Part shown: in pieces, positions 1-49,490 of the stretch
How the letters are laid out: every line of letters starts with the position of its first letter
How positions within the stretch are numbered: position 1 is the first letter of the stretch
Source of the DNA: an uncultured archaeon
GTDB taxonomy: Archaea; Hadarchaeota; Hadarchaeia; Hadarchaeales; WYZ-LMO6
Assembly (NCBI GenBank): GCA_938074535.1
Contig: CALJER010000029.1
Span: 1-49,490, forward strand
Direction: 5' to 3'
DNA length: 49,490 nucleotides
Program-made: the position numbers and the translations under genes
Notes under the pieces: generated by a model
The model's database searches: none
Seen by the model: the letters and a program-made list of their open reading frames with translations, nothing else
What the model was told of the DNA's origin: nothing

Positions 1-2
1 TG

Positions 3-1247
3 GACCGCTCCCTCATGGAGGGCAACCCCCACTCCGTCCTGGAGGGCCTGGTCATAGGGGCCTACGCCATAGGCTCCCACCAGGGCTACATCTACGTGAG
101 GGAGGAGTACCCCCTGGCCGTGGAGAACGTGAGCAGGGCGACAGAGCAGGCCAGGGAGGCGGGCCTGCTGGGGGAGGACATCCTGGGCTCAGGCTTCGAC
201 TTCGACGTGGAGGTCCACAGGGGGGCGGGGGCCTTCGTCTCCGGGGAGTCCAGCGCCCTCATGACGGCCATAGAGGGAAGGGTGGGGGAGCCCAGGCCCA
301 AGTACATCCACACGGCCGTGAGGGGGATCCACGACAGGCCCTCCTGCCTGAACAACGTGGAGACCTGGGCCAACGTTCCCCTCATCGTCCTGAACGGTGC
401 GGACTGGTTCAGGAGGATGGGGACCGAGGGGTCCCCGGGGACCAAGATCTTCAGCCTGGTGGGGAAGGTCAACAACACGGGGCTGGTGGAGGTCCCCATG
501 GGCATGACCCTCAGGCGGATCATCTACGACATAGGGGGAGGGATAAGGGGGGGGAAGAGGTTCAAGGCCGTCCAGACGGGAGGACCCTCCGGAGGGGTGA
601 TCCCCGAGCAGCACCTGGACACCCCCGTGGACTTCGACGCCCTCACCGGGCTGGGCTCCATGATGGGCTCGGGGGGGATGATCGTGATGGACGAGGACAC
701 CTGCATGGTGGACGTGGCCCGCTTCTTCATCCACTTCCTCCTGGAGGAGTCCTGCGGGAAGTGCATCCCCTGCAGGGAGGGGCTGAGGGTGCTGAACCGC
801 CTCCTCACGGACCTGTGCGAGGGGAGGGGGAGGGAGGAAGATTTGAGGATGATGGAGGAGGTCACAGGGGTGATGAGCAGGGCCTCCCTGTGCGCCCTGG
901 GGACCACGGCTGTGAACCCCGTCCTCACCACCATGCGCTACTTCAGGGAGGAGTACGAGGCCCACCTGAGGGGGAGATGTCCGGCGAGGGTGTGCAGAAA
1001 CCTGATCACCTACTACATAGATCCCGAGCTCTGCCAGGCCTGCGGCCTCTGCCTCACCCGATGCCCGGTGGGAGCCATCAGGGGGGGAAAGGAGGAGGTG
1101 CATGTGATAGAGCAGGGGAAGTGCACGAAGTGCGGCACCTGCTTTGAGGTCTGTCCTTTCGAGGCGGTGAAGAAGCTCTCGGGCGAGCCCGTCCCCCCGC
1201 CCCCCGCGCCGGGAACGAAGCCCAGGAAGAAGGAGGTGAGGAAGTGA
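3..1247 (+). CDS. NuoF/HydB-like flavin (NAD(P)H-binding) subunit with C-terminal 2x[4Fe-4S]; 5'-truncated by window edge
   Basis: [53 protein letters not shown], plus CQACGLC/CTKCGTC ferredoxin tail; frame is open to the window start. Confidence 0.9.
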
Positions 1248-1879
1248 AGGAGGTCGCGCTGGAGATCGACGGGAGGGCCGTGAGGGCCAGGGAGGGGATG
1301 ACCGTGCTCCAGGCGGCCAGGGAGGCGGGGATAGAGATCCCCGCCCTGTGCCAGGGAGAGGGGCTGGAGCCCTACGGGGCCTGCAGGGTGTGCAGCGTGG
1401 AGATCGAGAAAGAGGGGAGGAGGAGAGTCGTGGCCTCCTGTTCCTATCCCGCCGAGGGCGGCCTGAGGGTGACCACCCAGAGTCCCGAGCTGCGTCTCCT
1501 CAGGAAGACCCTGCTCGAGCTGGCCTCCCTCAGGGGGCTGCCTGGGAAGGAGGGGAGCAGGTTCTGGAGGATGGTCCAGGAGCACGGCGCCGACCCCTCC
1601 AGGTTCTCGAAGAGGGTGGGGAAGAGGGAGGACCAGTGCATCCTGTGTGGTCTCTGCGTTCGTACCTGCTCCTCCGTCACCCAGGACGGGGTGCTGGCGT
1701 TCGTGGGCAGGGGGGTGAACCGCTCGGTGGCCGTTTTTCCCGACAGGACGGAGTACTGCAGGGTCTGCGGCTACTGCTCCAGGGCCTGCCCCACCGGGAA
1801 GATCCCACCCGAGGGTCCCGCGGGGGTGTTTCCCTCCGCCTACGAGGTGAAGCCGCACCTCTCAAAATCTTCCATATAG
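1244..1879 (+). CDS. Small NuoG/HydA N-terminal-like Fe-S protein ([2Fe-2S] + 2x[4Fe-4S]), no catalytic domain
   Basis: [38 protein letters not shown]; GTGA overlap with upstream gene, SD GGAGGTGA. Confidence 0.85.
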
Positions 1880-1930
1880 TCTCCCCGGAGATATCTTGAG
1901 GGCTGGAATATCACATTTTAGGTGAACAAG

Positions 1931-1940
1931 TCTTAAAAGA
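1931..1940 (+). promoter_or_regulatory. Putative TATA box (TTAAAA) for the downstream structured element
   Basis: TTAAAA at 1933-1938 in a GC-rich genome, ~25 nt before the 5' end of the closing helix at 1961. Confidence 0.55.
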
Positions 1941-1960
1941 GATGCGGTCAGATAGATGAT

Positions 1961-2193
1961 TGGCGGGGATGGAAGCCCGCGAGAGGGGCAGAACCGGAGC
2001 CTAAGGGCAACGGGGAGCCGCCGAAAAACCGGGGTAAAAACCCGGGAAGGCGGCGGATAGGCACCGGGGAGGTCGGTGCGATGCACCTATCGCGGGAAAA
2101 AGACCCGGGACGTGAAAAAAGGGCGGTGCCCTGGAAGTGGTCGAGGTTCAGGGTTCCGTCCAAAGAGTAGCGGACGGGTCGAAATCCCCGCCA
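1961..2193 (+). ncRNA. Putative large structured ncRNA or polB leader, family unassigned
   Basis: 10-bp terminal inverted repeat TGGCGGGGAT/ATCCCCGCCA, several nested helices with A-rich loops, upstream TATA, downstream T8 tract. Confidence 0.7.
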
Positions 2194-2194
2194 C

Positions 2195-2202
2195 TTTTTT
2201 TT
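2195..2202 (+). terminator. Oligo-T archaeal terminator
   Basis: T8 immediately after the closing helix. Confidence 0.55.
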
Positions 2203-2225
2203 GGTCCCAGGGAGACTCAGGAGTG

Positions 2226-4649
2226 ATGATCCTCGAAGGCCTTCTTCTGGACGTGGATCAGGCCGAGGAGGGATTCTCCTCTCTGGTCCTCTACCTCAAG
2301 CGCGGGGGGAGGGCGGAGGCGGTCCTGGATTCAAGTTTTGAGCCCTCCTTCTACTTCACCGCCGACGATCCCCGCAGGGCGGCGAGGCTGGTTTCCAAGG
2401 TGGAGGTGGAGGAGAGGGGGGAGACCGTCAGGCCGAAGAGGGTGGAAGTGGTGGGGAGGAAGCTGCTGGGGAGGGAGATGGAGGCGGTGAGGGTCTTCCT
2501 GGAGAGCCCCAGACATCTCACCCCCCTCAGGCACGCCATCCGCGAGCTCCCTGGGGTGAGGGAGTTTTACGGCTTCGATCTTCCCCTCGTCAGGCAGTAC
2601 CTGATCGAAAGGGGGCTGGTCCCTCTCGAAGGCGTGAGGGTGGAAGGGGAGAGGGAGGAGGGCGTGGTGAGGGCCTTCCATCCCCCTCAGCCTGGACCGG
2701 AGCATCCTCAGGAGCTGGAGGTGATGAGCTTCGACATCGAAGTCTACAACCCCGCGGGGGTCCCCAGATCGGACCGCGATCCCGTGATCATGATAAGCCT
2801 GGCGGCGCCCGGCGGCTTCAGAAAGGTCCTGACCTGGAAGGGGGTGGAGGGGGCACCCGAGTTCGTGGAGGTGGTGGGAAGCGAGAAGGAGATGCTGGAG
2901 AGGTTCGTGGAGCTCGTGAGGGAGAGGGAAGTGGACCTGCTCCTGGGGTACAACACCGACTTCTTCGACTTCCCCTACCTGAGGGAGAGGGCACGGAAGC
3001 TGGGAGTGGAGCTGGGGCTGGGGAGGGAGGGAGGGGGCGCCAGGACCCGCAGGAGGAAGTTCGCCACCGCCACCAAGGTCCCGGGGAGGGTGCACGTGGA
3101 CGTGTACGCCATGGTCAGCTTTCTGGCCGCCATAGGGGCCATCAGGCTCATCCACTACACCCTGGAGGATGTGTACAGGCACGTGCTCGGGAAGGAAAAG
3201 CCCGACTTCGAGATGGGGGGAATAGCCAGGGCTTGGGAGGAGGGAGGGGAGGAACTGAAGCACCTGCTGGAGTACTCCCTCTCCGACGCCCAGGCCACCC
3301 TGGAGCTGGGCCTGGCCTTCCTCCCCCTCTTTCGGGAGCTCACCAGGCTGGTGGGGCAGACCCTCTTCGACGTGACCAGGATGACCCCCGGACAGCTGGT
3401 GGAGTGGCTGCTCATAAGGGAGGCCTTCGGGCGCGGGGAGCTGGTCCCGCCCAGGCCCAAGGGGGAGGAGTACGGGGAGAGGATGGAGGAGACCTACGCG
3501 GGGGCCTACGTGATGGAGCCCAAGCGCGGACTGCACGAGAACCTGGTGGCCTTCGACTTCAGGTCCCTTTATCCAAGCATCATCGTCTCCCACAACATAG
3601 ACCCCTCCACCCTGAACTGCGACTGCTGCCGTCCCGAGGAGACCACGGTGGTCCCGGAGCTGGGTTACAGGTTCTGCGGGAAGAGGAAGGGGTTCGTCCC
3701 CTCCATCCTGGAGCGCCTGATAGAGAGGAGGGCGGAGCTGAAGAGGGAACTGAAAAGGCTGAAGCCGGGGACCCCCGAGTACCTGGAGCTGGACAGCCGC
3801 CAGATGGCGCTGAAGATCGTCTCCAATTCCTTCTACGGCATGTTCGGGTACGCCAGGGCCCGCTGGTACTCCAAAGAATGTGCGGAGAGCATCACCAGCC
3901 TGGGCAGGTACTACATCCACCAGACCATAGCGAGGGCGGAGAGGGAGGGAATGGAGGTGGTCTACGCCGACACCGACGGCCTGTACTGCAAGACGGGGGG
4001 GAAGAGCAGGGAGGAGATCCTCAGGTTCCTGGAGGAGGTGAACAGGGGGCTGCCGGGGGTGATGGAGCTGGAGCTGGAGGGCTTCTACCCGCGGGGGGTC
4101 TTCATCACCAAAAAGAGGTACGCCCTGAGGGACGAGGAGGGGAGGCTCATCGTGAAGGGGCTGGAGTTCGTGCGGAGGGACTGGGCGGCCGTGGCCAAGC
4201 GCACCCAGCAGGAGGTGCTGGACGCCGTTCTGGGTGAGGGCTCACCCAAGAAGGCCGCGGAGATCATAAGGAGGGTGGTGAGGGAGCTGCAGGAGGGAAA
4301 GGTGAGGGTGGAGGACCTGGTGATCTACACCCAGCTCAAGATGCCCATAGAGAGCTACAGGGCGATAGGGCCCCACGTGGTGGCGGCGAAGAAGCTCAGG
4401 AAGAAGGGCTACCCGGTGGAGCCGGGAACCATGATAGCCTACGTGGAGGTGAAGGGGCCTGGGAGCATAAGCGACAGGGCCACCCCCGTGGAGGACTTCG
4501 ACCCGGAGAGGATGGAGTACGATGCCGGCTACTACGTGGAACACCAGGTTCTCCCCGCCGTGATGAGGATCATGGAGGTGCTGGGGTACAGGGAGGAGGA
4601 CCTGCGCTCGCCGGGTGGGGAGCAGACCAGGTTGGGGAAGTTCTTCTAG
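2226..4649 (+). CDS. polB: Family B DNA polymerase (euryarchaeal PolB type), no intein
   Basis: ExoI FDIEVY, ExoII YNTDFFDFPYL, DFRSLYPSII, KIVSNSFYG, YADTDG, KKRYA, C-terminal PIP box QTRLGKFF; start moved to ATG 2226 (SD AGGAG). Confidence 0.95.
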   Translation: MILEGLLLDVDQAEEGFSSLVLYLKRGGRAEAVLDSSFEPSFYFTADDPRRAARLVSKVEVEERGETVRPKRVEVVGRKLLGREMEAVRVFLESPRHLTPLRHAIRELPGVREFYGFDLPLVRQYLIERGLVPLEGVRVEGEREEGVVRAFHPPQPGPEHPQELEVMSFDIEVYNPAGVPRSDRDPVIMISLAAPGGFRKVLTWKGVEGAPEFVEVVGSEKEMLERFVELVREREVDLLLGYNTDFFDFPYLRERARKLGVELGLGREGGGARTRRRKFATATKVPGRVHVDVYAMVSFLAAIGAIRLIHYTLEDVYRHVLGKEKPDFEMGGIARAWEEGGEELKHLLEYSLSDAQATLELGLAFLPLFRELTRLVGQTLFDVTRMTPGQLVEWLLIREAFGRGELVPPRPKGEEYGERMEETYAGAYVMEPKRGLHENLVAFDFRSLYPSIIVSHNIDPSTLNCDCCRPEETTVVPELGYRFCGKRKGFVPSILERLIERRAELKRELKRLKPGTPEYLELDSRQMALKIVSNSFYGMFGYARARWYSKECAESITSLGRYYIHQTIARAEREGMEVVYADTDGLYCKTGGKSREEILRFLEEVNRGLPGVMELELEGFYPRGVFITKKRYALRDEEGRLIVKGLEFVRRDWAAVAKRTQQEVLDAVLGEGSPKKAAEIIRRVVRELQEGKVRVEDLVIYTQLKMPIESYRAIGPHVVAAKKLRKKGYPVEPGTMIAYVEVKGPGSISDRATPVEDFDPERMEYDAGYYVEHQVLPAVMRIMEVLGYREEDLRSPGGEQTRLGKFF

Positions 4650-5446
4650 GGTTTCTTCAGCCCCAGCTCCTGCTCCAGCCTGCCGGCGAGTTCCAGGAAG
4701 GCCCTTGCCGCCGGGGCCCCCGGCCTCTTCAGGACGAAGGGCTCGCCCCGGTCGGAGTCCTCCGAGAGATGGGGGTCGAGCGGGACCTCTCCCAGGAAGG
4801 GCACCCCGAACTCCCCCGCCATTTTCCTCCCCCCACCCTCCCCGAAAATCCTCACGGTTTCCCCGCACCTGGGGCAGGTGAAGCTGCTCAGGTTCTCCGC
4901 TATCCCCAGGATCCTCACGCCCATCTTCTTGGCGAAGCCCACCGCCCTCCCCACCACCAGGGCAGAGAGCTCGGAGGGTGAGGTCAGGATGAGGACTCCG
5001 TCCATCTCGGGGAGCTCCTGCATCACGCTCAGGGGCTCGTCCCCGGTTCCGGGAGGCAGGTCGATGAGGAGGAGGTCGAGCTCACCCCATTCGATTTTCT
5101 CCAGCAGCTGCCTGATGGCCACAGCCTTGATGGGTCCCCTCCAGATCAGGGGGGTGCTGTCGTCGGGGAGGAGAAAGTCCAGGGAGACCACCCTCACTCC
5201 CGCGGGGCCCTCCACGGGGGCTTCTCCCTCCATCCTCTTCCCCCTCATACCCAGGAGCTTGGGGATGCTGGGCCCGTGCAGGTCCGCGTCCAGGATTCCC
5301 ACGCGGTGCCCCCTCACCGAGAGGACGAGGGCCAGGTTGGCGGTGAAGGTGCTTTTTCCCACCCCGCCCTTCCCGCTGAGCACCGCCACCTTGTGCTTGA
5401 TCTTGGACATCCTCTCCTTCAGGAGGTCTTCGGTCCTGCTCTCCAT
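4646..5446 (-). CDS. mrp: Mrp/NBP35 Fe-S cluster carrier ATPase
   Basis: SGKGGVGKST, DADLHGPSIP, WRGP, DLPPGTGD, CPRC; ATG 5446 follows SD GAGGTGA. Confidence 0.92.
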   Translation of the reverse strand: MESRTEDLLKERMSKIKHKVAVLSGKGGVGKSTFTANLALVLSVRGHRVGILDADLHGPSIPKLLGMRGKRMEGEAPVEGPAGVRVVSLDFLLPDDSTPLIWRGPIKAVAIRQLLEKIEWGELDLLLIDLPPGTGDEPLSVMQELPEMDGVLILTSPSELSALVVGRAVGFAKKMGVRILGIAENLSSFTCPRCGETVRIFGEGGGRKMAGEFGVPFLGEVPLDPHLSEDSDRGEPFVLKRPGAPAARAFLELAGRLEQELGLKKP

Positions 5447-5454
5447 CTCTTCCC

Positions 5455-5622
5455 TCACCTCAGGGGAAACTCGTGGTCGCACCTGGGGCACTTGATGCTG
5501 GAGCAGGAGGAGACCGAGAGGGTGCAGCCGCGGCAGGCCGTTATCCTGGCGTAGGACTTGCTGAACCTAAACCCGCACTTAGGGCAGACCAGCACCTCCC
5601 AGGACGGATCCCTCCCCCTCAA
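5455..5622 (-). CDS. 55-aa Cys-rich small protein (CPKC..CRGC..C..CPRCDH), absent from ORF track
   Basis: Manual translation MRGRDPSWEVLVCPKCGFRFSKSYARITACRGCTLSVSSCSSIKCPRCDHEFPLR*; TTG start overlaps nifU stop (TTGA) and the ORF fills the gap to mrp. Confidence 0.8.
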   Translation of the reverse strand: MRGRDPSWEVLVCPKCGFRFSKSYARITACRGCTLSVSSCSSIKCPRCDHEFPLR

Positions 5623-5843
5623 GGAACGGCTACCACTCCCTTTATCTCCGGGATCTCCCTCCTCAGGGCCCTCTCCACTCCCATGGCAAGCGTGAGGGTG
5701 GACATGGGGCAGCCGGCGCAGGCCCCCGTGAGCCTCACCTTCACCAGGTTGTCCTTCGTGACCTCCACCAGCTCCACATCCCCCCCGTGCGCCTGCAGCT
5801 CGGGGCGGAGCTGGTTCAGGACCTCCTCGACCCTCCTCTTCAC
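5619..5843 (-). CDS. NifU C-terminal/NfuA-like Fe-S carrier
   Basis: LRPELQAHGGDVELV, GACAGCPMS; TTTAAA at 5868-5873. Confidence 0.9.
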   Translation of the reverse strand: MKRRVEEVLNQLRPELQAHGGDVELVEVTKDNLVKVRLTGACAGCPMSTLTLAMGVERALRREIPEIKGVVAVP

Positions 5844-5995
5844 GTGAATCCCTTCTCCCCTTCCCTATTTAAACCATCGCAGGAGCTGCCGAAAATTCGG
5901 GGAGGTGGTGCGGGAGAGTTGGGGTTCGGAGCCCCTCGGTACTGTGCGGTGAAGTTCTATAGAAAATTTTTTAAAGAGCAGGGAGGATAGAAAAC

Positions 5996-7195
5996 GTGCC
6001 TTTGGACTTCGAACTCACGGAGGAGCAGAAGCTCATCCAGCAGACGGCCAGGGAGTTCGCCCTGAAGGAGATCCAGCCCAGGGCGAAGGAGTTCGAGCAA
6101 AAGCACGAGTTTCCCTGGGAGATTTACAGGAAGTGCGGCCAGCAGGGCTTTCTGGGGATGACCTGGCCCCAGGAGTACGGAGGTCAGGGTGTTTCCTTCC
6201 TGGACGCCATGCTGGTGACCTACGAGCTCGTGAAGGCGGATCCGCCCGTGAGTACTGCCGTGCTGGCAGGGATCTTCGGGGCGGACATGATTGCCGAGTC
6301 GGGGACCCACGAGCAGAAGGCCAAGTGGCTCCCCAGGCTGGCAAAGGGTGAGATCACCTCCGCCGGATGCTTTACGGAGCCGGGGGGAGGGAGCGACATC
6401 GCCCGCGTGCTGGACACCAGGGCGGAGAGGAAGGGCAACGAGTGGGTGATCAACGGCACCAAGCAGTTCATCACCAACGGGACCACCGCCTCGGTGTTCG
6501 TGACCCTCGTTCAGACGGACACCAAGGTGGACCGGCCCTACAGGGGGCAGACCGAGTTCGTGATAGAGAGGTCCGATGCCATCGAGGCCAGGAAGTATGA
6601 GGACAAGATGGGCTGGCTGGCCTCCCCCACCTGCGAGGTCAGGTTCAACGACGTGAGGGTCACGGACAACGACATCCTGGGAGGACCGTCCAACCTGAAC
6701 AGGGGCTTCTACCTGGGCCTCATGTTCCTGGATGTGACCAGGGCGGCCGTGGGCTGGCAGGCCCTGGCCACGGCGGAGGCGGCCCTGGAGAGGGCTCTCT
6801 CCTACGCCGGGGAGAGGGAGGCCTTCGGGCGGAAGATAGGGGGCTTCCAGGCCCTGGCCTTCAGGCTGGTGGAGATGGCCACGCAGGTGGAGATGCTGAA
6901 GGCCCACTGCTTCCGCACCGCCTGGCTGGTGGAGAAGGCCAGGGAGAACCCGGCGGTTTACGGGGAGGAATCGGTGAAGATGGCCTCCATGGCGAAGTGG
7001 TTCGGGGCCAGGACGGCGGTCCAGGCCTGCGATCTGGCCATGGACGTGATGGCGGGATACGGGTACGTGGAGAGCGACATCGACAGGTGGTACAGGTTCG
7101 CGAAGTGCCTGGAGCTCATCGAGGGGACGAAGGAGGTCCAGAAGAACGCCATCGCCAGGCTGATGCTGGGAAGGGACATCACAAAAACCTTCTGA
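5996..7195 (+). CDS. Acyl-CoA dehydrogenase
   Basis: FTEPGGGSD, INGTKQFITNG, REAFGRKI, IEGTKEVQK; TTTAAA ~5970 and SD GGAGG. Confidence 0.93.
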   Translation: MPLDFELTEEQKLIQQTAREFALKEIQPRAKEFEQKHEFPWEIYRKCGQQGFLGMTWPQEYGGQGVSFLDAMLVTYELVKADPPVSTAVLAGIFGADMIAESGTHEQKAKWLPRLAKGEITSAGCFTEPGGGSDIARVLDTRAERKGNEWVINGTKQFITNGTTASVFVTLVQTDTKVDRPYRGQTEFVIERSDAIEARKYEDKMGWLASPTCEVRFNDVRVTDNDILGGPSNLNRGFYLGLMFLDVTRAAVGWQALATAEAALERALSYAGEREAFGRKIGGFQALAFRLVEMATQVEMLKAHCFRTAWLVEKARENPAVYGEESVKMASMAKWFGARTAVQACDLAMDVMAGYGYVESDIDRWYRFAKCLELIEGTKEVQKNAIARLMLGRDITKTF

Positions 7196-7238
7196 TTCCC
7201 CCGCAACCTTTTTCCTTTCCCCCCGCGCTCTTTTCCTG

Positions 7239-7976
7239 TTGAGGCTGGTGGACACCCACTCCCACCTGAACGAGATCCCCGACCTGGCGCGGGAGCTGGA
7301 GGAGGCAAGGGAGGCGGGAGTGGTCGCCGTGGTCGCCGTGGGCATGGACAGGGAGTCCAGCCTGGAGACCTTGAGGCTGGGAAGAGAGCACCCCGGGTTC
7401 GTCCTCCCGGCCGTGGGCCTGCACCCCTGGTCCCTTTCCCCTGAGCCCGAGGCCGACCTGGAGTTCCTGAGGGAGCACGCTGAGGTGGCCGTGGCACTGG
7501 GGGAGGTGGGGATGGATTTGAAGATCCCCAAACCCCTCGAGCTGCAGCGCGAGGTGCTGGGGGAGGTGGTGAGGGTGGCCGAGGAGCACGGGAAGCCCCT
7601 CCTCCTTCACACCAGGTGGGCCTGGAGGGAGGTCCTGGAGGAGGTGAGGGGGAGGGATCTCCCCCCCTCCGTCTTCCACTGGTACTCAGGACCGGAGGGG
7701 CTGGTGGGGGAAATCCTGGACCTGGGGCACTACCTCTCCGCCACCCCGGCCCTGGAGTACAGTCCCCCCCACCGCTCGGCCCTGAGGGTGTGCCCCGTGG
7801 AGCGGATCCTCCTGGAAACGGATGCTCCCGTGAGGTACAGGGGGAGGGAGGCCAGGCCGAGGGACGTGGTGGGGAGCCTGAGGGCCCTCTCGGAGCTCAA
7901 GGGGATGGAGCCGGAGGAGGTGGCCGTCCTCACCACCGGGAACGCCGAGAGGGTTTTCGGGACCAGGTTCCTCTGA
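7239..7976 (+). CDS. tatD: TatD-family metal-dependent nuclease
   Basis: DTHSH, GLHP, GEVGMD, FHWYSG, LLETDAP. Confidence 0.9.
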   Translation: MRLVDTHSHLNEIPDLARELEEAREAGVVAVVAVGMDRESSLETLRLGREHPGFVLPAVGLHPWSLSPEPEADLEFLREHAEVAVALGEVGMDLKIPKPLELQREVLGEVVRVAEEHGKPLLLHTRWAWREVLEEVRGRDLPPSVFHWYSGPEGLVGEILDLGHYLSATPALEYSPPHRSALRVCPVERILLETDAPVRYRGREARPRDVVGSLRALSELKGMEPEEVAVLTTGNAERVFGTRFL

Positions 7977-8904
7977 AGCCGAAGACGGACTCCCTGCCGA
8001 GGTCCAGGAAGGTCTCCTCCTCCCCCCCCAGCCTGAGGACCACCTTCCCCCCTTTCACGATTCTTCCCACCCTCTCGGCCTCCAGCCCGTGCTCCCTCAG
8101 GGTCCTCAGGCACCGCTCCGTGCGGGAGGAGGTGAGGAGGTAGCAGGTGCTGGGGTAGGTGAAGAGCCATTCCTCCACCCCCACCCCCCCGGGCAGGGGA
8201 AGGCGGTCCAGCTCCAGCACGGCCCCCACCCCGCTGTACTCGCACAGCATGGCTGCGGTCCCCACGATGCCGGGGGCGCTCACGTCCTTCGAGGCGGAGG
8301 CCAGGCCTCCCTCCGCCACCCCCACCATTCCCTCCACCTGCTCGAGGATCTCCCCCCTGCTCCTCTCCCTCACGGAGTCCAGCGCGTTGAAGAGCTTTCC
8401 CCTCCTGAAGGTTCCCTTCAGGTCGGCCGCGAGCAGGAGGTCCTCTCCCACCCTCGCCGTGTCGCTCCTCAGGACCCTCCTGGCCAGGCCCACGCACATC
8501 CCGTCCACGGCGTCGTAGGAGGTGTCGGGGTGGGTATGGGCCTTCAGGAACTCCAGGCCGAACTTCTCCAGACCCTCCCTTATCCCCTCCGTCATCTCCT
8601 TCCTAGCCCTGGAGGAGGAAGAGGAGAGCACGTACAGGAAGCCAAAGGGTCTGGCTCCCTTGCACACCACGTCCTGGACGTTGACCAGCACGGAGTAGTA
8701 GCCCGCCAGCCTGGGGGAGGTCCTCACCACCTCTTCCAGGATTCCATCGCAGGAGACCACCACCGTCGTCCTCCCCACCCTCATAAAGCCCGCGTCCTCC
8801 AGCGACCGGCTTCCCAGGATCCCCATCAGCTCAGAGATGTACGACTTCCTGAGGAGGGGTTTGAACGTCTTCAGCCTCCGGATGAGGGGACGGAGGGCGG
8901 GCAT
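7930..8904 (-). CDS. AIR synthase/PurM-like protein resembling methanogenesis marker 2 / sll0787 family
   Basis: EDAG, SCDGI, AGYYSVLVNVQD, HTHPD, KDVSAPGIVGT. Confidence 0.65.
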   Translation of the reverse strand: MPALRPLIRRLKTFKPLLRKSYISELMGILGSRSLEDAGFMRVGRTTVVVSCDGILEEVVRTSPRLAGYYSVLVNVQDVVCKGARPFGFLYVLSSSSSRARKEMTEGIREGLEKFGLEFLKAHTHPDTSYDAVDGMCVGLARRVLRSDTARVGEDLLLAADLKGTFRRGKLFNALDSVRERSRGEILEQVEGMVGVAEGGLASASKDVSAPGIVGTAAMLCEYSGVGAVLELDRLPLPGGVGVEEWLFTYPSTCYLLTSSRTERCLRTLREHGLEAERVGRIVKGGKVVLRLGGEEETFLDLGRESVFGFRGTWSRKPSRRSRW

Positions 8905-8996
8905 CCGAAACAACCCGTTTTTCTTCCCGCGGATTTAATCCTATCGCGCCCCTCCGGAGCCCCAACGGTTAATATTGAAGTCTGCCATGTTTCTAT

Positions 8997-9350
8997 GTGC
9001 CCCAAGCGAAGGAGGACTGGTACGAGAGGGTGAGGCGGAGGTGGAACTCCAGGTTTAAGGGAAAGGGAGGCTTCAGGGGAAGGGCCCTGGTGGTGCTGGA
9101 CGGGAGGGGGCTCCTGGTGGAGGTGGAGGGGTGGAGGATGGTACGCCTGGGACCACCCTCGGAGGAGGGAGTGGACGTGATCCTCTCCGGACCCTCCGCC
9201 CGCCTGAGGGGAGTGAAGGGGGAGGGGGAGCTGGTGTGGATGGTGATCAACAGGGAGGTGAAGGCGAAGGGGAGGTTCAGGCTTCTCTCCAAAAACCTTC
9301 CCCTCTGGGCGAGGCTCCTCCCCTTCCTCGCCTCCAGCGTTGGGAGGTGA
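8997..9350 (+). CDS. Small protein, possible SCP2-like lipid-binding domain
   Basis: EDW..WNS N-terminus, DVILSG, EVKAKG pattern and size resemble SCP2; TTAATA at ~8969. Confidence 0.4.
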   Translation: MPQAKEDWYERVRRRWNSRFKGKGGFRGRALVVLDGRGLLVEVEGWRMVRLGPPSEEGVDVILSGPSARLRGVKGEGELVWMVINREVKAKGRFRLLSKNLPLWARLLPFLASSVGR

Positions 9351-9354
9351 GGAA

Positions 9355-10827
9355 GTGGAGAGGATGGAAGAAAGGAGCAGGAAGCAGGAGAGTGAGTGGA
9401 GGAGGTGGGTGGAAGAGAGCGGGCTGACGGACATCTGGAGGAGGCTGAGAGGGATCAGCCCCTTCCCGGGCAGGATACCCAGAAACCTGGAGATTTTCCT
9501 GGTCAGACCCTCCTGGCTCCACGCCTTCCGCAGGTTCGGGATGAACAGGGAGGTCTGGAGGAGGCTGAAGTACGAGAACTTCGTGGAGTGGTCCTACAGG
9601 GTGGATCAGGCGGTGGAGACCTCCGCGCGCCTCGCCAGGGCCCCCCCCTCCAGGGAGGAGCTTTACCAGGTGGACAACCTCTGCTACCTCAGCCATCCCC
9701 CGGCGTACCTCTGCAGACCAGACATAGGGAAGAGCACCTGTGAGCTCCTCTACGGAAAATACGCCACCGTGGAGTACGTCCACGTCGATGACTTCACCGG
9801 GGAAATCTACTGGATCAACGGGTACCACAACGAGGACGGCATCCCGGTGCACCGCTGGACGGTGGGGGTCTCTGAAGAGCTCTCCTCCCTCTTCGACGCT
9901 GAGGACGAGGAGGCCTTCTTCACCTCCTCCACCACCAGGACAACGGCCGCGGACAGGAAGGGGCTGGAGGAGAGCCTGAACCTCAGGCATCAGGCCCTGG
10001 GCATCAGGCTGAAGGACATCCCCAAGAGGTACTGGGATACCTACGACTGGGGCGCGGTGCTGAGGGGGGAGCTGGAGGGAATAAAGGCCAGGGCCCTCCC
10101 CCAGTACCCGCACTCCACCCTCTACCTGTCCTGCGTCTCCGCCTACATCAGCATGATCGCGCAGAACGCCCTCACCAGCACCGAGTTCTTCCTCTGGGTC
10201 TACTACGGCCTCAACACCAGGGCCCTGGGGGTCAGGTACAACCTCTTCTCCCACGTCCCCGCACCTCCCCTCTTCAGGACCCTCCTCAACCTTCCCCAGG
10301 AGACCTTCGTGAGGCGCATGGCCCAGCTCTTCCTGGGGGGGCACGACGCCTTCCACAAGCAGGCCTGCGGGAGGAAGAAAACCCCCCACCTCTTCAAGAT
10401 CAGGAAGCTCTTCTTCGAGCGGGGACCCTTCTATCCCCACTCTAAGGGCATCGTCCCACCCTTCGTGATGGCCAGGGTGATCCCCCCCTCCCTGGAGCCC
10501 ATCAACCTAAGGCAGGACCTGGAGACCCCCCCCTCCAAGGAGTTCCTGGAGCTGCTGGAGAGCGAGGCCGGTCTGAACAGGGAGACGGGGGAGCTTCCTC
10601 CCCTGGAGGAGACCTCCAGGTTCCACTTCCTCCTCGATCCTTCGGTGGAGCTCCTCCGCCCCTCCGACTTCCCCCCCATGGACTGGAGCAGGGGACAGGT
10701 CTGGCCCTTCGACCTCACGAGGGAAAAGCTGGAGCTCATGGTGGAGGAGGGCTACGACGGCTCCGGGAAGAACGTGGAGTACTACAGCAGGCTGGCGGAC
10801 AGGAAGATGGGGAAGAAGGTGGACTAG
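9355..10827 (+). CDS. Hypothetical ~490-aa soluble protein, no recognisable family
   Basis: Long ORF with typical host codon usage (AGG, GAG, CTG), SD GGAGGTGA; lies between the SCP2-like and GPN genes. Confidence 0.8.
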   Translation: MERMEERSRKQESEWRRWVEESGLTDIWRRLRGISPFPGRIPRNLEIFLVRPSWLHAFRRFGMNREVWRRLKYENFVEWSYRVDQAVETSARLARAPPSREELYQVDNLCYLSHPPAYLCRPDIGKSTCELLYGKYATVEYVHVDDFTGEIYWINGYHNEDGIPVHRWTVGVSEELSSLFDAEDEEAFFTSSTTRTTAADRKGLEESLNLRHQALGIRLKDIPKRYWDTYDWGAVLRGELEGIKARALPQYPHSTLYLSCVSAYISMIAQNALTSTEFFLWVYYGLNTRALGVRYNLFSHVPAPPLFRTLLNLPQETFVRRMAQLFLGGHDAFHKQACGRKKTPHLFKIRKLFFERGPFYPHSKGIVPPFVMARVIPPSLEPINLRQDLETPPSKEFLELLESEAGLNRETGELPPLEETSRFHFLLDPSVELLRPSDFPPMDWSRGQVWPFDLTREKLELMVEEGYDGSGKNVEYYSRLADRKMGKKVD

Positions 10828-10829
10828 GC

Positions 10830-11558
10830 TTGCCCTACCCCCTCAACTTGGCGGTGCTGGGCACCGCGGGTTCGGGAAAGACCACCCTCACCGGCGCCTT
10901 CGGGAGGTGGATGGAGAGGAGGGGGATGAGGGTGGCCTTCGTGAACCTGGATCCCGGCTGCGAGAGCCTCCCCTTCAAACCCTCCTTCGACGTGCGCCGC
11001 CACTTCACCCTCTGGGGGCTGATGAGGAAGTACGGGCTGGGACCGAACGGCGCCATGGTGAAGGCCTCGGCCCTGCTGGAGAGGAGGGTGGAGACCTTTG
11101 CCAGGGAGATAAGGAAGGCGGGGGCTGAGGTGAGAGTCCTGGATACCCCCGGCCAGCTGGAGGTCTTCCTCTTCCACGGTGGGAGGAAGCTCCTCTCCCT
11201 CCTCGACGGGACCACCCTCTCCCTCTTCCTCTTCGACAGCGCCCTCCTGAAGGACCCCGCCGGCCTTACGCTGGCCAGGCTCCTGAACCTCTCCGTCCAG
11301 CTCAGGCTGGGAGTGCCCACCCTCTGCGTGGTGAACAAAGTGGACCTGCTGGAGGGGGGGTTGGACCTGGAGGACCTGCCCAGGCTGGAGGGGGTTCCGG
11401 GGGTGGAGGCGGAGGTGGCTGGCAGGCTCTCCTCCCTCCTCCGCGAGTTTCTGCCCCCCAGCAGGGTGGTGGGGGTGAGCGCGAAAAAGGGGGAGGGTAT
11501 GGAGAGGCTTTACGACCTGGTGCACGAGACCTTCTGCGCCTGCGGGGACCTCACCTAG
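10830..11558 (+). CDS. GPN-loop GTPase
   Basis: GTAGSGKTT, VNLDPG, LGPNG, DTPGQLE, NKVD, C-terminal CACGDLT. Confidence 0.9.
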   Translation: MPYPLNLAVLGTAGSGKTTLTGAFGRWMERRGMRVAFVNLDPGCESLPFKPSFDVRRHFTLWGLMRKYGLGPNGAMVKASALLERRVETFAREIRKAGAEVRVLDTPGQLEVFLFHGGRKLLSLLDGTTLSLFLFDSALLKDPAGLTLARLLNLSVQLRLGVPTLCVVNKVDLLEGGLDLEDLPRLEGVPGVEAEVAGRLSSLLREFLPPSRVVGVSAKKGEGMERLYDLVHETFCACGDLT

Positions 11559-12823
11559 AGGAGGGCTCCTCCCTTCCTCAGTTCCTGCCTGAGCTCTTCC
11601 GCCGGCAGCTTGGAGGCGGCGAGTCCCTGCAGGGCGCAGAGCGCCGCGGCTGTTCCGCAGGCCTGCCCCGTGGCCATGGAGGGCGCGATGACCCTGGTGG
11701 AGGCCTGGGCCGCGGAGGTGGTGGAGAGGCACCTTCCCCCCACCAGCAGGTTCTCCACCTCCTGGGGAAGGCAGCACCCGTAGGGAATCTCGTACCACTG
11801 GTCCCCCTCCAGCGTGCGGAGCTCGGTGTTCCTGAGGTGGGGAAGATGGCGCTCTATGGGCCAGGCGCACCTGGCCACGGCATCGGGGAACCTGGCTCCG
11901 GAGAGCACCTCCTCCTCCGTCAGCACGTACCTCCCCTTCACCCTCCTGGTCTCCCTCACCCCCACGTGGAAGGCCAGCTCCGAGAGGTAGGCGTTTTCGA
12001 AGCCAGGAATCCTCTCCCTCAGGAAGCGGAGGCACTCCTTCACCTGCTTCCTGCCCTCCAGCTCCGCCCTCGTGAGGGAGTGCACGTCCGTCCCGTCCAA
12101 GGCCACCCTGGAGAAGCCCACCACGAAGTTCCCCTCCCTGGGGAGGGGGATGAGGTTCCCATCCTCCCTGGGAAGATCGTACTCCCCGGAGGCCACGGCC
12201 TCCCTCACCCTCTCCCTGAGCTCCCCGGACAGGAGGAGGGGGATCACCTCCTCCGTCCGCACGTTGGAGACCCTGAACATCATGGAGCCGGCCTGCAGAG
12301 GTTCGGCCTTCTCCACCGGGACCCTCGCCAGGTGGCAGACGTCCGCGTCCCCGGTGGCATCCACGTAGACCTTTCCCTCCAGCTCGAGGGGACCGGACTT
12401 GGTGCAGACCTTCACCGAGGAGAGGCTGCTCCCCTCCCTCTTCACCCCCACCACGGTGGAGTGGAGGAGGAGCTCCACCCCCTCCCTCAGCACCATCTCG
12501 TCCAGCACCAGCCTGAGGGTGGGGGGATCGTAGAGGAGGACCACCATGGCCCCTGACCTCACCGGGCCCATCAGCGCGTCCCCCGCGGAGAGGAGCTCCA
12601 CCATCTCCCACGCTATGCCCTTCACCACCTGCACCTGCTCCGGTCCGGAGGTGTAGAAGCCGCAGAGGGAGCCGTAGAGGCCCGAGGTGGCGGTGCCCCC
12701 CAGGAAGCCGTACCTCTCCACCAGGAGCACGCTCGCCCCCAGGCGCCTGGCGGCCAGGGCGGCGGCGACCCCCGCCGGTCCTCCCCCCAGCACCACCACA
12801 TCCTTCCGCTCCACCCTCTCCAA
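11555..12823 (-). CDS. FAD-dependent oxidoreductase (FAD_oxidored type)
   Basis: DVVVLGGGPAG, LGGTATSG, VDATGDAD, RETRR, NLLVGGRC, GQACG. Confidence 0.85.
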   Translation of the reverse strand: MERVERKDVVVLGGGPAGVAAALAARRLGASVLLVERYGFLGGTATSGLYGSLCGFYTSGPEQVQVVKGIAWEMVELLSAGDALMGPVRSGAMVVLLYDPPTLRLVLDEMVLREGVELLLHSTVVGVKREGSSLSSVKVCTKSGPLELEGKVYVDATGDADVCHLARVPVEKAEPLQAGSMMFRVSNVRTEEVIPLLLSGELRERVREAVASGEYDLPREDGNLIPLPREGNFVVGFSRVALDGTDVHSLTRAELEGRKQVKECLRFLRERIPGFENAYLSELAFHVGVRETRRVKGRYVLTEEEVLSGARFPDAVARCAWPIERHLPHLRNTELRTLEGDQWYEIPYGCCLPQEVENLLVGGRCLSTTSAAQASTRVIAPSMATGQACGTAAALCALQGLAASKLPAEELRQELRKGGALL

Positions 12824-12855
12824 AGCTTTTTTGAGCTGGGGGAATAAAAGAAAAG

Positions 12856-13974
12856 GTGTTGGAGGAGGAAATAAAGGAGAGGGCCAGGAAGGCCGGAGCG
12901 GCCCTCGTGGGGATTACCTCCAGGGAGAGGCTGGAGGGCCACGCCTGCGCCGATCCCTCCTACTACCTCCCCTCCGCCAGATCGGTGGTGAGCTTCGCCG
13001 TTCCCCTGGACAGAAGGGTGGTGAGGGACTACCTGGGGAAAAAGGATCCCTCGGCCAGGAGGGAGATGGCCGTTCTGGAGTACGAGACCTACTGCAGGCT
13101 GGAGGAGATAGGGGAGGAGGTGAAGAGGAAGCTGGAGGAGAGGGGCCACCGGGCGGCCAACTGCGAGAGGAACCTGGACTACAGGAACCACGTGAGGGGC
13201 AGCGACCGATGGGAGGGTGCGAGGATGATAGCGGAGCTGGCGCGGACCGATCCAGAGCATCCCCTCGTCCGGGCACTGAGGTCAGGGGAGGTGGAGGTCT
13301 ACAACCCGGACTACACGCCCACCTTCTCCCACAGGTACGCGGCGGTGGCGGCTGGCCTGGGGAGGCTGGGGTGGAGCGGGAACCTGGTCACGAAGGAGTA
13401 CGGCGCCCTGGTCCTGCTGGGGAGCGTGGTCACGGAGGCGGAGCTGGAGCCCGACCCACAGCTGGAGGAGAATCCCTGCCTGGGATGCAGGAGGTGCGTT
13501 TCCGTCTGTCCCTCCGGTTTTCTGGCGGTGAAGGAGGCGAAGGTGGTCAGGATAGGGGAGGTGGAGGACAGGGTGTGCAGGCACGGAAGCCTCTCCAAGT
13601 GCGTCCTCTGCTGCGGCGGGTTCTCCGGGGGTTCCAGGGAGGGCTGGTCCACCTGGTCCCCCTGGAGGCTGAGGGTGCCCGAGGGCGATGAGGAGGCGGA
13701 CGCCCTCATCCGGAGGACGGTGGTGGAGCACCTCCTCGCAGGCGGGGGAAAGACCGAGAACGTGCTGAGGTTCGCGAAGGGCATCGCCCTGGGGCTGAGG
13801 AAGGAGGTCATGTCGCCGGAGGACTTCGGCCCCACCTGCTCCTTCTGCCAGCTCGTGTGCTGGGGGAGCGAGGAGGAGAGGAGGGAGAACGTGAGGCTCC
13901 TCTTCTCCTCTGGAGTGGTGGAGGAGGAGGGAGGGGGGGTAGGGATAAGGAGGCCCGTGGCGAGGGTGAGCTGA
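12856..13974 (+). CDS. QueG/reductive dehalogenase-like cobalamin/4Fe-4S protein
   Basis: LPSARSVVSF, SHRYAAVAAGLGRLGWSGNLVTKEYG, CLGCRRCVSVCP, CSFCQLVC. Confidence 0.75.
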   Translation: MLEEEIKERARKAGAALVGITSRERLEGHACADPSYYLPSARSVVSFAVPLDRRVVRDYLGKKDPSARREMAVLEYETYCRLEEIGEEVKRKLEERGHRAANCERNLDYRNHVRGSDRWEGARMIAELARTDPEHPLVRALRSGEVEVYNPDYTPTFSHRYAAVAAGLGRLGWSGNLVTKEYGALVLLGSVVTEAELEPDPQLEENPCLGCRRCVSVCPSGFLAVKEAKVVRIGEVEDRVCRHGSLSKCVLCCGGFSGGSREGWSTWSPWRLRVPEGDEEADALIRRTVVEHLLAGGGKTENVLRFAKGIALGLRKEVMSPEDFGPTCSFCQLVCWGSEEERRENVRLLFSSGVVEEEGGGVGIRRPVARVS

Positions 13975-14366
13975 TGGCCTTCTGGATGGATCCCTTCCTG
14001 CTCTTCCTCTGCGGCCTCGCGATTTCCCTGGTGAGGAAGAAGCTCTTCTTCAACAGCCGGATCTTCGCTCCCCTCCTCTTCTCCGTGGTGATTCTTCTCT
14101 TCTGGGTGGTTTCCATAGGGATGTTCTGCAACCTGGGCTTTCTGGAGTGGGCGTGGAAGGGGTGCGGGGCCCAGAGCGGGACCGAGTGGATGATCAACGG
14201 GGGGATCCTCTCCCTGGTGGAGCGGGGTTCTTCCTTCAGCACCCTCTCCCCGCAGGGGATGTTCCTCAGCATCTTCATGTTCGTCCTCTACCCCCTCTAC
14301 CTCTGGCTGGGGATCGCGGCGGGGGAGAGGCTCTTCAGGACACCCCTCGGTTCACGCCCCTCCTGA
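13974..14366 (+). CDS. Small membrane protein (~3 TM helices)
   Basis: ATG overlaps upstream TGA (TGATG); three hydrophobic stretches. Confidence 0.7.
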   Translation: MAFWMDPFLLFLCGLAISLVRKKLFFNSRIFAPLLFSVVILLFWVVSIGMFCNLGFLEWAWKGCGAQSGTEWMINGGILSLVERGSSFSTLSPQGMFLSIFMFVLYPLYLWLGIAAGERLFRTPLGSRPS

Positions 14367-15450
14367 GGAGCTTCTCCACTTCCTCCAGCCCCTCGGAGAG
14401 GAAGCGGGAGGGGGTGAGCCTCTGGGCGGAGAAGGGGGGGAAGCGGGGATGGAGGAGGGAGAAGGTCCTGAAGCGGTCGATCCTGTAGTCCTCCAGGTGC
14501 CCCCAGGTCCCCTCGTGCAGCATGGAGGCCTCCTCGGCCGCCGTCACCGCCGTCCTTCCCGCCTTCCACTCGGCCATGGCCGCCAGGACGGGATCCACCC
14601 TTCCCCTGTCCGCGGAGAAGGCCGCGGAGTACACCAGCCAGCGGGAGGCCTCCACCTCCGTCTTTATCTCCGCAAGCTTGCGCAGGGTGTGGGAGTACTC
14701 CCAGGCGGGCTTCCCGGTGGCTTCCCTCTCCGTGAGGTAGCGCAGGGCCCTCTCCAGGGCCCCCTCTGCCGTCCCCAGGGCCTGCCCCGCCCTCTCTATC
14801 CTGCACAGGGTGAGGAACTCCGACGTCATCCTTGGTTCCCCTCCTTTCTCGCCCAGCACGCTCTCCTCCCACGCCTCCACCCTCACGGCGAGGAGGGTCC
14901 TGCCCTCCGCCTCCCTCACCTCATTTCCCGCGGTCTCCACCAGGAAGAGGGAGGGTAGCCCCTCCACCCACCCCTTCGCCACCAGGTACTCGGGGACGGG
15001 TCCAGGCGGGAGGTCCACCTCCCCCCTCACCTCCATCCTTCCTCCCCTTTCCTCCACCCGGAGGGTTCTTCCCCCCTCGAGCCCGGCGACCCCCATCCTC
15101 GCCCTTCCTTCCGCCAGGGGGCGCAGGCATCTCTCCTTCTGCTCCTCGGTCCCGAACCTCCTCACCAGGTCGCTTCCGAGCGTGGCCGAGGCCAGGGCCT
15201 CCGCCAGGGCCGGATTCCTGCGGGAGAGCTCCTCCTGGATGAGGATGCTGGCCAGCATGTCTGTTCCCGCCCCTCCGTGTTCCTGGGGTATCCTGGACCC
15301 CACCAGCCTGGCCTCGCAGGCCTTCCTCCACACGGCGAAGGGGAACTCCCCCTCCGCAAGCCCGGCCTTCAGGTCGGGGAACTCCCTGAGGGCGAACTCC
15401 CTGGCCAGCCGGCGCACCAGCCTTTCCTTCTCTCCCAGTTCAAGATCCAT
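14335..15450 (-). CDS. Degenerate acyl-CoA dehydrogenase-like protein
   Basis: ACAD N-terminus (IPQEHGGAG, FGTEEQK) and C-terminal helices (REATGKP, KLAEI..EASR) present; TEP..GSD and NG.K..IT motifs absent. Confidence 0.75.
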   Translation of the reverse strand: MDLELGEKERLVRRLAREFALREFPDLKAGLAEGEFPFAVWRKACEARLVGSRIPQEHGGAGTDMLASILIQEELSRRNPALAEALASATLGSDLVRRFGTEEQKERCLRPLAEGRARMGVAGLEGGRTLRVEERGGRMEVRGEVDLPPGPVPEYLVAKGWVEGLPSLFLVETAGNEVREAEGRTLLAVRVEAWEESVLGEKGGEPRMTSEFLTLCRIERAGQALGTAEGALERALRYLTEREATGKPAWEYSHTLRKLAEIKTEVEASRWLVYSAAFSADRGRVDPVLAAMAEWKAGRTAVTAAEEASMLHEGTWGHLEDYRIDRFRTFSLLHPRFPPFSAQRLTPSRFLSEGLEEVEKLLRRGVNRGVS

Positions 15451-17361
15451 CTACACCCTCCAGTTCTCCCAGAGATGGTCGGCGCACCTGGTGGCGAAGG
15501 CCATGATGGAGATCTGCGGGTTCACCCTCACGCACTCCGGGAAGATACTGGCGTCGGCGATGTAAAGATTCTCCAGGTCGTGGCACCTCCCGTAGGAGTC
15601 CACCACCCCCCTCTTGGGGTCGGGGCCCATCCTGCAGGTGCCCTGCGGGTGGTAGGCGGACCAGATGAAATCGGCGGCGCGGACCTTCAGTCCGCCGAGC
15701 CTCTCCAGGTCCTTTCCATCCCTCACCCAGGGCATCCTCGCCATTCCCGTGCACACCTTCTCGGCACCCCCCTCCAGCAGGATCCTGCAGGCCTCCACGA
15801 CCCCCTCCCGCGCCGCCCTGAGGTCCCTCCCCCCCAGCCTGTAGAGGACCAGGGCCTCCATCCCCATCTTCGGCAGTCCGTAGGGGAAGGGGAAGAGGGG
15901 GAGGACCCTTCCGACGGAGTCTGAGTCGTTCACCATCACCCCTATGGATCCCACCTTCCTCCACTCCCCCATCACCTCCATCAGCTCCCTTCCCAGGAAG
16001 GGGGTGGAGAGGGCCCCTATCCCGGGCGGGACGGTGGTGGACTCGAGCATGAAGCCCCTCTCCCTGAAGTCCACCCCGTAGGACTGGGAGACGGTCCTCC
16101 ACCCGTACAGGGCCTCGGGGAAGAAACCCGCGACGAACACGCAGGGATGGATCCTCAGGTTCTGTCCCACCATTCCGCTGGAGTTGGCTATCCGGTTGGC
16201 GAGGAGGAGCACGGGGGTGTAAAGGGCACCGGCGGCAAGCACGTAGATCCTGGCCCTCGCCACGAACCTCCCCACCTTTTCCCCTTTCCTGTTGTAGATC
16301 GCCCCACCCATTCCCACCACCCTTCCCTCCCTCACCTCGATCTGTTGCACCTCAAAGCCCGTGTAGATCCTGGCCCCAGCCCGCGTGGCGAGGGGGAGAT
16401 AGGTCAGGCGCATGTCCTGCTTGGCGTCGATGGGGCATCCGTACTGGCAGACTCCGGTGGCATCGCAGCCCCTGGCGTTCTTCTCGAGGGGCATGCCCCG
16501 GTACCCCAGCCTCCTGGCGCCCTCCGCCACCCTGGCGTGGACCTCCCCCATGAGCTCGAGGGAAACGGGGCGGACCGAAAGGGTCCTCTCCACCCTCTCG
16601 AAGTAGGGCTTCATCTCGGCTGGGGAGAGGCCCTCGAGCCCCCATTCCGTCCACCTCTCCAGCAGCTCGTCGGGGGTCCTGAAGCAGGTGCTGGAGTTGA
16701 TCACGGTGGTCCCTCCCAGGCAGTTTCCCACCGGAAGCATGATGGGGGGCCCGGGCAGCGGGGGGAGGGGGAGGGCGAAGATGGATCCGGAGTTGCGGTA
16801 GAGGAGGGGAATCATCTCCCTCGGTTCCCCCGTAAAGCCCTCCGCCCCGTACCTGAAGCCCCTCTCCACCACGGCCACCCTCAGGCCCTTCTCGGCCAGC
16901 TCCCTGGCCACCACCGCTCCCCCAGCCCCCGAGCCCACCACCAGCACATCGCACTCTATCTCCACCCTCCCCGCACCCCTCTCGAACTCCACCAGGTTCT
17001 CCTCCAGGAGGGGAGGACAGGGGACCCTGGGCTTTCCCCTCTCTATGCTCGTCCCCAGGACCTCCCTTATCTCCGGTCTGGAGGTGTAGGGCAGCACCAC
17101 CAGGGTCTTGAGCAGGGAGAGGAGGGTGCGGAAGAGGAAGGAGCGGCGGTTGAGCCCCTGGAGGAGGGGAGGGGGAAGCTTCTGGAGGAGCAGGCCCAGG
17201 AGGCCGAGCAGCTCCCAGAGGATCCTGAGGAGGGGGAGGGGGAGCCAGCGGAAGACCTCACCCGTGAACTTCTTCACCTCTTCTTCCGCTCCCACCTCCT
17301 CGGCGGCCTTCAGCTCCCCGCAGCCTGGCAGGAGGACGCGCAGGAGGGGGAGGAGGCTCAT
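15451..17361 (-). CDS. GMC oxidoreductase, long-chain alcohol oxidase/dehydrogenase-like
   Basis: DVLVVGSGAGG, LGGTTVINS, CQYGCP, LAAGALYTP, HPQGTCRMG, DASIFP, VNPQISI. Confidence 0.85.
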   Translation of the reverse strand: MSLLPLLRVLLPGCGELKAAEEVGAEEEVKKFTGEVFRWLPLPLLRILWELLGLLGLLLQKLPPPLLQGLNRRSFLFRTLLSLLKTLVVLPYTSRPEIREVLGTSIERGKPRVPCPPLLEENLVEFERGAGRVEIECDVLVVGSGAGGAVVARELAEKGLRVAVVERGFRYGAEGFTGEPREMIPLLYRNSGSIFALPLPPLPGPPIMLPVGNCLGGTTVINSSTCFRTPDELLERWTEWGLEGLSPAEMKPYFERVERTLSVRPVSLELMGEVHARVAEGARRLGYRGMPLEKNARGCDATGVCQYGCPIDAKQDMRLTYLPLATRAGARIYTGFEVQQIEVREGRVVGMGGAIYNRKGEKVGRFVARARIYVLAAGALYTPVLLLANRIANSSGMVGQNLRIHPCVFVAGFFPEALYGWRTVSQSYGVDFRERGFMLESTTVPPGIGALSTPFLGRELMEVMGEWRKVGSIGVMVNDSDSVGRVLPLFPFPYGLPKMGMEALVLYRLGGRDLRAAREGVVEACRILLEGGAEKVCTGMARMPWVRDGKDLERLGGLKVRAADFIWSAYHPQGTCRMGPDPKRGVVDSYGRCHDLENLYIADASIFPECVRVNPQISIMAFATRCADHLWENWRV

Positions 17362-18059
17362 CTTTTCCTCCCCAGCACGAACCTGGGGGTGGACCCCCTC
17401 ATTCCGAAGAGACCCCTCTCCACGCTCACCCTCACCCTCTCACCCTTCCTCAGGGGGACGAGGCTTTCCACCAGGTAGAGGCCTGGCTTCGCGTTGCTTC
17501 TGAGGTCGTACCCCACCCTCACCATGGCCCTCCTGCCCCTCACTTCCTCCACCACACCGTAGGTGAACTCCCTTCCGTACTTCCAGCGGTGGAGGGAATA
17601 GGAGAGCAGGAAGAGGAGGATGAGGGCCAGGGGGAGGAGGAGGGAGGGATAGGGTTCTGTCAGCAGGTGCGGGGGCCAGAGGCGCAGGGTGAGGAGGAGC
17701 CAGGCGAAGGAGAGGCCTAAGAGGGAGAAGGAGAGGTAGGCCGGGTAGTCCTCCCTGAAGGCCCTCCTGAGCTGGGTGAGGGAGAGGTGCAGGAGGTAGA
17801 GGGTGAGGAGGACCATGCAGGTGAGGAGGAGGAAGGGAGGGGGGAGAAGGAAGAGGTAGAGGACGGAGAGCAGGAAGAGAAGAATCAGGGAGAGCTGGAG
17901 TTTGAGCACCACGTACTCAGGCCAGCCCGCGTGCCTCTTCTCGAAGAAGCCCCTCAGGGGTCCCGGGATCTCATCCCTCGCCGCCCTCCTCCTCAGGCGC
18001 GGCCTGGGGAGCCTGGGACGGAGCACCGCCTCCCCCACCCTCCTGAAGAACTCCTTCAC
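17358..18059 (-). CDS. DUF2101-like archaeal membrane protein (pilus-locus associated)
   Basis: Start at GTG 18059 (GTGA overlap); EYVVLKLQL, four TM helices, REFTYGVV, DLRSNAKPG, RGSTP. Confidence 0.6.
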   Translation of the reverse strand: MKEFFRRVGEAVLRPRLPRPRLRRRAARDEIPGPLRGFFEKRHAGWPEYVVLKLQLSLILLFLLSVLYLFLLPPPFLLLTCMVLLTLYLLHLSLTQLRRAFREDYPAYLSFSLLGLSFAWLLLTLRLWPPHLLTEPYPSLLLPLALILLFLLSYSLHRWKYGREFTYGVVEEVRGRRAMVRVGYDLRSNAKPGLYLVESLVPLRKGERVRVSVERGLFGMRGSTPRFVLGRKR

Positions 18060-18418
18060 CTCCCTCCCTCCAGCTCCCAGGAAGAAAAGTATTTCGCCGT
18101 TCCCCCCGGGTCCCTCACCTCCAGCCTGACGGTGGAGTTCTCCAGTGTGAGGGTGACCAGCAGGCCGGTGTACCTCTCGTAGGTTCTGGCTATTCCCCCC
18201 AGCGTCACGTTGTCCAGCTGCATGCGGTAGAGGTCCATCTGCCTCACCAGATTCTCCGCGTCCCTGGCCGTGAACCAGACCCTCTCCGCCACCGCCTTCA
18301 CGGAGAGTCCTTCTTCCCCCCTCTCCATCACCACCAGCAGGCAGGAAGCCAGGAGGAAGGAGGGAAGCACCAGCAGGAGGACCATCCCCGTGAGCACGAA
18401 GCCCCCTTCCTCCCTCAT
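18056..18418 (-). CDS. Pilin-like protein, class III signal peptide-like N-terminus
   Basis: MREEGG|FVLTG + hydrophobic helix; ATGA overlap. Confidence 0.6.
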   Translation of the reverse strand: MREEGGFVLTGMVLLLVLPSFLLASCLLVVMERGEEGLSVKAVAERVWFTARDAENLVRQMDLYRMQLDNVTLGGIARTYERYTGLLVTLTLENSTVRLEVRDPGGTAKYFSSWELEGGR

Positions 18419-19647
18419 CTTCTCTCCCTCCACACGTAGAGCACGATGGGCTGCAGCTCGGCCTTCTGCCTGGAAACCCACTCCAGGGCCCTCTGGGCAA
18501 GCGTCACCCACCCCTGCGTTTCCACGTGGTCGAACCTGTTGTCGGAGGAGCTCTGGGCCATCCTCACGTTGAAGAGGGCGGTCCTCTCCATGAACCCGAA
18601 GATTCCCAGGTTCACTACCTCCCTCACCAGCAGGCCGGGCCAGGTGAGGCTCTCGTTCTCCCAGTTCTCCCACTCCCCCAGCGTCCTCAGCCAGGGATCA
18701 AGCAGCCAGGAAGTTTTGTACACGTACTGGTAGTAATCATCACCCTGGTAGGGGACGTCCTGGAAGGGCAGTCCGGTGGTCAAGTAATGGGTGAGGTCCA
18801 CCAGCTCCATCCTGTAGGAAGAGTTCTCTGGCCACCTCACCCTTTCGATGCCTGGGTCCTGATCGAAGGGGTTGGGGGAAATCCCGAGCATCAGCAGGAA
18901 CTCCCCGTAGGTGCTTATCATGGGGTCCCTCCGGTTGGACCAGAGGGTATCCCCCCCGACCACCACTCCCCCTCCCCTTTCCCTCCCATCCACGATGAGC
19001 TTGAACATGATGTAATCAACAACCCTGCGGAGGGTGTTTTCGCTCCAGTACACGCTCACGTCCGGGAGGAAGATCACATCCGGGTACCAGTTGGGCTCTA
19101 TCTTGCCCTCCAGATACCCCACAAAGGTGTTCTCGGAGCCGGTCATCCGGTAGGTCCACCCTGGTTTGATCACCTGGGAAGCGAACCACTCGTCCTGGGG
19201 GTCGTCCGCCCAGATCAGCACGTCCAGGCTCTCCACCGTGCGTATGAACTCGCAGGTCAGGTGTACGGCCAGCGCCCTCTCCGCCGCGTTCTCCCACCTT
19301 CCCCTCCAGTTGTCCGAGTTATCCCGGTAGACCTCCACCAGGAGGTTGTCCTCCGTTCCCACGGTGTACCTGAAGCTCACCCCGGGAGGCAGGAGGAGGA
19401 GCAGGTTCTCCCTGGCCGCCCTCGCCGCCTCGGAGTACTGGAGGTTGTTCAGGCTGTCGATCACGTGCTTCGTCACCCCCGTCCCGTTCATCGCGCTCAG
19501 GGCGTCCTGCGCGCACCTCTCCAGCTTCAGGTACCCGTGTCCCGGCGTTCCCCCCGTCTCCAGGTGGGCCACACCGGCCACGGCGATCATCATCACCACT
19601 GTCGCCAGACACGCATCCAGGCTGAAGACGAAACCCCTCTCCCTCAT
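18415..19647 (-). CDS. Large minor pilin/adhesin-like protein
   Basis: MRERG|FVFSLD + hydrophobic helix; ATGA overlap. Confidence 0.75.
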   Translation of the reverse strand: MRERGFVFSLDACLATVVMMIAVAGVAHLETGGTPGHGYLKLERCAQDALSAMNGTGVTKHVIDSLNNLQYSEAARAARENLLLLLPPGVSFRYTVGTEDNLLVEVYRDNSDNWRGRWENAAERALAVHLTCEFIRTVESLDVLIWADDPQDEWFASQVIKPGWTYRMTGSENTFVGYLEGKIEPNWYPDVIFLPDVSVYWSENTLRRVVDYIMFKLIVDGRERGGGVVVGGDTLWSNRRDPMISTYGEFLLMLGISPNPFDQDPGIERVRWPENSSYRMELVDLTHYLTTGLPFQDVPYQGDDYYQYVYKTSWLLDPWLRTLGEWENWENESLTWPGLLVREVVNLGIFGFMERTALFNVRMAQSSSDNRFDHVETQGWVTLAQRALEWVSRQKAELQPIVLYVWRERR

Positions 19648-20813
19648 CTCCACACCCTCACCTCCAGGATGGCTGGGAGCAGGTTCCATGCCTGCCTGGC
19701 CAGCTCGGGGGAGGAACAGCGCGGAACGGCCACCACACCCACGTCTACGGAGTCCCCAGGGCTCCCCGTTACCTTAAGGGTGAGGTAGTTGTTCGGGTTC
19801 CCACCGTTGTCGGCCTCGGTGAGAGGTACCTTGGGATAGTCCTTCCCGTGGTACCTCATGGGGAAAAGAGTGTTCCACGGGAAGTGATAATCAAATTTGT
19901 TATCCTTGGGTCTGTTGACCCACACCTCCGTCGCGGGCTTGTTGGGGTCGCTGGGGAAGAGGACCACGTACCAGTCGAATAAATCCAGCTCCCCTGGTCG
20001 GACGAGGAAGGTCAGGGTGTAGGGCTCAGGGCGGGCGCGGTGCCTGCGGTTCTCCACCGCGTTCCTCACTTCTCCAGCGGGCAGGACCAGCGAGCGCCTG
20101 GCCACCGCCACCTCCACCGAGTTTTCCTCTCCCGAAGTTCCCCCCAGGTCCCATCCCGGCCAGAGTTTCCAGATCACCCCCTCGCACCACACCCCCACCG
20201 TCTTCCCGTCGGACACCACCTCCACCGTGAGGGGAGGGAGGGAGACCACCATGGAGAAGGTTTTTCCTTGCATCGTCTGCTCCTTCACCGTGTTCTCCTT
20301 CTGTAGCCTCACCCTGGCCCTGAGGGTGCTTCCGAGGTTCTCCAGCCTCACGTAAACCCCCACCCCCTGGAGGGAGGTGTTGAGGGTGTAGTTCAGCCCG
20401 GCCGCGCTCGCCCTCACCAGCAGGCTCCTAGAGAGGATCCTGACCTCGAAGTTCTGGCCGCCGAAGAGCCTCCTCACCGCCTGCACTTCCGGTCCTGAGG
20501 AGTTCCAGTTTTCGCTCCTGCACAGCTCCCTCAGGTAGACCAGCTTTCTGGGGCTGAGGACGTTCGGTTCCTCGACCAGCCCCAGGACCTGGAGGGTGGA
20601 GGGCCGGTCCTCCCAGTTCTCCGGAAGCCCCCCCGTCTTCACCAGGGCCTCGGCCGCGTCACCCGCCACCCGCTCCAGCGAGTACCTGGAGACCTCCTCT
20701 TGGGCCCTCGTGTGTACCTGCTCCATCACCACCCCGGAGTACCCCAGCACCAGGGCGGTGAGGGAGAGCGCGAGGAACATGTCCAGGGTGAGAACCTGCC
20801 CCCTTTCCTTCAC
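19644..20813 (-). CDS. Large minor pilin/adhesin-like protein
   Basis: MKERG|QVLTLD + hydrophobic helix, LVKTGGLPENW; GTGA overlap. Confidence 0.75.
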   Translation of the reverse strand: MKERGQVLTLDMFLALSLTALVLGYSGVVMEQVHTRAQEEVSRYSLERVAGDAAEALVKTGGLPENWEDRPSTLQVLGLVEEPNVLSPRKLVYLRELCRSENWNSSGPEVQAVRRLFGGQNFEVRILSRSLLVRASAAGLNYTLNTSLQGVGVYVRLENLGSTLRARVRLQKENTVKEQTMQGKTFSMVVSLPPLTVEVVSDGKTVGVWCEGVIWKLWPGWDLGGTSGEENSVEVAVARRSLVLPAGEVRNAVENRRHRARPEPYTLTFLVRPGELDLFDWYVVLFPSDPNKPATEVWVNRPKDNKFDYHFPWNTLFPMRYHGKDYPKVPLTEADNGGNPNNYLTLKVTGSPGDSVDVGVVAVPRCSSPELARQAWNLLPAILEVRVWR

Positions 20814-21208
20814 CTTTTCACCACCTCCACCCGAACCTCCACGTCGTAGGTCCCCCTGGAGGTGCGGAGGGGCTGGACGGTGGAGGGGAAGCTCCCCGTC
20901 ACGGCCTTCCACATGAACCTGAGGGCGTCTTCCCTCACCTCCTCAGCCACCCTGTTCTCGGAACAGCTCAGCCCCCAGGCCATCACATAAATTTTCACCC
21001 TTCCGCCCTCCATCCTCACCTCCCCCACCCTGGCTTCCCCGCCGCACTCCCGCTGGAGTCTGGAGAGGGCGTTCCCTGCCCCGTCCCTGGCAGAGGCCTG
21101 GATAACTTGAGCTTCGTTCGTTCCCTCCCCCAGGTAGAGAAGGGAGGAGACGGCCAGGAGGACGGCCGCGAAGAGCACGAGCATCTCCAGGCTCGCCTGG
21201 CCCCTCAC
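20810..21208 (-). CDS. Class III signal peptide pilin-like protein
   Basis: MRG|QASLEML; GTGA overlap. Confidence 0.8.
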   Translation of the reverse strand: MRGQASLEMLVLFAAVLLAVSSLLYLGEGTNEAQVIQASARDGAGNALSRLQRECGGEARVGEVRMEGGRVKIYVMAWGLSCSENRVAEEVREDALRFMWKAVTGSFPSTVQPLRTSRGTYDVEVRVEVVKR

Positions 21209-21609
21209 CCGCTCACCACCCTTATCCGGTTTTCCCCCCAGTAGATCCTCAGGGGTCTCCTCAGGTTCTCGGAGGTGAGGAGGAAGGCCTCCACGTTGTT
21301 GCACACCGTCCCCACCCTCACGCTCCTTCCCCCCCTTTCCACCACCAGTTCGCCGGAGGAAGGATCGAAGCTCAGGGTGAGGGAGGAGAGCCTGGCGGGC
21401 AGGCTGAGCCTGAGTTCCAGCCCCGACCCGTTGGAGTAGACGGAGTTGATGGCCCCCGCCAGCTCCTCCCCCACCATTCTGGCCTCCAGTCCTTCGCCGA
21501 TTCCGCGGGCTTCCTCCATCCTGGCCTGGTACACGTGGAGGAAGGAAGAGCACACCACCATGAGGAGGGTCAGGGCGAAGATGGCGTCCAGGGAGAAGAA
21601 GCCCCTCAT
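21205..21609 (-). CDS. Class III signal peptide pilin-like protein
   Basis: MRG|FFSLDA, LAGAINSVYSNG; ATGA overlap. Confidence 0.78.
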   Translation of the reverse strand: MRGFFSLDAIFALTLLMVVCSSFLHVYQARMEEARGIGEGLEARMVGEELAGAINSVYSNGSGLELRLSLPARLSSLTLSFDPSSGELVVERGGRSVRVGTVCNNVEAFLLTSENLRRPLRIYWGENRIRVVSG

Positions 21610-22058
21610 CCTATCCCCTCCCTGGGCTCCACGTACAGGTAAATTTTGCCGTTTTCCAGCCGCGCGTTTTCCACATCCCCCGGCCACCCCACGATCACGG
21701 GGTAGCTCCCTGCGGGCAGGTGGAGGAGCCTGGCCCGGAAACCGTACCCACATGGGCTCACCACCACCAGCTCTTCCCTCCCCCAGAGGACCTCCACCCT
21801 CACCTCGTTCTCCCGGAGTTCTAAGTTCCACCTCTCTTTCAGGCTCACGGTGACCGTTCTCACGCTTCCCTCCCCCCCCGAAACCACCTCCTCCAGGGCA
21901 GAGGCAATGGCCCGGGAAGCGGATCCGGCCTGGGAGAGGTAAAGGGTCTTCTTGAGTCCTTTCTCAGAGGTATCCAGCACGGAGGAGGAGAGGGTGGCCA
22001 CCAGCACCAGCAGCGCGGAGAGGAGCACTAGGTACTCCACCGAAGTCTGCCCCCTCAT
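21606..22058 (-). CDS. Class III signal peptide pilin-like protein
   Basis: MRG|QTSVEYL; ATGA overlap. Confidence 0.8.
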   Translation of the reverse strand: MRGQTSVEYLVLLSALLVLVATLSSSVLDTSEKGLKKTLYLSQAGSASRAIASALEEVVSGGEGSVRTVTVSLKERWNLELRENEVRVEVLWGREELVVVSPCGYGFRARLLHLPAGSYPVIVGWPGDVENARLENGKIYLYVEPREGIG

Positions 22059-22654
22059 CCCACCACCTCGTCCGAGAGGGTGATCCTCCTGGGATAGGTG
22101 TGGAAGGGATCGTAGACGAAGGTGAAGGTGAGCAGGTGCTTTGTCCTGGTGCCGGGCTGGAGGAGGAAGTTTTCCTCCACGTGCACCCCGTTCTCCCTCA
22201 CCCACCTCTCCTCCCTCTCCTCCCCATTTTCACACCACCTGCTGGGCAGGAGGGTGTTCACCAGCACGGTGGAGTTCAGCCTGTTGTCCCACTCCCCGTC
22301 CCCGTCCAGGTCCAGCAGGATTATCACGTCCGCCCTCCCGTTCCTTTGGATCTCCCCGTCCGAGGTGAGAATCCCGTCCGCCTCCAGGCGGTCGTAACCG
22401 CCCACGCGGATTCCCACGGCCTCTTTGGGGAACCAGACCTCGACCTGGGTTTTGGCTCCGGGACCTGCCCCGTACACCGCGTTCACGGCTGCAGCTATCT
22501 TGACCGCAGTTTCCCTGGCCTCCGCCAGGCAGGAGGCCTTCTGGGCCCCTCCCTTCGCTTCCTGGTAGAGGGGGAGGGTGAAGGCGACCAGGAGAACCAT
22601 CAGGCCGCTGAGGATGACCAGGAACTCCAGGCCCACCTGCCCCTTCCCTTCCAT
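22055..22654 (-). CDS. Class III signal peptide pilin-like protein
   Basis: MEGKG|QVGLEFL, IAAAVNAVYGAGPG, DLDGDG (Ca-binding-like); TTAATA 24 nt upstream. Confidence 0.8.
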   Translation of the reverse strand: MEGKGQVGLEFLVILSGLMVLLVAFTLPLYQEAKGGAQKASCLAEARETAVKIAAAVNAVYGAGPGAKTQVEVWFPKEAVGIRVGGYDRLEADGILTSDGEIQRNGRADVIILLDLDGDGEWDNRLNSTVLVNTLLPSRWCENGEEREERWVRENGVHVEENFLLQPGTRTKHLLTFTFVYDPFHTYPRRITLSDEVVG

Positions 22655-22778
22655 CTGCTAAGGAGGGAAAAGTGGAGTATTAAGATTGGCCCGAACATGA
22701 GCCGGCCCGAACCCGAAGGGCGGAAGGAGGGGGGAACTCAAGTATAAAAGGGCCTCCTTTCCAGGGTTCTGGGGGAGG

Positions 22779-24584
22779 ATGGGAGAGCACAGCTGGAAGG
22801 TTCCGGAGGACAGGCCATGGTTCAAAGAGGGTATATGGCCGGAGAGGGTCCCCCGGTCGCTGGGATACACGGAGGAGCCCCTTTTCTCGATCCTGGAGCG
22901 CTCGGCGGAGAGGGATCCGAACGGAACCTCGCTGATTTTCTTCGGAAAGCGCATCACCTTCAGGCAGCTGGACGAGCTCTCCAACAGGTTCGCCAACGCT
23001 CTGGTGGCACTCGGTCTGAAGAAGGGCGATAGGGTGTGCCTCCTCCTGCCCAATTGCCCGCAGTTCGTCATAGCTTATTTCGGAATCCTCAAGGCGGGAG
23101 GAATCGTGGTGGCCCTCAACCCCCTCCAGACGGAGAGGGAGATCGAGTACGAGGTCAGAGACTCGGGGGCGAAGATCCTGGTGACCCTCAACCTGGAGCT
23201 GACCCTTCCCAAGGTCCTGTCCATAAGGGAAAAGACGGGGCTCGAGAGGATAATAGTCACGAGCCTGAAGGAGTATCTGCCCTTCCCCCTCTCCCTCCTC
23301 TTCAACCTGGCCATGAGGAAGGAACTGGTGAAGATGCCCAAGGAGGGGGGAGGAATTTTGCACTTCCGCCGGCTCCTCCGCAGGCATCCCCCCAGCAAGC
23401 CCGGAGTGAAGGTGGAGGGGGAGGACGTGGCCCTCATTCAGTACACGGGGGGAACCACCGGTCTGCCCAAGGGCTGTGTTCTCACCCACTTCAACCTCCT
23501 GGCCAACGTCAGGCAGGTGGGGGCCTACAGCGTCCAGTTCTTCCCCGAGGAGAGGTTCGAGCCCCTCCCGCAGGAGTACAGGAAGTTTCTGCCAGCGGAG
23601 CAGGTGGAGAGGTACACCACGGGGAAGGGGATGGGGCCGGTGATGGGGGTTCTCCCCCTCTTCCACGTGTACGGGATGACGGTCATCATGAACACCTCCA
23701 TAGCCGGGGGGATGCCCCTCATCCTCTTTCCGAGGGCCGACCTGAAGAGGATCCTCCGGGCCATCCGCCGGTACAGGCCCGAGACTTTTCCCTCCATCAC
23801 CACCCTCGCCGTGGGTCTGATGGAGCACCCGGAGGCCAAGCGGTGCGATTTCACCTCCATCAGGGTGACGGGTTTCGGGGCCATGTCCGTTCCCCCCCAC
23901 CTCAAGGAGAGGTGGAGCAAGCTCACGCGCGGGCTCTCCATAGAGGGCTACGGCCTCTCCGAGGCCAGCCCCGTAACCCACATGATGCCGGCCCACCTGA
24001 AGGATCCCTCTTCCTTCGGCATTCCCGTCCCGGATACAGACGCCAAGGTGGTGGACATAGAAACGGGGAAAGAACTTCCTCCGGGAAAGGAGGGGGAGCT
24101 CTGCGTGAGGGGTCCGCAGGTGATGAAGGGCTACTGGAATCGACCGGAGGAAACCGCCAAGGCCCTGAGGGACGGCTGGCTGCACACGGGGGACGTGGTG
24201 AGGATGAGCGAGGACGGGCTCTTCTACTTCGTGGAGAGGGAGAAGGACCTGCTCAAGTGCAAGGGATACCTGGTTTCCCCTGCTGAAATAGAGAACGTGC
24301 TCTACGAGCACCCGGCCGTGGCCCTCTGCGCGGTGGTGGGGAAGCCGGATGAGGCGGCGGGGGAGCTCCCCAAGGCCTTCGTGGTTCTGAAGGAGGAATA
24401 CAAAGGGAAGGTCGGGGAGAAGGAGCTCATGGAGTTCGTCAACCAGAGGGTGGCGCTGTACAAGAAGGTGAGGGAGATCGAGTTCAGGGACGATCTGCCC
24501 AAGAGTCTGGTGGGAAAGGTGCTGAGGAGGGTGCTGAGGGAGGAGGAGAAGCGCAAAGCCGTGGAGGGGAGAGGGGGAGGATAG
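22779..24584 (+). CDS. fadD: Long-chain fatty-acid--CoA ligase
   Basis: QYTGGTTGLPKG, LPLFHVYG, EGYGLSEASP, GPQVMKGYW, WLHTGD, LPKSLVGK. Confidence 0.9.
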   Translation: MGEHSWKVPEDRPWFKEGIWPERVPRSLGYTEEPLFSILERSAERDPNGTSLIFFGKRITFRQLDELSNRFANALVALGLKKGDRVCLLLPNCPQFVIAYFGILKAGGIVVALNPLQTEREIEYEVRDSGAKILVTLNLELTLPKVLSIREKTGLERIIVTSLKEYLPFPLSLLFNLAMRKELVKMPKEGGGILHFRRLLRRHPPSKPGVKVEGEDVALIQYTGGTTGLPKGCVLTHFNLLANVRQVGAYSVQFFPEERFEPLPQEYRKFLPAEQVERYTTGKGMGPVMGVLPLFHVYGMTVIMNTSIAGGMPLILFPRADLKRILRAIRRYRPETFPSITTLAVGLMEHPEAKRCDFTSIRVTGFGAMSVPPHLKERWSKLTRGLSIEGYGLSEASPVTHMMPAHLKDPSSFGIPVPDTDAKVVDIETGKELPPGKEGELCVRGPQVMKGYWNRPEETAKALRDGWLHTGDVVRMSEDGLFYFVEREKDLLKCKGYLVSPAEIENVLYEHPAVALCAVVGKPDEAAGELPKAFVVLKEEYKGKVGEKELMEFVNQRVALYKKVREIEFRDDLPKSLVGKVLRRVLREEEKRKAVEGRGGG

Positions 24585-24730
24585 CTCCCAGCGTCCTGGC
24601 CAGAGCCTTTCTGGAACGGTTTTCTGCAGGTGGGCGCTGGCACGCGACAGGGGTGGACTCTGGAACCCGCCCGCTCCCTCCTTCCGGCGGGGAGAACCAG
24701 GTTCAAGCTTAAAAGAGAAAAAAGGGGGGT

Positions 24731-24982
24731 TTAGCGGGACAAAGCTTCCTTGGTCCGCTGGAGGGTGGTGTCGTTGCACACCCATCCGCTCTTCGCCAGG
24801 TAGCCCTTCAGGGTGTCCCAGGGGGTCGGGCCGTAGCCCAGAACCCATCCGTGGACGAAGATTACTGGGTCCCCGGCGGTGGAGCTTACCCAGCTCCGGG
24901 CCATCGCGTGGGCGGCGGGGGTCGCCGATACCACGAGCACTGCCATCACTGCAGTCAAAACCGCGGGTGTCGCTTTTCTCAT
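24731..24982 (-). pseudogene. Truncated secreted alpha/beta-hydrolase (lipase-like) N-terminal fragment
   Basis: Sec signal MRKATPAVLTAVMAVLVVSATPAAHA (AHA cleavage) then DPVIFVHGW; stops after 83 aa, before any GxSxG. Confidence 0.55.
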
Positions 24983-25113
24983 CGCTTGTGAGATCCAAGC
25001 TCGAGGCACAAGGGTAGTGCAACATGGAGTCCGTTTTCGTAACATGGGACCCATCCTCCGCTGGGTCGTGGTGCCGGGGGCGGGTTAATATCCCTCCCTT
25101 CCCAAAGAAAAGG

Positions 25114-25365
25114 ATGGACGGGAGGGCGCAGGGAGCGCTGGAGTACCTCCTCATCCTGGCTGCGGTGCTCATCACCGTGGCCGGGGTGGTGGCCGTCCTC
25201 TACTCCTCCTCGTCCTCCCTCTCCCGCACCGTGCGAGGGCAGGTGGACAACGTCCTGGAGAACGAGGTCCTCCCCGGCCTTGCCGGCCTCTCCCCCTCCG
25301 GAGAAACACCGGAGGCGCCGGCACCTTTCCCCGTCGGCGAAGTGCCCCGCTTCCCAGCACACTAA
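25114..25365 (+). CDS. Stand-alone small pilin (class III signal peptide, DUF361-like)
   Basis: MDGRA|QGALEYLLIL; TTAATA 24 nt upstream (leaderless). Confidence 0.8.
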   Translation: MDGRAQGALEYLLILAAVLITVAGVVAVLYSSSSSLSRTVRGQVDNVLENEVLPGLAGLSPSGETPEAPAPFPVGEVPRFPAH

Positions 25366-25613
25366 CCACGGGTTTCCTCGCACGCCTTCCGGCGCTCTCC
25401 ACCCGCTAACCCTCGTGGTGGGAAGGCGGGGCCTGCCGGTGTGGCGCACCAGGGTTGGCTACCCGCCCATCGCAGGGTGTTCCCGCCCTGAACTCGCGGG
25501 AGGACCCAAATGGTGCGGCTGTCCCGGCAGTGGCTCCGGTGTACCCGCGGCGATGCACCGGCGTTCACGGATCCCGCCAGCCCTTTCGACCGCGGAAAGG
25601 TCCCTCATGGCCA
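25363..25613 (-). ncRNA. Putative large structured ncRNA, family unassigned
   Basis: End-to-end helix, nested 6-7 bp helices, two GGAA tetraloops, complementary hairpin loops; G-U pairs and GNRA loops favour the minus strand; AATAAATA ~25 nt upstream. Confidence 0.65.
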
Positions 25614-25633
25614 CTCAGTTCTTGGTCCTCCCC

Positions 25634-27286
25634 CTATTTATTTTTCCCGGGGAGGGCCTCGACGTCCAGCTCCAGGGAGGCCACGGGATGCCCCAGCTCG
25701 AAGGAGAGCAGCACCTCCGGATGCACCTCCCCCGCCATCCCCAGCTTCCTGCCTTTCCAGAAGAACTCGGCTGCCCTTCCCTCCAGGAAGCTGGGATGGT
25801 CCACAGGCCTCGCCTCCGGCGAGAGGCCGAACTCCCTCGCCACGGCCTCCACCACCGCCTTGATGTGGCTCCAGTCCGCCCCCTTCCCTATCACGCAGGC
25901 CCCCAGCCTGCGCACCTCCCTGGCGCCCGTTTCCGCTTTTTCGTCCAGCAGCACCACATCCCCCACCTCAAAGATCCTCTGGGGAAGGGGGTGCCTCCTG
26001 TTGGAGCGGAGCACCCCGAGCAGGGAGGGGAGGAGCCAGGTCCTGAGGATGGTGAACTCCTCCGAGACCGGGTTCCCCACCTCCACCGCCTCCCCCCCCG
26101 TCCTCATCATCTGGAAGTTTACCTTTGGGCTGGTGAGGGTGTAGGTCATCACCTCCGTGAAGCCCAGCCCCACCATGATCAGGCGGACGAGGTCCGAGAG
26201 CTCCTCCACCCCCGCCTTCCTTCCCACCGTGTTCACCCCCTTCACGCGCGGAGGGATCCTGTCGTACCCGTATCCCACGGCCACCTCCTCCAGCAGGTCG
26301 ACGGTGTGGAGGAGATCCGCTCTGAACGGCGGAGCCAGCACGGTCAGGTTCTTCCCCTTCACCTCCACCCCGTACCTCATCCTCCTGAGGATCTCCGCTA
26401 TCCTCTCCGCCTTCAGGTCTAGGCCCAGGAGCTCCCTGGCCTCCTCCTCCCTCAGCTCGAACCTGCGGGGCTCCAGGGAGGGTGTCTCAGCCGTGCGGCC
26501 AGGATATCTGATCCTGACGGTCTGGAGGCGGAAGCCCCTCTCCGCCAGGGAGGTCATCATGAGCACCAGGCCCAGCTGCACCCACTCCTCTCTCTCCCCC
26601 GTCACGTCTATGAGGAGGCTGGTGGTGTTCTTCGTCACCCTGGTGTCCTCGCTGTTGATGATGGGAGGCATGGAGAGCACCCTGCCCCGCCGGTCCAGGA
26701 GGATGGGGTACCTCTTCTTTCCCTGCAGGATCCAGCCGTACTCCCTTCCTTTGGGATGGAGCTGCAGAATCTGGGCCGGGGTGAGGCTCTCCCCGAAGTC
26801 CAGGGGGACGAAGGAAATCCCCTCCGGCTCCACGGAGGTGTAGGTGAGGGGGGGCTCCACCTTGTCCAGGTCGTAGACCCCTATGGAGCCCTTCCTCCTC
26901 CTTCCAAGGAAGTCGTGGAGCTTCTCCTGGGTCTGCATGAGGGAGGCCACCACTTCCTCCGTAAGCTTCGCTCCCCTCACCACCCCGGCGGCTATGAAGG
27001 GCCTTATCCCTTTCACGCTCCTGTCCACCCTCACCGTGATTCCCGAGCGGGACGCGGAGTAGGAGGGCAGCCCCTTTTCCCTGCCCAGGAAGCCCCTCAG
27101 GGCCCTGGCCACCCCTTCGGGGCTGAGGAGGTCGGGGCGGTTGTGCAGGACCTCCATCCTCAGTTCCTTCCCCAGGAGTTCCGCCTCCACCCCCATGAGG
27201 GCGAGCTTCTCGCACAGCTCTTCCCCCTTTCTCCTTTCCCCCAGCAGGGAGCAGAAGTCGCCGAAGTTCACGGAAAGGGTTGGCAC
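25634..27286 (-). CDS. pheT: Phenylalanyl-tRNA synthetase beta subunit
   Basis: NRPDLLS, SMPPIINS, RADLLH..DLLEEVAVGYGY, LRTWLLPSLL, GEVHP. Confidence 0.96.
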   Translation of the reverse strand: MPTLSVNFGDFCSLLGERRKGEELCEKLALMGVEAELLGKELRMEVLHNRPDLLSPEGVARALRGFLGREKGLPSYSASRSGITVRVDRSVKGIRPFIAAGVVRGAKLTEEVVASLMQTQEKLHDFLGRRRKGSIGVYDLDKVEPPLTYTSVEPEGISFVPLDFGESLTPAQILQLHPKGREYGWILQGKKRYPILLDRRGRVLSMPPIINSEDTRVTKNTTSLLIDVTGEREEWVQLGLVLMMTSLAERGFRLQTVRIRYPGRTAETPSLEPRRFELREEEARELLGLDLKAERIAEILRRMRYGVEVKGKNLTVLAPPFRADLLHTVDLLEEVAVGYGYDRIPPRVKGVNTVGRKAGVEELSDLVRLIMVGLGFTEVMTYTLTSPKVNFQMMRTGGEAVEVGNPVSEEFTILRTWLLPSLLGVLRSNRRHPLPQRIFEVGDVVLLDEKAETGAREVRRLGACVIGKGADWSHIKAVVEAVAREFGLSPEARPVDHPSFLEGRAAEFFWKGRKLGMAGEVHPEVLLSFELGHPVASLELDVEALPGKNK

Positions 27287-27287
27287 C

Positions 27288-28760
27288 TCATCCTCCCCCC
27301 ATTCCCCAGTGCTGGAGGGCCTCCAGGTCGTTGCAGAAGAGGTCCCTGATGTCCTCCAGTCCGAGCCTCATCATCGCCAGCCTGGAGAGCCCTATCCCCC
27401 AGGCGAGCACGGGGTGCTTCACGCCCAGGGGTCTGAGGAGCTCCGGCCTGAACATCCCCGCTCCCAGCACCTCCACCCATTCCCTCCTCTTCGGGTGGTA
27501 GACCTCCGCCTCCACGGAGGGCTCCGTGAAAGGGAAATAGCCCGGGCGGAACCTCACCCTCTCGAAGCCCAGGGTGGTGAGGATCAGCTTCAGGTAGCCC
27601 AGCATGTCCCTGAAGGTGAGCCCCTCGTCCATCACTATCCCCTCGCACTGATAGAACTCGGCCAGGTGCTTGTAGTCTATCCTCTCGTGTCTGTACACCC
27701 TGTCGATGCAGAAGACCTTGAGGGGAGGGTGGGGATGGGAGGAAAGGTAGCGGACGGTGGCGGCCGTGGTCTGAGAGCAGAGGACGGCCCTCCGGCTCAC
27801 CTGGGGGTCGAACCTGTAGCCCCAGCCCGTGGATCCCTCCACCCCCCTTTCGTGCGCCCTGGCCACCCTCCTCACCAGGTCCCGGGGGGGGAGCTTCGTC
27901 CTGGAGGGGCGGGAGAGGGTGAAGTTGCTGTGGATTTCCCTGGCCGGATGGTCCTGGGCTTGGAAGAGGGCGTCGAAGTTCCAGAACTCCGACTCCACCG
28001 CCCTGCTCTTTATCTCCACGAAGCCCATGGCCAGCAGGGCCTCTCTCACCTCCTTGATTATCCTCTGCTGGGGGTGGATTCTCCCTGGACGGAGGGGGGG
28101 GACCCCTTCGGAGGGATCGTACCGCTTGAACCTCACCTCCTTCCACCTTCCCGTTACCAGCATCTCGTGGGTGAGTTCGGTGACCTCCTCCTGCAGCCTG
28201 ACCTCCCCCGCCACCCTCCTCCCCTCCTCCGTGAGGGAGAGGAGACGCCTGGTTCTCTCCTTCACCTCCACCAGCCCCCTTCTTTCCAGGACCTCACCCT
28301 CCGGGGGGAGTGCGGGGAGGGAGAGGTCCCCCTCCGAAAGCCTGCGCAGGAGCTCCTCCTCCGGCCACTCCCCGGAGAGGGCCTCCTCACCCCGCCCGGT
28401 GAGCCTCACCCTCCCCTCCGCCACTTCGGCCAGTCCCTTTCTCCTGAGCCACCCAAGCGCTATGGCGGCTTCTTCCCTGTCTCCAAGCTCCTCCACCGGC
28501 TTTTCCCCCTCCGCCAGCTTCTTCAGCAGCCTCCGCTCTGGCAGCCCCTCCTTGGCGTACTTCCTTCCCTCCTCGGTGAGGGAGAGGAGGAAAGACCGCT
28601 CCTCCCTGACGGAGAGGTACCCCCTCTGGCTCAGCCCCAGAACAGCCCTCATCAGGGTGGAGGGGTCCAGGCCCATTTCCCTCTCCACTTCCTCCGCCCA
28701 GGCCTCCCCCCTCTCCTTCAGGAAGAGAAGGGTCCTGGCTTCCTGGGTTTCCAGTTCCAT
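27288..28760 (-). CDS. pheS: Phenylalanyl-tRNA synthetase alpha subunit
   Basis: FWNFDALFQAQDHPARE, HLAEFYQCEG, YFPFTEPS, GAGMFRPE. Confidence 0.96.
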   Translation of the reverse strand: MELETQEARTLLFLKERGEAWAEEVEREMGLDPSTLMRAVLGLSQRGYLSVREERSFLLSLTEEGRKYAKEGLPERRLLKKLAEGEKPVEELGDREEAAIALGWLRRKGLAEVAEGRVRLTGRGEEALSGEWPEEELLRRLSEGDLSLPALPPEGEVLERRGLVEVKERTRRLLSLTEEGRRVAGEVRLQEEVTELTHEMLVTGRWKEVRFKRYDPSEGVPPLRPGRIHPQQRIIKEVREALLAMGFVEIKSRAVESEFWNFDALFQAQDHPAREIHSNFTLSRPSRTKLPPRDLVRRVARAHERGVEGSTGWGYRFDPQVSRRAVLCSQTTAATVRYLSSHPHPPLKVFCIDRVYRHERIDYKHLAEFYQCEGIVMDEGLTFRDMLGYLKLILTTLGFERVRFRPGYFPFTEPSVEAEVYHPKRREWVEVLGAGMFRPELLRPLGVKHPVLAWGIGLSRLAMMRLGLEDIRDLFCNDLEALQHWGMGGG

Positions 28761-28796
28761 CCCCCACCCTCTCCCTGCAGATATTTGGTCTTTTTC

Positions 28797-29984
28797 TCAG
28801 AGGGGAGGCAGCTTCTCCAGCTGCTCCAGCACCCTTCCCCTGATTTCCTCCACCGTTGGAAGGGCCACCACTCTTCCCTCCCTCACCAGGGGCTGGAGGA
28901 GGGGAGCACAGGGGGAGCCGCAGGAGCAGGTGGGGGCCTCCCTCCCAGCCGGCAGGACGAAATCCTGCAGGCAGCGCTCGCACCTCCAGACCTCCTTTCT
29001 CCCCCCAAGCTTGCCCCTTTTGGCCACGGGCCTTCCCTCCATCTCCACGATGTCCAGGGCGAAGTCCACGGTGGGGGCGTTGCTGAGGGAGGTTCCCACT
29101 CCGAAGCCGTCGGCCCCGGCCTCGCAAAGTTCCCGGAGGTTCCCGTCGCTGATACCCCCCGAAACGATGATCTTCACGTGGGAGTATCCCCTCAGGTCAA
29201 GCTCCCATCTCACCTCCCTCACGAGGGTGGCCATGTCCCCCCTCCTGGAGGAGGGCGTGTCGAGCCTCACCCCCCAGAGCTTCCGGCCTAGGGCTTCGGC
29301 GGCCATGATCGCCTCGGTCTTTTCATCGAAGTAGGTGTCCACCAGCGCCACCCTGGGCACCTCCGGGGGAACCACCTCATCAAAGGCCTTCCAGGCCTTC
29401 ACCTGATCTCCCATTACGATGATGAGGGCGTGCGGCATCGTGCCCATGGGTTCCTTCCCTATGGCCCTGGCCCCCGCCAGGCTCGATACCCCGTCCACCC
29501 CTCCTATGTAGGAAGCCCGGTCCACCATGGGGGCGAGGGCGGGATGGACCCTCCTCATCCCAAAGCCTATCAGGAGCCTCTTCCCCGCCAGCTTCCTCAG
29601 CCTCCCCGCCATGGTGGCCACCCCTGAGGCCTGGCAGAGGAGCCCGAGGAGGGGGGTCTCCAGCTCGCAGAACTCCCCGTAGGGGCCCTCTATCACCATC
29701 ACGGGCACCCTCACACCCCAGGCATCCTCCGGGCGGAAGACCGTGCCCTCGGGGAGGGAATAGATGTCGACCTTCCTCCCCTCGAAAAGTTTCCCCACCT
29801 CCTCCACCCCGCACAGGATGCCCCAGGGCCATCCCCGGGGGAGGGAGTGGGAGGTCACTTCCGCCACCACCCTCCTGCCCTCCAGCCCCTTCTGCTTCAG
29901 GACCTGCATGGTCCTCCTGAAGTAGACGTCGGTGGTTTCCCCAGCCCTTATCTCTTCGTCCGAGGCGATGTGGAAGAGCCTCAC
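28797..29984 (-). CDS. pncB: Nicotinate phosphoribosyltransferase
   Basis: TTDVYF, FGMRR, GTMPHAL, LVDTY, VRLDTPSSRRG, VSGG, FGVGT; start GTG 29984. Confidence 0.9.
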   Translation of the reverse strand: MRLFHIASDEEIRAGETTDVYFRRTMQVLKQKGLEGRRVVAEVTSHSLPRGWPWGILCGVEEVGKLFEGRKVDIYSLPEGTVFRPEDAWGVRVPVMVIEGPYGEFCELETPLLGLLCQASGVATMAGRLRKLAGKRLLIGFGMRRVHPALAPMVDRASYIGGVDGVSSLAGARAIGKEPMGTMPHALIIVMGDQVKAWKAFDEVVPPEVPRVALVDTYFDEKTEAIMAAEALGRKLWGVRLDTPSSRRGDMATLVREVRWELDLRGYSHVKIIVSGGISDGNLRELCEAGADGFGVGTSLSNAPTVDFALDIVEMEGRPVAKRGKLGGRKEVWRCERCLQDFVLPAGREAPTCSCGSPCAPLLQPLVREGRVVALPTVEEIRGRVLEQLEKLPPL

Positions 29985-30520
29985 TTCCTCCCCCCCAGCA
30001 GCTTGCACGAGCTCGTCACCCTGGCCCCGTACGCCTTCTTCATGTACCGCAGGGCCCAGTGGTGGCCCTTCTGGCTGGTGGAGGCCACGCAGTCCCTGAC
30101 CACCGTTACCCCGTACCCCCTGAAGAAGGCGTCGGCGGCGGTGTGGAGGACGCAGAAGTCCGTCAGCACCCCGGTGAGCACCACTTCCCTCGCCCCCTTC
30201 TCCCCGAGCGCCCCTTCTAGTCCGGTCCGGAAGAAGCCGCTGTACCTGCTCTTCTCCACCACCACCTCCCCCTCCCTCGGCTCCAGCTCGGGGATGATCT
30301 TTGCCCCCTCCGTTCCCTTCACCGCGTGCGGTCCCCAGAGGTTGAACTCGGGATCCTCCGGCGGGTGGGAATCGCAGACGTAGACCACGGGCTCCCCCCT
30401 CTTCCTCCACCCCTCCAGCAGCTCCCTGAGGCGGGGCACCATTCGTCTGGCCCCGGCGAAGCCGAACTTCCCCGTGACGAAGTCGTTGAGCATGTCGATG
30501 ATGAGGAGGGCCTGGGGCAT
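29981..30520 (-). CDS. pncA: Nicotinamidase/isochorismatase-family cysteine hydrolase
   Basis: IDMLNDF, DSH, WGPHAV, KSRYSGF, TDFCV; coupled to pncB. Confidence 0.8.
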   Translation of the reverse strand: MPQALLIIDMLNDFVTGKFGFAGARRMVPRLRELLEGWRKRGEPVVYVCDSHPPEDPEFNLWGPHAVKGTEGAKIIPELEPREGEVVVEKSRYSGFFRTGLEGALGEKGAREVVLTGVLTDFCVLHTAADAFFRGYGVTVVRDCVASTSQKGHHWALRYMKKAYGARVTSSCKLLGGRK

Positions 30521-30586
30521 CTCTTCCTTTCCTCCTGTCCCTCTTTAACCCTACCGCCCCGAGCGCCGGACCGGCGGTTGGCGGGG

Positions 30587-31144
30587 TTATCCCAGGGCCT
30601 TCAGCAGGAGGAGGAGACCCAGCAGCAGGAAGAGGATGCCGGAGGCCTTCCTGAGGGTCCCCCCCCGGAGGTGCTCCCCCAGATAACCTCCCACAGCCAC
30701 TCCCACCCCCATCAGGAGGGAGTAGGCCAGGGCGGCGCCCAGGAAGACCCAGAGGGGTTCCCGGTACTCCATCGAGAGGGCGAAGGTCGAGACCTGGGTC
30801 TTGTCCCCCACCTCCATGAGGGAGACCAGGAGGAAAGAGGAGAGGAAGGCCGATCTCCCTCCCCTGGCTCTCCCCCCGCCTTCTTTCCGGAGGAGGATCC
30901 AGATCCCGAAGGCCAGGAAAAGGGAGGAGGCCAGCAGGGAGGAGGCCCTCACCGGCAGGAGCTTCCCGGAAGCGGCGCCGGCGAGGATGCCCGCTCCGTC
31001 CACCAGGCAGACGGCGAGCATGGCACCCGAGAAAACCGCCAGGCGTCCGTACCTGCTGGAGAGGGTCACGGCGGCCAGCTGGGTCTTGTCCCCGAGCTCG
31101 GTCAGCAGCACCACGCCGAGGGAGGCGAGGAAGGGATGGTTCAT
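30587..31144 (-). CDS. GDT1/TMEM165 (UPF0016) Ca2+/Mn2+ transporter
   Basis: Two E-phi-GDKTQ motifs (ELGDKTQ, EVGDKTQ); ATGA overlap with thiI. Confidence 0.9.
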   Translation of the reverse strand: MNHPFLASLGVVLLTELGDKTQLAAVTLSSRYGRLAVFSGAMLAVCLVDGAGILAGAASGKLLPVRASSLLASSLFLAFGIWILLRKEGGGRARGGRSAFLSSFLLVSLMEVGDKTQVSTFALSMEYREPLWVFLGAALAYSLLMGVGVAVGGYLGEHLRGGTLRKASGILFLLLGLLLLLKALG

Positions 31145-32229
31145 TCGCTTCCCAGCTCCTTTTCCAGCTCCCTGATCCGCTCCGGATCCCCCCTGGTGGC
31201 GGGACGCCCGGGCGAGGCCCCGCACCCTCCCACCTCCCTTGAGGCTTCTTCCCACGTCCCTATCCTCCTGGCCAGCTCCCCTATCTCCACCTTGTCCAGG
31301 CCCACCAAGGGACGCAGAACGGGGAGGGAGCAGGCCTCGTCCAGCACCCTCAGGTTCTCCAGGGTCTGCGAGGCCACCTGCCCCAGGCTCTCCCCCGTTA
31401 CCAGGGCCAGGGCCCCCCTCTCCCTGGCCAGCTCCTCCCCCACCCTGTACATCCTGCGCTTGCACAGGAGGCAGGTGTACCTCTCCTCCCCTTTCCTCCA
31501 CAGGAACTCCCTCATCCTCTGGAGGAACTTCCCGTGCTCCCTCACCTCCAGCTCCAGCCCCGGATGGTACTCGGAGAGGATCCTTACCACCCTTTCCGCC
31601 CTTTCCCTGGCCTCGGGGCGGGTGAAGGGGGAGGAGTCGAAGTAGAGGGGGACGACCTCGCAGCCCCTCTTCATCATCATCCAGGCGGCCACGGGCGAGT
31701 CTATCCCGCCCGAGAAGAGGGAGACCACCCTTCCCTCCACTCCCAGGGGTATACCCCCCGCCCCCCTCACCACCCTGGAGAAGAGGAAGCACTCCTCCCC
31801 CCTTATCTCCACGAAGAGCTCCCGCTGGGGCCTCTCCAGGTCCACCTTCAGCCCCCTGAACGTCCTCTGGAGGAGGGAGCCGAGCTCCGCGGCCTTCTGG
31901 GGGGAGGTGAAGGGGTGGTCCCCCGTCCTCCTCACCCTCACCGCGAAGGTCTGCCCCTCCCCGAAGCCCTCCCTCCTGCAGAACTCCACGGCCTTCTCCT
32001 CCAGCTCGGACAGGTCGCACCGCTCGCAGGGGGAGAAGGAGACCACGCCGAAAACCTTCTTCAGTTTCTCCTCGGGAACCTCCCCCTCCACCCATATCCT
32101 CCCCCTCTCCCTCCTCACCCCCTCCACCCCCGGGAGGGCCTTCAGCTGCCTCACCAGGCTTCCCTCCCACCTCCTCCTCACGGGCTCCGACTTGAGGGCC
32201 AGCTCGCCGTATCTCAGGAGGTAGAGCAT
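31141..32229 (-). CDS. thiI: tRNA 4-thiouridine synthase
   Basis: RYGELALKS, THUMP region, SGGIDS PP-loop, CLLC, GESLGQVASQT. Confidence 0.93.
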   Translation of the reverse strand: MLYLLRYGELALKSEPVRRRWEGSLVRQLKALPGVEGVRRERGRIWVEGEVPEEKLKKVFGVVSFSPCERCDLSELEEKAVEFCRREGFGEGQTFAVRVRRTGDHPFTSPQKAAELGSLLQRTFRGLKVDLERPQRELFVEIRGEECFLFSRVVRGAGGIPLGVEGRVVSLFSGGIDSPVAAWMMMKRGCEVVPLYFDSSPFTRPEARERAERVVRILSEYHPGLELEVREHGKFLQRMREFLWRKGEERYTCLLCKRRMYRVGEELARERGALALVTGESLGQVASQTLENLRVLDEACSLPVLRPLVGLDKVEIGELARRIGTWEEASREVGGCGASPGRPATRGDPERIRELEKELGSE

Positions 32230-32246
32230 CGGTAAGGGTGGAAGCC

Positions 32247-32789
32247 TCAGCCTTTAGTCCTTACCAGCCTGAGGATTTCCCCCGCGAGCAGGCTAGGGAG
32301 GGAGGAGAAGTTGGAGGGGGAGACCTCCAGGAGCTTCACGTCCTTCCTCCTCTTCACCTCCCCTATGAAGCCCTTCTCCGTCCTGAGGTGCACGGCCGCC
32401 AGCACGGGCAGGGGGGAGGAGAGGGCCTCGGTCACGGCCCCCCTGAACTCCCCGCTCAGGACCTCCATGGGGCCTATCTCGTCCACCACTACCACCTCCG
32501 CCTCCCTCAGCGCCCTCCTTATCCCCCCTCCCCCTATCCTCCCCAGCGCCTCCAGGTTCACCCCGTATTTCCCCACCCCCGGTCCCTCCAGCCCCACGCG
32601 GGCCAGCATTCCCGCCTCCCCGGTGAGCAGGTCCCTTATCTCGAAACCCACCCTCGTGCCTCCCTCCCTCACCTCGGGGCAGTAAATCCCCCCCACCTTC
32701 ACCCCTTCCTCCCTCAGCAGGGAGACCGTTTTCCCTATCACCGTGCTCTTCCCGCTCCCCGGCCTTCCCGTGAGGAGGAAGTTCTTCAC
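32247..32789 (-). CDS. THEP1-family nucleoside triphosphatase
   Basis: TGRPGSGKST, VGKYGVN, DEIGPME. Confidence 0.9.
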   Translation of the reverse strand: MKNFLLTGRPGSGKSTVIGKTVSLLREEGVKVGGIYCPEVREGGTRVGFEIRDLLTGEAGMLARVGLEGPGVGKYGVNLEALGRIGGGGIRRALREAEVVVVDEIGPMEVLSGEFRGAVTEALSSPLPVLAAVHLRTEKGFIGEVKRRKDVKLLEVSPSNFSSLPSLLAGEILRLVRTKG

Positions 32790-32840
32790 CCCTGGAGTTC
32801 GGAGGGGAAGGATTTAGCCCTCTCCCTCCCCCTTCCACCG

Positions 32841-33488
32841 ATGGAGAGGGCCGGGGGAGAGGTGGCGGGCCTGGACGAGGCCGGCAGGGGACCCGTGCTG
32901 GGACCCATGGTCCTCTGCGGGGTGGTGGTGGACGGGAGGGGCCTGGAGGAGATGAGGAGGATGGGGGTGAGGGACTCCAAGCTCCTCCCCCCCGCCAGGA
33001 GGGAGAGGCTGGCCTCCCTCATCCTCTCCCTCTGCAGGAGGGCGGAGGTGGTGGAGCTCCAGCCCGCGGAAATAGATGCCTGCCTGGAGAGGGGGATCAA
33101 CCTCAACGAGCTGGAGGCCAGGGAGTTCGCCCGCATCCTGAACGTGCTGAAACCGCGGGTAGCGTACCTGGATTCTCCCGATCCCCGTCCCGACCTCTTC
33201 CGGAGGAGGCTGGGAAGGTACCTGAAGGCGGAGGTGGAGCTGGTGGTGGAGAATTCCGCGGACAGGAGGTACACGGTGGTGGGGGCGGCCTCCATCCTGG
33301 CGAAGGTGAGGAGGGACGCGAGGCTGGCGGAGCTGAAGAAGAAGTACGGGGAGCTGGGTTCGGGCTACAGCCACGATCCCCTGACCATCAACTTCCTCAG
33401 GAGGTGGGTGGAGAAGCACGGCGACCTTCCCCCCTTCGCGAGGAGGTCCTGGGAGACCTGCAGGAGGCTGAGGGAGGCCTCACCCTGA
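32841..33488 (+). CDS. rnhB: Ribonuclease HII
   Basis: GLDEAGRGPVLGPMV, DSK, AASILAKV.RD, GSGY..D, RRSW. Confidence 0.95.
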   Translation: MERAGGEVAGLDEAGRGPVLGPMVLCGVVVDGRGLEEMRRMGVRDSKLLPPARRERLASLILSLCRRAEVVELQPAEIDACLERGINLNELEAREFARILNVLKPRVAYLDSPDPRPDLFRRRLGRYLKAEVELVVENSADRRYTVVGAASILAKVRRDARLAELKKKYGELGSGYSHDPLTINFLRRWVEKHGDLPPFARRSWETCRRLREASP

Positions 33489-34076
33489 GAGGTCGTCCGC
33501 GTCCCTCAGCCTCTCCACGGTCAGGCCCGTGAGCATCCCCACCTGCTCTGCATCCAGGTAGCGGGAGACGGAGGAATCGAAGAGGATTTCCACCGAAGCC
33601 GGGAAGTCCTCGTCCCCCAGCGTGAGCACGAGGGTGATGGGGATGAGGGGGAGGGACCTGATCCTGACCGCGTAGTCCCCGTATCCCATCTTCACCTGCG
33701 AGCCTCCGAGGAGTTCGGCTGCCCTCACCAGCCTCTCCCCCCTGGAGCCGAACCTTTCCAGGAGGGAGGATTTGCTGCGCTGGAGGGTCATATCAGGACA
33801 GAGCTCCCCTCCCTTCAGCTGTTTGGGGGTGATGAGGGTGGAGGTTTCGGGCACGGGTTCGGCCCTGGCGTAGAAGGTCAGGAGGCAGTAGATCCTTTCC
33901 CACCTGAGCTGGTCCCTCGGGTAGGGGCGGTTCTTGAGTTCATCGTGGATGTTTCCGTCCTCCAAGGAGAGCCTCAGCCCCAGGAACCTCACTTCTTCTC
34001 CGAAGCCCATCCTCCCCCTGAGCTTCCTCAGGTCCTCCCTGCAGTTCTCCCAGGTCCACCTCTCCTGAGCGAACAT
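33480..34076 (-). CDS. DUF3786-like protein
   Basis: LKGG, GDYAVRIRSLPLIPI, GDEDFPASVEILFD. Confidence 0.7.
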   Translation of the reverse strand: MFAQERWTWENCREDLRKLRGRMGFGEEVRFLGLRLSLEDGNIHDELKNRPYPRDQLRWERIYCLLTFYARAEPVPETSTLITPKQLKGGELCPDMTLQRSKSSLLERFGSRGERLVRAAELLGGSQVKMGYGDYAVRIRSLPLIPITLVLTLGDEDFPASVEILFDSSVSRYLDAEQVGMLTGLTVERLRDADDLSG

Positions 34077-34122
34077 TCTCTTTTCCTCTTACGCCCGCCA
34101 TTTAAACCGCTGGGGCGGGCTT

Positions 34123-35055
34123 TCACCGCAGCCCCAATCCCTTCAGCAGCTCGCAGGTCCTGCACACCCTGCCGGGCGTGGGCTCCCCGCAAACTTCGCA
34201 CCCCACCAGCTCCGCCTCAGGTTTCCGGTCCTCCCCCAGCCCCTCCTTCAACCTCTCGAAGGTTCTGAGGACGCCGAACTTGCAGTTGGGGTGCCTGCTC
34301 TCCAGCCTGTTCAGGAAGTCCCTCACCTCCGCGTGGATTCCCCTGGCGTAGGGGCACTGGCCCAGGTGCACCCTCAGCCCCTTCAGGAGGGCGTAGGCCG
34401 CCACCTCCCTCTCGGGAATTTCCCTCAGCGGCTTCACCCTAGGGACGAAGCCCTCCCTGGAGGAGTAGGCAGGTCCCAGGCGGAGCAGCCTGGAGAGGTC
34501 CCCCCGGAGGTAGTTCAGCAGGATGGCCTGCACCTCGTCGTCCAGGTTGTGTCCCGTGGCCACCCTCACCAATCCCGCCTCCCTGGCCATCCTGTTGAGG
34601 AGGTACCTCCTCATCACCCCGCAGTAGGTGCAGGGGTCGAGTCCTGTCCCTTCCTCCCCCGCCAGCCTCACCATCTCGTCCAGGGTGGCCCCGAAGCTCT
34701 CCCTGAAGCTCACCACACGGTGTTCCACGCCCAGGGAGGAGGCGGCCTCCCTAGCGCAGGTCAGGGCTTCTTCACGGTACCCCTTTATCCCCTCGTCCAC
34801 CGAGAGGGCCACCACCCTGAACTTCTTCACCCTCCCCAGCTCCGCCATCAGGTGCAGGAGGGTGATGCTGTCCTTCCCCCCCGAGACCGCCACCCCTATC
34901 TTCTCCCCCGGGAGGGCCATCCTCTTCTCGTAAACGGCCTTTCTGAACCTCCTCTCCACGCTCCTGGGGAAGCACCTGTCGCAGAGGAGCACCCCGGCGT
35001 ACCTCTGGTGGTAAACGGGTGAGCGGCCGCAGAGGGTGCAGCGCAGCGTTTTCAG
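34123..35055 (-). CDS. ttuA: TtuA/Ncs6 tRNA 2-thiolation protein; start probably CTG (35055 or 35046)
   Basis: SGGKDS, CTYCGVMRR, TGHNLDDE, CPY, C-terminal CEVC..CRTC; N-terminal CTLC lies upstream of the first canonical start. Confidence 0.88.
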   Translation of the reverse strand: MKTLRCTLCGRSPVYHQRYAGVLLCDRCFPRSVERRFRKAVYEKRMALPGEKIGVAVSGGKDSITLLHLMAELGRVKKFRVVALSVDEGIKGYREEALTCAREAASSLGVEHRVVSFRESFGATLDEMVRLAGEEGTGLDPCTYCGVMRRYLLNRMAREAGLVRVATGHNLDDEVQAILLNYLRGDLSRLLRLGPAYSSREGFVPRVKPLREIPEREVAAYALLKGLRVHLGQCPYARGIHAEVRDFLNRLESRHPNCKFGVLRTFERLKEGLGEDRKPEAELVGCEVCGEPTPGRVCRTCELLKGLGLR

Positions 35056-35258
35056 CCCCCCGTGACCACCCTGAGGACCTCCAGCTCCTCCCCCTCCGAG
35101 AGCCTTTCCTCCTCCACCACCAGCTTTTTCCCCTTTCTCACCAGCACGCTCTCCCTGTCGTATCCCAGCTCCTCCAGCAGTCTCCCCACGGTGGTTCCCT
35201 CCGCCACCTCCACCTCCCGCTCCCTTCCTTCGGCCTTCACCCTGACCTTCAAGCTCAC
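35052..35258 (-). CDS. ThiS/MoaD/SAMP ubiquitin-like sulfur carrier
   Basis: 68 aa, C-terminal VTGG, adjacent to ttuA. Confidence 0.9.
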   Translation of the reverse strand: MSLKVRVKAEGREREVEVAEGTTVGRLLEELGYDRESVLVRKGKKLVVEEERLSEGEELEVLRVVTGG

Positions 35259-36466
35259 AGCCCCCTTCCCATGGCCAGCTGGACGATGCGCTCCACCTGT
35301 TGCTGCAGGAACTCCGGGAGCTTCAGGATCCTCACGTCCAGGAAGCCCCTGATGAGGAGGTCCTCCGCCTCTTTTCTCCCCAGGCCCCTGGACATGAGGT
35401 AGATCACCTGTTCCTCGTTCAGCTTCCCCACCGCGGCCTCATGGGTGAGGGTGGAGGTGGAGCTCTTGGAGAGGAGCTCGGGAACGGCCGAGATCTCCGA
35501 CTGGGGCGAGAGCATGAGACCATTGCATTCCACGTGCCCCACGTTGTCTCCCCCCAGACTGGTGATCCTGGCCCTCATCGTCACCTTGGACTCCTCGGCC
35601 GTGACGGTCCTCCCGAGGATCTCTCCCCTGTTGGAGGGGCCCACCATCTCTATCCACCCGCCCAGGTCGTACTGCGAGGCCCCCTTCCCGTACACGATGG
35701 AGTTGAGGGCGGCGGAAGCCTTCCTTCCCACCATCCTCACCCTGGGGTAGGCCTGAAGGGAGGCCACGGGAGTGAGGGCGATGTAGTTGCTCACGAAGGT
35801 GCTCTCGTCCTCCATCACCACCCCCGTCCTGGGACGCACGTCCACCTTGGGCCCCCAGTGGTGGACCATGGTGAAGGTGAGCTTGGCCCCCCTCTTCAGG
35901 TAGAACTCGGAGATCCCCAGATGCAGGCCCCTCTCGACCTGGGGGTGGGTCAGGCAGCCCGTGAGGAGCTGGGCGGAGGAGTCCCTCTCCATGAGGATGA
36001 TGTTGTGCACGGCCTGGAGCAGGTTCCCGGTGCGGAGGTAGAGGCAGGCCTGCAGGGGCAGCGCCACCTCCTTACCTTCGAACACCCTGATGAAGTACCC
36101 TCCCTTGCCGTGCAGGGCGGTGAAGGCCGTGTACTTGTCGGCGGCGGGGTCCACGGCCTTCCACACGTACTCCTGCAGCCAGTCATGCTTTTTCACGGCC
36201 TCCTCGAAGCTCATGATTTCCAGGCTGTCCTCGTACATCTTCTGGATTTGGGTGTAGAGGGCGGAGTGGTCCACCTGCATGAAGCTTCCCGCCCTCCCCT
36301 CTCCCCTGGGGTCCAATCCTACCGAAGAGACCTCCTGCCCAGGTTCCTCAGGCCTCCCGCCGGTTTCCGTGAGATAGGAGGAGAGGTCCAGGTCGGGACC
36401 GTAGGGGGAGGGTTTGTTCAGGGCCTCCTTCAGCTCCTCATGGCGGACGGACATCTCTTGCACCAT
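35255..36466 (-). CDS. sufB: SufB/SufD-family scaffold (SmsB-like)
   Basis: DKYTA, PLQAC, TGC, GHVECNGL, THEAAVGK, YLMSRG; the start may be ATG 36454. Confidence 0.9.
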   Translation of the reverse strand: MVQEMSVRHEELKEALNKPSPYGPDLDLSSYLTETGGRPEEPGQEVSSVGLDPRGEGRAGSFMQVDHSALYTQIQKMYEDSLEIMSFEEAVKKHDWLQEYVWKAVDPAADKYTAFTALHGKGGYFIRVFEGKEVALPLQACLYLRTGNLLQAVHNIILMERDSSAQLLTGCLTHPQVERGLHLGISEFYLKRGAKLTFTMVHHWGPKVDVRPRTGVVMEDESTFVSNYIALTPVASLQAYPRVRMVGRKASAALNSIVYGKGASQYDLGGWIEMVGPSNRGEILGRTVTAEESKVTMRARITSLGGDNVGHVECNGLMLSPQSEISAVPELLSKSSTSTLTHEAAVGKLNEEQVIYLMSRGLGRKEAEDLLIRGFLDVRILKLPEFLQQQVERIVQLAMGRGL

Positions 36467-37161
36467 TCGTAGCCTTTGGCCTGGATGGTCTCAAGGATTT
36501 TCTCGGGATCCCCGTGGCAGGCCACCCTCCCCTCGATCATCACGTGGGCTTCCCTGGCCCTGAGGTACTTCAGGATGTGGCTGGTGTGGGTGATCACCAG
36601 GGCGGATTTTCCCTCCAGCGCCCGGGAGAGCTCCCTCCCCATGAGCTCCAGGTTCTCGATGTCCACTCCGGAGTCGGGTTCGTCCAGGATGAAAAACTCG
36701 GGGTTCATGGCCAGTACCTGCAGGGCCTCGGCTTTCTTCCTCTCCCCTCCGGAAAAACCGTAGTTCAGGTCACGGTGCAGGAGTTCTTCCCCCACCTGGA
36801 GCTGGGAGGTAAGCCTGGCCGTCCAGGTGCTCCCCGTCCTGCTGCTCAGGATCTTGAGGATGTCCGCCAGCTTCACCCCCCTCACCACGGGCGGGTTCTG
36901 GAACATCAGGGCCATCCCCATCTTCACCCTCTCCTCCAGGGGGGAACGCGTCACTTCCCTTCCCTTGAACCTTATCGTCCCTGAGACCACATGGAAGGCG
37001 GGTATGCCCAGCAGGACCTGCGCCAGGGAGGACTTGCCCGAGGCGTTGGGTCCCAGCAGGGCGTGCACCTCTCCCTCGGGCACGGTGAGGTCTACCCCCT
37101 TGAGCACGGCCTTCCCGTCCACCACCGCCCTCAGCCCCTTCACTTCAAGGATGGGCTCCAT
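36430..37161 (-). CDS. sufC: SufC-family ABC ATPase (SmsC-like, C-terminal CxxC)
   Basis: GPNASGKS, FSGGE, LDEPDSGVD, ITH, WCKRC. Confidence 0.9.
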   Translation of the reverse strand: MEPILEVKGLRAVVDGKAVLKGVDLTVPEGEVHALLGPNASGKSSLAQVLLGIPAFHVVSGTIRFKGREVTRSPLEERVKMGMALMFQNPPVVRGVKLADILKILSSRTGSTWTARLTSQLQVGEELLHRDLNYGFSGGERKKAEALQVLAMNPEFFILDEPDSGVDIENLELMGRELSRALEGKSALVITHTSHILKYLRAREAHVMIEGRVACHGDPEKILETIQAKGYEWCKRCPSAMRS

Positions 37162-37164
37162 CGA

Positions 37165-38517
37165 TTAGAATGGAGGGGTTTCTCCTAAAAACTCCTGCGC
37201 CCTCACTTCCTCCGCGGCCCGGTGGAGGGGGTGGACCACCGGCGAGGGGGTTAGGAGGGGATGGGTGCCGTGCTGGAGGAGGGAGAGATTCTCTGCCTTG
37301 GCCTTTGAGAGGATGCACACGCCGAGCAGGTTGATCAGCTCGGCGGCCTCCCTTCCCCCCGTCAGCTGTCCTCCCAGCAGCAGGCCCGTCTCCCTCTCGC
37401 AAACAAGCTTGACCTTCAGGGTGGAGGCCCCGGGGAGGTTTTTGGGATGTCTGGTGGAGGAGGAGGCTCTCCCCACCGCGATGCGGAAGCCCTCCTTCCG
37501 CGCCATCTCCTCCGTCAGGCCGGCCGAGGCGAAGACGGTCTCACCCAGCATGGTCAAAAAGGTCCCCACCACCCCGGGGTTCCTCCTGAGGTCGCGGAAA
37601 AGGTTGGAGCCCGCGATCCTCCCTTCGAAGGCCCCGATGGAAGCCAGCATGAGCTTCACGGGTTTACCCGTGAGGAAGGACCTCTTCTCCGCGCAGTCGC
37701 CACAGGCCAGGATGCGGGGGTCGGAGGTGCGCTGGTACTCGTCCACGGCGATGCCCCCTGTAGGGCCCAGCTCCAGTCCCTCCTTCTTGGCCAGCTCCAC
37801 CCTGGGTGCGAGGCCCGTGCAGACCACTACGGCCTCGGCGGGCAGTTCCTCCCCTCCCTCCAGTCTGAGCCCCTCCACTTCTTCCCCTCCCACGGCCTCC
37901 TTCACCCTCTTCCCCGTGAGCACCCTCACCCCCCTCTCCCCTAGGAGCCTCTCGACCTCAGCGCTCACCTCCCCGTCGAAGGTGGAGAGGCAGCGCGGGA
38001 GGAGCTCCACCACCGTCACCTTCTTCCCAGCTTTCGACAGCTCCTCGGCCAGCTCCACCCCCACGAAGCCTCCGCCCACGATCACCACCTCTCCAGCCCT
38101 CCGCAGGGAGGCCCTCATCCTCTCCACCTTCTCCAGTTCCTTCTCCATCACGAAGATGTTCTCCTTCTCCCCCCCGAGGAAGGGAGGGGGAAGGGGGGTC
38201 GAGCCCGTGGCCAGGATGAGCCTCTCGTACTTCATCTCCCCCTCCGTGGTCAGGAGCTTCCCCTCCCTCCTCCCCAAGGAGAGCACCTCCGCTATCACCA
38301 GCTCCACTCCGGCCGCGGAGAGGGCCTCGTCCGAGATGAAGGCCTTGCGGGGGGAGTCGAGGGTGTGGAAGAGGTAAGGGAGGGAACAGGGAATGAGGGC
38401 CTTCTCCTCCTTCCTCACCACCGCGATTTTCTTGTCGCAGTGCCTGCGGGCGGCGGTGAGGGCCGCCGCTATCCCGCTCGAGCTTCCTCCCACCACCACG
38501 AGGTCGAAGCCCCTCAC
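37165..38517 (-). CDS. CoA-disulfide reductase/NADH oxidase-like flavoprotein
   Basis: IPCSLPY, LILATGS, GGGFVGVE, TSDPRILACGDC; GTGA overlap. Confidence 0.85.
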   Translation of the reverse strand: MRGFDLVVVGGSSSGIAAALTAARRHCDKKIAVVRKEEKALIPCSLPYLFHTLDSPRKAFISDEALSAAGVELVIAEVLSLGRREGKLLTTEGEMKYERLILATGSTPLPPPFLGGEKENIFVMEKELEKVERMRASLRRAGEVVIVGGGFVGVELAEELSKAGKKVTVVELLPRCLSTFDGEVSAEVERLLGERGVRVLTGKRVKEAVGGEEVEGLRLEGGEELPAEAVVVCTGLAPRVELAKKEGLELGPTGGIAVDEYQRTSDPRILACGDCAEKRSFLTGKPVKLMLASIGAFEGRIAGSNLFRDLRRNPGVVGTFLTMLGETVFASAGLTEEMARKEGFRIAVGRASSSTRHPKNLPGASTLKVKLVCERETGLLLGGQLTGGREAAELINLLGVCILSKAKAENLSLLQHGTHPLLTPSPVVHPLHRAAEEVRAQEFLGETPPF

Positions 38518-39605
38518 TCCACCCACTCCAGCGCCAGACCCTCCTTTCTCAGAAGAGCCGCGGTGATTCCCTCCCTCCCGCACGAGGGGCTCCCCTCCTT
38601 GAGCAGGGCCCTCATGATCCCCAGCTTTCTGGCAATTCCCAGGGTTTCCTCCGCGCCCCTCACCATCTCTCCCGTCACCTCCCTTCCCCCCTCCGTCAGG
38701 GCCCTGGCCTTTCCCTCGAGCACCTCCTCCCCCCTTCCCGTGAGCCTCATGGGCTCCCTCGGGATCCCCAGCCCTCCCAGCACCTCCGGGCACACGGGGA
38801 TCATCATCCTTCTTTCCGCCAGCGCCCTCACCCCCTCGTCCTCCTTCCCCCCACCGTCCCACCTGCATTTCACCCCCAGCAGGCAGGCGCTCACCAGGCA
38901 GGCGGGTTCCGGGGGAGAGGGCGGCGGAAGGATCCCCAGGGCCTTTTTCTCGGCTTCGGGGGGCACCCCTATTCCCTCCACCAGGATTTTTCCCGTCAGG
39001 TGGGGAGCCCTGAGCAGACCCCTCTTCATTCGGTGGAAGGTCAGGGTGAAGTGGGCCCTCACCGCCTCCCCGCAGACCTCCCCCGTGGAGGGGTCGAGGC
39101 CGGTGGGCGTGTCCACCGCCACCACCGGCAGCCCGGAGCGGTTGATCCACCGGACCGCCGAGAGGTAGGGTTCCCTCAGCTCTCCCCTCACCCCCGTTCC
39201 CAGCATGGCATCCACCACCACCTCCGCTCCTTCCGGCTTCAGCCCCTGCAGATCCGAGGGGGAGAGGACCACCCTCCTCCCCACGCTTTCCATCCTCCCC
39301 ACCACCTCCCAGTTCAGGCGGGCCTCCTGGGTCCTGATCTTAGAGGGCTCTCCCACCATCACCACCTCCACCCTGCACCCGTAGGAGGCGAGGTGCCTGG
39401 CCGCCGCCAGTCCGTCCCCTCCGTTGTTTCCAAGGCCGCAGAACAGGAGCACCGTCCTCCTCCCGAAGGTGCGGAGGAGAAACCTGGCGACCGCGCTTCC
39501 CGCGTTTTCCATCAGGAGGAGCCTGGGAACCCCGAGCTTCTCCGCCTCCTCGTCCACCCTTCCCATTTCCTCGGAGGTGATGGAGATCTCAGCCAACCCT
39601 CTCAC
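38514..39605 (-). CDS. Fusion of NAD(P)HX epimerase (YjeF_N/NnrE) and DUF523/TudS-like thiouracil desulfidase
   Basis: LMENAG, GNNGGDG, VDAMLGTG, DTPTG; Pro linker; VSACLLG..CRWDG, CPEVLGG, SPSCG. Confidence 0.8.
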   Translation of the reverse strand: MRGLAEISITSEEMGRVDEEAEKLGVPRLLLMENAGSAVARFLLRTFGRRTVLLFCGLGNNGGDGLAAARHLASYGCRVEVVMVGEPSKIRTQEARLNWEVVGRMESVGRRVVLSPSDLQGLKPEGAEVVVDAMLGTGVRGELREPYLSAVRWINRSGLPVVAVDTPTGLDPSTGEVCGEAVRAHFTLTFHRMKRGLLRAPHLTGKILVEGIGVPPEAEKKALGILPPPSPPEPACLVSACLLGVKCRWDGGGKEDEGVRALAERRMMIPVCPEVLGGLGIPREPMRLTGRGEEVLEGKARALTEGGREVTGEMVRGAEETLGIARKLGIMRALLKEGSPSCGREGITAALLRKEGLALEWVE

Positions 39606-40428
39606 CCTTCACCACCAGGTCTCCCACTCTTCCCCCGAGCTTCCTGGCCACCACCGGGCACTTTATCATGAGGAGGTAGAAGAGGTTGGCCCCCATCCCC
39701 TCCAGGGTCTCGTAGTTTCCCTGCCCTTTGCTTATCACCACCTCCGCCTTCCTGAGCAGCTCAGCCTGCCAGGGCGTGTACACGGTCTCGGGGTCCAGCT
39801 CTATTTCCACCACCTCCGCCAGCTCCTCCATGCCCGCGAACTCTGCGTCCTCCAGGGAGGCATCGTTGAGGAGGGGATCCTTCTTCACCACGTAGAGGAT
39901 GTGCTTGCTCCCCAGCGTTTCTATCAACACCCTGTCGAAGAGAACTTCTCCAGCGTTGTCCGCCAGGTATACCACCGTGCTGCTCTTCTCCACCGTCCTC
40001 CTCAGGTGCTCCAGGTGGTTGGGGCGGAGGTCCTTGGCCATCACCTCCGACACCGTCTTTCTCAGGTCGAAGTCCATCCCCGGCCCCACGTCTATCACGT
40101 TCCCGGCTATGGCCAGTTTCACGGCGGTGAGGAGCCTGTCGGACGACTCCTCCACCATCTTCCTGAGCTCGGGATACATCTCCCTCGCCAGGGAGTTGAA
40201 GGTCCTCTTCACCTCCCTGTAGGGGTCGGCGTTCCCCGTGATCCTCTTCACCTCCTCGTGCACCTTGAGGCAAAGGAGGGGAGGGGTGCTCTCCGGTGTG
40301 GCCCTCTCCAGAATCCCGAGGACCCCCCTGATCACCTCCCTCCTCTTTCCCTCTTCCTCCGTGGCCAGTCTGCAGGCCTCCACCGCCTGCCTCAGGAGAC
40401 AGGGAAAGCACTCCAGGTCCATCCTCAT
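39589..40428 (-). CDS. DUF89/ARMT1-like damage-control phosphatase
   Basis: CFPC, DPY, AIAGNVID, DNAGE, ND, KGQGNYE, KC. Confidence 0.88.
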   Translation of the reverse strand: MRMDLECFPCLLRQAVEACRLATEEEGKRREVIRGVLGILERATPESTPPLLCLKVHEEVKRITGNADPYREVKRTFNSLAREMYPELRKMVEESSDRLLTAVKLAIAGNVIDVGPGMDFDLRKTVSEVMAKDLRPNHLEHLRRTVEKSSTVVYLADNAGEVLFDRVLIETLGSKHILYVVKKDPLLNDASLEDAEFAGMEELAEVVEIELDPETVYTPWQAELLRKAEVVISKGQGNYETLEGMGANLFYLLMIKCPVVARKLGGRVGDLVVKGERVG

Positions 40429-40736
40429 TCCCTGCCCCCCTCCAGCCTCTTCTCCACGGCCTCCACTTTCCCTTCCAGGGAGAGGGGTCGGTCCCTCCGG
40501 TCGTCCACCTTGAGGGTGGTGATAACCCTTCTGGCCCCGGCCCTCAGCACCGCCTCGTGCATCTCCTTCACCGCTTCCAGCACCTCCTCCAGCTCCCCCT
40601 CCACGAGGGTGCACATGGCCGTCACCTGGTGCTTCAGCCCCCTCCTCCTCACCACCTCCACGGCCTTGGCCACATATTCGCTGACGGAGGGGCTCCCCGT
40701 GCCCAGGGGGAGGACGGAAACCTCGGCCACTACCAT
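40425..40736 (-). CDS. MTH1187/DUF77 thiamine-binding family protein
   Basis: PLGTGSPSVSEYVA, AMCTLVEG, DDRRD. Confidence 0.85.
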   Translation of the reverse strand: MVVAEVSVLPLGTGSPSVSEYVAKAVEVVRRRGLKHQVTAMCTLVEGELEEVLEAVKEMHEAVLRAGARRVITTLKVDDRRDRPLSLEGKVEAVEKRLEGGRE

Positions 40737-40778
40737 GGGGTTCGCGGAAACTTTCCTCTGGGAAGGAAAAAAGGTTGC

Positions 40779-41849
40779 TCAGGAGGGAAGGGGTTTCCCC
40801 TCCGCCCTCCTCTTCTCCCGTTCCTTCTCAGCCCCCGCCCTCTTCACCCCTGCCACCTTCTTCACCCCCTCCATGCCAGGTTTGAACTCAGCCAGGGGCC
40901 TGAGCTCGGCCTTCCCGGAGCGGCGCAGGACCTCCAGGGCCTCCCTCCCCCTCTGGCTCCTGACCAGGACGGTGGACCTGCCCGGGGGCGAGCCCACCGC
41001 CCCCACGGAGAGGTCGGCCAGCTCGGAGGTGAAGTCGGTGCAGAAGAAGCAGGAGGGATTGACGCACTCGTGCAGGGCTTTCACCTCGATTTCCCTGTCC
41101 TGCCCGTCCTTCAGCCTGCAGATGAACTTCCCCTTCTTTATGTCGAACTTCACCACCTCCTCCAGGTTCACGCCCATCCTCTCCCTGAGGAACTCCCTCA
41201 GCCTCTCGTGGTTGAAGGATTCCATGCAGAAGAGGCCCACCACCAGCTCGATCTTCTCCCCCAGCCTGGGGTAGGGCAGGTCCCCCCTCTGGATTTTCCT
41301 CACCGCCCTGACCTGGCAGGGCACTCCCACCACCGCCAGCTTCCGGAGGCCTTCCATCCCTTTGAGGGGGAGGAAAAGGGGACCGCGCGTGTACTTCGTC
41401 CCGGCAGCCTCTAGGATCTCTTCCCTGGTCTTGGCGAGTCTGGCCTCTGGCCTCCAGGGTTCCTTCCCCACCCCCATCAGCAGGGCGCCGTCGATGCGGC
41501 CCTCGGACAGGAGGGAGAGAAGGAGGGAGGAAACCGCCCCACCGTCCTGGCACCTCCGCAGGACCTCCTCCTCCAGGGAGCGAACGGAGAGGGCTTCCAG
41601 GAAGCTGCCGACGGAGGGGTCGGTTTGGGCCCCCGGAGGGGGTTGGACCAGCTCCTTGGAGGTGGGAGTCTGAGGGCAGACGGAGTAGCAAACGCCGCAG
41701 GAGGTGCACTTCCCCACGATTTTGGGCTCCGCCTCGAAGCTCAGCACCCCGGGCTCGCAGGAGGCGACGCAGGCCGCGCATCCCGCGCAGAGGCCAGCCT
41801 TCACCACCTCCTTGAGCAGGTGGCCGAAGACCTTCGGCTTCGCTTCCAT
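40779..41849 (-). CDS. FrhB/FpoF-family F420-binding subunit with N-terminal ferredoxin
   Basis: CAGCAACVASC, CTSCGVCYSVCP, QDGG, AGTKY, GVPCQ, GLFCMESF, CFFCTD, ADLSVG. Confidence 0.88.
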   Translation of the reverse strand: MEAKPKVFGHLLKEVVKAGLCAGCAACVASCEPGVLSFEAEPKIVGKCTSCGVCYSVCPQTPTSKELVQPPPGAQTDPSVGSFLEALSVRSLEEEVLRRCQDGGAVSSLLLSLLSEGRIDGALLMGVGKEPWRPEARLAKTREEILEAAGTKYTRGPLFLPLKGMEGLRKLAVVGVPCQVRAVRKIQRGDLPYPRLGEKIELVVGLFCMESFNHERLREFLRERMGVNLEEVVKFDIKKGKFICRLKDGQDREIEVKALHECVNPSCFFCTDFTSELADLSVGAVGSPPGRSTVLVRSQRGREALEVLRRSGKAELRPLAEFKPGMEGVKKVAGVKRAGAEKEREKRRAEGKPLPS

Positions 41850-41936
41850 GCGCTCACCGGATGTTACGGCTAATTGAAAAGTCAGGATATTTAACCCTAC
41901 CGCTTCGCTATTTTTCCCCTCAGGAGAGGTGTAGGG

Positions 41937-44474
41937 ATGCGCAGGGTCTACCTCCTGGCAACGGTGGCCGCCGCTTCCTTCCTCACACCCTTCCTGGGTG
42001 CTTCCGTCAACCTCGCCCTTCCCTCCCTTCAGGAGGAGTTTCACGCCGATACGGTCCTCCTGGGATGGGTCAACACTTCCTTCCTCCTGAGCTCCGCGGC
42101 CCTCCTCCTCCCTTTCGGCAGGCTGGCGGATCTCAGGGGCAGGAGGAGGCTTTTGGTGCTGGGGCTCCTCCTCCTCTCCCTTTCCAACCTCCTCTCCGCC
42201 GCCTCCCCCTCCCTGCCCTTCCTCCTCCTCTTCAGGGCGCTCCAGGGCGCGGGAGGGGCCATGGTGGTTTCCACCGGCTTGGCCCTACTCACCTCGGCCT
42301 TTCCGAGGGAGGAAAGGGGAACGGTGCTGGGGATAAACACCGCCGCCGTTTACCTGGGCCTCCTGCTGGGTCCCTTCCTGGGCGGCGCCCTCACCCAGGG
42401 CTTCGGCTGGAGGAGCCTCTTCCTCTTTTCCTCCCTCCTCTCCCTCTCCACCCTCCTTCTCTCCCTCAGGCTGGAAGAGGACGGGGAAAGGAGGGGAAGC
42501 TTCGATCTGCCCGGTTCGCTCTTCTACGGCCTCATGCTCGTTCTCCTCATCTACGGCCTCTCCTCCCTCCCCTCTCCCCCCGGCCTCTCCTCCTTCCTCT
42601 GCGGGGTCCTCTTCCTCCCCCTGTTCCTCCTCCTTGAGGGAAGGAGGAGGGAGCCGATGCTCAACCTCTCCCTCTTCAGGCGCAACAGGGTCTTCCTCTT
42701 CTCCAACTTGGCGGCCCTCATCAACTACAGCGCCACCTTCGCCTCGACCTTCCTCCTCAGCCTCTACCTGCAGCATCCCCGCTCCCTCTCCCCCAGCGAA
42801 GCGGGTGCGGTGCTGATGGTGCAGCCCCTTTTCCAGACCCTCTTCTCCCCCCTGGCGGGCAGATGGTCGGACAGGACGGAGCCGCAGCTGGTGGCCTCTG
42901 CCGGAATGGCCCTCACCTCCGCGGGGCTCCTCTCCCTGGCCCTCCTGGGGGAGATGACCCCCCTGGTGCAGGTGGTGCTCAGCCTCTCGCTTCTCGGGCT
43001 GGGCTTTGCCCTCTTCTCCTCACCCAACACCAACGCGGTGATGAGCTCCGTGGGGGAGGAGTTCTACGGCCTGGCCTCCGCCGCGCTTGGGACGATGAGG
43101 CAGGTGGGCCAGACCACCAGCATGGGGATAGCCACCATGCTCCTCTCCCTCCACCTTGGAAGGACCAGGCTGGAGCCGGAGGTCTATCCACCCTTCATGG
43201 AAACCATGAGGGCTCTCTTCCTCCTCTTCGCCTCCCTCTGCTTCTTCGGCATCTTCTTTTCCCTGGCAAGGGGAAAAGTGCACGGCAGGAAAACTTCAGC
43301 GCACCAGGAACCTCGCGCCCCTGTTGTCCGCCCCCGAGGTGAAGACTTCCCCCCCGCCCCTCCTCCGCAGGAACCTCCTCACCTTTTCCTCCAGGGTCCT
43401 GGCCCCTCTCTCATCCCCCACCAGCCCGTAGACGGCCGGTCCCCAGGAGCTCTGTCCCCCCCCTTCCGCCCCCTCCTCCAGCATGAACTCCACCGTCTCC
43501 TCGAGCAGGGGGCTCCCGAAGATTCCGCCCTGCACCTCCCTGAAGTAGCCTCCCACCGCCCTCTGGAGCTCGGTGAGGGAGGAGCCGAAGGCCTGGAGGT
43601 CACGCTCCACCAAACCCGGGAGCATCTTCATGAGGACGAGCCTGCAGACCCTCCCCACCTCCTCCGGGGAAGGGGAGACCCTCCGGAAGGCCCTTCTCTC
43701 CTCCCTCTCGTCCAGCCCCCTCAGCGGAGGCAGGGCCACCACGAACCTCCACTCCTCCGGGAAGGGGGAGTGAAAGAGAAGGGGGAAAAAACCGTCCTTC
43801 TTCCTCCCTCCCTCCACCACGAAACCGCCCAGCCGGAAAAGGTGGGTCCCCACCCCCGAGAACCATCCCCTGCCCAGCAGCCTGCTCACCTCCTCCACGG
43901 AGAGCCTGGCCCCCAGCACCTTCGCCACTCCCATCCCCACCGCCAGGGAGAGCTGGGTGGTGGAGCCCAATCCCACGTGCTCGGGTATGCTCTCCAGCAC
44001 CCTGATCCTCGCCCCCTTTCCGCCGAGCCTCTGGAGGAGCACGGCGGCCTTCCTCTCGGCGAGCTCGGAGGAGGGTCCGGAGACCTCCAGGGAGGGATGG
44101 GGGGAAACCCTTACCCTCACCCTCGGCTTCAAGAGGGCCACCCCCAGGCCCCCGTGGATTCTCCCCTCCCTCCCGGAGGGGTCCAGAAGCCCCAGGTGCA
44201 GCCTGGAGGGCGAGCTTACCAGAACTTCTCTCAAGGCCCTCAGCTTGGTTTCTCCATCAGTTTCCTCTTGGAGAGAAGCCTGCCGTCGTCGGCGTGCGGT
44301 TTTCTGAGGAGGGAATCGGAGGATTTCTCCAGCTCCCTGGCTTCGCCGGCCAGCCTCGCCGCCGCCTCCATCAGCTCGTGGGAGGAGGCCACCGTGGGCA
44401 CGTATTCCTTCATCTCCTTCATCTTGAAGCATCCCTCCACGGAGACTTCAGCCACCTTCTTGGCCATCTCGTAG
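41937..44474 (+). CDS. MFS (DHA2-like) transporter; homologous part ends ~43290, but the frame has no stop until 44474
   Basis: VNLALPSL, FGRLADLRGRR, FPREERG, GPFLGG, FSSPNTNAVM, RQVGQ. Confidence 0.75.
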   Translation: MRRVYLLATVAAASFLTPFLGASVNLALPSLQEEFHADTVLLGWVNTSFLLSSAALLLPFGRLADLRGRRRLLVLGLLLLSLSNLLSAASPSLPFLLLFRALQGAGGAMVVSTGLALLTSAFPREERGTVLGINTAAVYLGLLLGPFLGGALTQGFGWRSLFLFSSLLSLSTLLLSLRLEEDGERRGSFDLPGSLFYGLMLVLLIYGLSSLPSPPGLSSFLCGVLFLPLFLLLEGRRREPMLNLSLFRRNRVFLFSNLAALINYSATFASTFLLSLYLQHPRSLSPSEAGAVLMVQPLFQTLFSPLAGRWSDRTEPQLVASAGMALTSAGLLSLALLGEMTPLVQVVLSLSLLGLGFALFSSPNTNAVMSSVGEEFYGLASAALGTMRQVGQTTSMGIATMLLSLHLGRTRLEPEVYPPFMETMRALFLLFASLCFFGIFFSLARGKVHGRKTSAHQEPRAPVVRPRGEDFPPAPPPQEPPHLFLQGPGPSLIPHQPVDGRSPGALSPPFRPLLQHELHRLLEQGAPEDSALHLPEVASHRPLELGEGGAEGLEVTLHQTREHLHEDEPADPPHLLRGRGDPPEGPSLLPLVQPPQRRQGHHEPPLLREGGVKEKGEKTVLLPPSLHHETAQPEKVGPHPREPSPAQQPAHLLHGEPGPQHLRHSHPHRQGELGGGAQSHVLGYALQHPDPRPLSAEPLEEHGGLPLGELGGGSGDLQGGMGGNPYPHPRLQEGHPQAPVDSPLPPGGVQKPQVQPGGRAYQNFSQGPQLGFSISFLLERSLPSSACGFLRRESEDFSSSLASPASLAAASISSWEEATVGTYSFISFILKHPSTETSATFLAIS
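43296..44234 (-). CDS. beta-RFA-P synthase (GHMP kinase family, methanopterin biosynthesis)
   Basis: PSRLHLGLLD, HVGLGSTTQ, SGVG..F..GGFVVEGG, GQSSWGP; start TTG 44234. Confidence 0.88.
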   Translation of the reverse strand: MREVLVSSPSRLHLGLLDPSGREGRIHGGLGVALLKPRVRVRVSPHPSLEVSGPSSELAERKAAVLLQRLGGKGARIRVLESIPEHVGLGSTTQLSLAVGMGVAKVLGARLSVEEVSRLLGRGWFSGVGTHLFRLGGFVVEGGRKKDGFFPLLFHSPFPEEWRFVVALPPLRGLDEREERRAFRRVSPSPEEVGRVCRLVLMKMLPGLVERDLQAFGSSLTELQRAVGGYFREVQGGIFGSPLLEETVEFMLEEGAEGGGQSSWGPAVYGLVGDERGARTLEEKVRRFLRRRGGGEVFTSGADNRGARFLVR

Positions 44475-45073
44475 GCGGCCATGGCCTTGGCCAGCGCGTA
44501 GGGATTCTGAAAGCCCGCTCCCTCCACCGCCTTCTGCCTGGTGATCACCACCCTGGGCAGGTAGGGGGAGCCCTTCTTCACACCCTCTATGACCTTATCC
44601 ACCTCCTCGCAGACCACGTTGAAGGCGCCCGTGGCGGCGAGCACCTTTATCACGTTGGCGTTGAAGAGGGCCATCTCGGCGGGATCCAGGAACTCCCTCC
44701 TGGCCCCGATCATGGCATCCGCCTCTATGAGGAGGTATCCCATTCCCTCCTTCTCCAGGTCGGGCACCGCCTTCTTTCCGGGTGCGTCGCCCACCACCAC
44801 CACGGGTTTCCCCGCCCCGGCCACCACCCTCCTGGCGGAGGTGGGCCCCGGCAGAGCGGGGTTGGGGCTCACTATCAGCACGAGGTCGGGGTTGAACTCC
44901 AAGATCTTCTGGGCGCACTCCCTGCACTCCTCCTCCCGCATCTTCGGTCCCGAACCCACCACCCTGAAGTCCACGTCCTCCCTCTCCGCCCTTTCGTCGA
45001 GGAGGAGGTCGATCATGGTGGAGGTCCCTATGTTTCCAACCTTCACCACCCCTATCCTCACGCCGGGAGGCAT
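44240..45073 (-). CDS. mtd: F420-dependent methylene-H4MPT dehydrogenase
   Basis: KVGNIGTS, LLDERAERED, GSGPKM, SPNPALPGP, DAMIGARREFLDP.EMA.FN, GCF. Confidence 0.93.
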   Translation of the reverse strand: MPPGVRIGVVKVGNIGTSTMIDLLLDERAEREDVDFRVVGSGPKMREEECRECAQKILEFNPDLVLIVSPNPALPGPTSARRVVAGAGKPVVVVGDAPGKKAVPDLEKEGMGYLLIEADAMIGARREFLDPAEMALFNANVIKVLAATGAFNVVCEEVDKVIEGVKKGSPYLPRVVITRQKAVEGAGFQNPYALAKAMAAYEMAKKVAEVSVEGCFKMKEMKEYVPTVASSHELMEAAARLAGEARELEKSSDSLLRKPHADDGRLLSKRKLMEKPS

Positions 45074-45091
45074 CGGGGGGAATGGGGTGGG

Positions 45092-45108
45092 AAAACATTT
45101 AAATTTTT
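45092..45108. promoter_or_regulatory. Near-palindromic TATA region between divergent mtd and fwdD
   Basis: AAAACATTTAAATTTTT; TTTAAA lies 25 nt from the mtd ATG and 29 nt from the fwdD TTG. Confidence 0.55.
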
Positions 45109-45131
45109 GGGGGAGGAGAAAGAGGGTTCCC

Positions 45132-45524
45132 TTGGAAGTCATCCTGAACACAGGCAGGACGGTGGATCAGGGCGTGAGCATGGAGAGGGGAAAGACCTCT
45201 CCCGAATATTTCGAGAAGGTGGCCGTGGCCTTCCTCCACCCCGAGGATGCGGGGGCCGTGGGAGTGGGGGAGGGGCAGGCGGTGAGGGTGACCACGGAGT
45301 TCGGCTCGGTGGTGGTGAGGTGCCTGCTTGGAAACACGGAAAGGGGCACGATCTTCATACCCATGGGCCCCTGGGCCAACTCCCTGACCAGCCCCCTTAC
45401 GGAGGGAACGGGCATGCCCTCCCTCAAGGGTTTGAAGGCCAAAATCGCCGGCGCCCCGGGGGAGAAGCCCACCCCCCTGGAGGAGCTGGTGAAAAGATGG
45501 AGGGGTGAGGTTGGCTCTGCTTAA
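45132..45524 (+). CDS. fwdD: Formylmethanofuran dehydrogenase subunit D
   Basis: LNTGRTVDQG, IFIPMGPWAN, TGMPSLKG; start TTG 45132. Confidence 0.9.
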   Translation: MEVILNTGRTVDQGVSMERGKTSPEYFEKVAVAFLHPEDAGAVGVGEGQAVRVTTEFGSVVVRCLLGNTERGTIFIPMGPWANSLTSPLTEGTGMPSLKGLKAKIAGAPGEKPTPLEELVKRWRGEVGSA

Positions 45525-46770
45525 GGGAGTGGTGTGTCCCTTCTGCGGCTGTCTGTGCGATGACCTGGAGGTGGAGGTGCAGGATGGGAAGATCCTCTCC
45601 ACCAGGAATGCCTGCCCGGTCTCCAGGTCGAAGTTCCTCTCCCACGCGGAGGACAGGGCCAGGCCCACGGTGGGGGGCAGAGAGGTGGGGATGGAGGAGG
45701 CCGTGGAGGAGGCCGCCCGTATCCTCAGGGAGGCCGACTTCCCCCTCATCTACGGTCTGAGCTCCACCGAGTCCGATGCCCAGAGGCTGGCCGTCAGGCT
45801 GGCCGAGCTTACGGGCGCCAGCCTGGACAACACCTCCTCCACCTGCCACGGGCCCACCGTGCTGGCGGCGCAGGAGTGCGGGGCGGTGAAGTGCACGCTG
45901 GGCGAGGTGAAGAACAGGGCGGACCTGGTGGTTTTCTGGGGCTGCAATCCGGCGGAGGCGCACATCCGCCACCCCGTTAGGTACTCCCTCACCCCGGCGG
46001 GGATGTACAGGCAGGGCAAGAAGGAGAGGTTCTCGGTGCATGTGGACGTGAGGGAGACCAGGACCTCGAAGATGGTGAACCAGTTCATCAAGGTGGAGGA
46101 GGGGAAGGATTATGAACTCCTCTCCGCCCTCAGGGCGGCCCTGAGGGGTTACGAGGTGAAGGAGGCGGCAGGGGTACCGGGGGAGAAGGTGAAGGAGCTG
46201 GCGGAGCGGATGAAAGGCTGCAAGTTCGGCATCATCTTCTTCGGGATGGGTCTCACGATGTCCAAAGGGAAGAACCTGAACATCGACGCCGCCCTCAGGC
46301 TGGTGAGGGATTTGAACGACTACACGAAGTTCCTGATCATGCCCATGAGGGGGCACTTCAACGTGAGCGGGGCCAACGAGGTGCTCACTTGGCTCACCGG
46401 CTACCCCTTTGCCGTCAACTTCAGCAGGGGTTATCCCGTGTACAACCCGGGGGAATTCTCGGCGGTCGACCTCCTCTACAGGGGGGAATGCGACGCCGCC
46501 CTCATCCTGGCCTCCGATCCCGCAGCCCACTTCCCCGCCAGGTCCGTCCGCCACCTGGCCTCCATCCCCACCATCGTGATAGACCCCAAGGTGAGCCTGA
46601 CCACCAAACTCGCGCGCGTGGTGATACCCTCGGCCATAGCGGGCATAGAATGTGATGGAACCGCCTACAGGATGGATGGCGTTCCCCTCAGGCTGAAGAA
46701 GATCGTGGAGTCCCCCTATCTCCCCGACAGGGAGATCCTGGGGAGGATCATCGAGAGGGTGGGAGCATGA
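45505..46770 (+). CDS. fwdB: Formylmethanofuran dehydrogenase subunit B (Cys-type)
   Basis: CPFCGCLCDD, TCHGP, CTLGEVKNRAD, MRGHFNV, GTAYRMDGVP. Confidence 0.94.
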   Translation: MRLALLKGVVCPFCGCLCDDLEVEVQDGKILSTRNACPVSRSKFLSHAEDRARPTVGGREVGMEEAVEEAARILREADFPLIYGLSSTESDAQRLAVRLAELTGASLDNTSSTCHGPTVLAAQECGAVKCTLGEVKNRADLVVFWGCNPAEAHIRHPVRYSLTPAGMYRQGKKERFSVHVDVRETRTSKMVNQFIKVEEGKDYELLSALRAALRGYEVKEAAGVPGEKVKELAERMKGCKFGIIFFGMGLTMSKGKNLNIDAALRLVRDLNDYTKFLIMPMRGHFNVSGANEVLTWLTGYPFAVNFSRGYPVYNPGEFSAVDLLYRGECDAALILASDPAAHFPARSVRHLASIPTIVIDPKVSLTTKLARVVIPSAIAGIECDGTAYRMDGVPLRLKKIVESPYLPDREILGRIIERVGA

Positions 46771-48383
46771 TCATAAAGAACGGAACCGTCTACGACCCCC
46801 TCAACGGGATCAAGGGGGAGAAAATGGACCTCTTCATAGAGGGCGGCAGAATCGTGGAGGAGGCGAAGGGGGAGGTCATAGATGCTTCTGGCCTGCTGGT
46901 CCTTCCAGGCGGGGTCGACCTCCACAGCCACATAGCGGGTTCCAAGGTGAATCTGGGGAGGCTGATGAGGCCTGAGGACCACAGGAAGGATCCCGTGCCC
47001 GCGACGGAGGTGACCAGGAGCGGCACGGGGTACACGGTGCCCACCACCTACGTCACGGGTTACCGGTATGCGACGATGGGCTACACCACCGTGATGGAGG
47101 CCGCCATGCCGCCCCTCACCGCCAGGCACGTCCACGAGGAGCTGTGCGACATACCCATGGTGGACAAGGGGGCCTTCACCCTCATGGGAAACAACCACTT
47201 CGTGATGAAGTACATAGCGGAGGGGAACTGGGAGAAGCTCAGGAACTACGTGGGCTGGCTGCTGAAGGCCACGAAGGGCTACGCCATCAAGCTGGTGAAC
47301 CCGGGGGGGGTGGAGAACTGGAAGTGGGGAAAGAACGTGGAGGGACTGGACGACAAGGTGGAAAACTACGGGGTGACCCCCAGGGAGATCATAAAGGGTT
47401 TGAGCAGGGCGAACGAGGAGCTGGGTCTCCCCCACCCCATCCACGTTCACTGCAACAAGCTGGGGACCCCAGGGAAGTTCGGGATCGTGGTGGAGACGGT
47501 GGAGACGGTGGTGGCGCAGGGCGGCAGGATCCACATCACCCACGTTCAGTTCAACTCCTACGGAGGAGAGGACTGGGCCACCCTCTCCTCCGCCGCACCG
47601 GAGGTGGCGAAGGCCATCAACCGCTCACCGGGAGCCACCTGCGATCTGGGGCAGGTGATTTTCGGGGAGGCCACCACCATGACCGGGGACGGTCCCTGGC
47701 AGCACAGGCTCTTCAAGCTCACGGGGAACAAGTGGTACAACTCCGACGTGGAGCTGGAAGTGGGTGCGGGGATCGTGCCCTACACCTTCAAGCCCAAGTC
47801 CCTGGTGAACGCCGTCCAGTGGACCATAGGCCTGGAGGTGGCCCTGCTGGTGGAGGATCCTTGGAAGGTGGTGCTGACCACCGACCACCCCAATGCCGGA
47901 CCTTTCTACTACTATCCCAGGGTGATCGAATGGCTGATGAGCAGGAAGGCCAGGGAGAAAACCCTTTCGGAGGTACACAAGGCGGCTTCTTCCCGCTCCA
48001 CCCTGCCGAGCCTGGAAAGGGAGTACTCCCTTTATGAGATAGCCGTGATCACCAGGGCCGGTCCCGCCAGGCTCCTGGGGCTCAGGAGAAAGGGGCACCT
48101 GGGGGTGGGGGCGGATGCGGACGTGGCCATCTACGAGTTCAGGGAGGATGATGTGGAGGGTTCCTTCTCCAGGGCCAAGTACGTGATCAAGGACGGTGAG
48201 ATCGTGGTGAAGGACGGGAGGGTGGTGAGGGAGCACTGGGGAAGGACGCTCTGGGTGAGCCCGCCCGGAGAGCTCCCGGAGGACGCCAAGGCGGACTTCG
48301 AAAAGTACTACACCGTTTCGCTGGAGAACTACCCGGTGGAGCCTGAGTACCTCCCCAAGAGCGAGGTGATACCGTGCGGGTGA
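46767..48383 (+). CDS. fwdA: Formylmethanofuran dehydrogenase subunit A
   Basis: DLHSHIAG, KLVNPGG, HVHCN.LG.PG, TTDHPNAGPF, KGHLGVGADAD. Confidence 0.95.
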   Translation: MIIKNGTVYDPLNGIKGEKMDLFIEGGRIVEEAKGEVIDASGLLVLPGGVDLHSHIAGSKVNLGRLMRPEDHRKDPVPATEVTRSGTGYTVPTTYVTGYRYATMGYTTVMEAAMPPLTARHVHEELCDIPMVDKGAFTLMGNNHFVMKYIAEGNWEKLRNYVGWLLKATKGYAIKLVNPGGVENWKWGKNVEGLDDKVENYGVTPREIIKGLSRANEELGLPHPIHVHCNKLGTPGKFGIVVETVETVVAQGGRIHITHVQFNSYGGEDWATLSSAAPEVAKAINRSPGATCDLGQVIFGEATTMTGDGPWQHRLFKLTGNKWYNSDVELEVGAGIVPYTFKPKSLVNAVQWTIGLEVALLVEDPWKVVLTTDHPNAGPFYYYPRVIEWLMSRKAREKTLSEVHKAASSRSTLPSLEREYSLYEIAVITRAGPARLLGLRRKGHLGVGADADVAIYEFREDDVEGSFSRAKYVIKDGEIVVKDGRVVREHWGRTLWVSPPGELPEDAKADFEKYYTVSLENYPVEPEYLPKSEVIPCG

Positions 48384-49261
48384 ACGGCGTGGAGATAGAG
48401 GACACCTTCGCCGAGGCCTTCGGCATGAGGGCGGCCAGGGTCATCGTTACGGCCAGGAACGAGGAGTGGGTGAGGAACGCGGCCCTGACCGCCACGGGTT
48501 TCGCCACCTCCGTGATAGCCTGCGGGGTGGAGGCGGGTGTGGAGAAGTGGCTGAGCCCCCAGGAAACCCCGGATGGAAGGCCGGGAGCCAGTCTTCTCCT
48601 CTTCGCCATGTCCGAGAAGGAACTGGAGGACCAGCTGCTCCGAAGGGTGGGGCAGTGCATCATGACCTGCCCCACCACCTCCTGTTTCAACGGCCTGCAG
48701 GGGGAGAAGAGCGTGAAGGTGGGGGCCAAGCTCAGGTTCTTCGGCGACGGCTTCCAGCTCTCCAAGAGGGTGGAGGGGAGAAGGTTCTGGAGGATCCCGG
48801 TGATGGAGGGGGAATTCATGGTGGAGGAGGAGTTCGGAATAAAGAGGGCGGTGGGCGGCGGAAACTTCCTGATCCTGGGGGAGGATGAGGACTGCACGCT
48901 GGAGGCGGCGGAGAGGGCAGTGGAGAGGATAAAGAGGGTGGAAGGTGTGGTGGCGCCCTTCCCGGGGGGCGTGGTGAGGAGCGGGAGCAAGGTGGGTTCC
49001 AAGTACAAGTTCCTGAGGGCCTCCACCAACACGGAGTACTGCCCCACCCTCAGACCCCTGGTGAGGAGCAAAATACCGGAGGGGGTGAACTGCGTGCTGG
49101 AGATCGTGATCAACGGCCTGGACGAAGAGGGCGTGAGGAGGGCGATGAGGGAGGGAATAGAGGGAGCCTGCTCGGTGAAGGGGGTGAGGAGGATCTCGGC
49201 GGGCAACTATGGGGGGAAGCTGGGCAAGTACCTCTTCCACCTCAGGGAGGTGATGAAGTGA
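48374..49261 (+). CDS. ftr: Formylmethanofuran:H4MPT formyltransferase
   Basis: IEDTFAEAF, TGFATSVIAC, TPDGRPG, SGSKVGSKY, SAGNYGGKLG. Confidence 0.95.
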   Translation: MRVNGVEIEDTFAEAFGMRAARVIVTARNEEWVRNAALTATGFATSVIACGVEAGVEKWLSPQETPDGRPGASLLLFAMSEKELEDQLLRRVGQCIMTCPTTSCFNGLQGEKSVKVGAKLRFFGDGFQLSKRVEGRRFWRIPVMEGEFMVEEEFGIKRAVGGGNFLILGEDEDCTLEAAERAVERIKRVEGVVAPFPGGVVRSGSKVGSKYKFLRASTNTEYCPTLRPLVRSKIPEGVNCVLEIVINGLDEEGVRRAMREGIEGACSVKGVRRISAGNYGGKLGKYLFHLREVMK

Positions 49262-49490
49262 TCGTCCTGAGACCCAGGGTTCCCTTCAAGGTCCCGGTGG
49301 AGGCTGAGGTGCTCTGCCCGGAGCACCTGTGCGGTAAGTCGGTGGAGGAGGTGGGGAGGATGGAGGTGCTTTACGGAAGAAGGAGGAGGAGGCTGGAGGA
49401 GCTCTTCGCCGTGGAGGAGAGGGACGGGGGGGAGATCCTCAGACTGGAGGGGGACTTCGGCAGGGTGAAGCACGTGGGGGCCAGGATGAC
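49258..49490 (+). CDS. fwdC: Formylmethanofuran dehydrogenase subunit C, 3'-truncated by window edge
   Basis: GTGA overlap with ftr; VPVEAEVLCPE..LEELFAV..EGDFGRVKHVGARM. Confidence 0.85.
   Translation, partial: MIVLRPRVPFKVPVEAEVLCPEHLCGKSVEEVGRMEVLYGRRRRRLEELFAVEERDGGEILRLEGDFGRVKHVGARM

What the first reader, a model, noticed from the sequence alone, without database searches (positions are those of the whole stretch)
1933..2202. Unassigned ~233-nt highly structured RNA with its own TATA and T8 terminator, just upstream of polB
Seen helices: 1961-1970/2184-2193 (10 bp, closes the whole element); 2017-2022/2049-2054 enclosing 2029-2033/2041-2045; 2056-2061/2086-2091 enclosing 2062-2066/2074-2078; 2102-2107/2175-2180 enclosing 2108-2112/2157-2161 and 2129-2135/2147-2153. 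Junctions are A-rich, TTAAAA sits ~25 nt upstream and T8 follows directly. It lacks SRP helix 8, the RNase P P4 signature and a tRNA cloverleaf. Inference: a novel archaeal ncRNA, or a structured attenuator controlling polB (ATG 24 nt after the T-tract, no separate TATA evident).
Basis: partly seen in the sequence, partly recalled or inferred. Interest (0 to 1): 0.78.

Follow-up and report, generated by a model that had tools for sequence, protein, structure and literature searches.

The report
New structured RNA family in Hadesarchaea
The element is a real, separately transcribed, roughly 235-base folded RNA gene from a previously undescribed RNA family that is conserved across the archaeal phylum Hadarchaeota; its job is still unknown.

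Summary
Window 1962-2192 (+) is a P1-closed, ten-helix RNA with a BRE/TATA promoter (1932-1939) and a T8 tract (2195-2202). Its fold is far more stable than shuffles (z = -7.3).

A covariance model finds it in 51 of 66 Hadarchaeota species genomes. It finds none in 80 archaeal genomes of other phyla. On 75 distinct sequences, 96.7% of cells pair against 80.2% when shuffled, and 52 of 61 pairs show double changes.

Rfam 15 has no match for this copy or its paralogues. The genome's RNase P and SRP RNAs lie on other contigs.

The family has paralogue classes, with 1-6 matches per genome. The window's copy belongs to a clade kept just upstream of polB. A sister clade sits before a convergent gene, so polB attenuation cannot be the family's function. 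The T8 tract lies where a TATA box for leaderless polB would sit.

Best reading, by inference: a stable trans-acting RNA, probably a ribonucleoprotein scaffold. Expression could not be tested.

The parts
1887..1915 (+). Upstream dyad-like elements (GGAGATATCT at 1887-1896, GGAATATCACA at 1905-1915). In other families the element reads GGAAATATCTCC, about 50 nt before P1. Candidate gene-specific regulator site.
   Evidence: Upstream flanks aligned. A loose regex finds the element in 54 of 91 distinct class-1 genes. Eight of its other exact genomic occurrences in five genomes were fetched and all lie inside ORFs. It is not seen before the G000 tRNA genes.
1924..1939 (+). BRE/TATA promoter (gaacaagtCTTAAAAG). 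The TATA octamer 1932-1939 ends 22 nt before G1962.
   Evidence: A TATA-like box at -36..-18 occurs in 87 of 91 distinct class-1 genes. The spacing is the same in all aligned flanks. The start site at about 1960-1962 is inferred from archaeal TATA-to-start spacing, not measured.
1962..1970 (+). P1, 5' strand (GGCGGGGAU). It pairs with 2184-2192. U1961/A2193 adds a tenth pair in this genome.
   Evidence: (helix 1: 98.2% of cells paired, 7 of 8 pairs with double changes across classes).
1976..2096 (+). Domain I. H2 (1976-1982/2090-2096, 1985/2087, 1988-1990/2082-2084) closes a four-way junction. The junction carries H3 (1994-1996/2011-2013, 1999-2001/2006-2008), H4 (2018-2023/2051-2056) with H5 (2029-2033/2041-2045), and H6 (2061-2066/2074-2079).
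   Evidence: RNAalifold consensus, pair counts, mutual-information top pairs, coordinates. This domain is conserved in all paralogue classes.
2102..2180 (+). Domain II. It comprises H7 (2102-2106/2176-2180), H8 (2111-2113/2170-2172), H9 (2121-2126/2156-2161) and H10 (2129-2135/2147-2153 in this genome). GAA 2114-2116 faces AGUA 2166-2169, which resembles a loop-E/S-turn motif. The apical loop holds the invariant GUGGUCGAG (2137-2145).
   Evidence: (invariant columns). The S-turn reading is my recollection of the AGUA/GAA motif, not a tool result. H9/H10 and the loop are the part that differs between paralogue classes.
2184..2192 (+). P1, 3' strand (AUCCCCGCC), followed by the conserved A2193.
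2195..2202 (+). T8 tract. Probable terminator of the RNA gene and, by position, probable TATA-like box of polB. It ends 20 nt before GTG 2223 and 23 nt before ATG 2226.
   Evidence: A run of at least four T right after P1 occurs in 84 of 91 distinct class-1 genes. Spacing to the polB start in the polB-linked clade is shown. Both functions are inferred.
2223..4649 (+). polB, a family B DNA polymerase and the only copy found in this genome. It is a neighbour of the RNA gene, not part of it.
   Evidence: Pfam DNA_pol_B 1.5e-69 and DNA_pol_B_exo1 3.4e-26. tblastn gives a single hit in G000.

Best explanation
Window 1962 to about 2202 (+) is a stand-alone non-coding RNA gene of a previously undescribed family confined, as far as searched, to the phylum Hadarchaeota.

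Shown:
- It is a conserved, covarying ten-helix fold. P1 joins the two ends. Domain I is a four-way junction and domain II is a stacked arm with an invariant apical loop.
- Almost every copy has a BRE/TATA box at fixed distance before P1 and a T-tract right after P1.
- There are 1-6 paralogous matches per genome, in at least three classes.
- The copies sit in stable but differing gene neighbourhoods.

Inferred:
- The archaeal RNA polymerase starts at or next to the first G of P1 and stops in the T-tract. That would give a 233-241 nt primary transcript needing no processing.
- The RNA acts in trans as a stable, compactly folded molecule, most likely the scaffold or core of a ribonucleoprotein.
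- The conserved domain I core, the AGUA/GAA internal loop and the invariant GUGGUCGAG loop would be the docking surfaces. The class-specific distal arm would be a specificity module.
- In this genome the T8 tract lies exactly where the TATA box of a leaderless polB mRNA would be. The RNA gene's terminator and the polB promoter probably overlap. This may explain why the pair has stayed together.
For: Stability: -126.1 kcal/mol, z = -7.3.

Homologues:
- BLASTN finds full-length matches of 70-98% identity in relatives.
- Model R1 hits 51 of 66 phylum genomes: f1 5/5 besides G000, f2 40/46, f3 1/1, f5 3/3, f4 1/9, f6 0/1.
- All 68 metagenome loci from a pattern scan are true hits.

Covariation:
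- 34 of 61 pairs are compensatory in 30 sequences.
- On 75 distinct sequences, 96.7% of cells pair against 80.2% shuffled and 32-44% with slid partners. 52 of 61 pairs show double changes.
- The top mutual-information pairs are all the nested helices.
- Frequent G-U pairs fit only the + strand.

Own transcription unit: TATA-like box in 87 of 91 and a run of four or more T in 84 of 91 distinct class-1 genes.

Not a general leader: about 40 of 96 distinct class-1 sequences lie between a divergent DRG-like GTPase gene and a convergent FAD-reductase gene. Tandem copies each have their own TATA and T-tract.

Not a known RNA:
- Rfam 15 gives nothing at gathering score or at E <= 10 beyond noise, for any class.
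- RNase P RNA (178.7 bits) and SRP RNA (149.2 bits) are on other contigs.
- ARAGORN finds no tRNA or tmRNA.

Complexity: mean column identity is 82%, with many invariant unpaired bases, while the neighbouring polB is only 52-65% identical in other families. That pattern fits a tertiary-folded or protein-bound RNA, not a seed-pairing sRNA.
Against: - No expression data exist. No RNA run holding the stretch was found, so the transcript, its ends and its abundance are all inferred.
- No partner protein was identified. No conserved RNA-binding gene lies next to any class.
- Some lineages lack the family: g5 0 of 7 genomes, g7 1 of 4. It is therefore not essential for the phylum.
- The window's clade keeps a tight, co-oriented link to polB: 24 of 96 distinct sequences, 19-124 nt apart in most. 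A cis role would also explain that.
- Class 3 copies often lack a clear T-tract and might behave differently.
- The alignments used for pair counts were fitted to the model's structure, which favours that structure.
Confidence: 0.6

Rival explanations
1. Cis-acting leader or attenuator of polB. The RNA is the 5' part of a polB transcript, and its fold decides whether the polymerase stops at T8 or reads on into polB.
For: - The window's clade is co-oriented with polB and directly upstream of it in families f1, f5 and parts of f2. 24 of 96 distinct class-1 sequences show this, mostly 19-124 nt apart.
- Even in genus g7, where the RNA's interior has changed beyond recognition, an RNA-like element with the same terminal helix still sits before polB.
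- polB has no separate classical TATA box apart from the T-tract.
Against: - The sister clade has the same core and the same invariant loop, yet it is followed by a convergent gene (about 40 of 96 sequences).
- In genus g9 a convergent HAD gene separates the RNA from polB by about 1 kb.
- The T-tract, often followed by AT, ends 20-23 nt before the polB start codon. This is the same geometry as the RNA's own TATA-to-start spacing, so polB can start on its own.
- polB exists without the RNA in g5.
Confidence: 0.12
2. Ligand- or ion-sensing RNA, with a riboswitch-like aptamer used in trans or to tune termination.
For: - The multi-junction fold has near-invariant junction nucleotides, as in large aptamers.
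- Class 3 copies lie in a conserved block with MoeA, tungsten-type aldehyde ferredoxin oxidoreductase, a cation-efflux gene and glutamine synthetase.
Against: - Genes downstream of class 3 on the same strand are inconsistent: CDF, a Zn-phospholipase-C-like protein, a glycosidase-like protein, or none.
- Class 1 has no coherent downstream gene set.
- No alternative pairing or expression platform was seen, and mutual information shows only one fold.
- No Rfam riboswitch model matches.
Confidence: 0.1
3. Ribozyme: a catalytic RNA of a new class.
For: Its size, complex fold and very high conservation of unpaired positions resemble those of large ribozymes.
Against: - No conserved cleavage-site-like feature, repeat association or substrate is evident.
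- No pseudoknot or long-range tertiary pair was detected.
- Some lineages lose it.
Confidence: 0.08
4. RNA of a mobile element or defence system (retron ncRNA, omega/bridge RNA, prophage RNA).
For: Several copies per genome, sometimes in tandem. The terminal inverted repeat resembles the a1/a2 stem of retron RNAs (recalled).
Against: - Copies sit at orthologous positions across genera, and the tree follows context rather than genome.
- No reverse transcriptase, TnpB/IscB or recombinase gene lies next to any copy annotated.
- The two viral-contig pattern matches fail the model.
- Both ends are paired, so no free guide segment exists.
Confidence: 0.03

Closest known systems
Orphan large structured ncRNAs of bacteria (OLE, ROOL, GOLLD, raiA; recalled from the literature, all curated in Rfam)
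   Same: Stand-alone genes with a complex multi-helix fold and strong covariation. Unpaired positions are highly conserved. The lineage range is restricted, and function is not deducible from neighbours.
   Different: This family is archaeal and shorter (about 235 nt). No sequence or structure match to any of these models was found. It also has several paralogue classes per genome.
Archaeal SRP (7S) RNA and RNase P RNA
   Same: Stable transcripts of a few hundred nucleotides whose 5' and 3' ends pair in a G+C-rich terminal helix. A TATA promoter precedes the gene, and a T-rich tail follows RNase P RNA (no T-tract was seen after the SRP RNA in G000). They act as RNP cores. These are the model for the mechanism proposed here.
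   Different: Both are present elsewhere in this genome with strong scores. The element matches neither model at E <= 10. No P4 pseudoknot or helix 8 motif was found. Unlike them, it is absent from some Hadarchaeota and from 80 genomes of other phyla.
Y RNAs and vault RNAs of eukaryotes and some bacteria (recalled)
   Same: Small families of paralogous RNAs, sometimes in tandem, each with its own promoter and U-tail. The terminal stem formed by the two ends is conserved and an inner module varies.
   Different: No Ro60/TROVE gene is in this genome, and the control genomes ring. This RNA is much larger, and its interior is more conserved than that of a Y RNA.
Riboswitch leaders, such as the Moco/Tuco and cobalamin classes
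   Same: Multi-junction aptamer-like architecture closed by P1 with a T-tract behind it. Some paralogues lie near molybdopterin and tungsten-enzyme genes.
   Different: It has its own promoter. Many copies have a convergent or unrelated downstream gene. No expression platform is seen, and there is no Rfam match.

Membership tests
RNase P RNA (archaeal type A, RF00373; type T, RF02357) | Match to the covariance model (P1-P4 core with the P4 pseudoknot and CR-I to CR-V) | tested here: not met
   No hit on window 1850-2280 at E <= 10. The genome's RNase P RNA is at C3:39174-39465, 178.7 bits. RF02357 gives only noise in the genome, best 13.4 bits, and none at the element.
SRP (7S) RNA, RF01857 | Match to the covariance model (helices 5, 6 and 8 with the conserved helix 8 loops) | tested here: not met
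   No hit at the element. The genome's SRP RNA is at C5:38551-38859, 149.2 bits.
tRNA / tmRNA | Cloverleaf with anticodon, or a tRNA-like domain plus a tag reading frame | tested here: not met
   ARAGORN finds 0 genes in the whole window. Rfam tRNA hits occur only elsewhere in related loci.
Any curated Rfam 15 family (4227 models) | Score at or above the family's gathering threshold | tested here: not met
   0 matches in the window and in 20 loci holding all paralogue classes. E <= 10 searches return only unrelated noise: STnc400, mir-425, JPX_1, RUF6-5, snoZ6.
Riboswitch / cis-regulatory 5' leader | Most representatives lie in the 5' UTR of a co-oriented gene | tested here: not met
   Of 96 distinct class-1 sequences, 24 have polB downstream on the same strand, about 40 have a convergent gene downstream and 23 have no recognised neighbour.
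Riboswitch / cis-regulatory 5' leader | Downstream genes form a coherent functional set | tested here: not met
   polB for one clade. For class 3 the downstream gene is CDF, a phospholipase-C-like protein, a glycosidase-like protein or none.
Riboswitch / cis-regulatory 5' leader | Ligand binding that changes expression | not testable with these tools
   Needs in-line probing or reporter assays.
Y RNA / Ro RNP | A Ro60 (TROVE domain) protein encoded in the same genome | tested here: not met
   PF05731 gives 0 matches in G000 (93.6% complete). The control rings in Deinococcus radiodurans and Bacteroides thetaiotaomicron.
Retron or omega/bridge RNA of mobile elements | An adjacent reverse transcriptase, TnpB/IscB or recombinase gene, with copies at variable insertion sites | tested here: not met
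   Neighbours are NuoF-like, ferredoxin-like, polB, DRG GTPase, FAD reductase, AFOR, MoeA, GS, GDH and CDF. Positions are orthologous across genera.
Stand-alone stable ncRNA gene (the class this is filed under) | Own promoter and own terminator, independent of the orientation of neighbours | tested here: met
   TATA-like box in 87 of 91 and a run of four or more T in 84 of 91 distinct class-1 genes. Spacing to P1 is fixed. Neighbours are divergent or convergent in many loci. These are sequence signals only.
Stand-alone stable ncRNA gene (the class this is filed under) | A discrete transcript of the predicted size | not testable with these tools
   No RNA run holding the stretch was listed. The two runs laid are contigs and probably DNA.
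Stand-alone stable ncRNA gene (the class this is filed under) | Secondary structure conserved through compensatory change | tested here: met

The most novel reading that the evidence does not exclude
This is a new class of complex-folded archaeal RNA: the core of an unknown Hadarchaeota-specific ribonucleoprotein or ribozyme, with interchangeable distal arms in its paralogues. Its polB-linked member is functionally tied to the replicative polymerase gene. Because the RNA gene's terminator is also the TATA box of leaderless polB, transcription of the RNA would directly set polB initiation.
Probability: 0.15. Interest if true: 0.85.

Novelty: categorically new. Interest (0 to 1): 0.72.

Why it matters
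Beyond rRNA, tRNA, RNase P RNA, SRP RNA and guide sRNAs, archaea have very few known large, phylum-wide structured RNAs. This family shows 82% mean column identity among the 30 aligned class-1 copies. It has ten covarying helices and up to six matches per genome, in a group of uncultivated subsurface and hot-spring archaea with genomes of about 1 Mb.

Conservation that strong in streamlined genomes implies a real cellular role. The size and complexity are those of RNAs that usually turn out to be RNP cores, ribozymes or elaborate sensors.

The family offers three things:
- a well-defined target for structural work (cryo-EM, probing) and for pull-downs
- a marker gene for Hadarchaeota in metagenomes
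- a possible natural example of a terminator that doubles as the promoter of an essential replication gene

The two covariance-model alignments made here (A1/A3 for the whole RNA, A5 for domain I) would be enough to seed an Rfam family.

Tried and rejected
- **Expression.** The look-up of sequencing runs listed no RNA holder. It returned two hot-spring runs labelled metatranscriptomic but flagged as probably DNA, each holding 8% of the words. Laid as contigs, they show relatives of the element and of polB. Supplements are closed and could hold cluster lists that include this RNA.\n- **Antisense target of the invariant loop.** The complement CTCGACCAC occurs 15 times in G000 against about 15 expected, and one of the 15 is the element's own opposite strand. 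Rejected.\n- **Pseudoknots and tertiary pairs.** Mutual information with APC on 96 distinct sequences gives only nested pairs plus a few junction-extending pairs.\n- **Upstream palindrome as a regulon signal.** Eight of the other exact occurrences in five genomes were fetched and all lie inside ORFs. It is absent before the G000 tRNA genes.\n- **Second copy in G000.** R1 and R2 find one copy only. A regex for P1-like termini with TATA and T-tail returns only the element.\n- **Viruses.** Two viral-contig pattern matches and one Archangiaceae match fail the model.\n- **Y RNA idea.** No TROVE gene.\n- **Candidate partner 'unk228'.** This gene lies next to class 3, but it is a membrane-anchored protein without a Pfam family. 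It is also present in G000, which has no class 3 RNA. A domain-I model replaced it.\n- It used too strict an E-value to say anything about distant homologues. It was redone.

Full report
**What is there**

Window 1961-2193 (+) reads GGCGGGGAU...AUCCCCGCC. TTAAAA lies at 1933-1938 and a T8 tract at 2195-2202. The start of polB is at GTG 2223 or ATG 2226 (polB by Pfam). Upstream lie a NuoF-like gene (15-1247) and a 2Fe-2S/4Fe-4S ferredoxin-like gene (1244-1879).

The + strand folds to -126.1 kcal/mol, against -92.5 +/- 4.6 for 200 dinucleotide-preserving shuffles (z = -7.3, none as good). The complement also folds well (z = -5.7), as expected for the reverse complement of a structured RNA.

**It is none of the usual RNAs**

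- Rfam 15 (4227 models) gives nothing in the window at gathering thresholds.
- At E <= 10 on 1850-2280 it gives only two noise hits.
- ARAGORN finds no tRNA or tmRNA in the window.
- The window's genome is 1.2 Mb in 53 contigs and 93.6% complete. Its RNase P RNA is on contig 3 (178.7 bits) and its SRP RNA on contig 5 (149.2 bits).
- The minimal type-T RNase P model gives only noise.

**Homologues and structure**

BLASTN against 60 relatives finds full-length matches of 70-98% identity. An alignment of 30 of them has 82% mean column identity. Many invariant positions lie outside helices.

RNAalifold predicts 61 pairs, and 34 of them have compensatory double changes.

I built covariance model R1 from this alignment. 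It finds the RNA in 51 of 66 species genomes of the phylum:
- f1: 5/5 besides the window's genome
- f2: 40/46
- f3: 1/1
- f5: 3/3
- f4: 1/9
- f6: 0/1
- Among genomes at least 90% complete: 20 of 26

On 108 matches (75 distinct sequences), 96.7% of cells are standard pairs. The figure is 80.2% when partners are shuffled (0 of 500 shuffles reach it) and 32-44% when partners are slid by 1-3 columns. 52 of 61 pairs show changes on both sides. That alignment is fitted to the model and so leans towards its structure. The independent MAFFT alignment already showed the same helices.

Mutual information with APC on 96 distinct full-length sequences ranks the nested helices first. It reveals no pseudoknot. 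Frequent G-U pairs would be A-C mismatches on the other strand, so the + strand is the RNA.

**The conserved fold in window coordinates**

| Helix | Coordinates |
|---|---|
| P1 | 1962-1970 / 2184-2192 |
| H2 | 1976-1982 / 2090-2096, 1985 / 2087, 1988-1990 / 2082-2084 |
| H3 | 1994-1996 / 2011-2013, 1999-2001 / 2006-2008 |
| H4 | 2018-2023 / 2051-2056 |
| H5 | 2029-2033 / 2041-2045 |
| H6 | 2061-2066 / 2074-2079 |
| H7 | 2102-2106 / 2176-2180 |
| H8 | 2111-2113 / 2170-2172 |
| H9 | 2121-2126 / 2156-2161 |
| H10 | 2129-2135 / 2147-2153 (around the invariant loop GUGGUCGAG, 2137-2145) |

H2 closes the four-way junction of domain I.

- Five helices agree.
- One is 1-2 nt out of register.
- Two (2056-2061/2086-2091 and 2108-2112/2157-2161) are lineage-specific alternatives that clash with H2 and H9.
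- H2 and H3 were missed.

GAA 2114-2116 faces AGUA 2166-2169 next to H8. From memory, this is the signature of a loop-E/S-turn motif. That is a recalled resemblance, not a test.

**Taxon and range**

A pattern built from invariant positions recalls 39 of 40 class-1 sequences locally. It was scanned over one genome per prokaryotic species and gave 52 stretches:
- 47 carry Hadesarchaea or Hadarchaeota-type names.
- 2 are labelled 'Hodarchaeaceae', 1 'Methanobacteriota archaeon' and 1 'uncultured archaeon'.
- 1 is an Archangiaceae bacterium. This one fails the model and is a chance match.

The same pattern finds 69 metagenome stretches. All 68 that I searched are true model hits. Two viral-contig matches are not.

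Outside the phylum:
- R1 finds nothing at E <= 0.01 in 80 archaeal genomes of 51 other families.
- A second model, R2, was built from domain I of all paralogue classes. It finds nothing at E <= 0.05 in 79 such genomes, while the positive control rings twice.

These are samples searched with strict filters, so the correct statement is 'not found in those searched'.

**A family with paralogues**

37 of the 51 positive genomes have 2-6 matches, and all 37 are in family f2. The matches fall into score classes:

- Class 1: 218-275 bits, full length, with the invariant loop.
- Class 2: about 126-164 bits. In genus g9 it usually lies in tandem about 70 nt upstream of a class-1 copy.
- Class 3: about 85-115 bits.

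All classes share P1, domain I and H7/H8. They differ in the distal arm H9/H10. None matches Rfam.

A near-complete genome in 3 contigs has exactly three copies: two class 1 and one class 3. The window's genome has one copy only.

**Its own transcription unit**

Flanks aligned on P1 show a BRE/TATA box (aaaaatcCTTAAATAg in f2, gaacaagtCTTAAAAG here). The octamer ends 22 nt before the first P1 base, and a T-tract follows directly after P1.

Of 91 distinct class-1 genes with flanks, 87 have a TATA-like box at -36..-18 and 84 have a run of at least four T after P1. With the usual archaeal TATA-to-start spacing (established knowledge), transcription should begin at or next to G1962 and end in T8. 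The primary transcript would then be the P1-closed molecule itself. This is inferred, not measured.

About 50 nt upstream, class-1 genes carry a dyad (GGAAATATCTCC; GGAATATCACA here). Eight of its other exact occurrences in five genomes were fetched and all are intragenic. tRNA genes lack it. It looks like a gene-specific site.

**Gene neighbourhoods**

Contexts of the 96 distinct class-1 sequences:

| Context | Count |
|---|---|
| polB downstream on the same strand | 24 |
| Between a divergent DRG-like GTPase gene and a convergent FAD-dependent (geranylgeranyl-reductase-like) gene | about 40 |
| No recognised neighbour (often short contigs) | 23 |
| Other contexts | 9 |

A midpoint-rooted tree splits class 1 into a polB-linked clade and a DRG/GGR-linked clade. 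The polB-linked clade contains f1, f5, one of the two f2 copies and the window's copy. This points to an old duplication. The root is only a midpoint root.

Class 3 sits in a block with MoeA, an unknown membrane protein, a cation-efflux gene, glutamine synthetase or dehydrogenase, and tungsten-type aldehyde ferredoxin oxidoreductase. The genes that follow it on the same strand are inconsistent.

**polB**

In the polB-linked clade the polB start codon follows the T-tract by 19-50 nt in f1 and f5, by up to 124 nt in several f2 genomes and by 288 nt in one. In genus g9 a convergent HAD gene intervenes and the gap is about 1 kb.

In f1 the T-tract, often continued by AT, ends 20-23 nt before the start codon. 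This is the same geometry as the RNA's own TATA-to-start distance. The simplest reading is that the T-tract serves twice: as terminator for the RNA and as TATA-like box for a leaderless polB mRNA. This is inference.

In genus g7, three genomes carry a different 170-230 nt structured element with the same terminal helix before polB. R1 scores it 23.6 bits in one of them, 12-14 bits on the terminal helix alone in a second, and nothing above noise in the third. In g5 nothing comparable precedes polB.

**Interpretation**

The second alternative, a polB attenuator, cannot be the family's function. The sister clade keeps the same core without any co-oriented downstream gene, and polB probably has its own start. 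I keep it at about 0.12 for the window's clade, because the linkage is old and tight.

The RNA has a complex single fold. Its junctions and loops are invariant, while neighbouring proteins have diverged to 52-65% identity. It has paralogues with a swapped distal arm, a strong promoter and a U-tail.

On that basis the mechanism I commit to is a stable trans-acting RNA that serves as scaffold or core of a ribonucleoprotein (about 0.6 including the gene-level claims). A ligand sensor (0.10), a ribozyme (0.08) and a mobile or defence RNA (0.03) are the rivals. No partner, ligand or activity was identified.

**Limits**

- No expression evidence could be obtained.
- Paper supplements were closed.
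- Literature searches cover only the held library.
- Absence outside the phylum rests on 80 sampled genomes.

Noticed in passing
L213:1262-1466 (+); L212, about 230 nt before polB; L214:1313-1478: In genus g7 the position just upstream of polB holds a different structured element of 170-230 nt. It has the same terminal helix (GGCGGGG...CCCCGCC), its own TATA-like box and no Rfam match. The G018 and G029 versions resemble each other. It may be a fourth, strongly diverged class of the family or a replacement.
   Followed up: partly
L212 and L214, about 100-200 nt upstream of the g7 element: A conserved hairpin-like element of about 70 nt (GGGGYG..CCAAGCUGGCUGGGAC..GGUGUUGG..CAACGCU..GGAUGA.CAGCU..ACCAG..CCCC) is present in two g7 genomes. 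It has no Rfam hit at E <= 0.1. It was seen only by eye.
   Followed up: no
window 1887-1915, and about 50 nt upstream of class-1 genes in other loci: The dyad GGAAATATCTCC (GGAGATATCT and GGAATATCACA in the window), often followed by a second small dyad TTTCGAAA before the BRE, appears specific to class-1 RNA genes. It is a candidate operator for an unknown regulator.
   Followed up: partly
L230:789-2372 (-): A eukaryotic-type DNA topoisomerase IB gene (Pfam Topoisom_I, Topoisom_I_N, Topo_C_assoc) lies divergently next to a lower-scoring (119 bits) family member in one f2 genome.
   Followed up: no
L067:4413-4518 (+): A tRNA gene of 106 nt (probably intron-containing; 47.2 bits) lies 165 nt downstream of a class-1 RNA gene on the same strand.
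   Followed up: no
G000 contig C3, minus strand, start 21713 (186 nt): This is another stretch whose ends pair (GTGGGGG...CCCCAC), with a TATA-like box at promoter distance. A crude regex found it. It was not folded or compared.
   Followed up: no
window 5957-7531 (-): An ORF of 524 aa with no Pfam family at E <= 0.001.
   Followed up: no
L060:4326-5012 (+) and homologues; G000 C42:5486-6082: A conserved 228-aa protein with an N-terminal hydrophobic segment and no Pfam family travels with MoeA, CDF, glutamine synthetase and the class 3 RNA. It is also present in the window's genome, which lacks class 3.
   Followed up: partly

Follow-up and report, generated by a model that had tools for sequence, protein, structure and literature searches.

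A conserved RNA behind pheT in Hadarchaeota is very probably a three-motif box H/ACA guide related to HgcG and Pab40

Results

A conserved and independently transcribed RNA behind pheT

The window analyzed here, a 49,490-nt stretch of DNA from an uncultured archaeon of the Hadarchaeales, carries a structured non-coding element directly behind pheT on the minus strand. The element corresponds to a small RNA (sRNA) of about 270 nt, whose predicted ends (25613 and 25344) derive from the match to a covariance model, an RNA contig and a circular junction. It is preceded by a TATA-like promoter element, GAAAAATAAATA (25635-25646, minus strand), which overlaps the last codons and the stop codon of pheT. 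The initial annotation of this DNA had reported a TATA-like run at this place, and it is indeed present (AAAAATAAATA, 25646-25636), overlapping the pheT stop codon (25636-25634) and centered about 27 nt upstream of U25613. Similar A/T-rich runs, read by eye, lie about 18-19 nt before the start of the model in all 51 flanks (51/51). The sRNA is a genuine minus-strand RNA, as initially claimed, and it is independently transcribed, with its own conserved TATA box.

Evidence for the transcript comes from contigs assembled from RNA of close relatives and not from reads of this strain. A 263-nt RNA-library contig from a metatranscriptome, with a depth of 381.7, covers 25343-25599 and contains this RNA only, and the contig ends fall at 25343 in RNA run X1 and at 25344 in run X3. 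The boundaries initially drawn for the element (25363-25646) have to be moved, since 25614-25646 comprise the promoter and the end of pheT, while the RNA extends about 20 nt beyond 25363, to about 25344. Run X2 gave no contig on this stretch, and the RNA contigs leave 25200-25342 and 25614-25800 uncovered; these gaps carry no weight. In the DNA-like run X3, one contig is continuous from pheT into the element. Among the 32 loci with enough flank, pheT lies directly upstream on the same strand in 19, and elsewhere (13 loci) it does not. One RNA-seq contig contains a circular junction that joins 25427 to 25613, which suggests that a 187-nt circular form of the sRNA exists. No bulge-helix-bulge motif was seen by eye around 25613 and 25427, and no match to the Pab1020-type RNA ligase (TIGR01209) was found in this genome (93.6% complete), which does not prove that the ligase is absent.

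The DNA of the element is conserved in 32 out of 41 relatives, as judged by BLAST. The covariance model R1, derived from Hadarchaeales sequences, identified the sRNA in 57 out of 66 Hadarchaeota genomes and in 19 out of 20 genera, nearly always as a single copy. The match in the window spans 25338-25616 (263.3 bits), and the model also recovers a locus in a genome of another order (G041, 80.1 bits). A scan of the genome collection with a Hadarchaeales-derived pattern returned only records of the Hadarchaeota type.

Three H/ACA units with covarying stems

The conserved structure of the sRNA is that of a three-motif box H/ACA RNA. It is built of three consecutive units. In each, a pseudouridylation pocket separates the lower stem from an upper stem that bears a K-turn or K-loop, and an ACA box follows, except in unit 3 of the family of the window. 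Across 54 distinct sequences, 94.2% of the cells of this structure are paired, compared to 82.1% in shuffles and 37-44% with slid partners; the paired fraction is inflated because part of the structure under test had guided the alignment (A2), although the helices S2 and S3 and the C-stems of the K-turns lay outside the model. Compensatory changes occur at 45 of the 62 pairs, a number that none of 500 shuffles reached. The stems of the three units, taken separately, are 84.7-99.4% paired in the same 54 sequences, and most of their pairs show compensatory changes. G-U pairs are frequent, and therefore the RNA lies on the minus strand. Taken alone, the single sequence folds no more stably than expected by chance (minimum free energy -128.5 kcal/mol versus -121.5 +/- 5.3 in shuffles, z -1.32), with 22 out of 200 shuffles equal or better.

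The first unit is enclosed by a K-turn that resembles those of box C/D RNAs. Its bulged, box-C-like strand, GGC-CAU-GA-GGG (25602-25612, minus strand), has AUGA in 52 of 54 distinct rows, and its non-bulged, box-D-like strand, CC-G-GA-GCC (25532-25539, minus strand), has GA in 52 of 54. The C-stem between the two strands is 91.8% paired and the NC-stem 100%. Features of box C/D RNAs were found only in this K-turn, (N)AUGA(R)GG / N-GA-GC; CUGA and C'/D' boxes are missing, as is a methylation guide of 10-12 nt. A box C/D identity for the sRNA was rejected, as the K-turn encloses an H/ACA hairpin and the canonical boxes and guide are absent.

Motif 1 (25540-25596, minus strand) has a lower stem (25590-25596/25544-25550) and an upper stem (25575-25581/25557-25563) that are 98.1% and 98.6% paired, respectively, and a K-loop (25564-25574) whose 5' strand reads NGA and whose 3' strand reads U/GGA, each in 52 of 54 rows. 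Its 5' guide lies at 25582-25589, its 3' guide at 25551-25556 and its ACA box, present in 51 of 54 rows, at 25540-25542, 14 nt from the upper stem and pocket. The complementarity between CGCGG and CCGCG, initially described as a contact between two loops, is a well-supported pairing (98.1% paired, with compensatory changes at seven of seven pairs), but it forms the nested lower stem of this hairpin, in agreement with the HgcG consensus, and not a kissing-loop pseudoknot. The stem of the hairpin once drawn at 25536-25561 is 87.3% paired in homologs, yet it is in competition with the upper stem and K-turn, for which the support is better.

Motif 2 (25440-25517, minus strand) comprises a lower stem (25512-25517/25445-25450), an apical hairpin (25472-25493) and an upper stem with a K-turn (GA 25494-25495; GAUGG 25467-25471), in which the non-bulged GA is found in 53 of 54 rows and the GA of the bulged strand in 50 of 54. 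The pairing 25511-25517/25445-25451, already noticed in the initial annotation, is this lower stem and is 99.4% paired. The earlier hairpin at 25473-25490 held for the three apical pairs tested (89.2% paired) and is to that extent supported. The 5' guide (25501-25511) contains an invariant GGUCC and the 3' guide (25451-25461) an invariant CAACCC. The ACA box (25440-25442) is present in 53 of 54 rows, at a spacing of 19 nt in this genome and of 16 nt in most relatives. A GGGU/ACCC helix proposed by RNAalifold inside this unit was dropped, as neither of its strands varies and both are more readily explained as guides, a choice that is not proven.

Motif 3 (25352-25423, minus strand) is formed by a lower stem (25416-25423/25352-25359), an upper stem with a K-turn (25401-25406/25368-25373) and a GGAA-capped apical hairpin (25384-25393). 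The GGAA-capped hairpin 25382-25395 of the initial annotation was borne out, being 98.1% paired. The bulged strand of the K-turn carries GA in all 54 rows, and the non-bulged strand carries GA in 37 and AA in the remaining 17. The two guides are CGAGGGUUA (25407-25415) and GGUUAGUG (25360-25367). An ACA box follows in 46 of 54 rows, and ACA or AAA (ANA) in 48 of 54. The only six rows that lack either box are the window and the other sequences of its family, f1 (six of six), in which the ACA of unit 3 has been lost.

Two further helices, here called clamps, join the units. S2 pairs CUGCCGG (25524-25530, minus strand) with CCGGCAG (25433-25439, minus strand), which directly follows the ACA box of motif 2. 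This helix, too, was among those initially listed; it forms at least six contiguous base pairs in 52 of 53 sequences, compared to 21.1% of shuffled partners, and does so with many different sequences. S3 pairs GCCCCGC (25426-25432, minus strand), within which the circular junction has its 3' end (25427), with GCGGGGC (25344-25350, minus strand) at the predicted 3' end of the sRNA. It reaches at least 7 bp in all 53 sequences, while at least 6 bp are found in 9.2% of shuffled partners.

Relationship to the HgcG family

HgcG (RF00064) is the Rfam family with the lowest E-value in this region of the window, with a local match of 16 bits at 25545-25595, within motif 1. The search of the window returned no match at the gathering score, and none at E <= 0.05 over the whole window. 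The HgcG gathering score of 77 bits is reached neither by the window nor by any relative tested, the best of which scores 62.9 bits. This best match is the homolog in G041 (locus L063; E 2e-15), which aligns over model positions 1-276 with the three units in register and with the guide cores CGAGG, GGUCC, AACCCU and GGGUUAGC in common. HgcG is the sole family listed at the loci of 12 out of 19 relatives, and 12 of the 19 score at E <= 1. The Rfam search initially proposed as a check of novelty thus removed it in substance, through the relatives, although the curated threshold was not attained. Other weak matches in the region (mir-150, MIR2933, PK-BYV and GlsR20, E 0.25-9) were taken as chance. 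The initial annotation was right that the element is not SRP RNA, and it is not RNase P RNA either: both are encoded elsewhere in the genome, at C5:38551-38859 (149.2 bits) and C3:39174-39465 (178.7 bits), respectively, and neither model matches the window. No tRNA was found in the window.

Predicted targets in 23S rRNA

For unit 3, the U in the loop of helix 69 is the top-scoring target in four out of four genomes, with 4+8-9 bp, and the position is a U in all seven genomes in which the region was recovered (eight examined). Unit 3 would target this uridine, within UAAC-U-A-UAACCCUC.

The best match of unit 1 in this genome (G000) is a domain V uridine in GGAUGC-U-A-UCUUUCGG (5+8 bp), which would be its target here; this uridine is absent from the list of P. 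abyssi pseudouridines. In most relatives, unit 1 also fits the site equivalent to U2588 of P. abyssi, which is the top site in G010 and tied in G013, and which pairs with the guides of G000 and G002 over 3+3 bp only. Covariation with the rRNA is seen in the 5' guide of unit 1, as AUCGAG/CUCGAU in G013 and G024 and as CAGCGAGA/UCUCGCUG in G009. In G009 the position equivalent to U2588 is A instead of U, and the guide keeps 8 bp of complementarity there. The 5' guide of unit 1 in family f1 is UCGAAAGG in place of GAAUCGAGAG. A 23S intron lies 5 nt after the canonical target in the genus of the window (G000, G002 and G004); we rejected the idea that it drove a retargeting of unit 1 because G005 has the altered guide and lacks that intron.

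The target of unit 2 is ambiguous. It would be either the U of the A-loop (GGGUUGU-U-C-GCCC) or the U of GGGUU-U-A-GACC, with the A-loop site ranking first in G010, second in G013 and outside the top four in G000 and G002. In G013, going 3' from the helix-69 site, the candidate site of unit 1 is reached after 571 nt and that of unit 2 after 630 nt. The corresponding spacings in P. abyssi are 572 nt for U2588 and 631 nt for U2647, the site originally proposed for motif 2 of Afu4.

Protein partners

By analogy with characterized archaeal H/ACA RNPs, each K-turn or K-loop would bind L7Ae and each unit would recruit Cbf5, Nop10 and Gar1. The two single-stranded sides of the pocket would form base pairs with the 23S rRNA segments that flank an unpaired U, and Cbf5 would isomerize this U to pseudouridine. 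The genome encodes a Cbf5-type TruB_N domain (82.9 bits), Nop10 (84.6 bits) and L7Ae (106.5 bits); the match to Gar1 (25 bits, E 1.4e-5) is below the Pfam cut-off of 29.3 bits.

Discussion

We conclude, with a probability of roughly nine in ten, that the minus-strand element running from about 25613 to about 25344 is a box H/ACA guide sRNA of about 270 nt and the Hadarchaeota ortholog of Pab40/Pf7/Pho40/Afu4. The sRNA is a diverged member of the HgcG/Pab40 guide family and not a novel class of RNA.

The initial annotation had instead inferred a novel RNA, possibly a ribozyme or RNP scaffold, held together by a helix between the 5' and 3' ends and a kissing-loop pseudoknot, with an internal mimic of the 5' end that might act as a switch. 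Every pairing that it listed exists in this single sequence, and both the paired fraction of the hairpin stem at 25536-25561 and the lack of an Rfam match at the gathering score are compatible with it. Comparison across homologs tells otherwise. The four helices that distinguish this model are 59.2% paired, versus 58.2% in shuffles: the helix between the two ends does not hold (66.2% paired), nor does 25573-25578/25425-25430 (26.0-68.4%), and the stem of hairpin 25582-25600 (18.7-53.3%) is confined to family f1. The presumed kissing pairs are a nested stem of the HgcG type, and the presumed mimic, ACCACGAGGGUU, which does not vary, is the 5' guide of hairpin 3 and pairs with the helix-69 loop of 23S rRNA, with no comparative support for a competition with the 5' end. 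Covariation largely refutes this model, which we regard as very improbable; what stands of it is the RNP scaffold, in the form of a three-motif H/ACA guide homologous to HgcG and Pab40, and not the ribozyme or the novel class. Less probable still is an element of pheT that acts in cis, as a 3' UTR or a regulatory structure, or a terminator or attenuator shared with the convergent pilin-like gene. Its appeal lies in the 19 loci where pheT directly precedes the element and in the DNA-like contig that spans both, but the 13 loci with no pheT upstream still keep the RNA and the spacing of its TATA-like run, the 263-nt RNA contig ends about 14 nt short of the 5' end without reaching pheT, and both its structure and its guides mark the element as a trans-acting H/ACA RNA.

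An RNP derived from H/ACA guides could also serve mainly for other work, for example as a chaperone of rRNA folding or an assembly scaffold that base-pairs with 23S rRNA, with the extra L7Ae site and the clamps reflecting the new role. This would accommodate the guide of G009, which is retained opposite an A, the unchanged guides of the ACA-less unit 3 in family f1, and the presence of four L7Ae-type motifs and two covarying clamps. However, the geometry of units 1 and 2 is still canonical and both retain their ACA boxes, the helix-69 site is a U wherever it was recovered, and the Pyrococcus homologs are catalytically active guides (PMC2377435). Such a role is compatible with guide function, not exclusive of it, and as the main role we consider it unlikely.

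The assignment as a guide of the HgcG/Pab40 family agrees with what is known of these RNAs in Thermococcales and Archaeoglobus. The three H/ACA units follow in identical order, the K-loop again belongs to unit 1 and the K-turns to the other two, and the guide cores of the Rfam consensus recur as CGAGG with GUGC-A, GGUCC with AACCCU, and GGGUUAGC with GUUA. The predicted target of unit 3 coincides with that of Pab40 motif 3, for which Muller et al. 2008 (PMC2377435) give U2016 in stem-loop 69, and in most relatives unit 1 fits the site equivalent to U2588. The A-loop site, debated for motif 2 of Afu4 in the literature (PMC2377435 and PMC2584109), is among the candidates for unit 2. Unlike the HgcG consensus, the Hadarchaeota sRNA has the C/D-like K-turn closing unit 1 and the helices S2 and S3, which immediately follow the ACA boxes of unit 2 and unit 3, and in family f1 it has an ACA-less unit 3 and a different 5' guide in unit 1; the score of the window also remains far below the gathering threshold. 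In G041, S2 and S3 are absent and the 3' strand of the K-turn appears as an insertion.

These differences may be part of a larger remodeling, in which an ancestral three-hairpin H/ACA guide was rebuilt in Hadarchaeales. The product would be a clamped RNP with four L7Ae sites, in which the C/D-like K-turn closes unit 1 and the covarying S2 and S3 fasten the other two units just past the ACA box of each. The 187-nt circle (25427 to 25613) would carry units 1 and 2, with unit 3 separate yet possibly held via S3; in the family of the window, unit 3 would work with no ACA and unit 1 would be retargeted to GGAUGC-U-A-UCUUUCGG. Taken as a whole, this scenario is doubtful in our judgment. If true, it would make this RNA the first H/ACA guide in circular form and would document the retargeting of a guide.

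Our literature search found no description of guide RNAs of Hadarchaeota. With its identification as a guide, the sRNA leaves the list of apparent orphan structured RNAs and gains a known job, the guiding of rRNA pseudouridylation, here directed to helix 69 and the peptidyl-transferase region of the ribosome in an uncultivated phylum. RF00064 is too narrow as it stands, and the addition of the 55 Hadarchaeota sequences would allow annotation pipelines to detect this sRNA. The extras of the lineage, namely the K-turn, the clamps behind the ACA boxes, the ACA-less unit, the altered guide and the possible circle, are leads on how much variation the architecture of H/ACA RNPs tolerates and on how guide specificity evolves.

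Eukaryotic guides direct modification to some of the same conserved rRNA positions. With domain V sites mapped onto yeast numbering, we take snR46 to be the guide for the site equivalent to U2588. For helix 69, the guides are snR191 and U19 (PMC2584109). The eukaryotic guides are two-hairpin H-box/ACA RNAs that have no K-turns, and their sequence homology to the Hadarchaeota sRNA is not demonstrable. Among archaeal RNAs, the composite transcript Pab21-sR9 of Pyrococcus, which joins an H/ACA unit to a C/D box sRNA, also combines an H/ACA unit and a C/D-type K-turn element in one molecule (PMC2377435 and PMC4652768), but the C/D-like K-turn in Hadarchaeota lacks a CUGA box D, C'/D' boxes and a methylation guide and just closes the base of H/ACA unit 1. 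In Haloferax volcanii, HP1 is the homolog of stem II of Pf7, and HP2, the homolog of stem III, guides the pseudouridines of helix 69 (Grosjean et al. 2008, PMC2584109). This homology shows that the guide family occurs widely among Euryarchaeota and that its structure is plastic. The two-hairpin haloarchaeal RNA has no stem-I unit and a long spacer between its hairpins, whereas the Hadarchaeota sRNA has three units joined by short clamp helices.

A three-unit box H/ACA sRNA behind pheT

The ~270-nt RNA encoded behind pheT on the minus strand (~25613 to 25344) is a real, conserved and expressed box H/ACA guide sRNA with predicted targets. It is the orthologue, in Hadarchaeota, of Pab40/Pf7/Afu4, and can be read as three box H/ACA units. 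Unit 1 (25596-25540, minus) has lower and upper stems of 7 bp each, a K-loop of 11 nt, pocket strands UCGAAAGG and GCAUC(G), and an ACA that follows the upper stem at a distance of 14 nt. Unit 2 (25517-25440, minus) combines a 6-bp lower stem, a K-turn-bearing upper stem, an apical hairpin and an ACA, and its guide strands contain the invariant GGUCC and CAACCC. Unit 3 (25423-25352, minus) has a lower stem, a K-turn in its upper stem, a GGAA-capped tip and the invariant guide strands CGAGGGUUA and GUUAGUG. For archaeal H/ACA RNPs it is known that K-turns bind L7Ae and that the PUA domain of Cbf5 is bound by the ACA together with the lower stem. The RNA has three elements that a simple triple hairpin would lack: a C/D-like K-turn (GGC-CAU-GA-GG with CC-G-GA-GCC), which closes unit 1 outside its ACA, the clamp helix S2 (25524-25530/25433-25439) directly 3' of the unit 2 ACA box, and the clamp helix S3 (25426-25432/25344-25350), which in most relatives lies directly 3' of the unit 3 ACA box.

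Folding the single sequence gives a structure no more stable than expected by chance (MFE -128.5 kcal/mol, z -1.32): 22 of 200 shuffles fold as well or better. We aligned 55 homologues, corresponding to 54 distinct rows, to R1, a covariance model made from 18 Hadarchaeales sequences. The H/ACA structure pairs in 94.2% of the cells, compared to 82.1% in column shuffles and 37-44% with slid partners; this fraction is favoured by the partial inclusion of the structure in the model of the alignment, with S3 and the C-stems of the K-turns lying outside it. Compensatory changes occur at 45 of the 62 pairs, and none of 500 shuffles matched the observed values. S2 and S3 were also tested separately, independent of the alignment columns. 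At least 6 contiguous bp of S2 form in 52 out of 53 sequences (21.1% of shuffled partners), and at least 7 bp of S3 in all 53 (shuffled partners reach at least 6 bp in 9.2%), both helices being filled by many different sequences. The box and K-turn signatures hardly vary over the 54 rows: ACA is found in 51 (unit 1), 53 (unit 2) and 46 rows (unit 3, plus two with AAA). In the 5' K-turn, the AUGA on the bulged strand and its partner GA are each present in 52 rows. Six rows lack any ANA at unit 3, and these are f1, the family of the window itself. We regard the extra K-turn and clamps, a unit 3 without ACA, the changed unit 1 guide and a possible circle as leads rather than findings.

The initial annotation had proposed a novel RNA with a kissing-loop pseudoknot, and its observation was partly right. 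All the pairings that it listed exist in the window sequence, and the homologues bear out S2, the helix 25511-25517/25445-25451 and the GGAA hairpin 25382-25395. Its structural model and its claim of novelty did not hold. The four helices distinctive of that model are together paired in 59.2% of the cells, against 58.2% in shuffles. Separately, the values are 66.2% for the helix closing the 5' and 3' ends, 18.7-53.3% for the stem of hairpin 25582-25600 and 26.0-68.4% for helix 25573-25578/25425-25430. The stem of hairpin 25536-25561 reaches 87.3% and has two competitors, the K-turn and the unit 1 upper stem (98.6%). The pairs described as kissing form the lower stem of that unit. The linker CCUUUC before unit 1, which forms hairpin 25582-25600 (minus), is complementary to the changed 5' guide GAAAGG only in f1; this pairing could mask the guide transiently or could be a coincidence.

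Kinship to HgcG

No Rfam match reaches its gathering score in the whole window. The match with the lowest E in the region is HgcG (RF00064), which is equated with Pab40 in Toffano-Nioche et al. 2015 (PMC4652768). It covers unit 1 (16 bits, E 0.032) and is the best HgcG match of the entire genome. HgcG is also the sole family listed for 19 small loci of the relatives, 12 of which match it at E <= 1. The homologue in G041, a genome of another order, aligns to HgcG model positions 1-276 with 62.9 bits (E 2e-15), with the three units in register and the same guide cores. Neither the window nor any relative's locus tested attains the HgcG gathering score of 77 bits, so the sRNA is a non-member under the curated rule of Rfam. 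Judged by homology, it is a member of the HgcG family, which Rfam misses because of divergence and inserted helices. Pab40, Pf7, Pho40 and Afu4 are described as three-motif H/ACA sRNAs in Muller et al. 2008 (PMC2377435) and Grosjean et al. 2008 (PMC2584109). The window contains no tRNA, and SRP RNA and RNase P RNA are both encoded on other contigs of the genome (149.2 and 178.7 bits, respectively).

Predicted rRNA targets

We scanned every U of the 23S and 16S rRNAs of the same genomes for bipartite pairing with each pocket. In all four genomes scanned, unit 3 fits best to the helix-69 loop, at UAAC-U-A-UAACCCUC(G), a site conserved in seven of the eight genomes examined, that is, all seven where the region was recovered. 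Motif 3 of Pab40 is described as guiding U2016 in stem-loop 69 (PMC2377435).

For unit 1, the top match in G010 is UUUGC-U-A-CCUCG. In G013 this site (index 2604) and GAUGC-U-A-UCUU (index 2721) rank equal; index 2604 corresponds to Pab 2587, compared to the published 2588, when helix-69 index 2033 is anchored to Pab 2016. At the canonical site, the 5' guide and the rRNA covary (AUCGAG/CUCGAU in G013 and G024). Guide and rRNA of G009 (loci L009 and L139, respectively) have co-varied to CAGCGAGA/UCUCGCUG with 8 bp kept, and the canonical target position is A, not U. In f1, the 5' guide UCGAAAGG forms 8 bp with UCUUUCGG of the second site (GAUGC-U-A), which is the top match in the genome of the window (5+8 bp, compared to 3+3 bp at the canonical site).

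On sequence pairing, the target of unit 2 may be either of two sites. The A-loop site GGGUUGU-U-C-GCCC ranks first in G010 and second in G013, and falls outside the top four in G002 and the genome of the window. Its G013 index 2663 corresponds to Pab 2646, compared to Pab 2647, the position first proposed for Afu4 motif 2. The alternative, GGGUU-U-A-GACC, pairs over 5+4 bp in a hand alignment and is the equivalent of Pab 2678 and H. marismortui 2621, favoured in PMC2377435 and PMC2584109.

Both rRNA genes of the window's genome are much longer than the models: 4653 nt for 23S (L027, C3:18321-22973) and 2356 nt for 16S (L032, C3:23171-25526). In the 23S gene, homology is interrupted immediately 3' of the helix-69 loop (UAACCCUC|G) and again 5 nt past the canonical target of unit 1 (U-ACCUC|). 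The second break is also seen in G002 and G004, and is absent in G005, G013, G010, G009 and G024. Presumably the breaks mark rRNA introns that were inserted within or next to H/ACA target sites.

Protein partners, expression and genomic locus

The genome encodes a Cbf5-type TruB_N protein (82.9 bits), Nop10 (84.6 bits), L7Ae (106.5 and 72.6 bits) and a weak Gar1 match (25 bits, below the cut-off). Close relatives of the sRNA are present in two metatranscriptome runs of one study, as assembled contigs that show neither strand nor level. The X1 contig (263 nt, depth 381.7) covers 25343-25599 and nothing else. The X4 contig (217 nt, depth 38.5) has a 30-nt terminal repeat and joins 25427 back to 25613 (minus), the signature of a possible 187-nt circle with units 1 and 2. 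The X1 contig is linear across 25427; no bulge-helix-bulge motif was seen by eye at the 25427/25613 junction, and no Pab1020-type ligase was found in the genome. The 3' end is weakly supported because 25344 is also where a contig of the DNA-like run X3 stops.

The sRNA lies between the stop codon of pheT (25634-27286, minus; PheRS beta-chain domains) and a convergent 113-aa ORF (25024-25365, plus) with an archaeal prepilin-type class III signal peptide (Pfam E 3.8e-5), which overlaps its 3' end by ~20 nt. Of 32 loci, 19 have pheT as their upstream neighbour, so the sRNA does not depend on it. The TATA-like GAAAAATAAATA (25646-25635, minus) is centred ~27 nt before U25613, and by eye a TATA-like A/T-rich run occurs at constant distance upstream in all 51 flanks compared. 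Most relatives also carry a T-rich run 3' of S3. Further genes nearby are a second ORF with a class III signal peptide (21606-22205, minus; Pfam E 2.9e-4) and a 601-aa AMP-binding enzyme of the acyl-CoA synthetase type (22779-24584, plus; Pfam E 6.4e-96). An 831-aa ORF without a family on the strand opposite to the latter (22680-25175) is probably spurious, the DNA being GC-rich.

Distribution

By BLAST, the region 25340-25650 (minus) is present in 32 of 41 related genomes with 67-95% identity. R1 has full-length matches in 57 of the 66 genomes of the phylum, including 24 out of 26 high-quality genomes and 19 out of 20 genera; the nine genomes with no match are 67-92% complete. The sRNA is nearly always single-copy. 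G032 carries two full-length copies (C19:10337-10628, 277.8 bits; C5:61417-61709, 258.4 bits), all complete matches in other genomes are single, and G016 and G055 have matches split at contig ends. A degenerate pattern derived from the alignment, which recovers 51 of the 55 aligned sequences, found 50 stretches over 185,579 species (one genome per species). Overall, 48 of them lie in records titled Hadarchaeota, Hadesarchaea, Hadarchaeum, Hadarchaeales or Hadarchaeia, and the other two in records titled 'uncultured archaeon' and 'Candidatus Hodarchaeaceae'.
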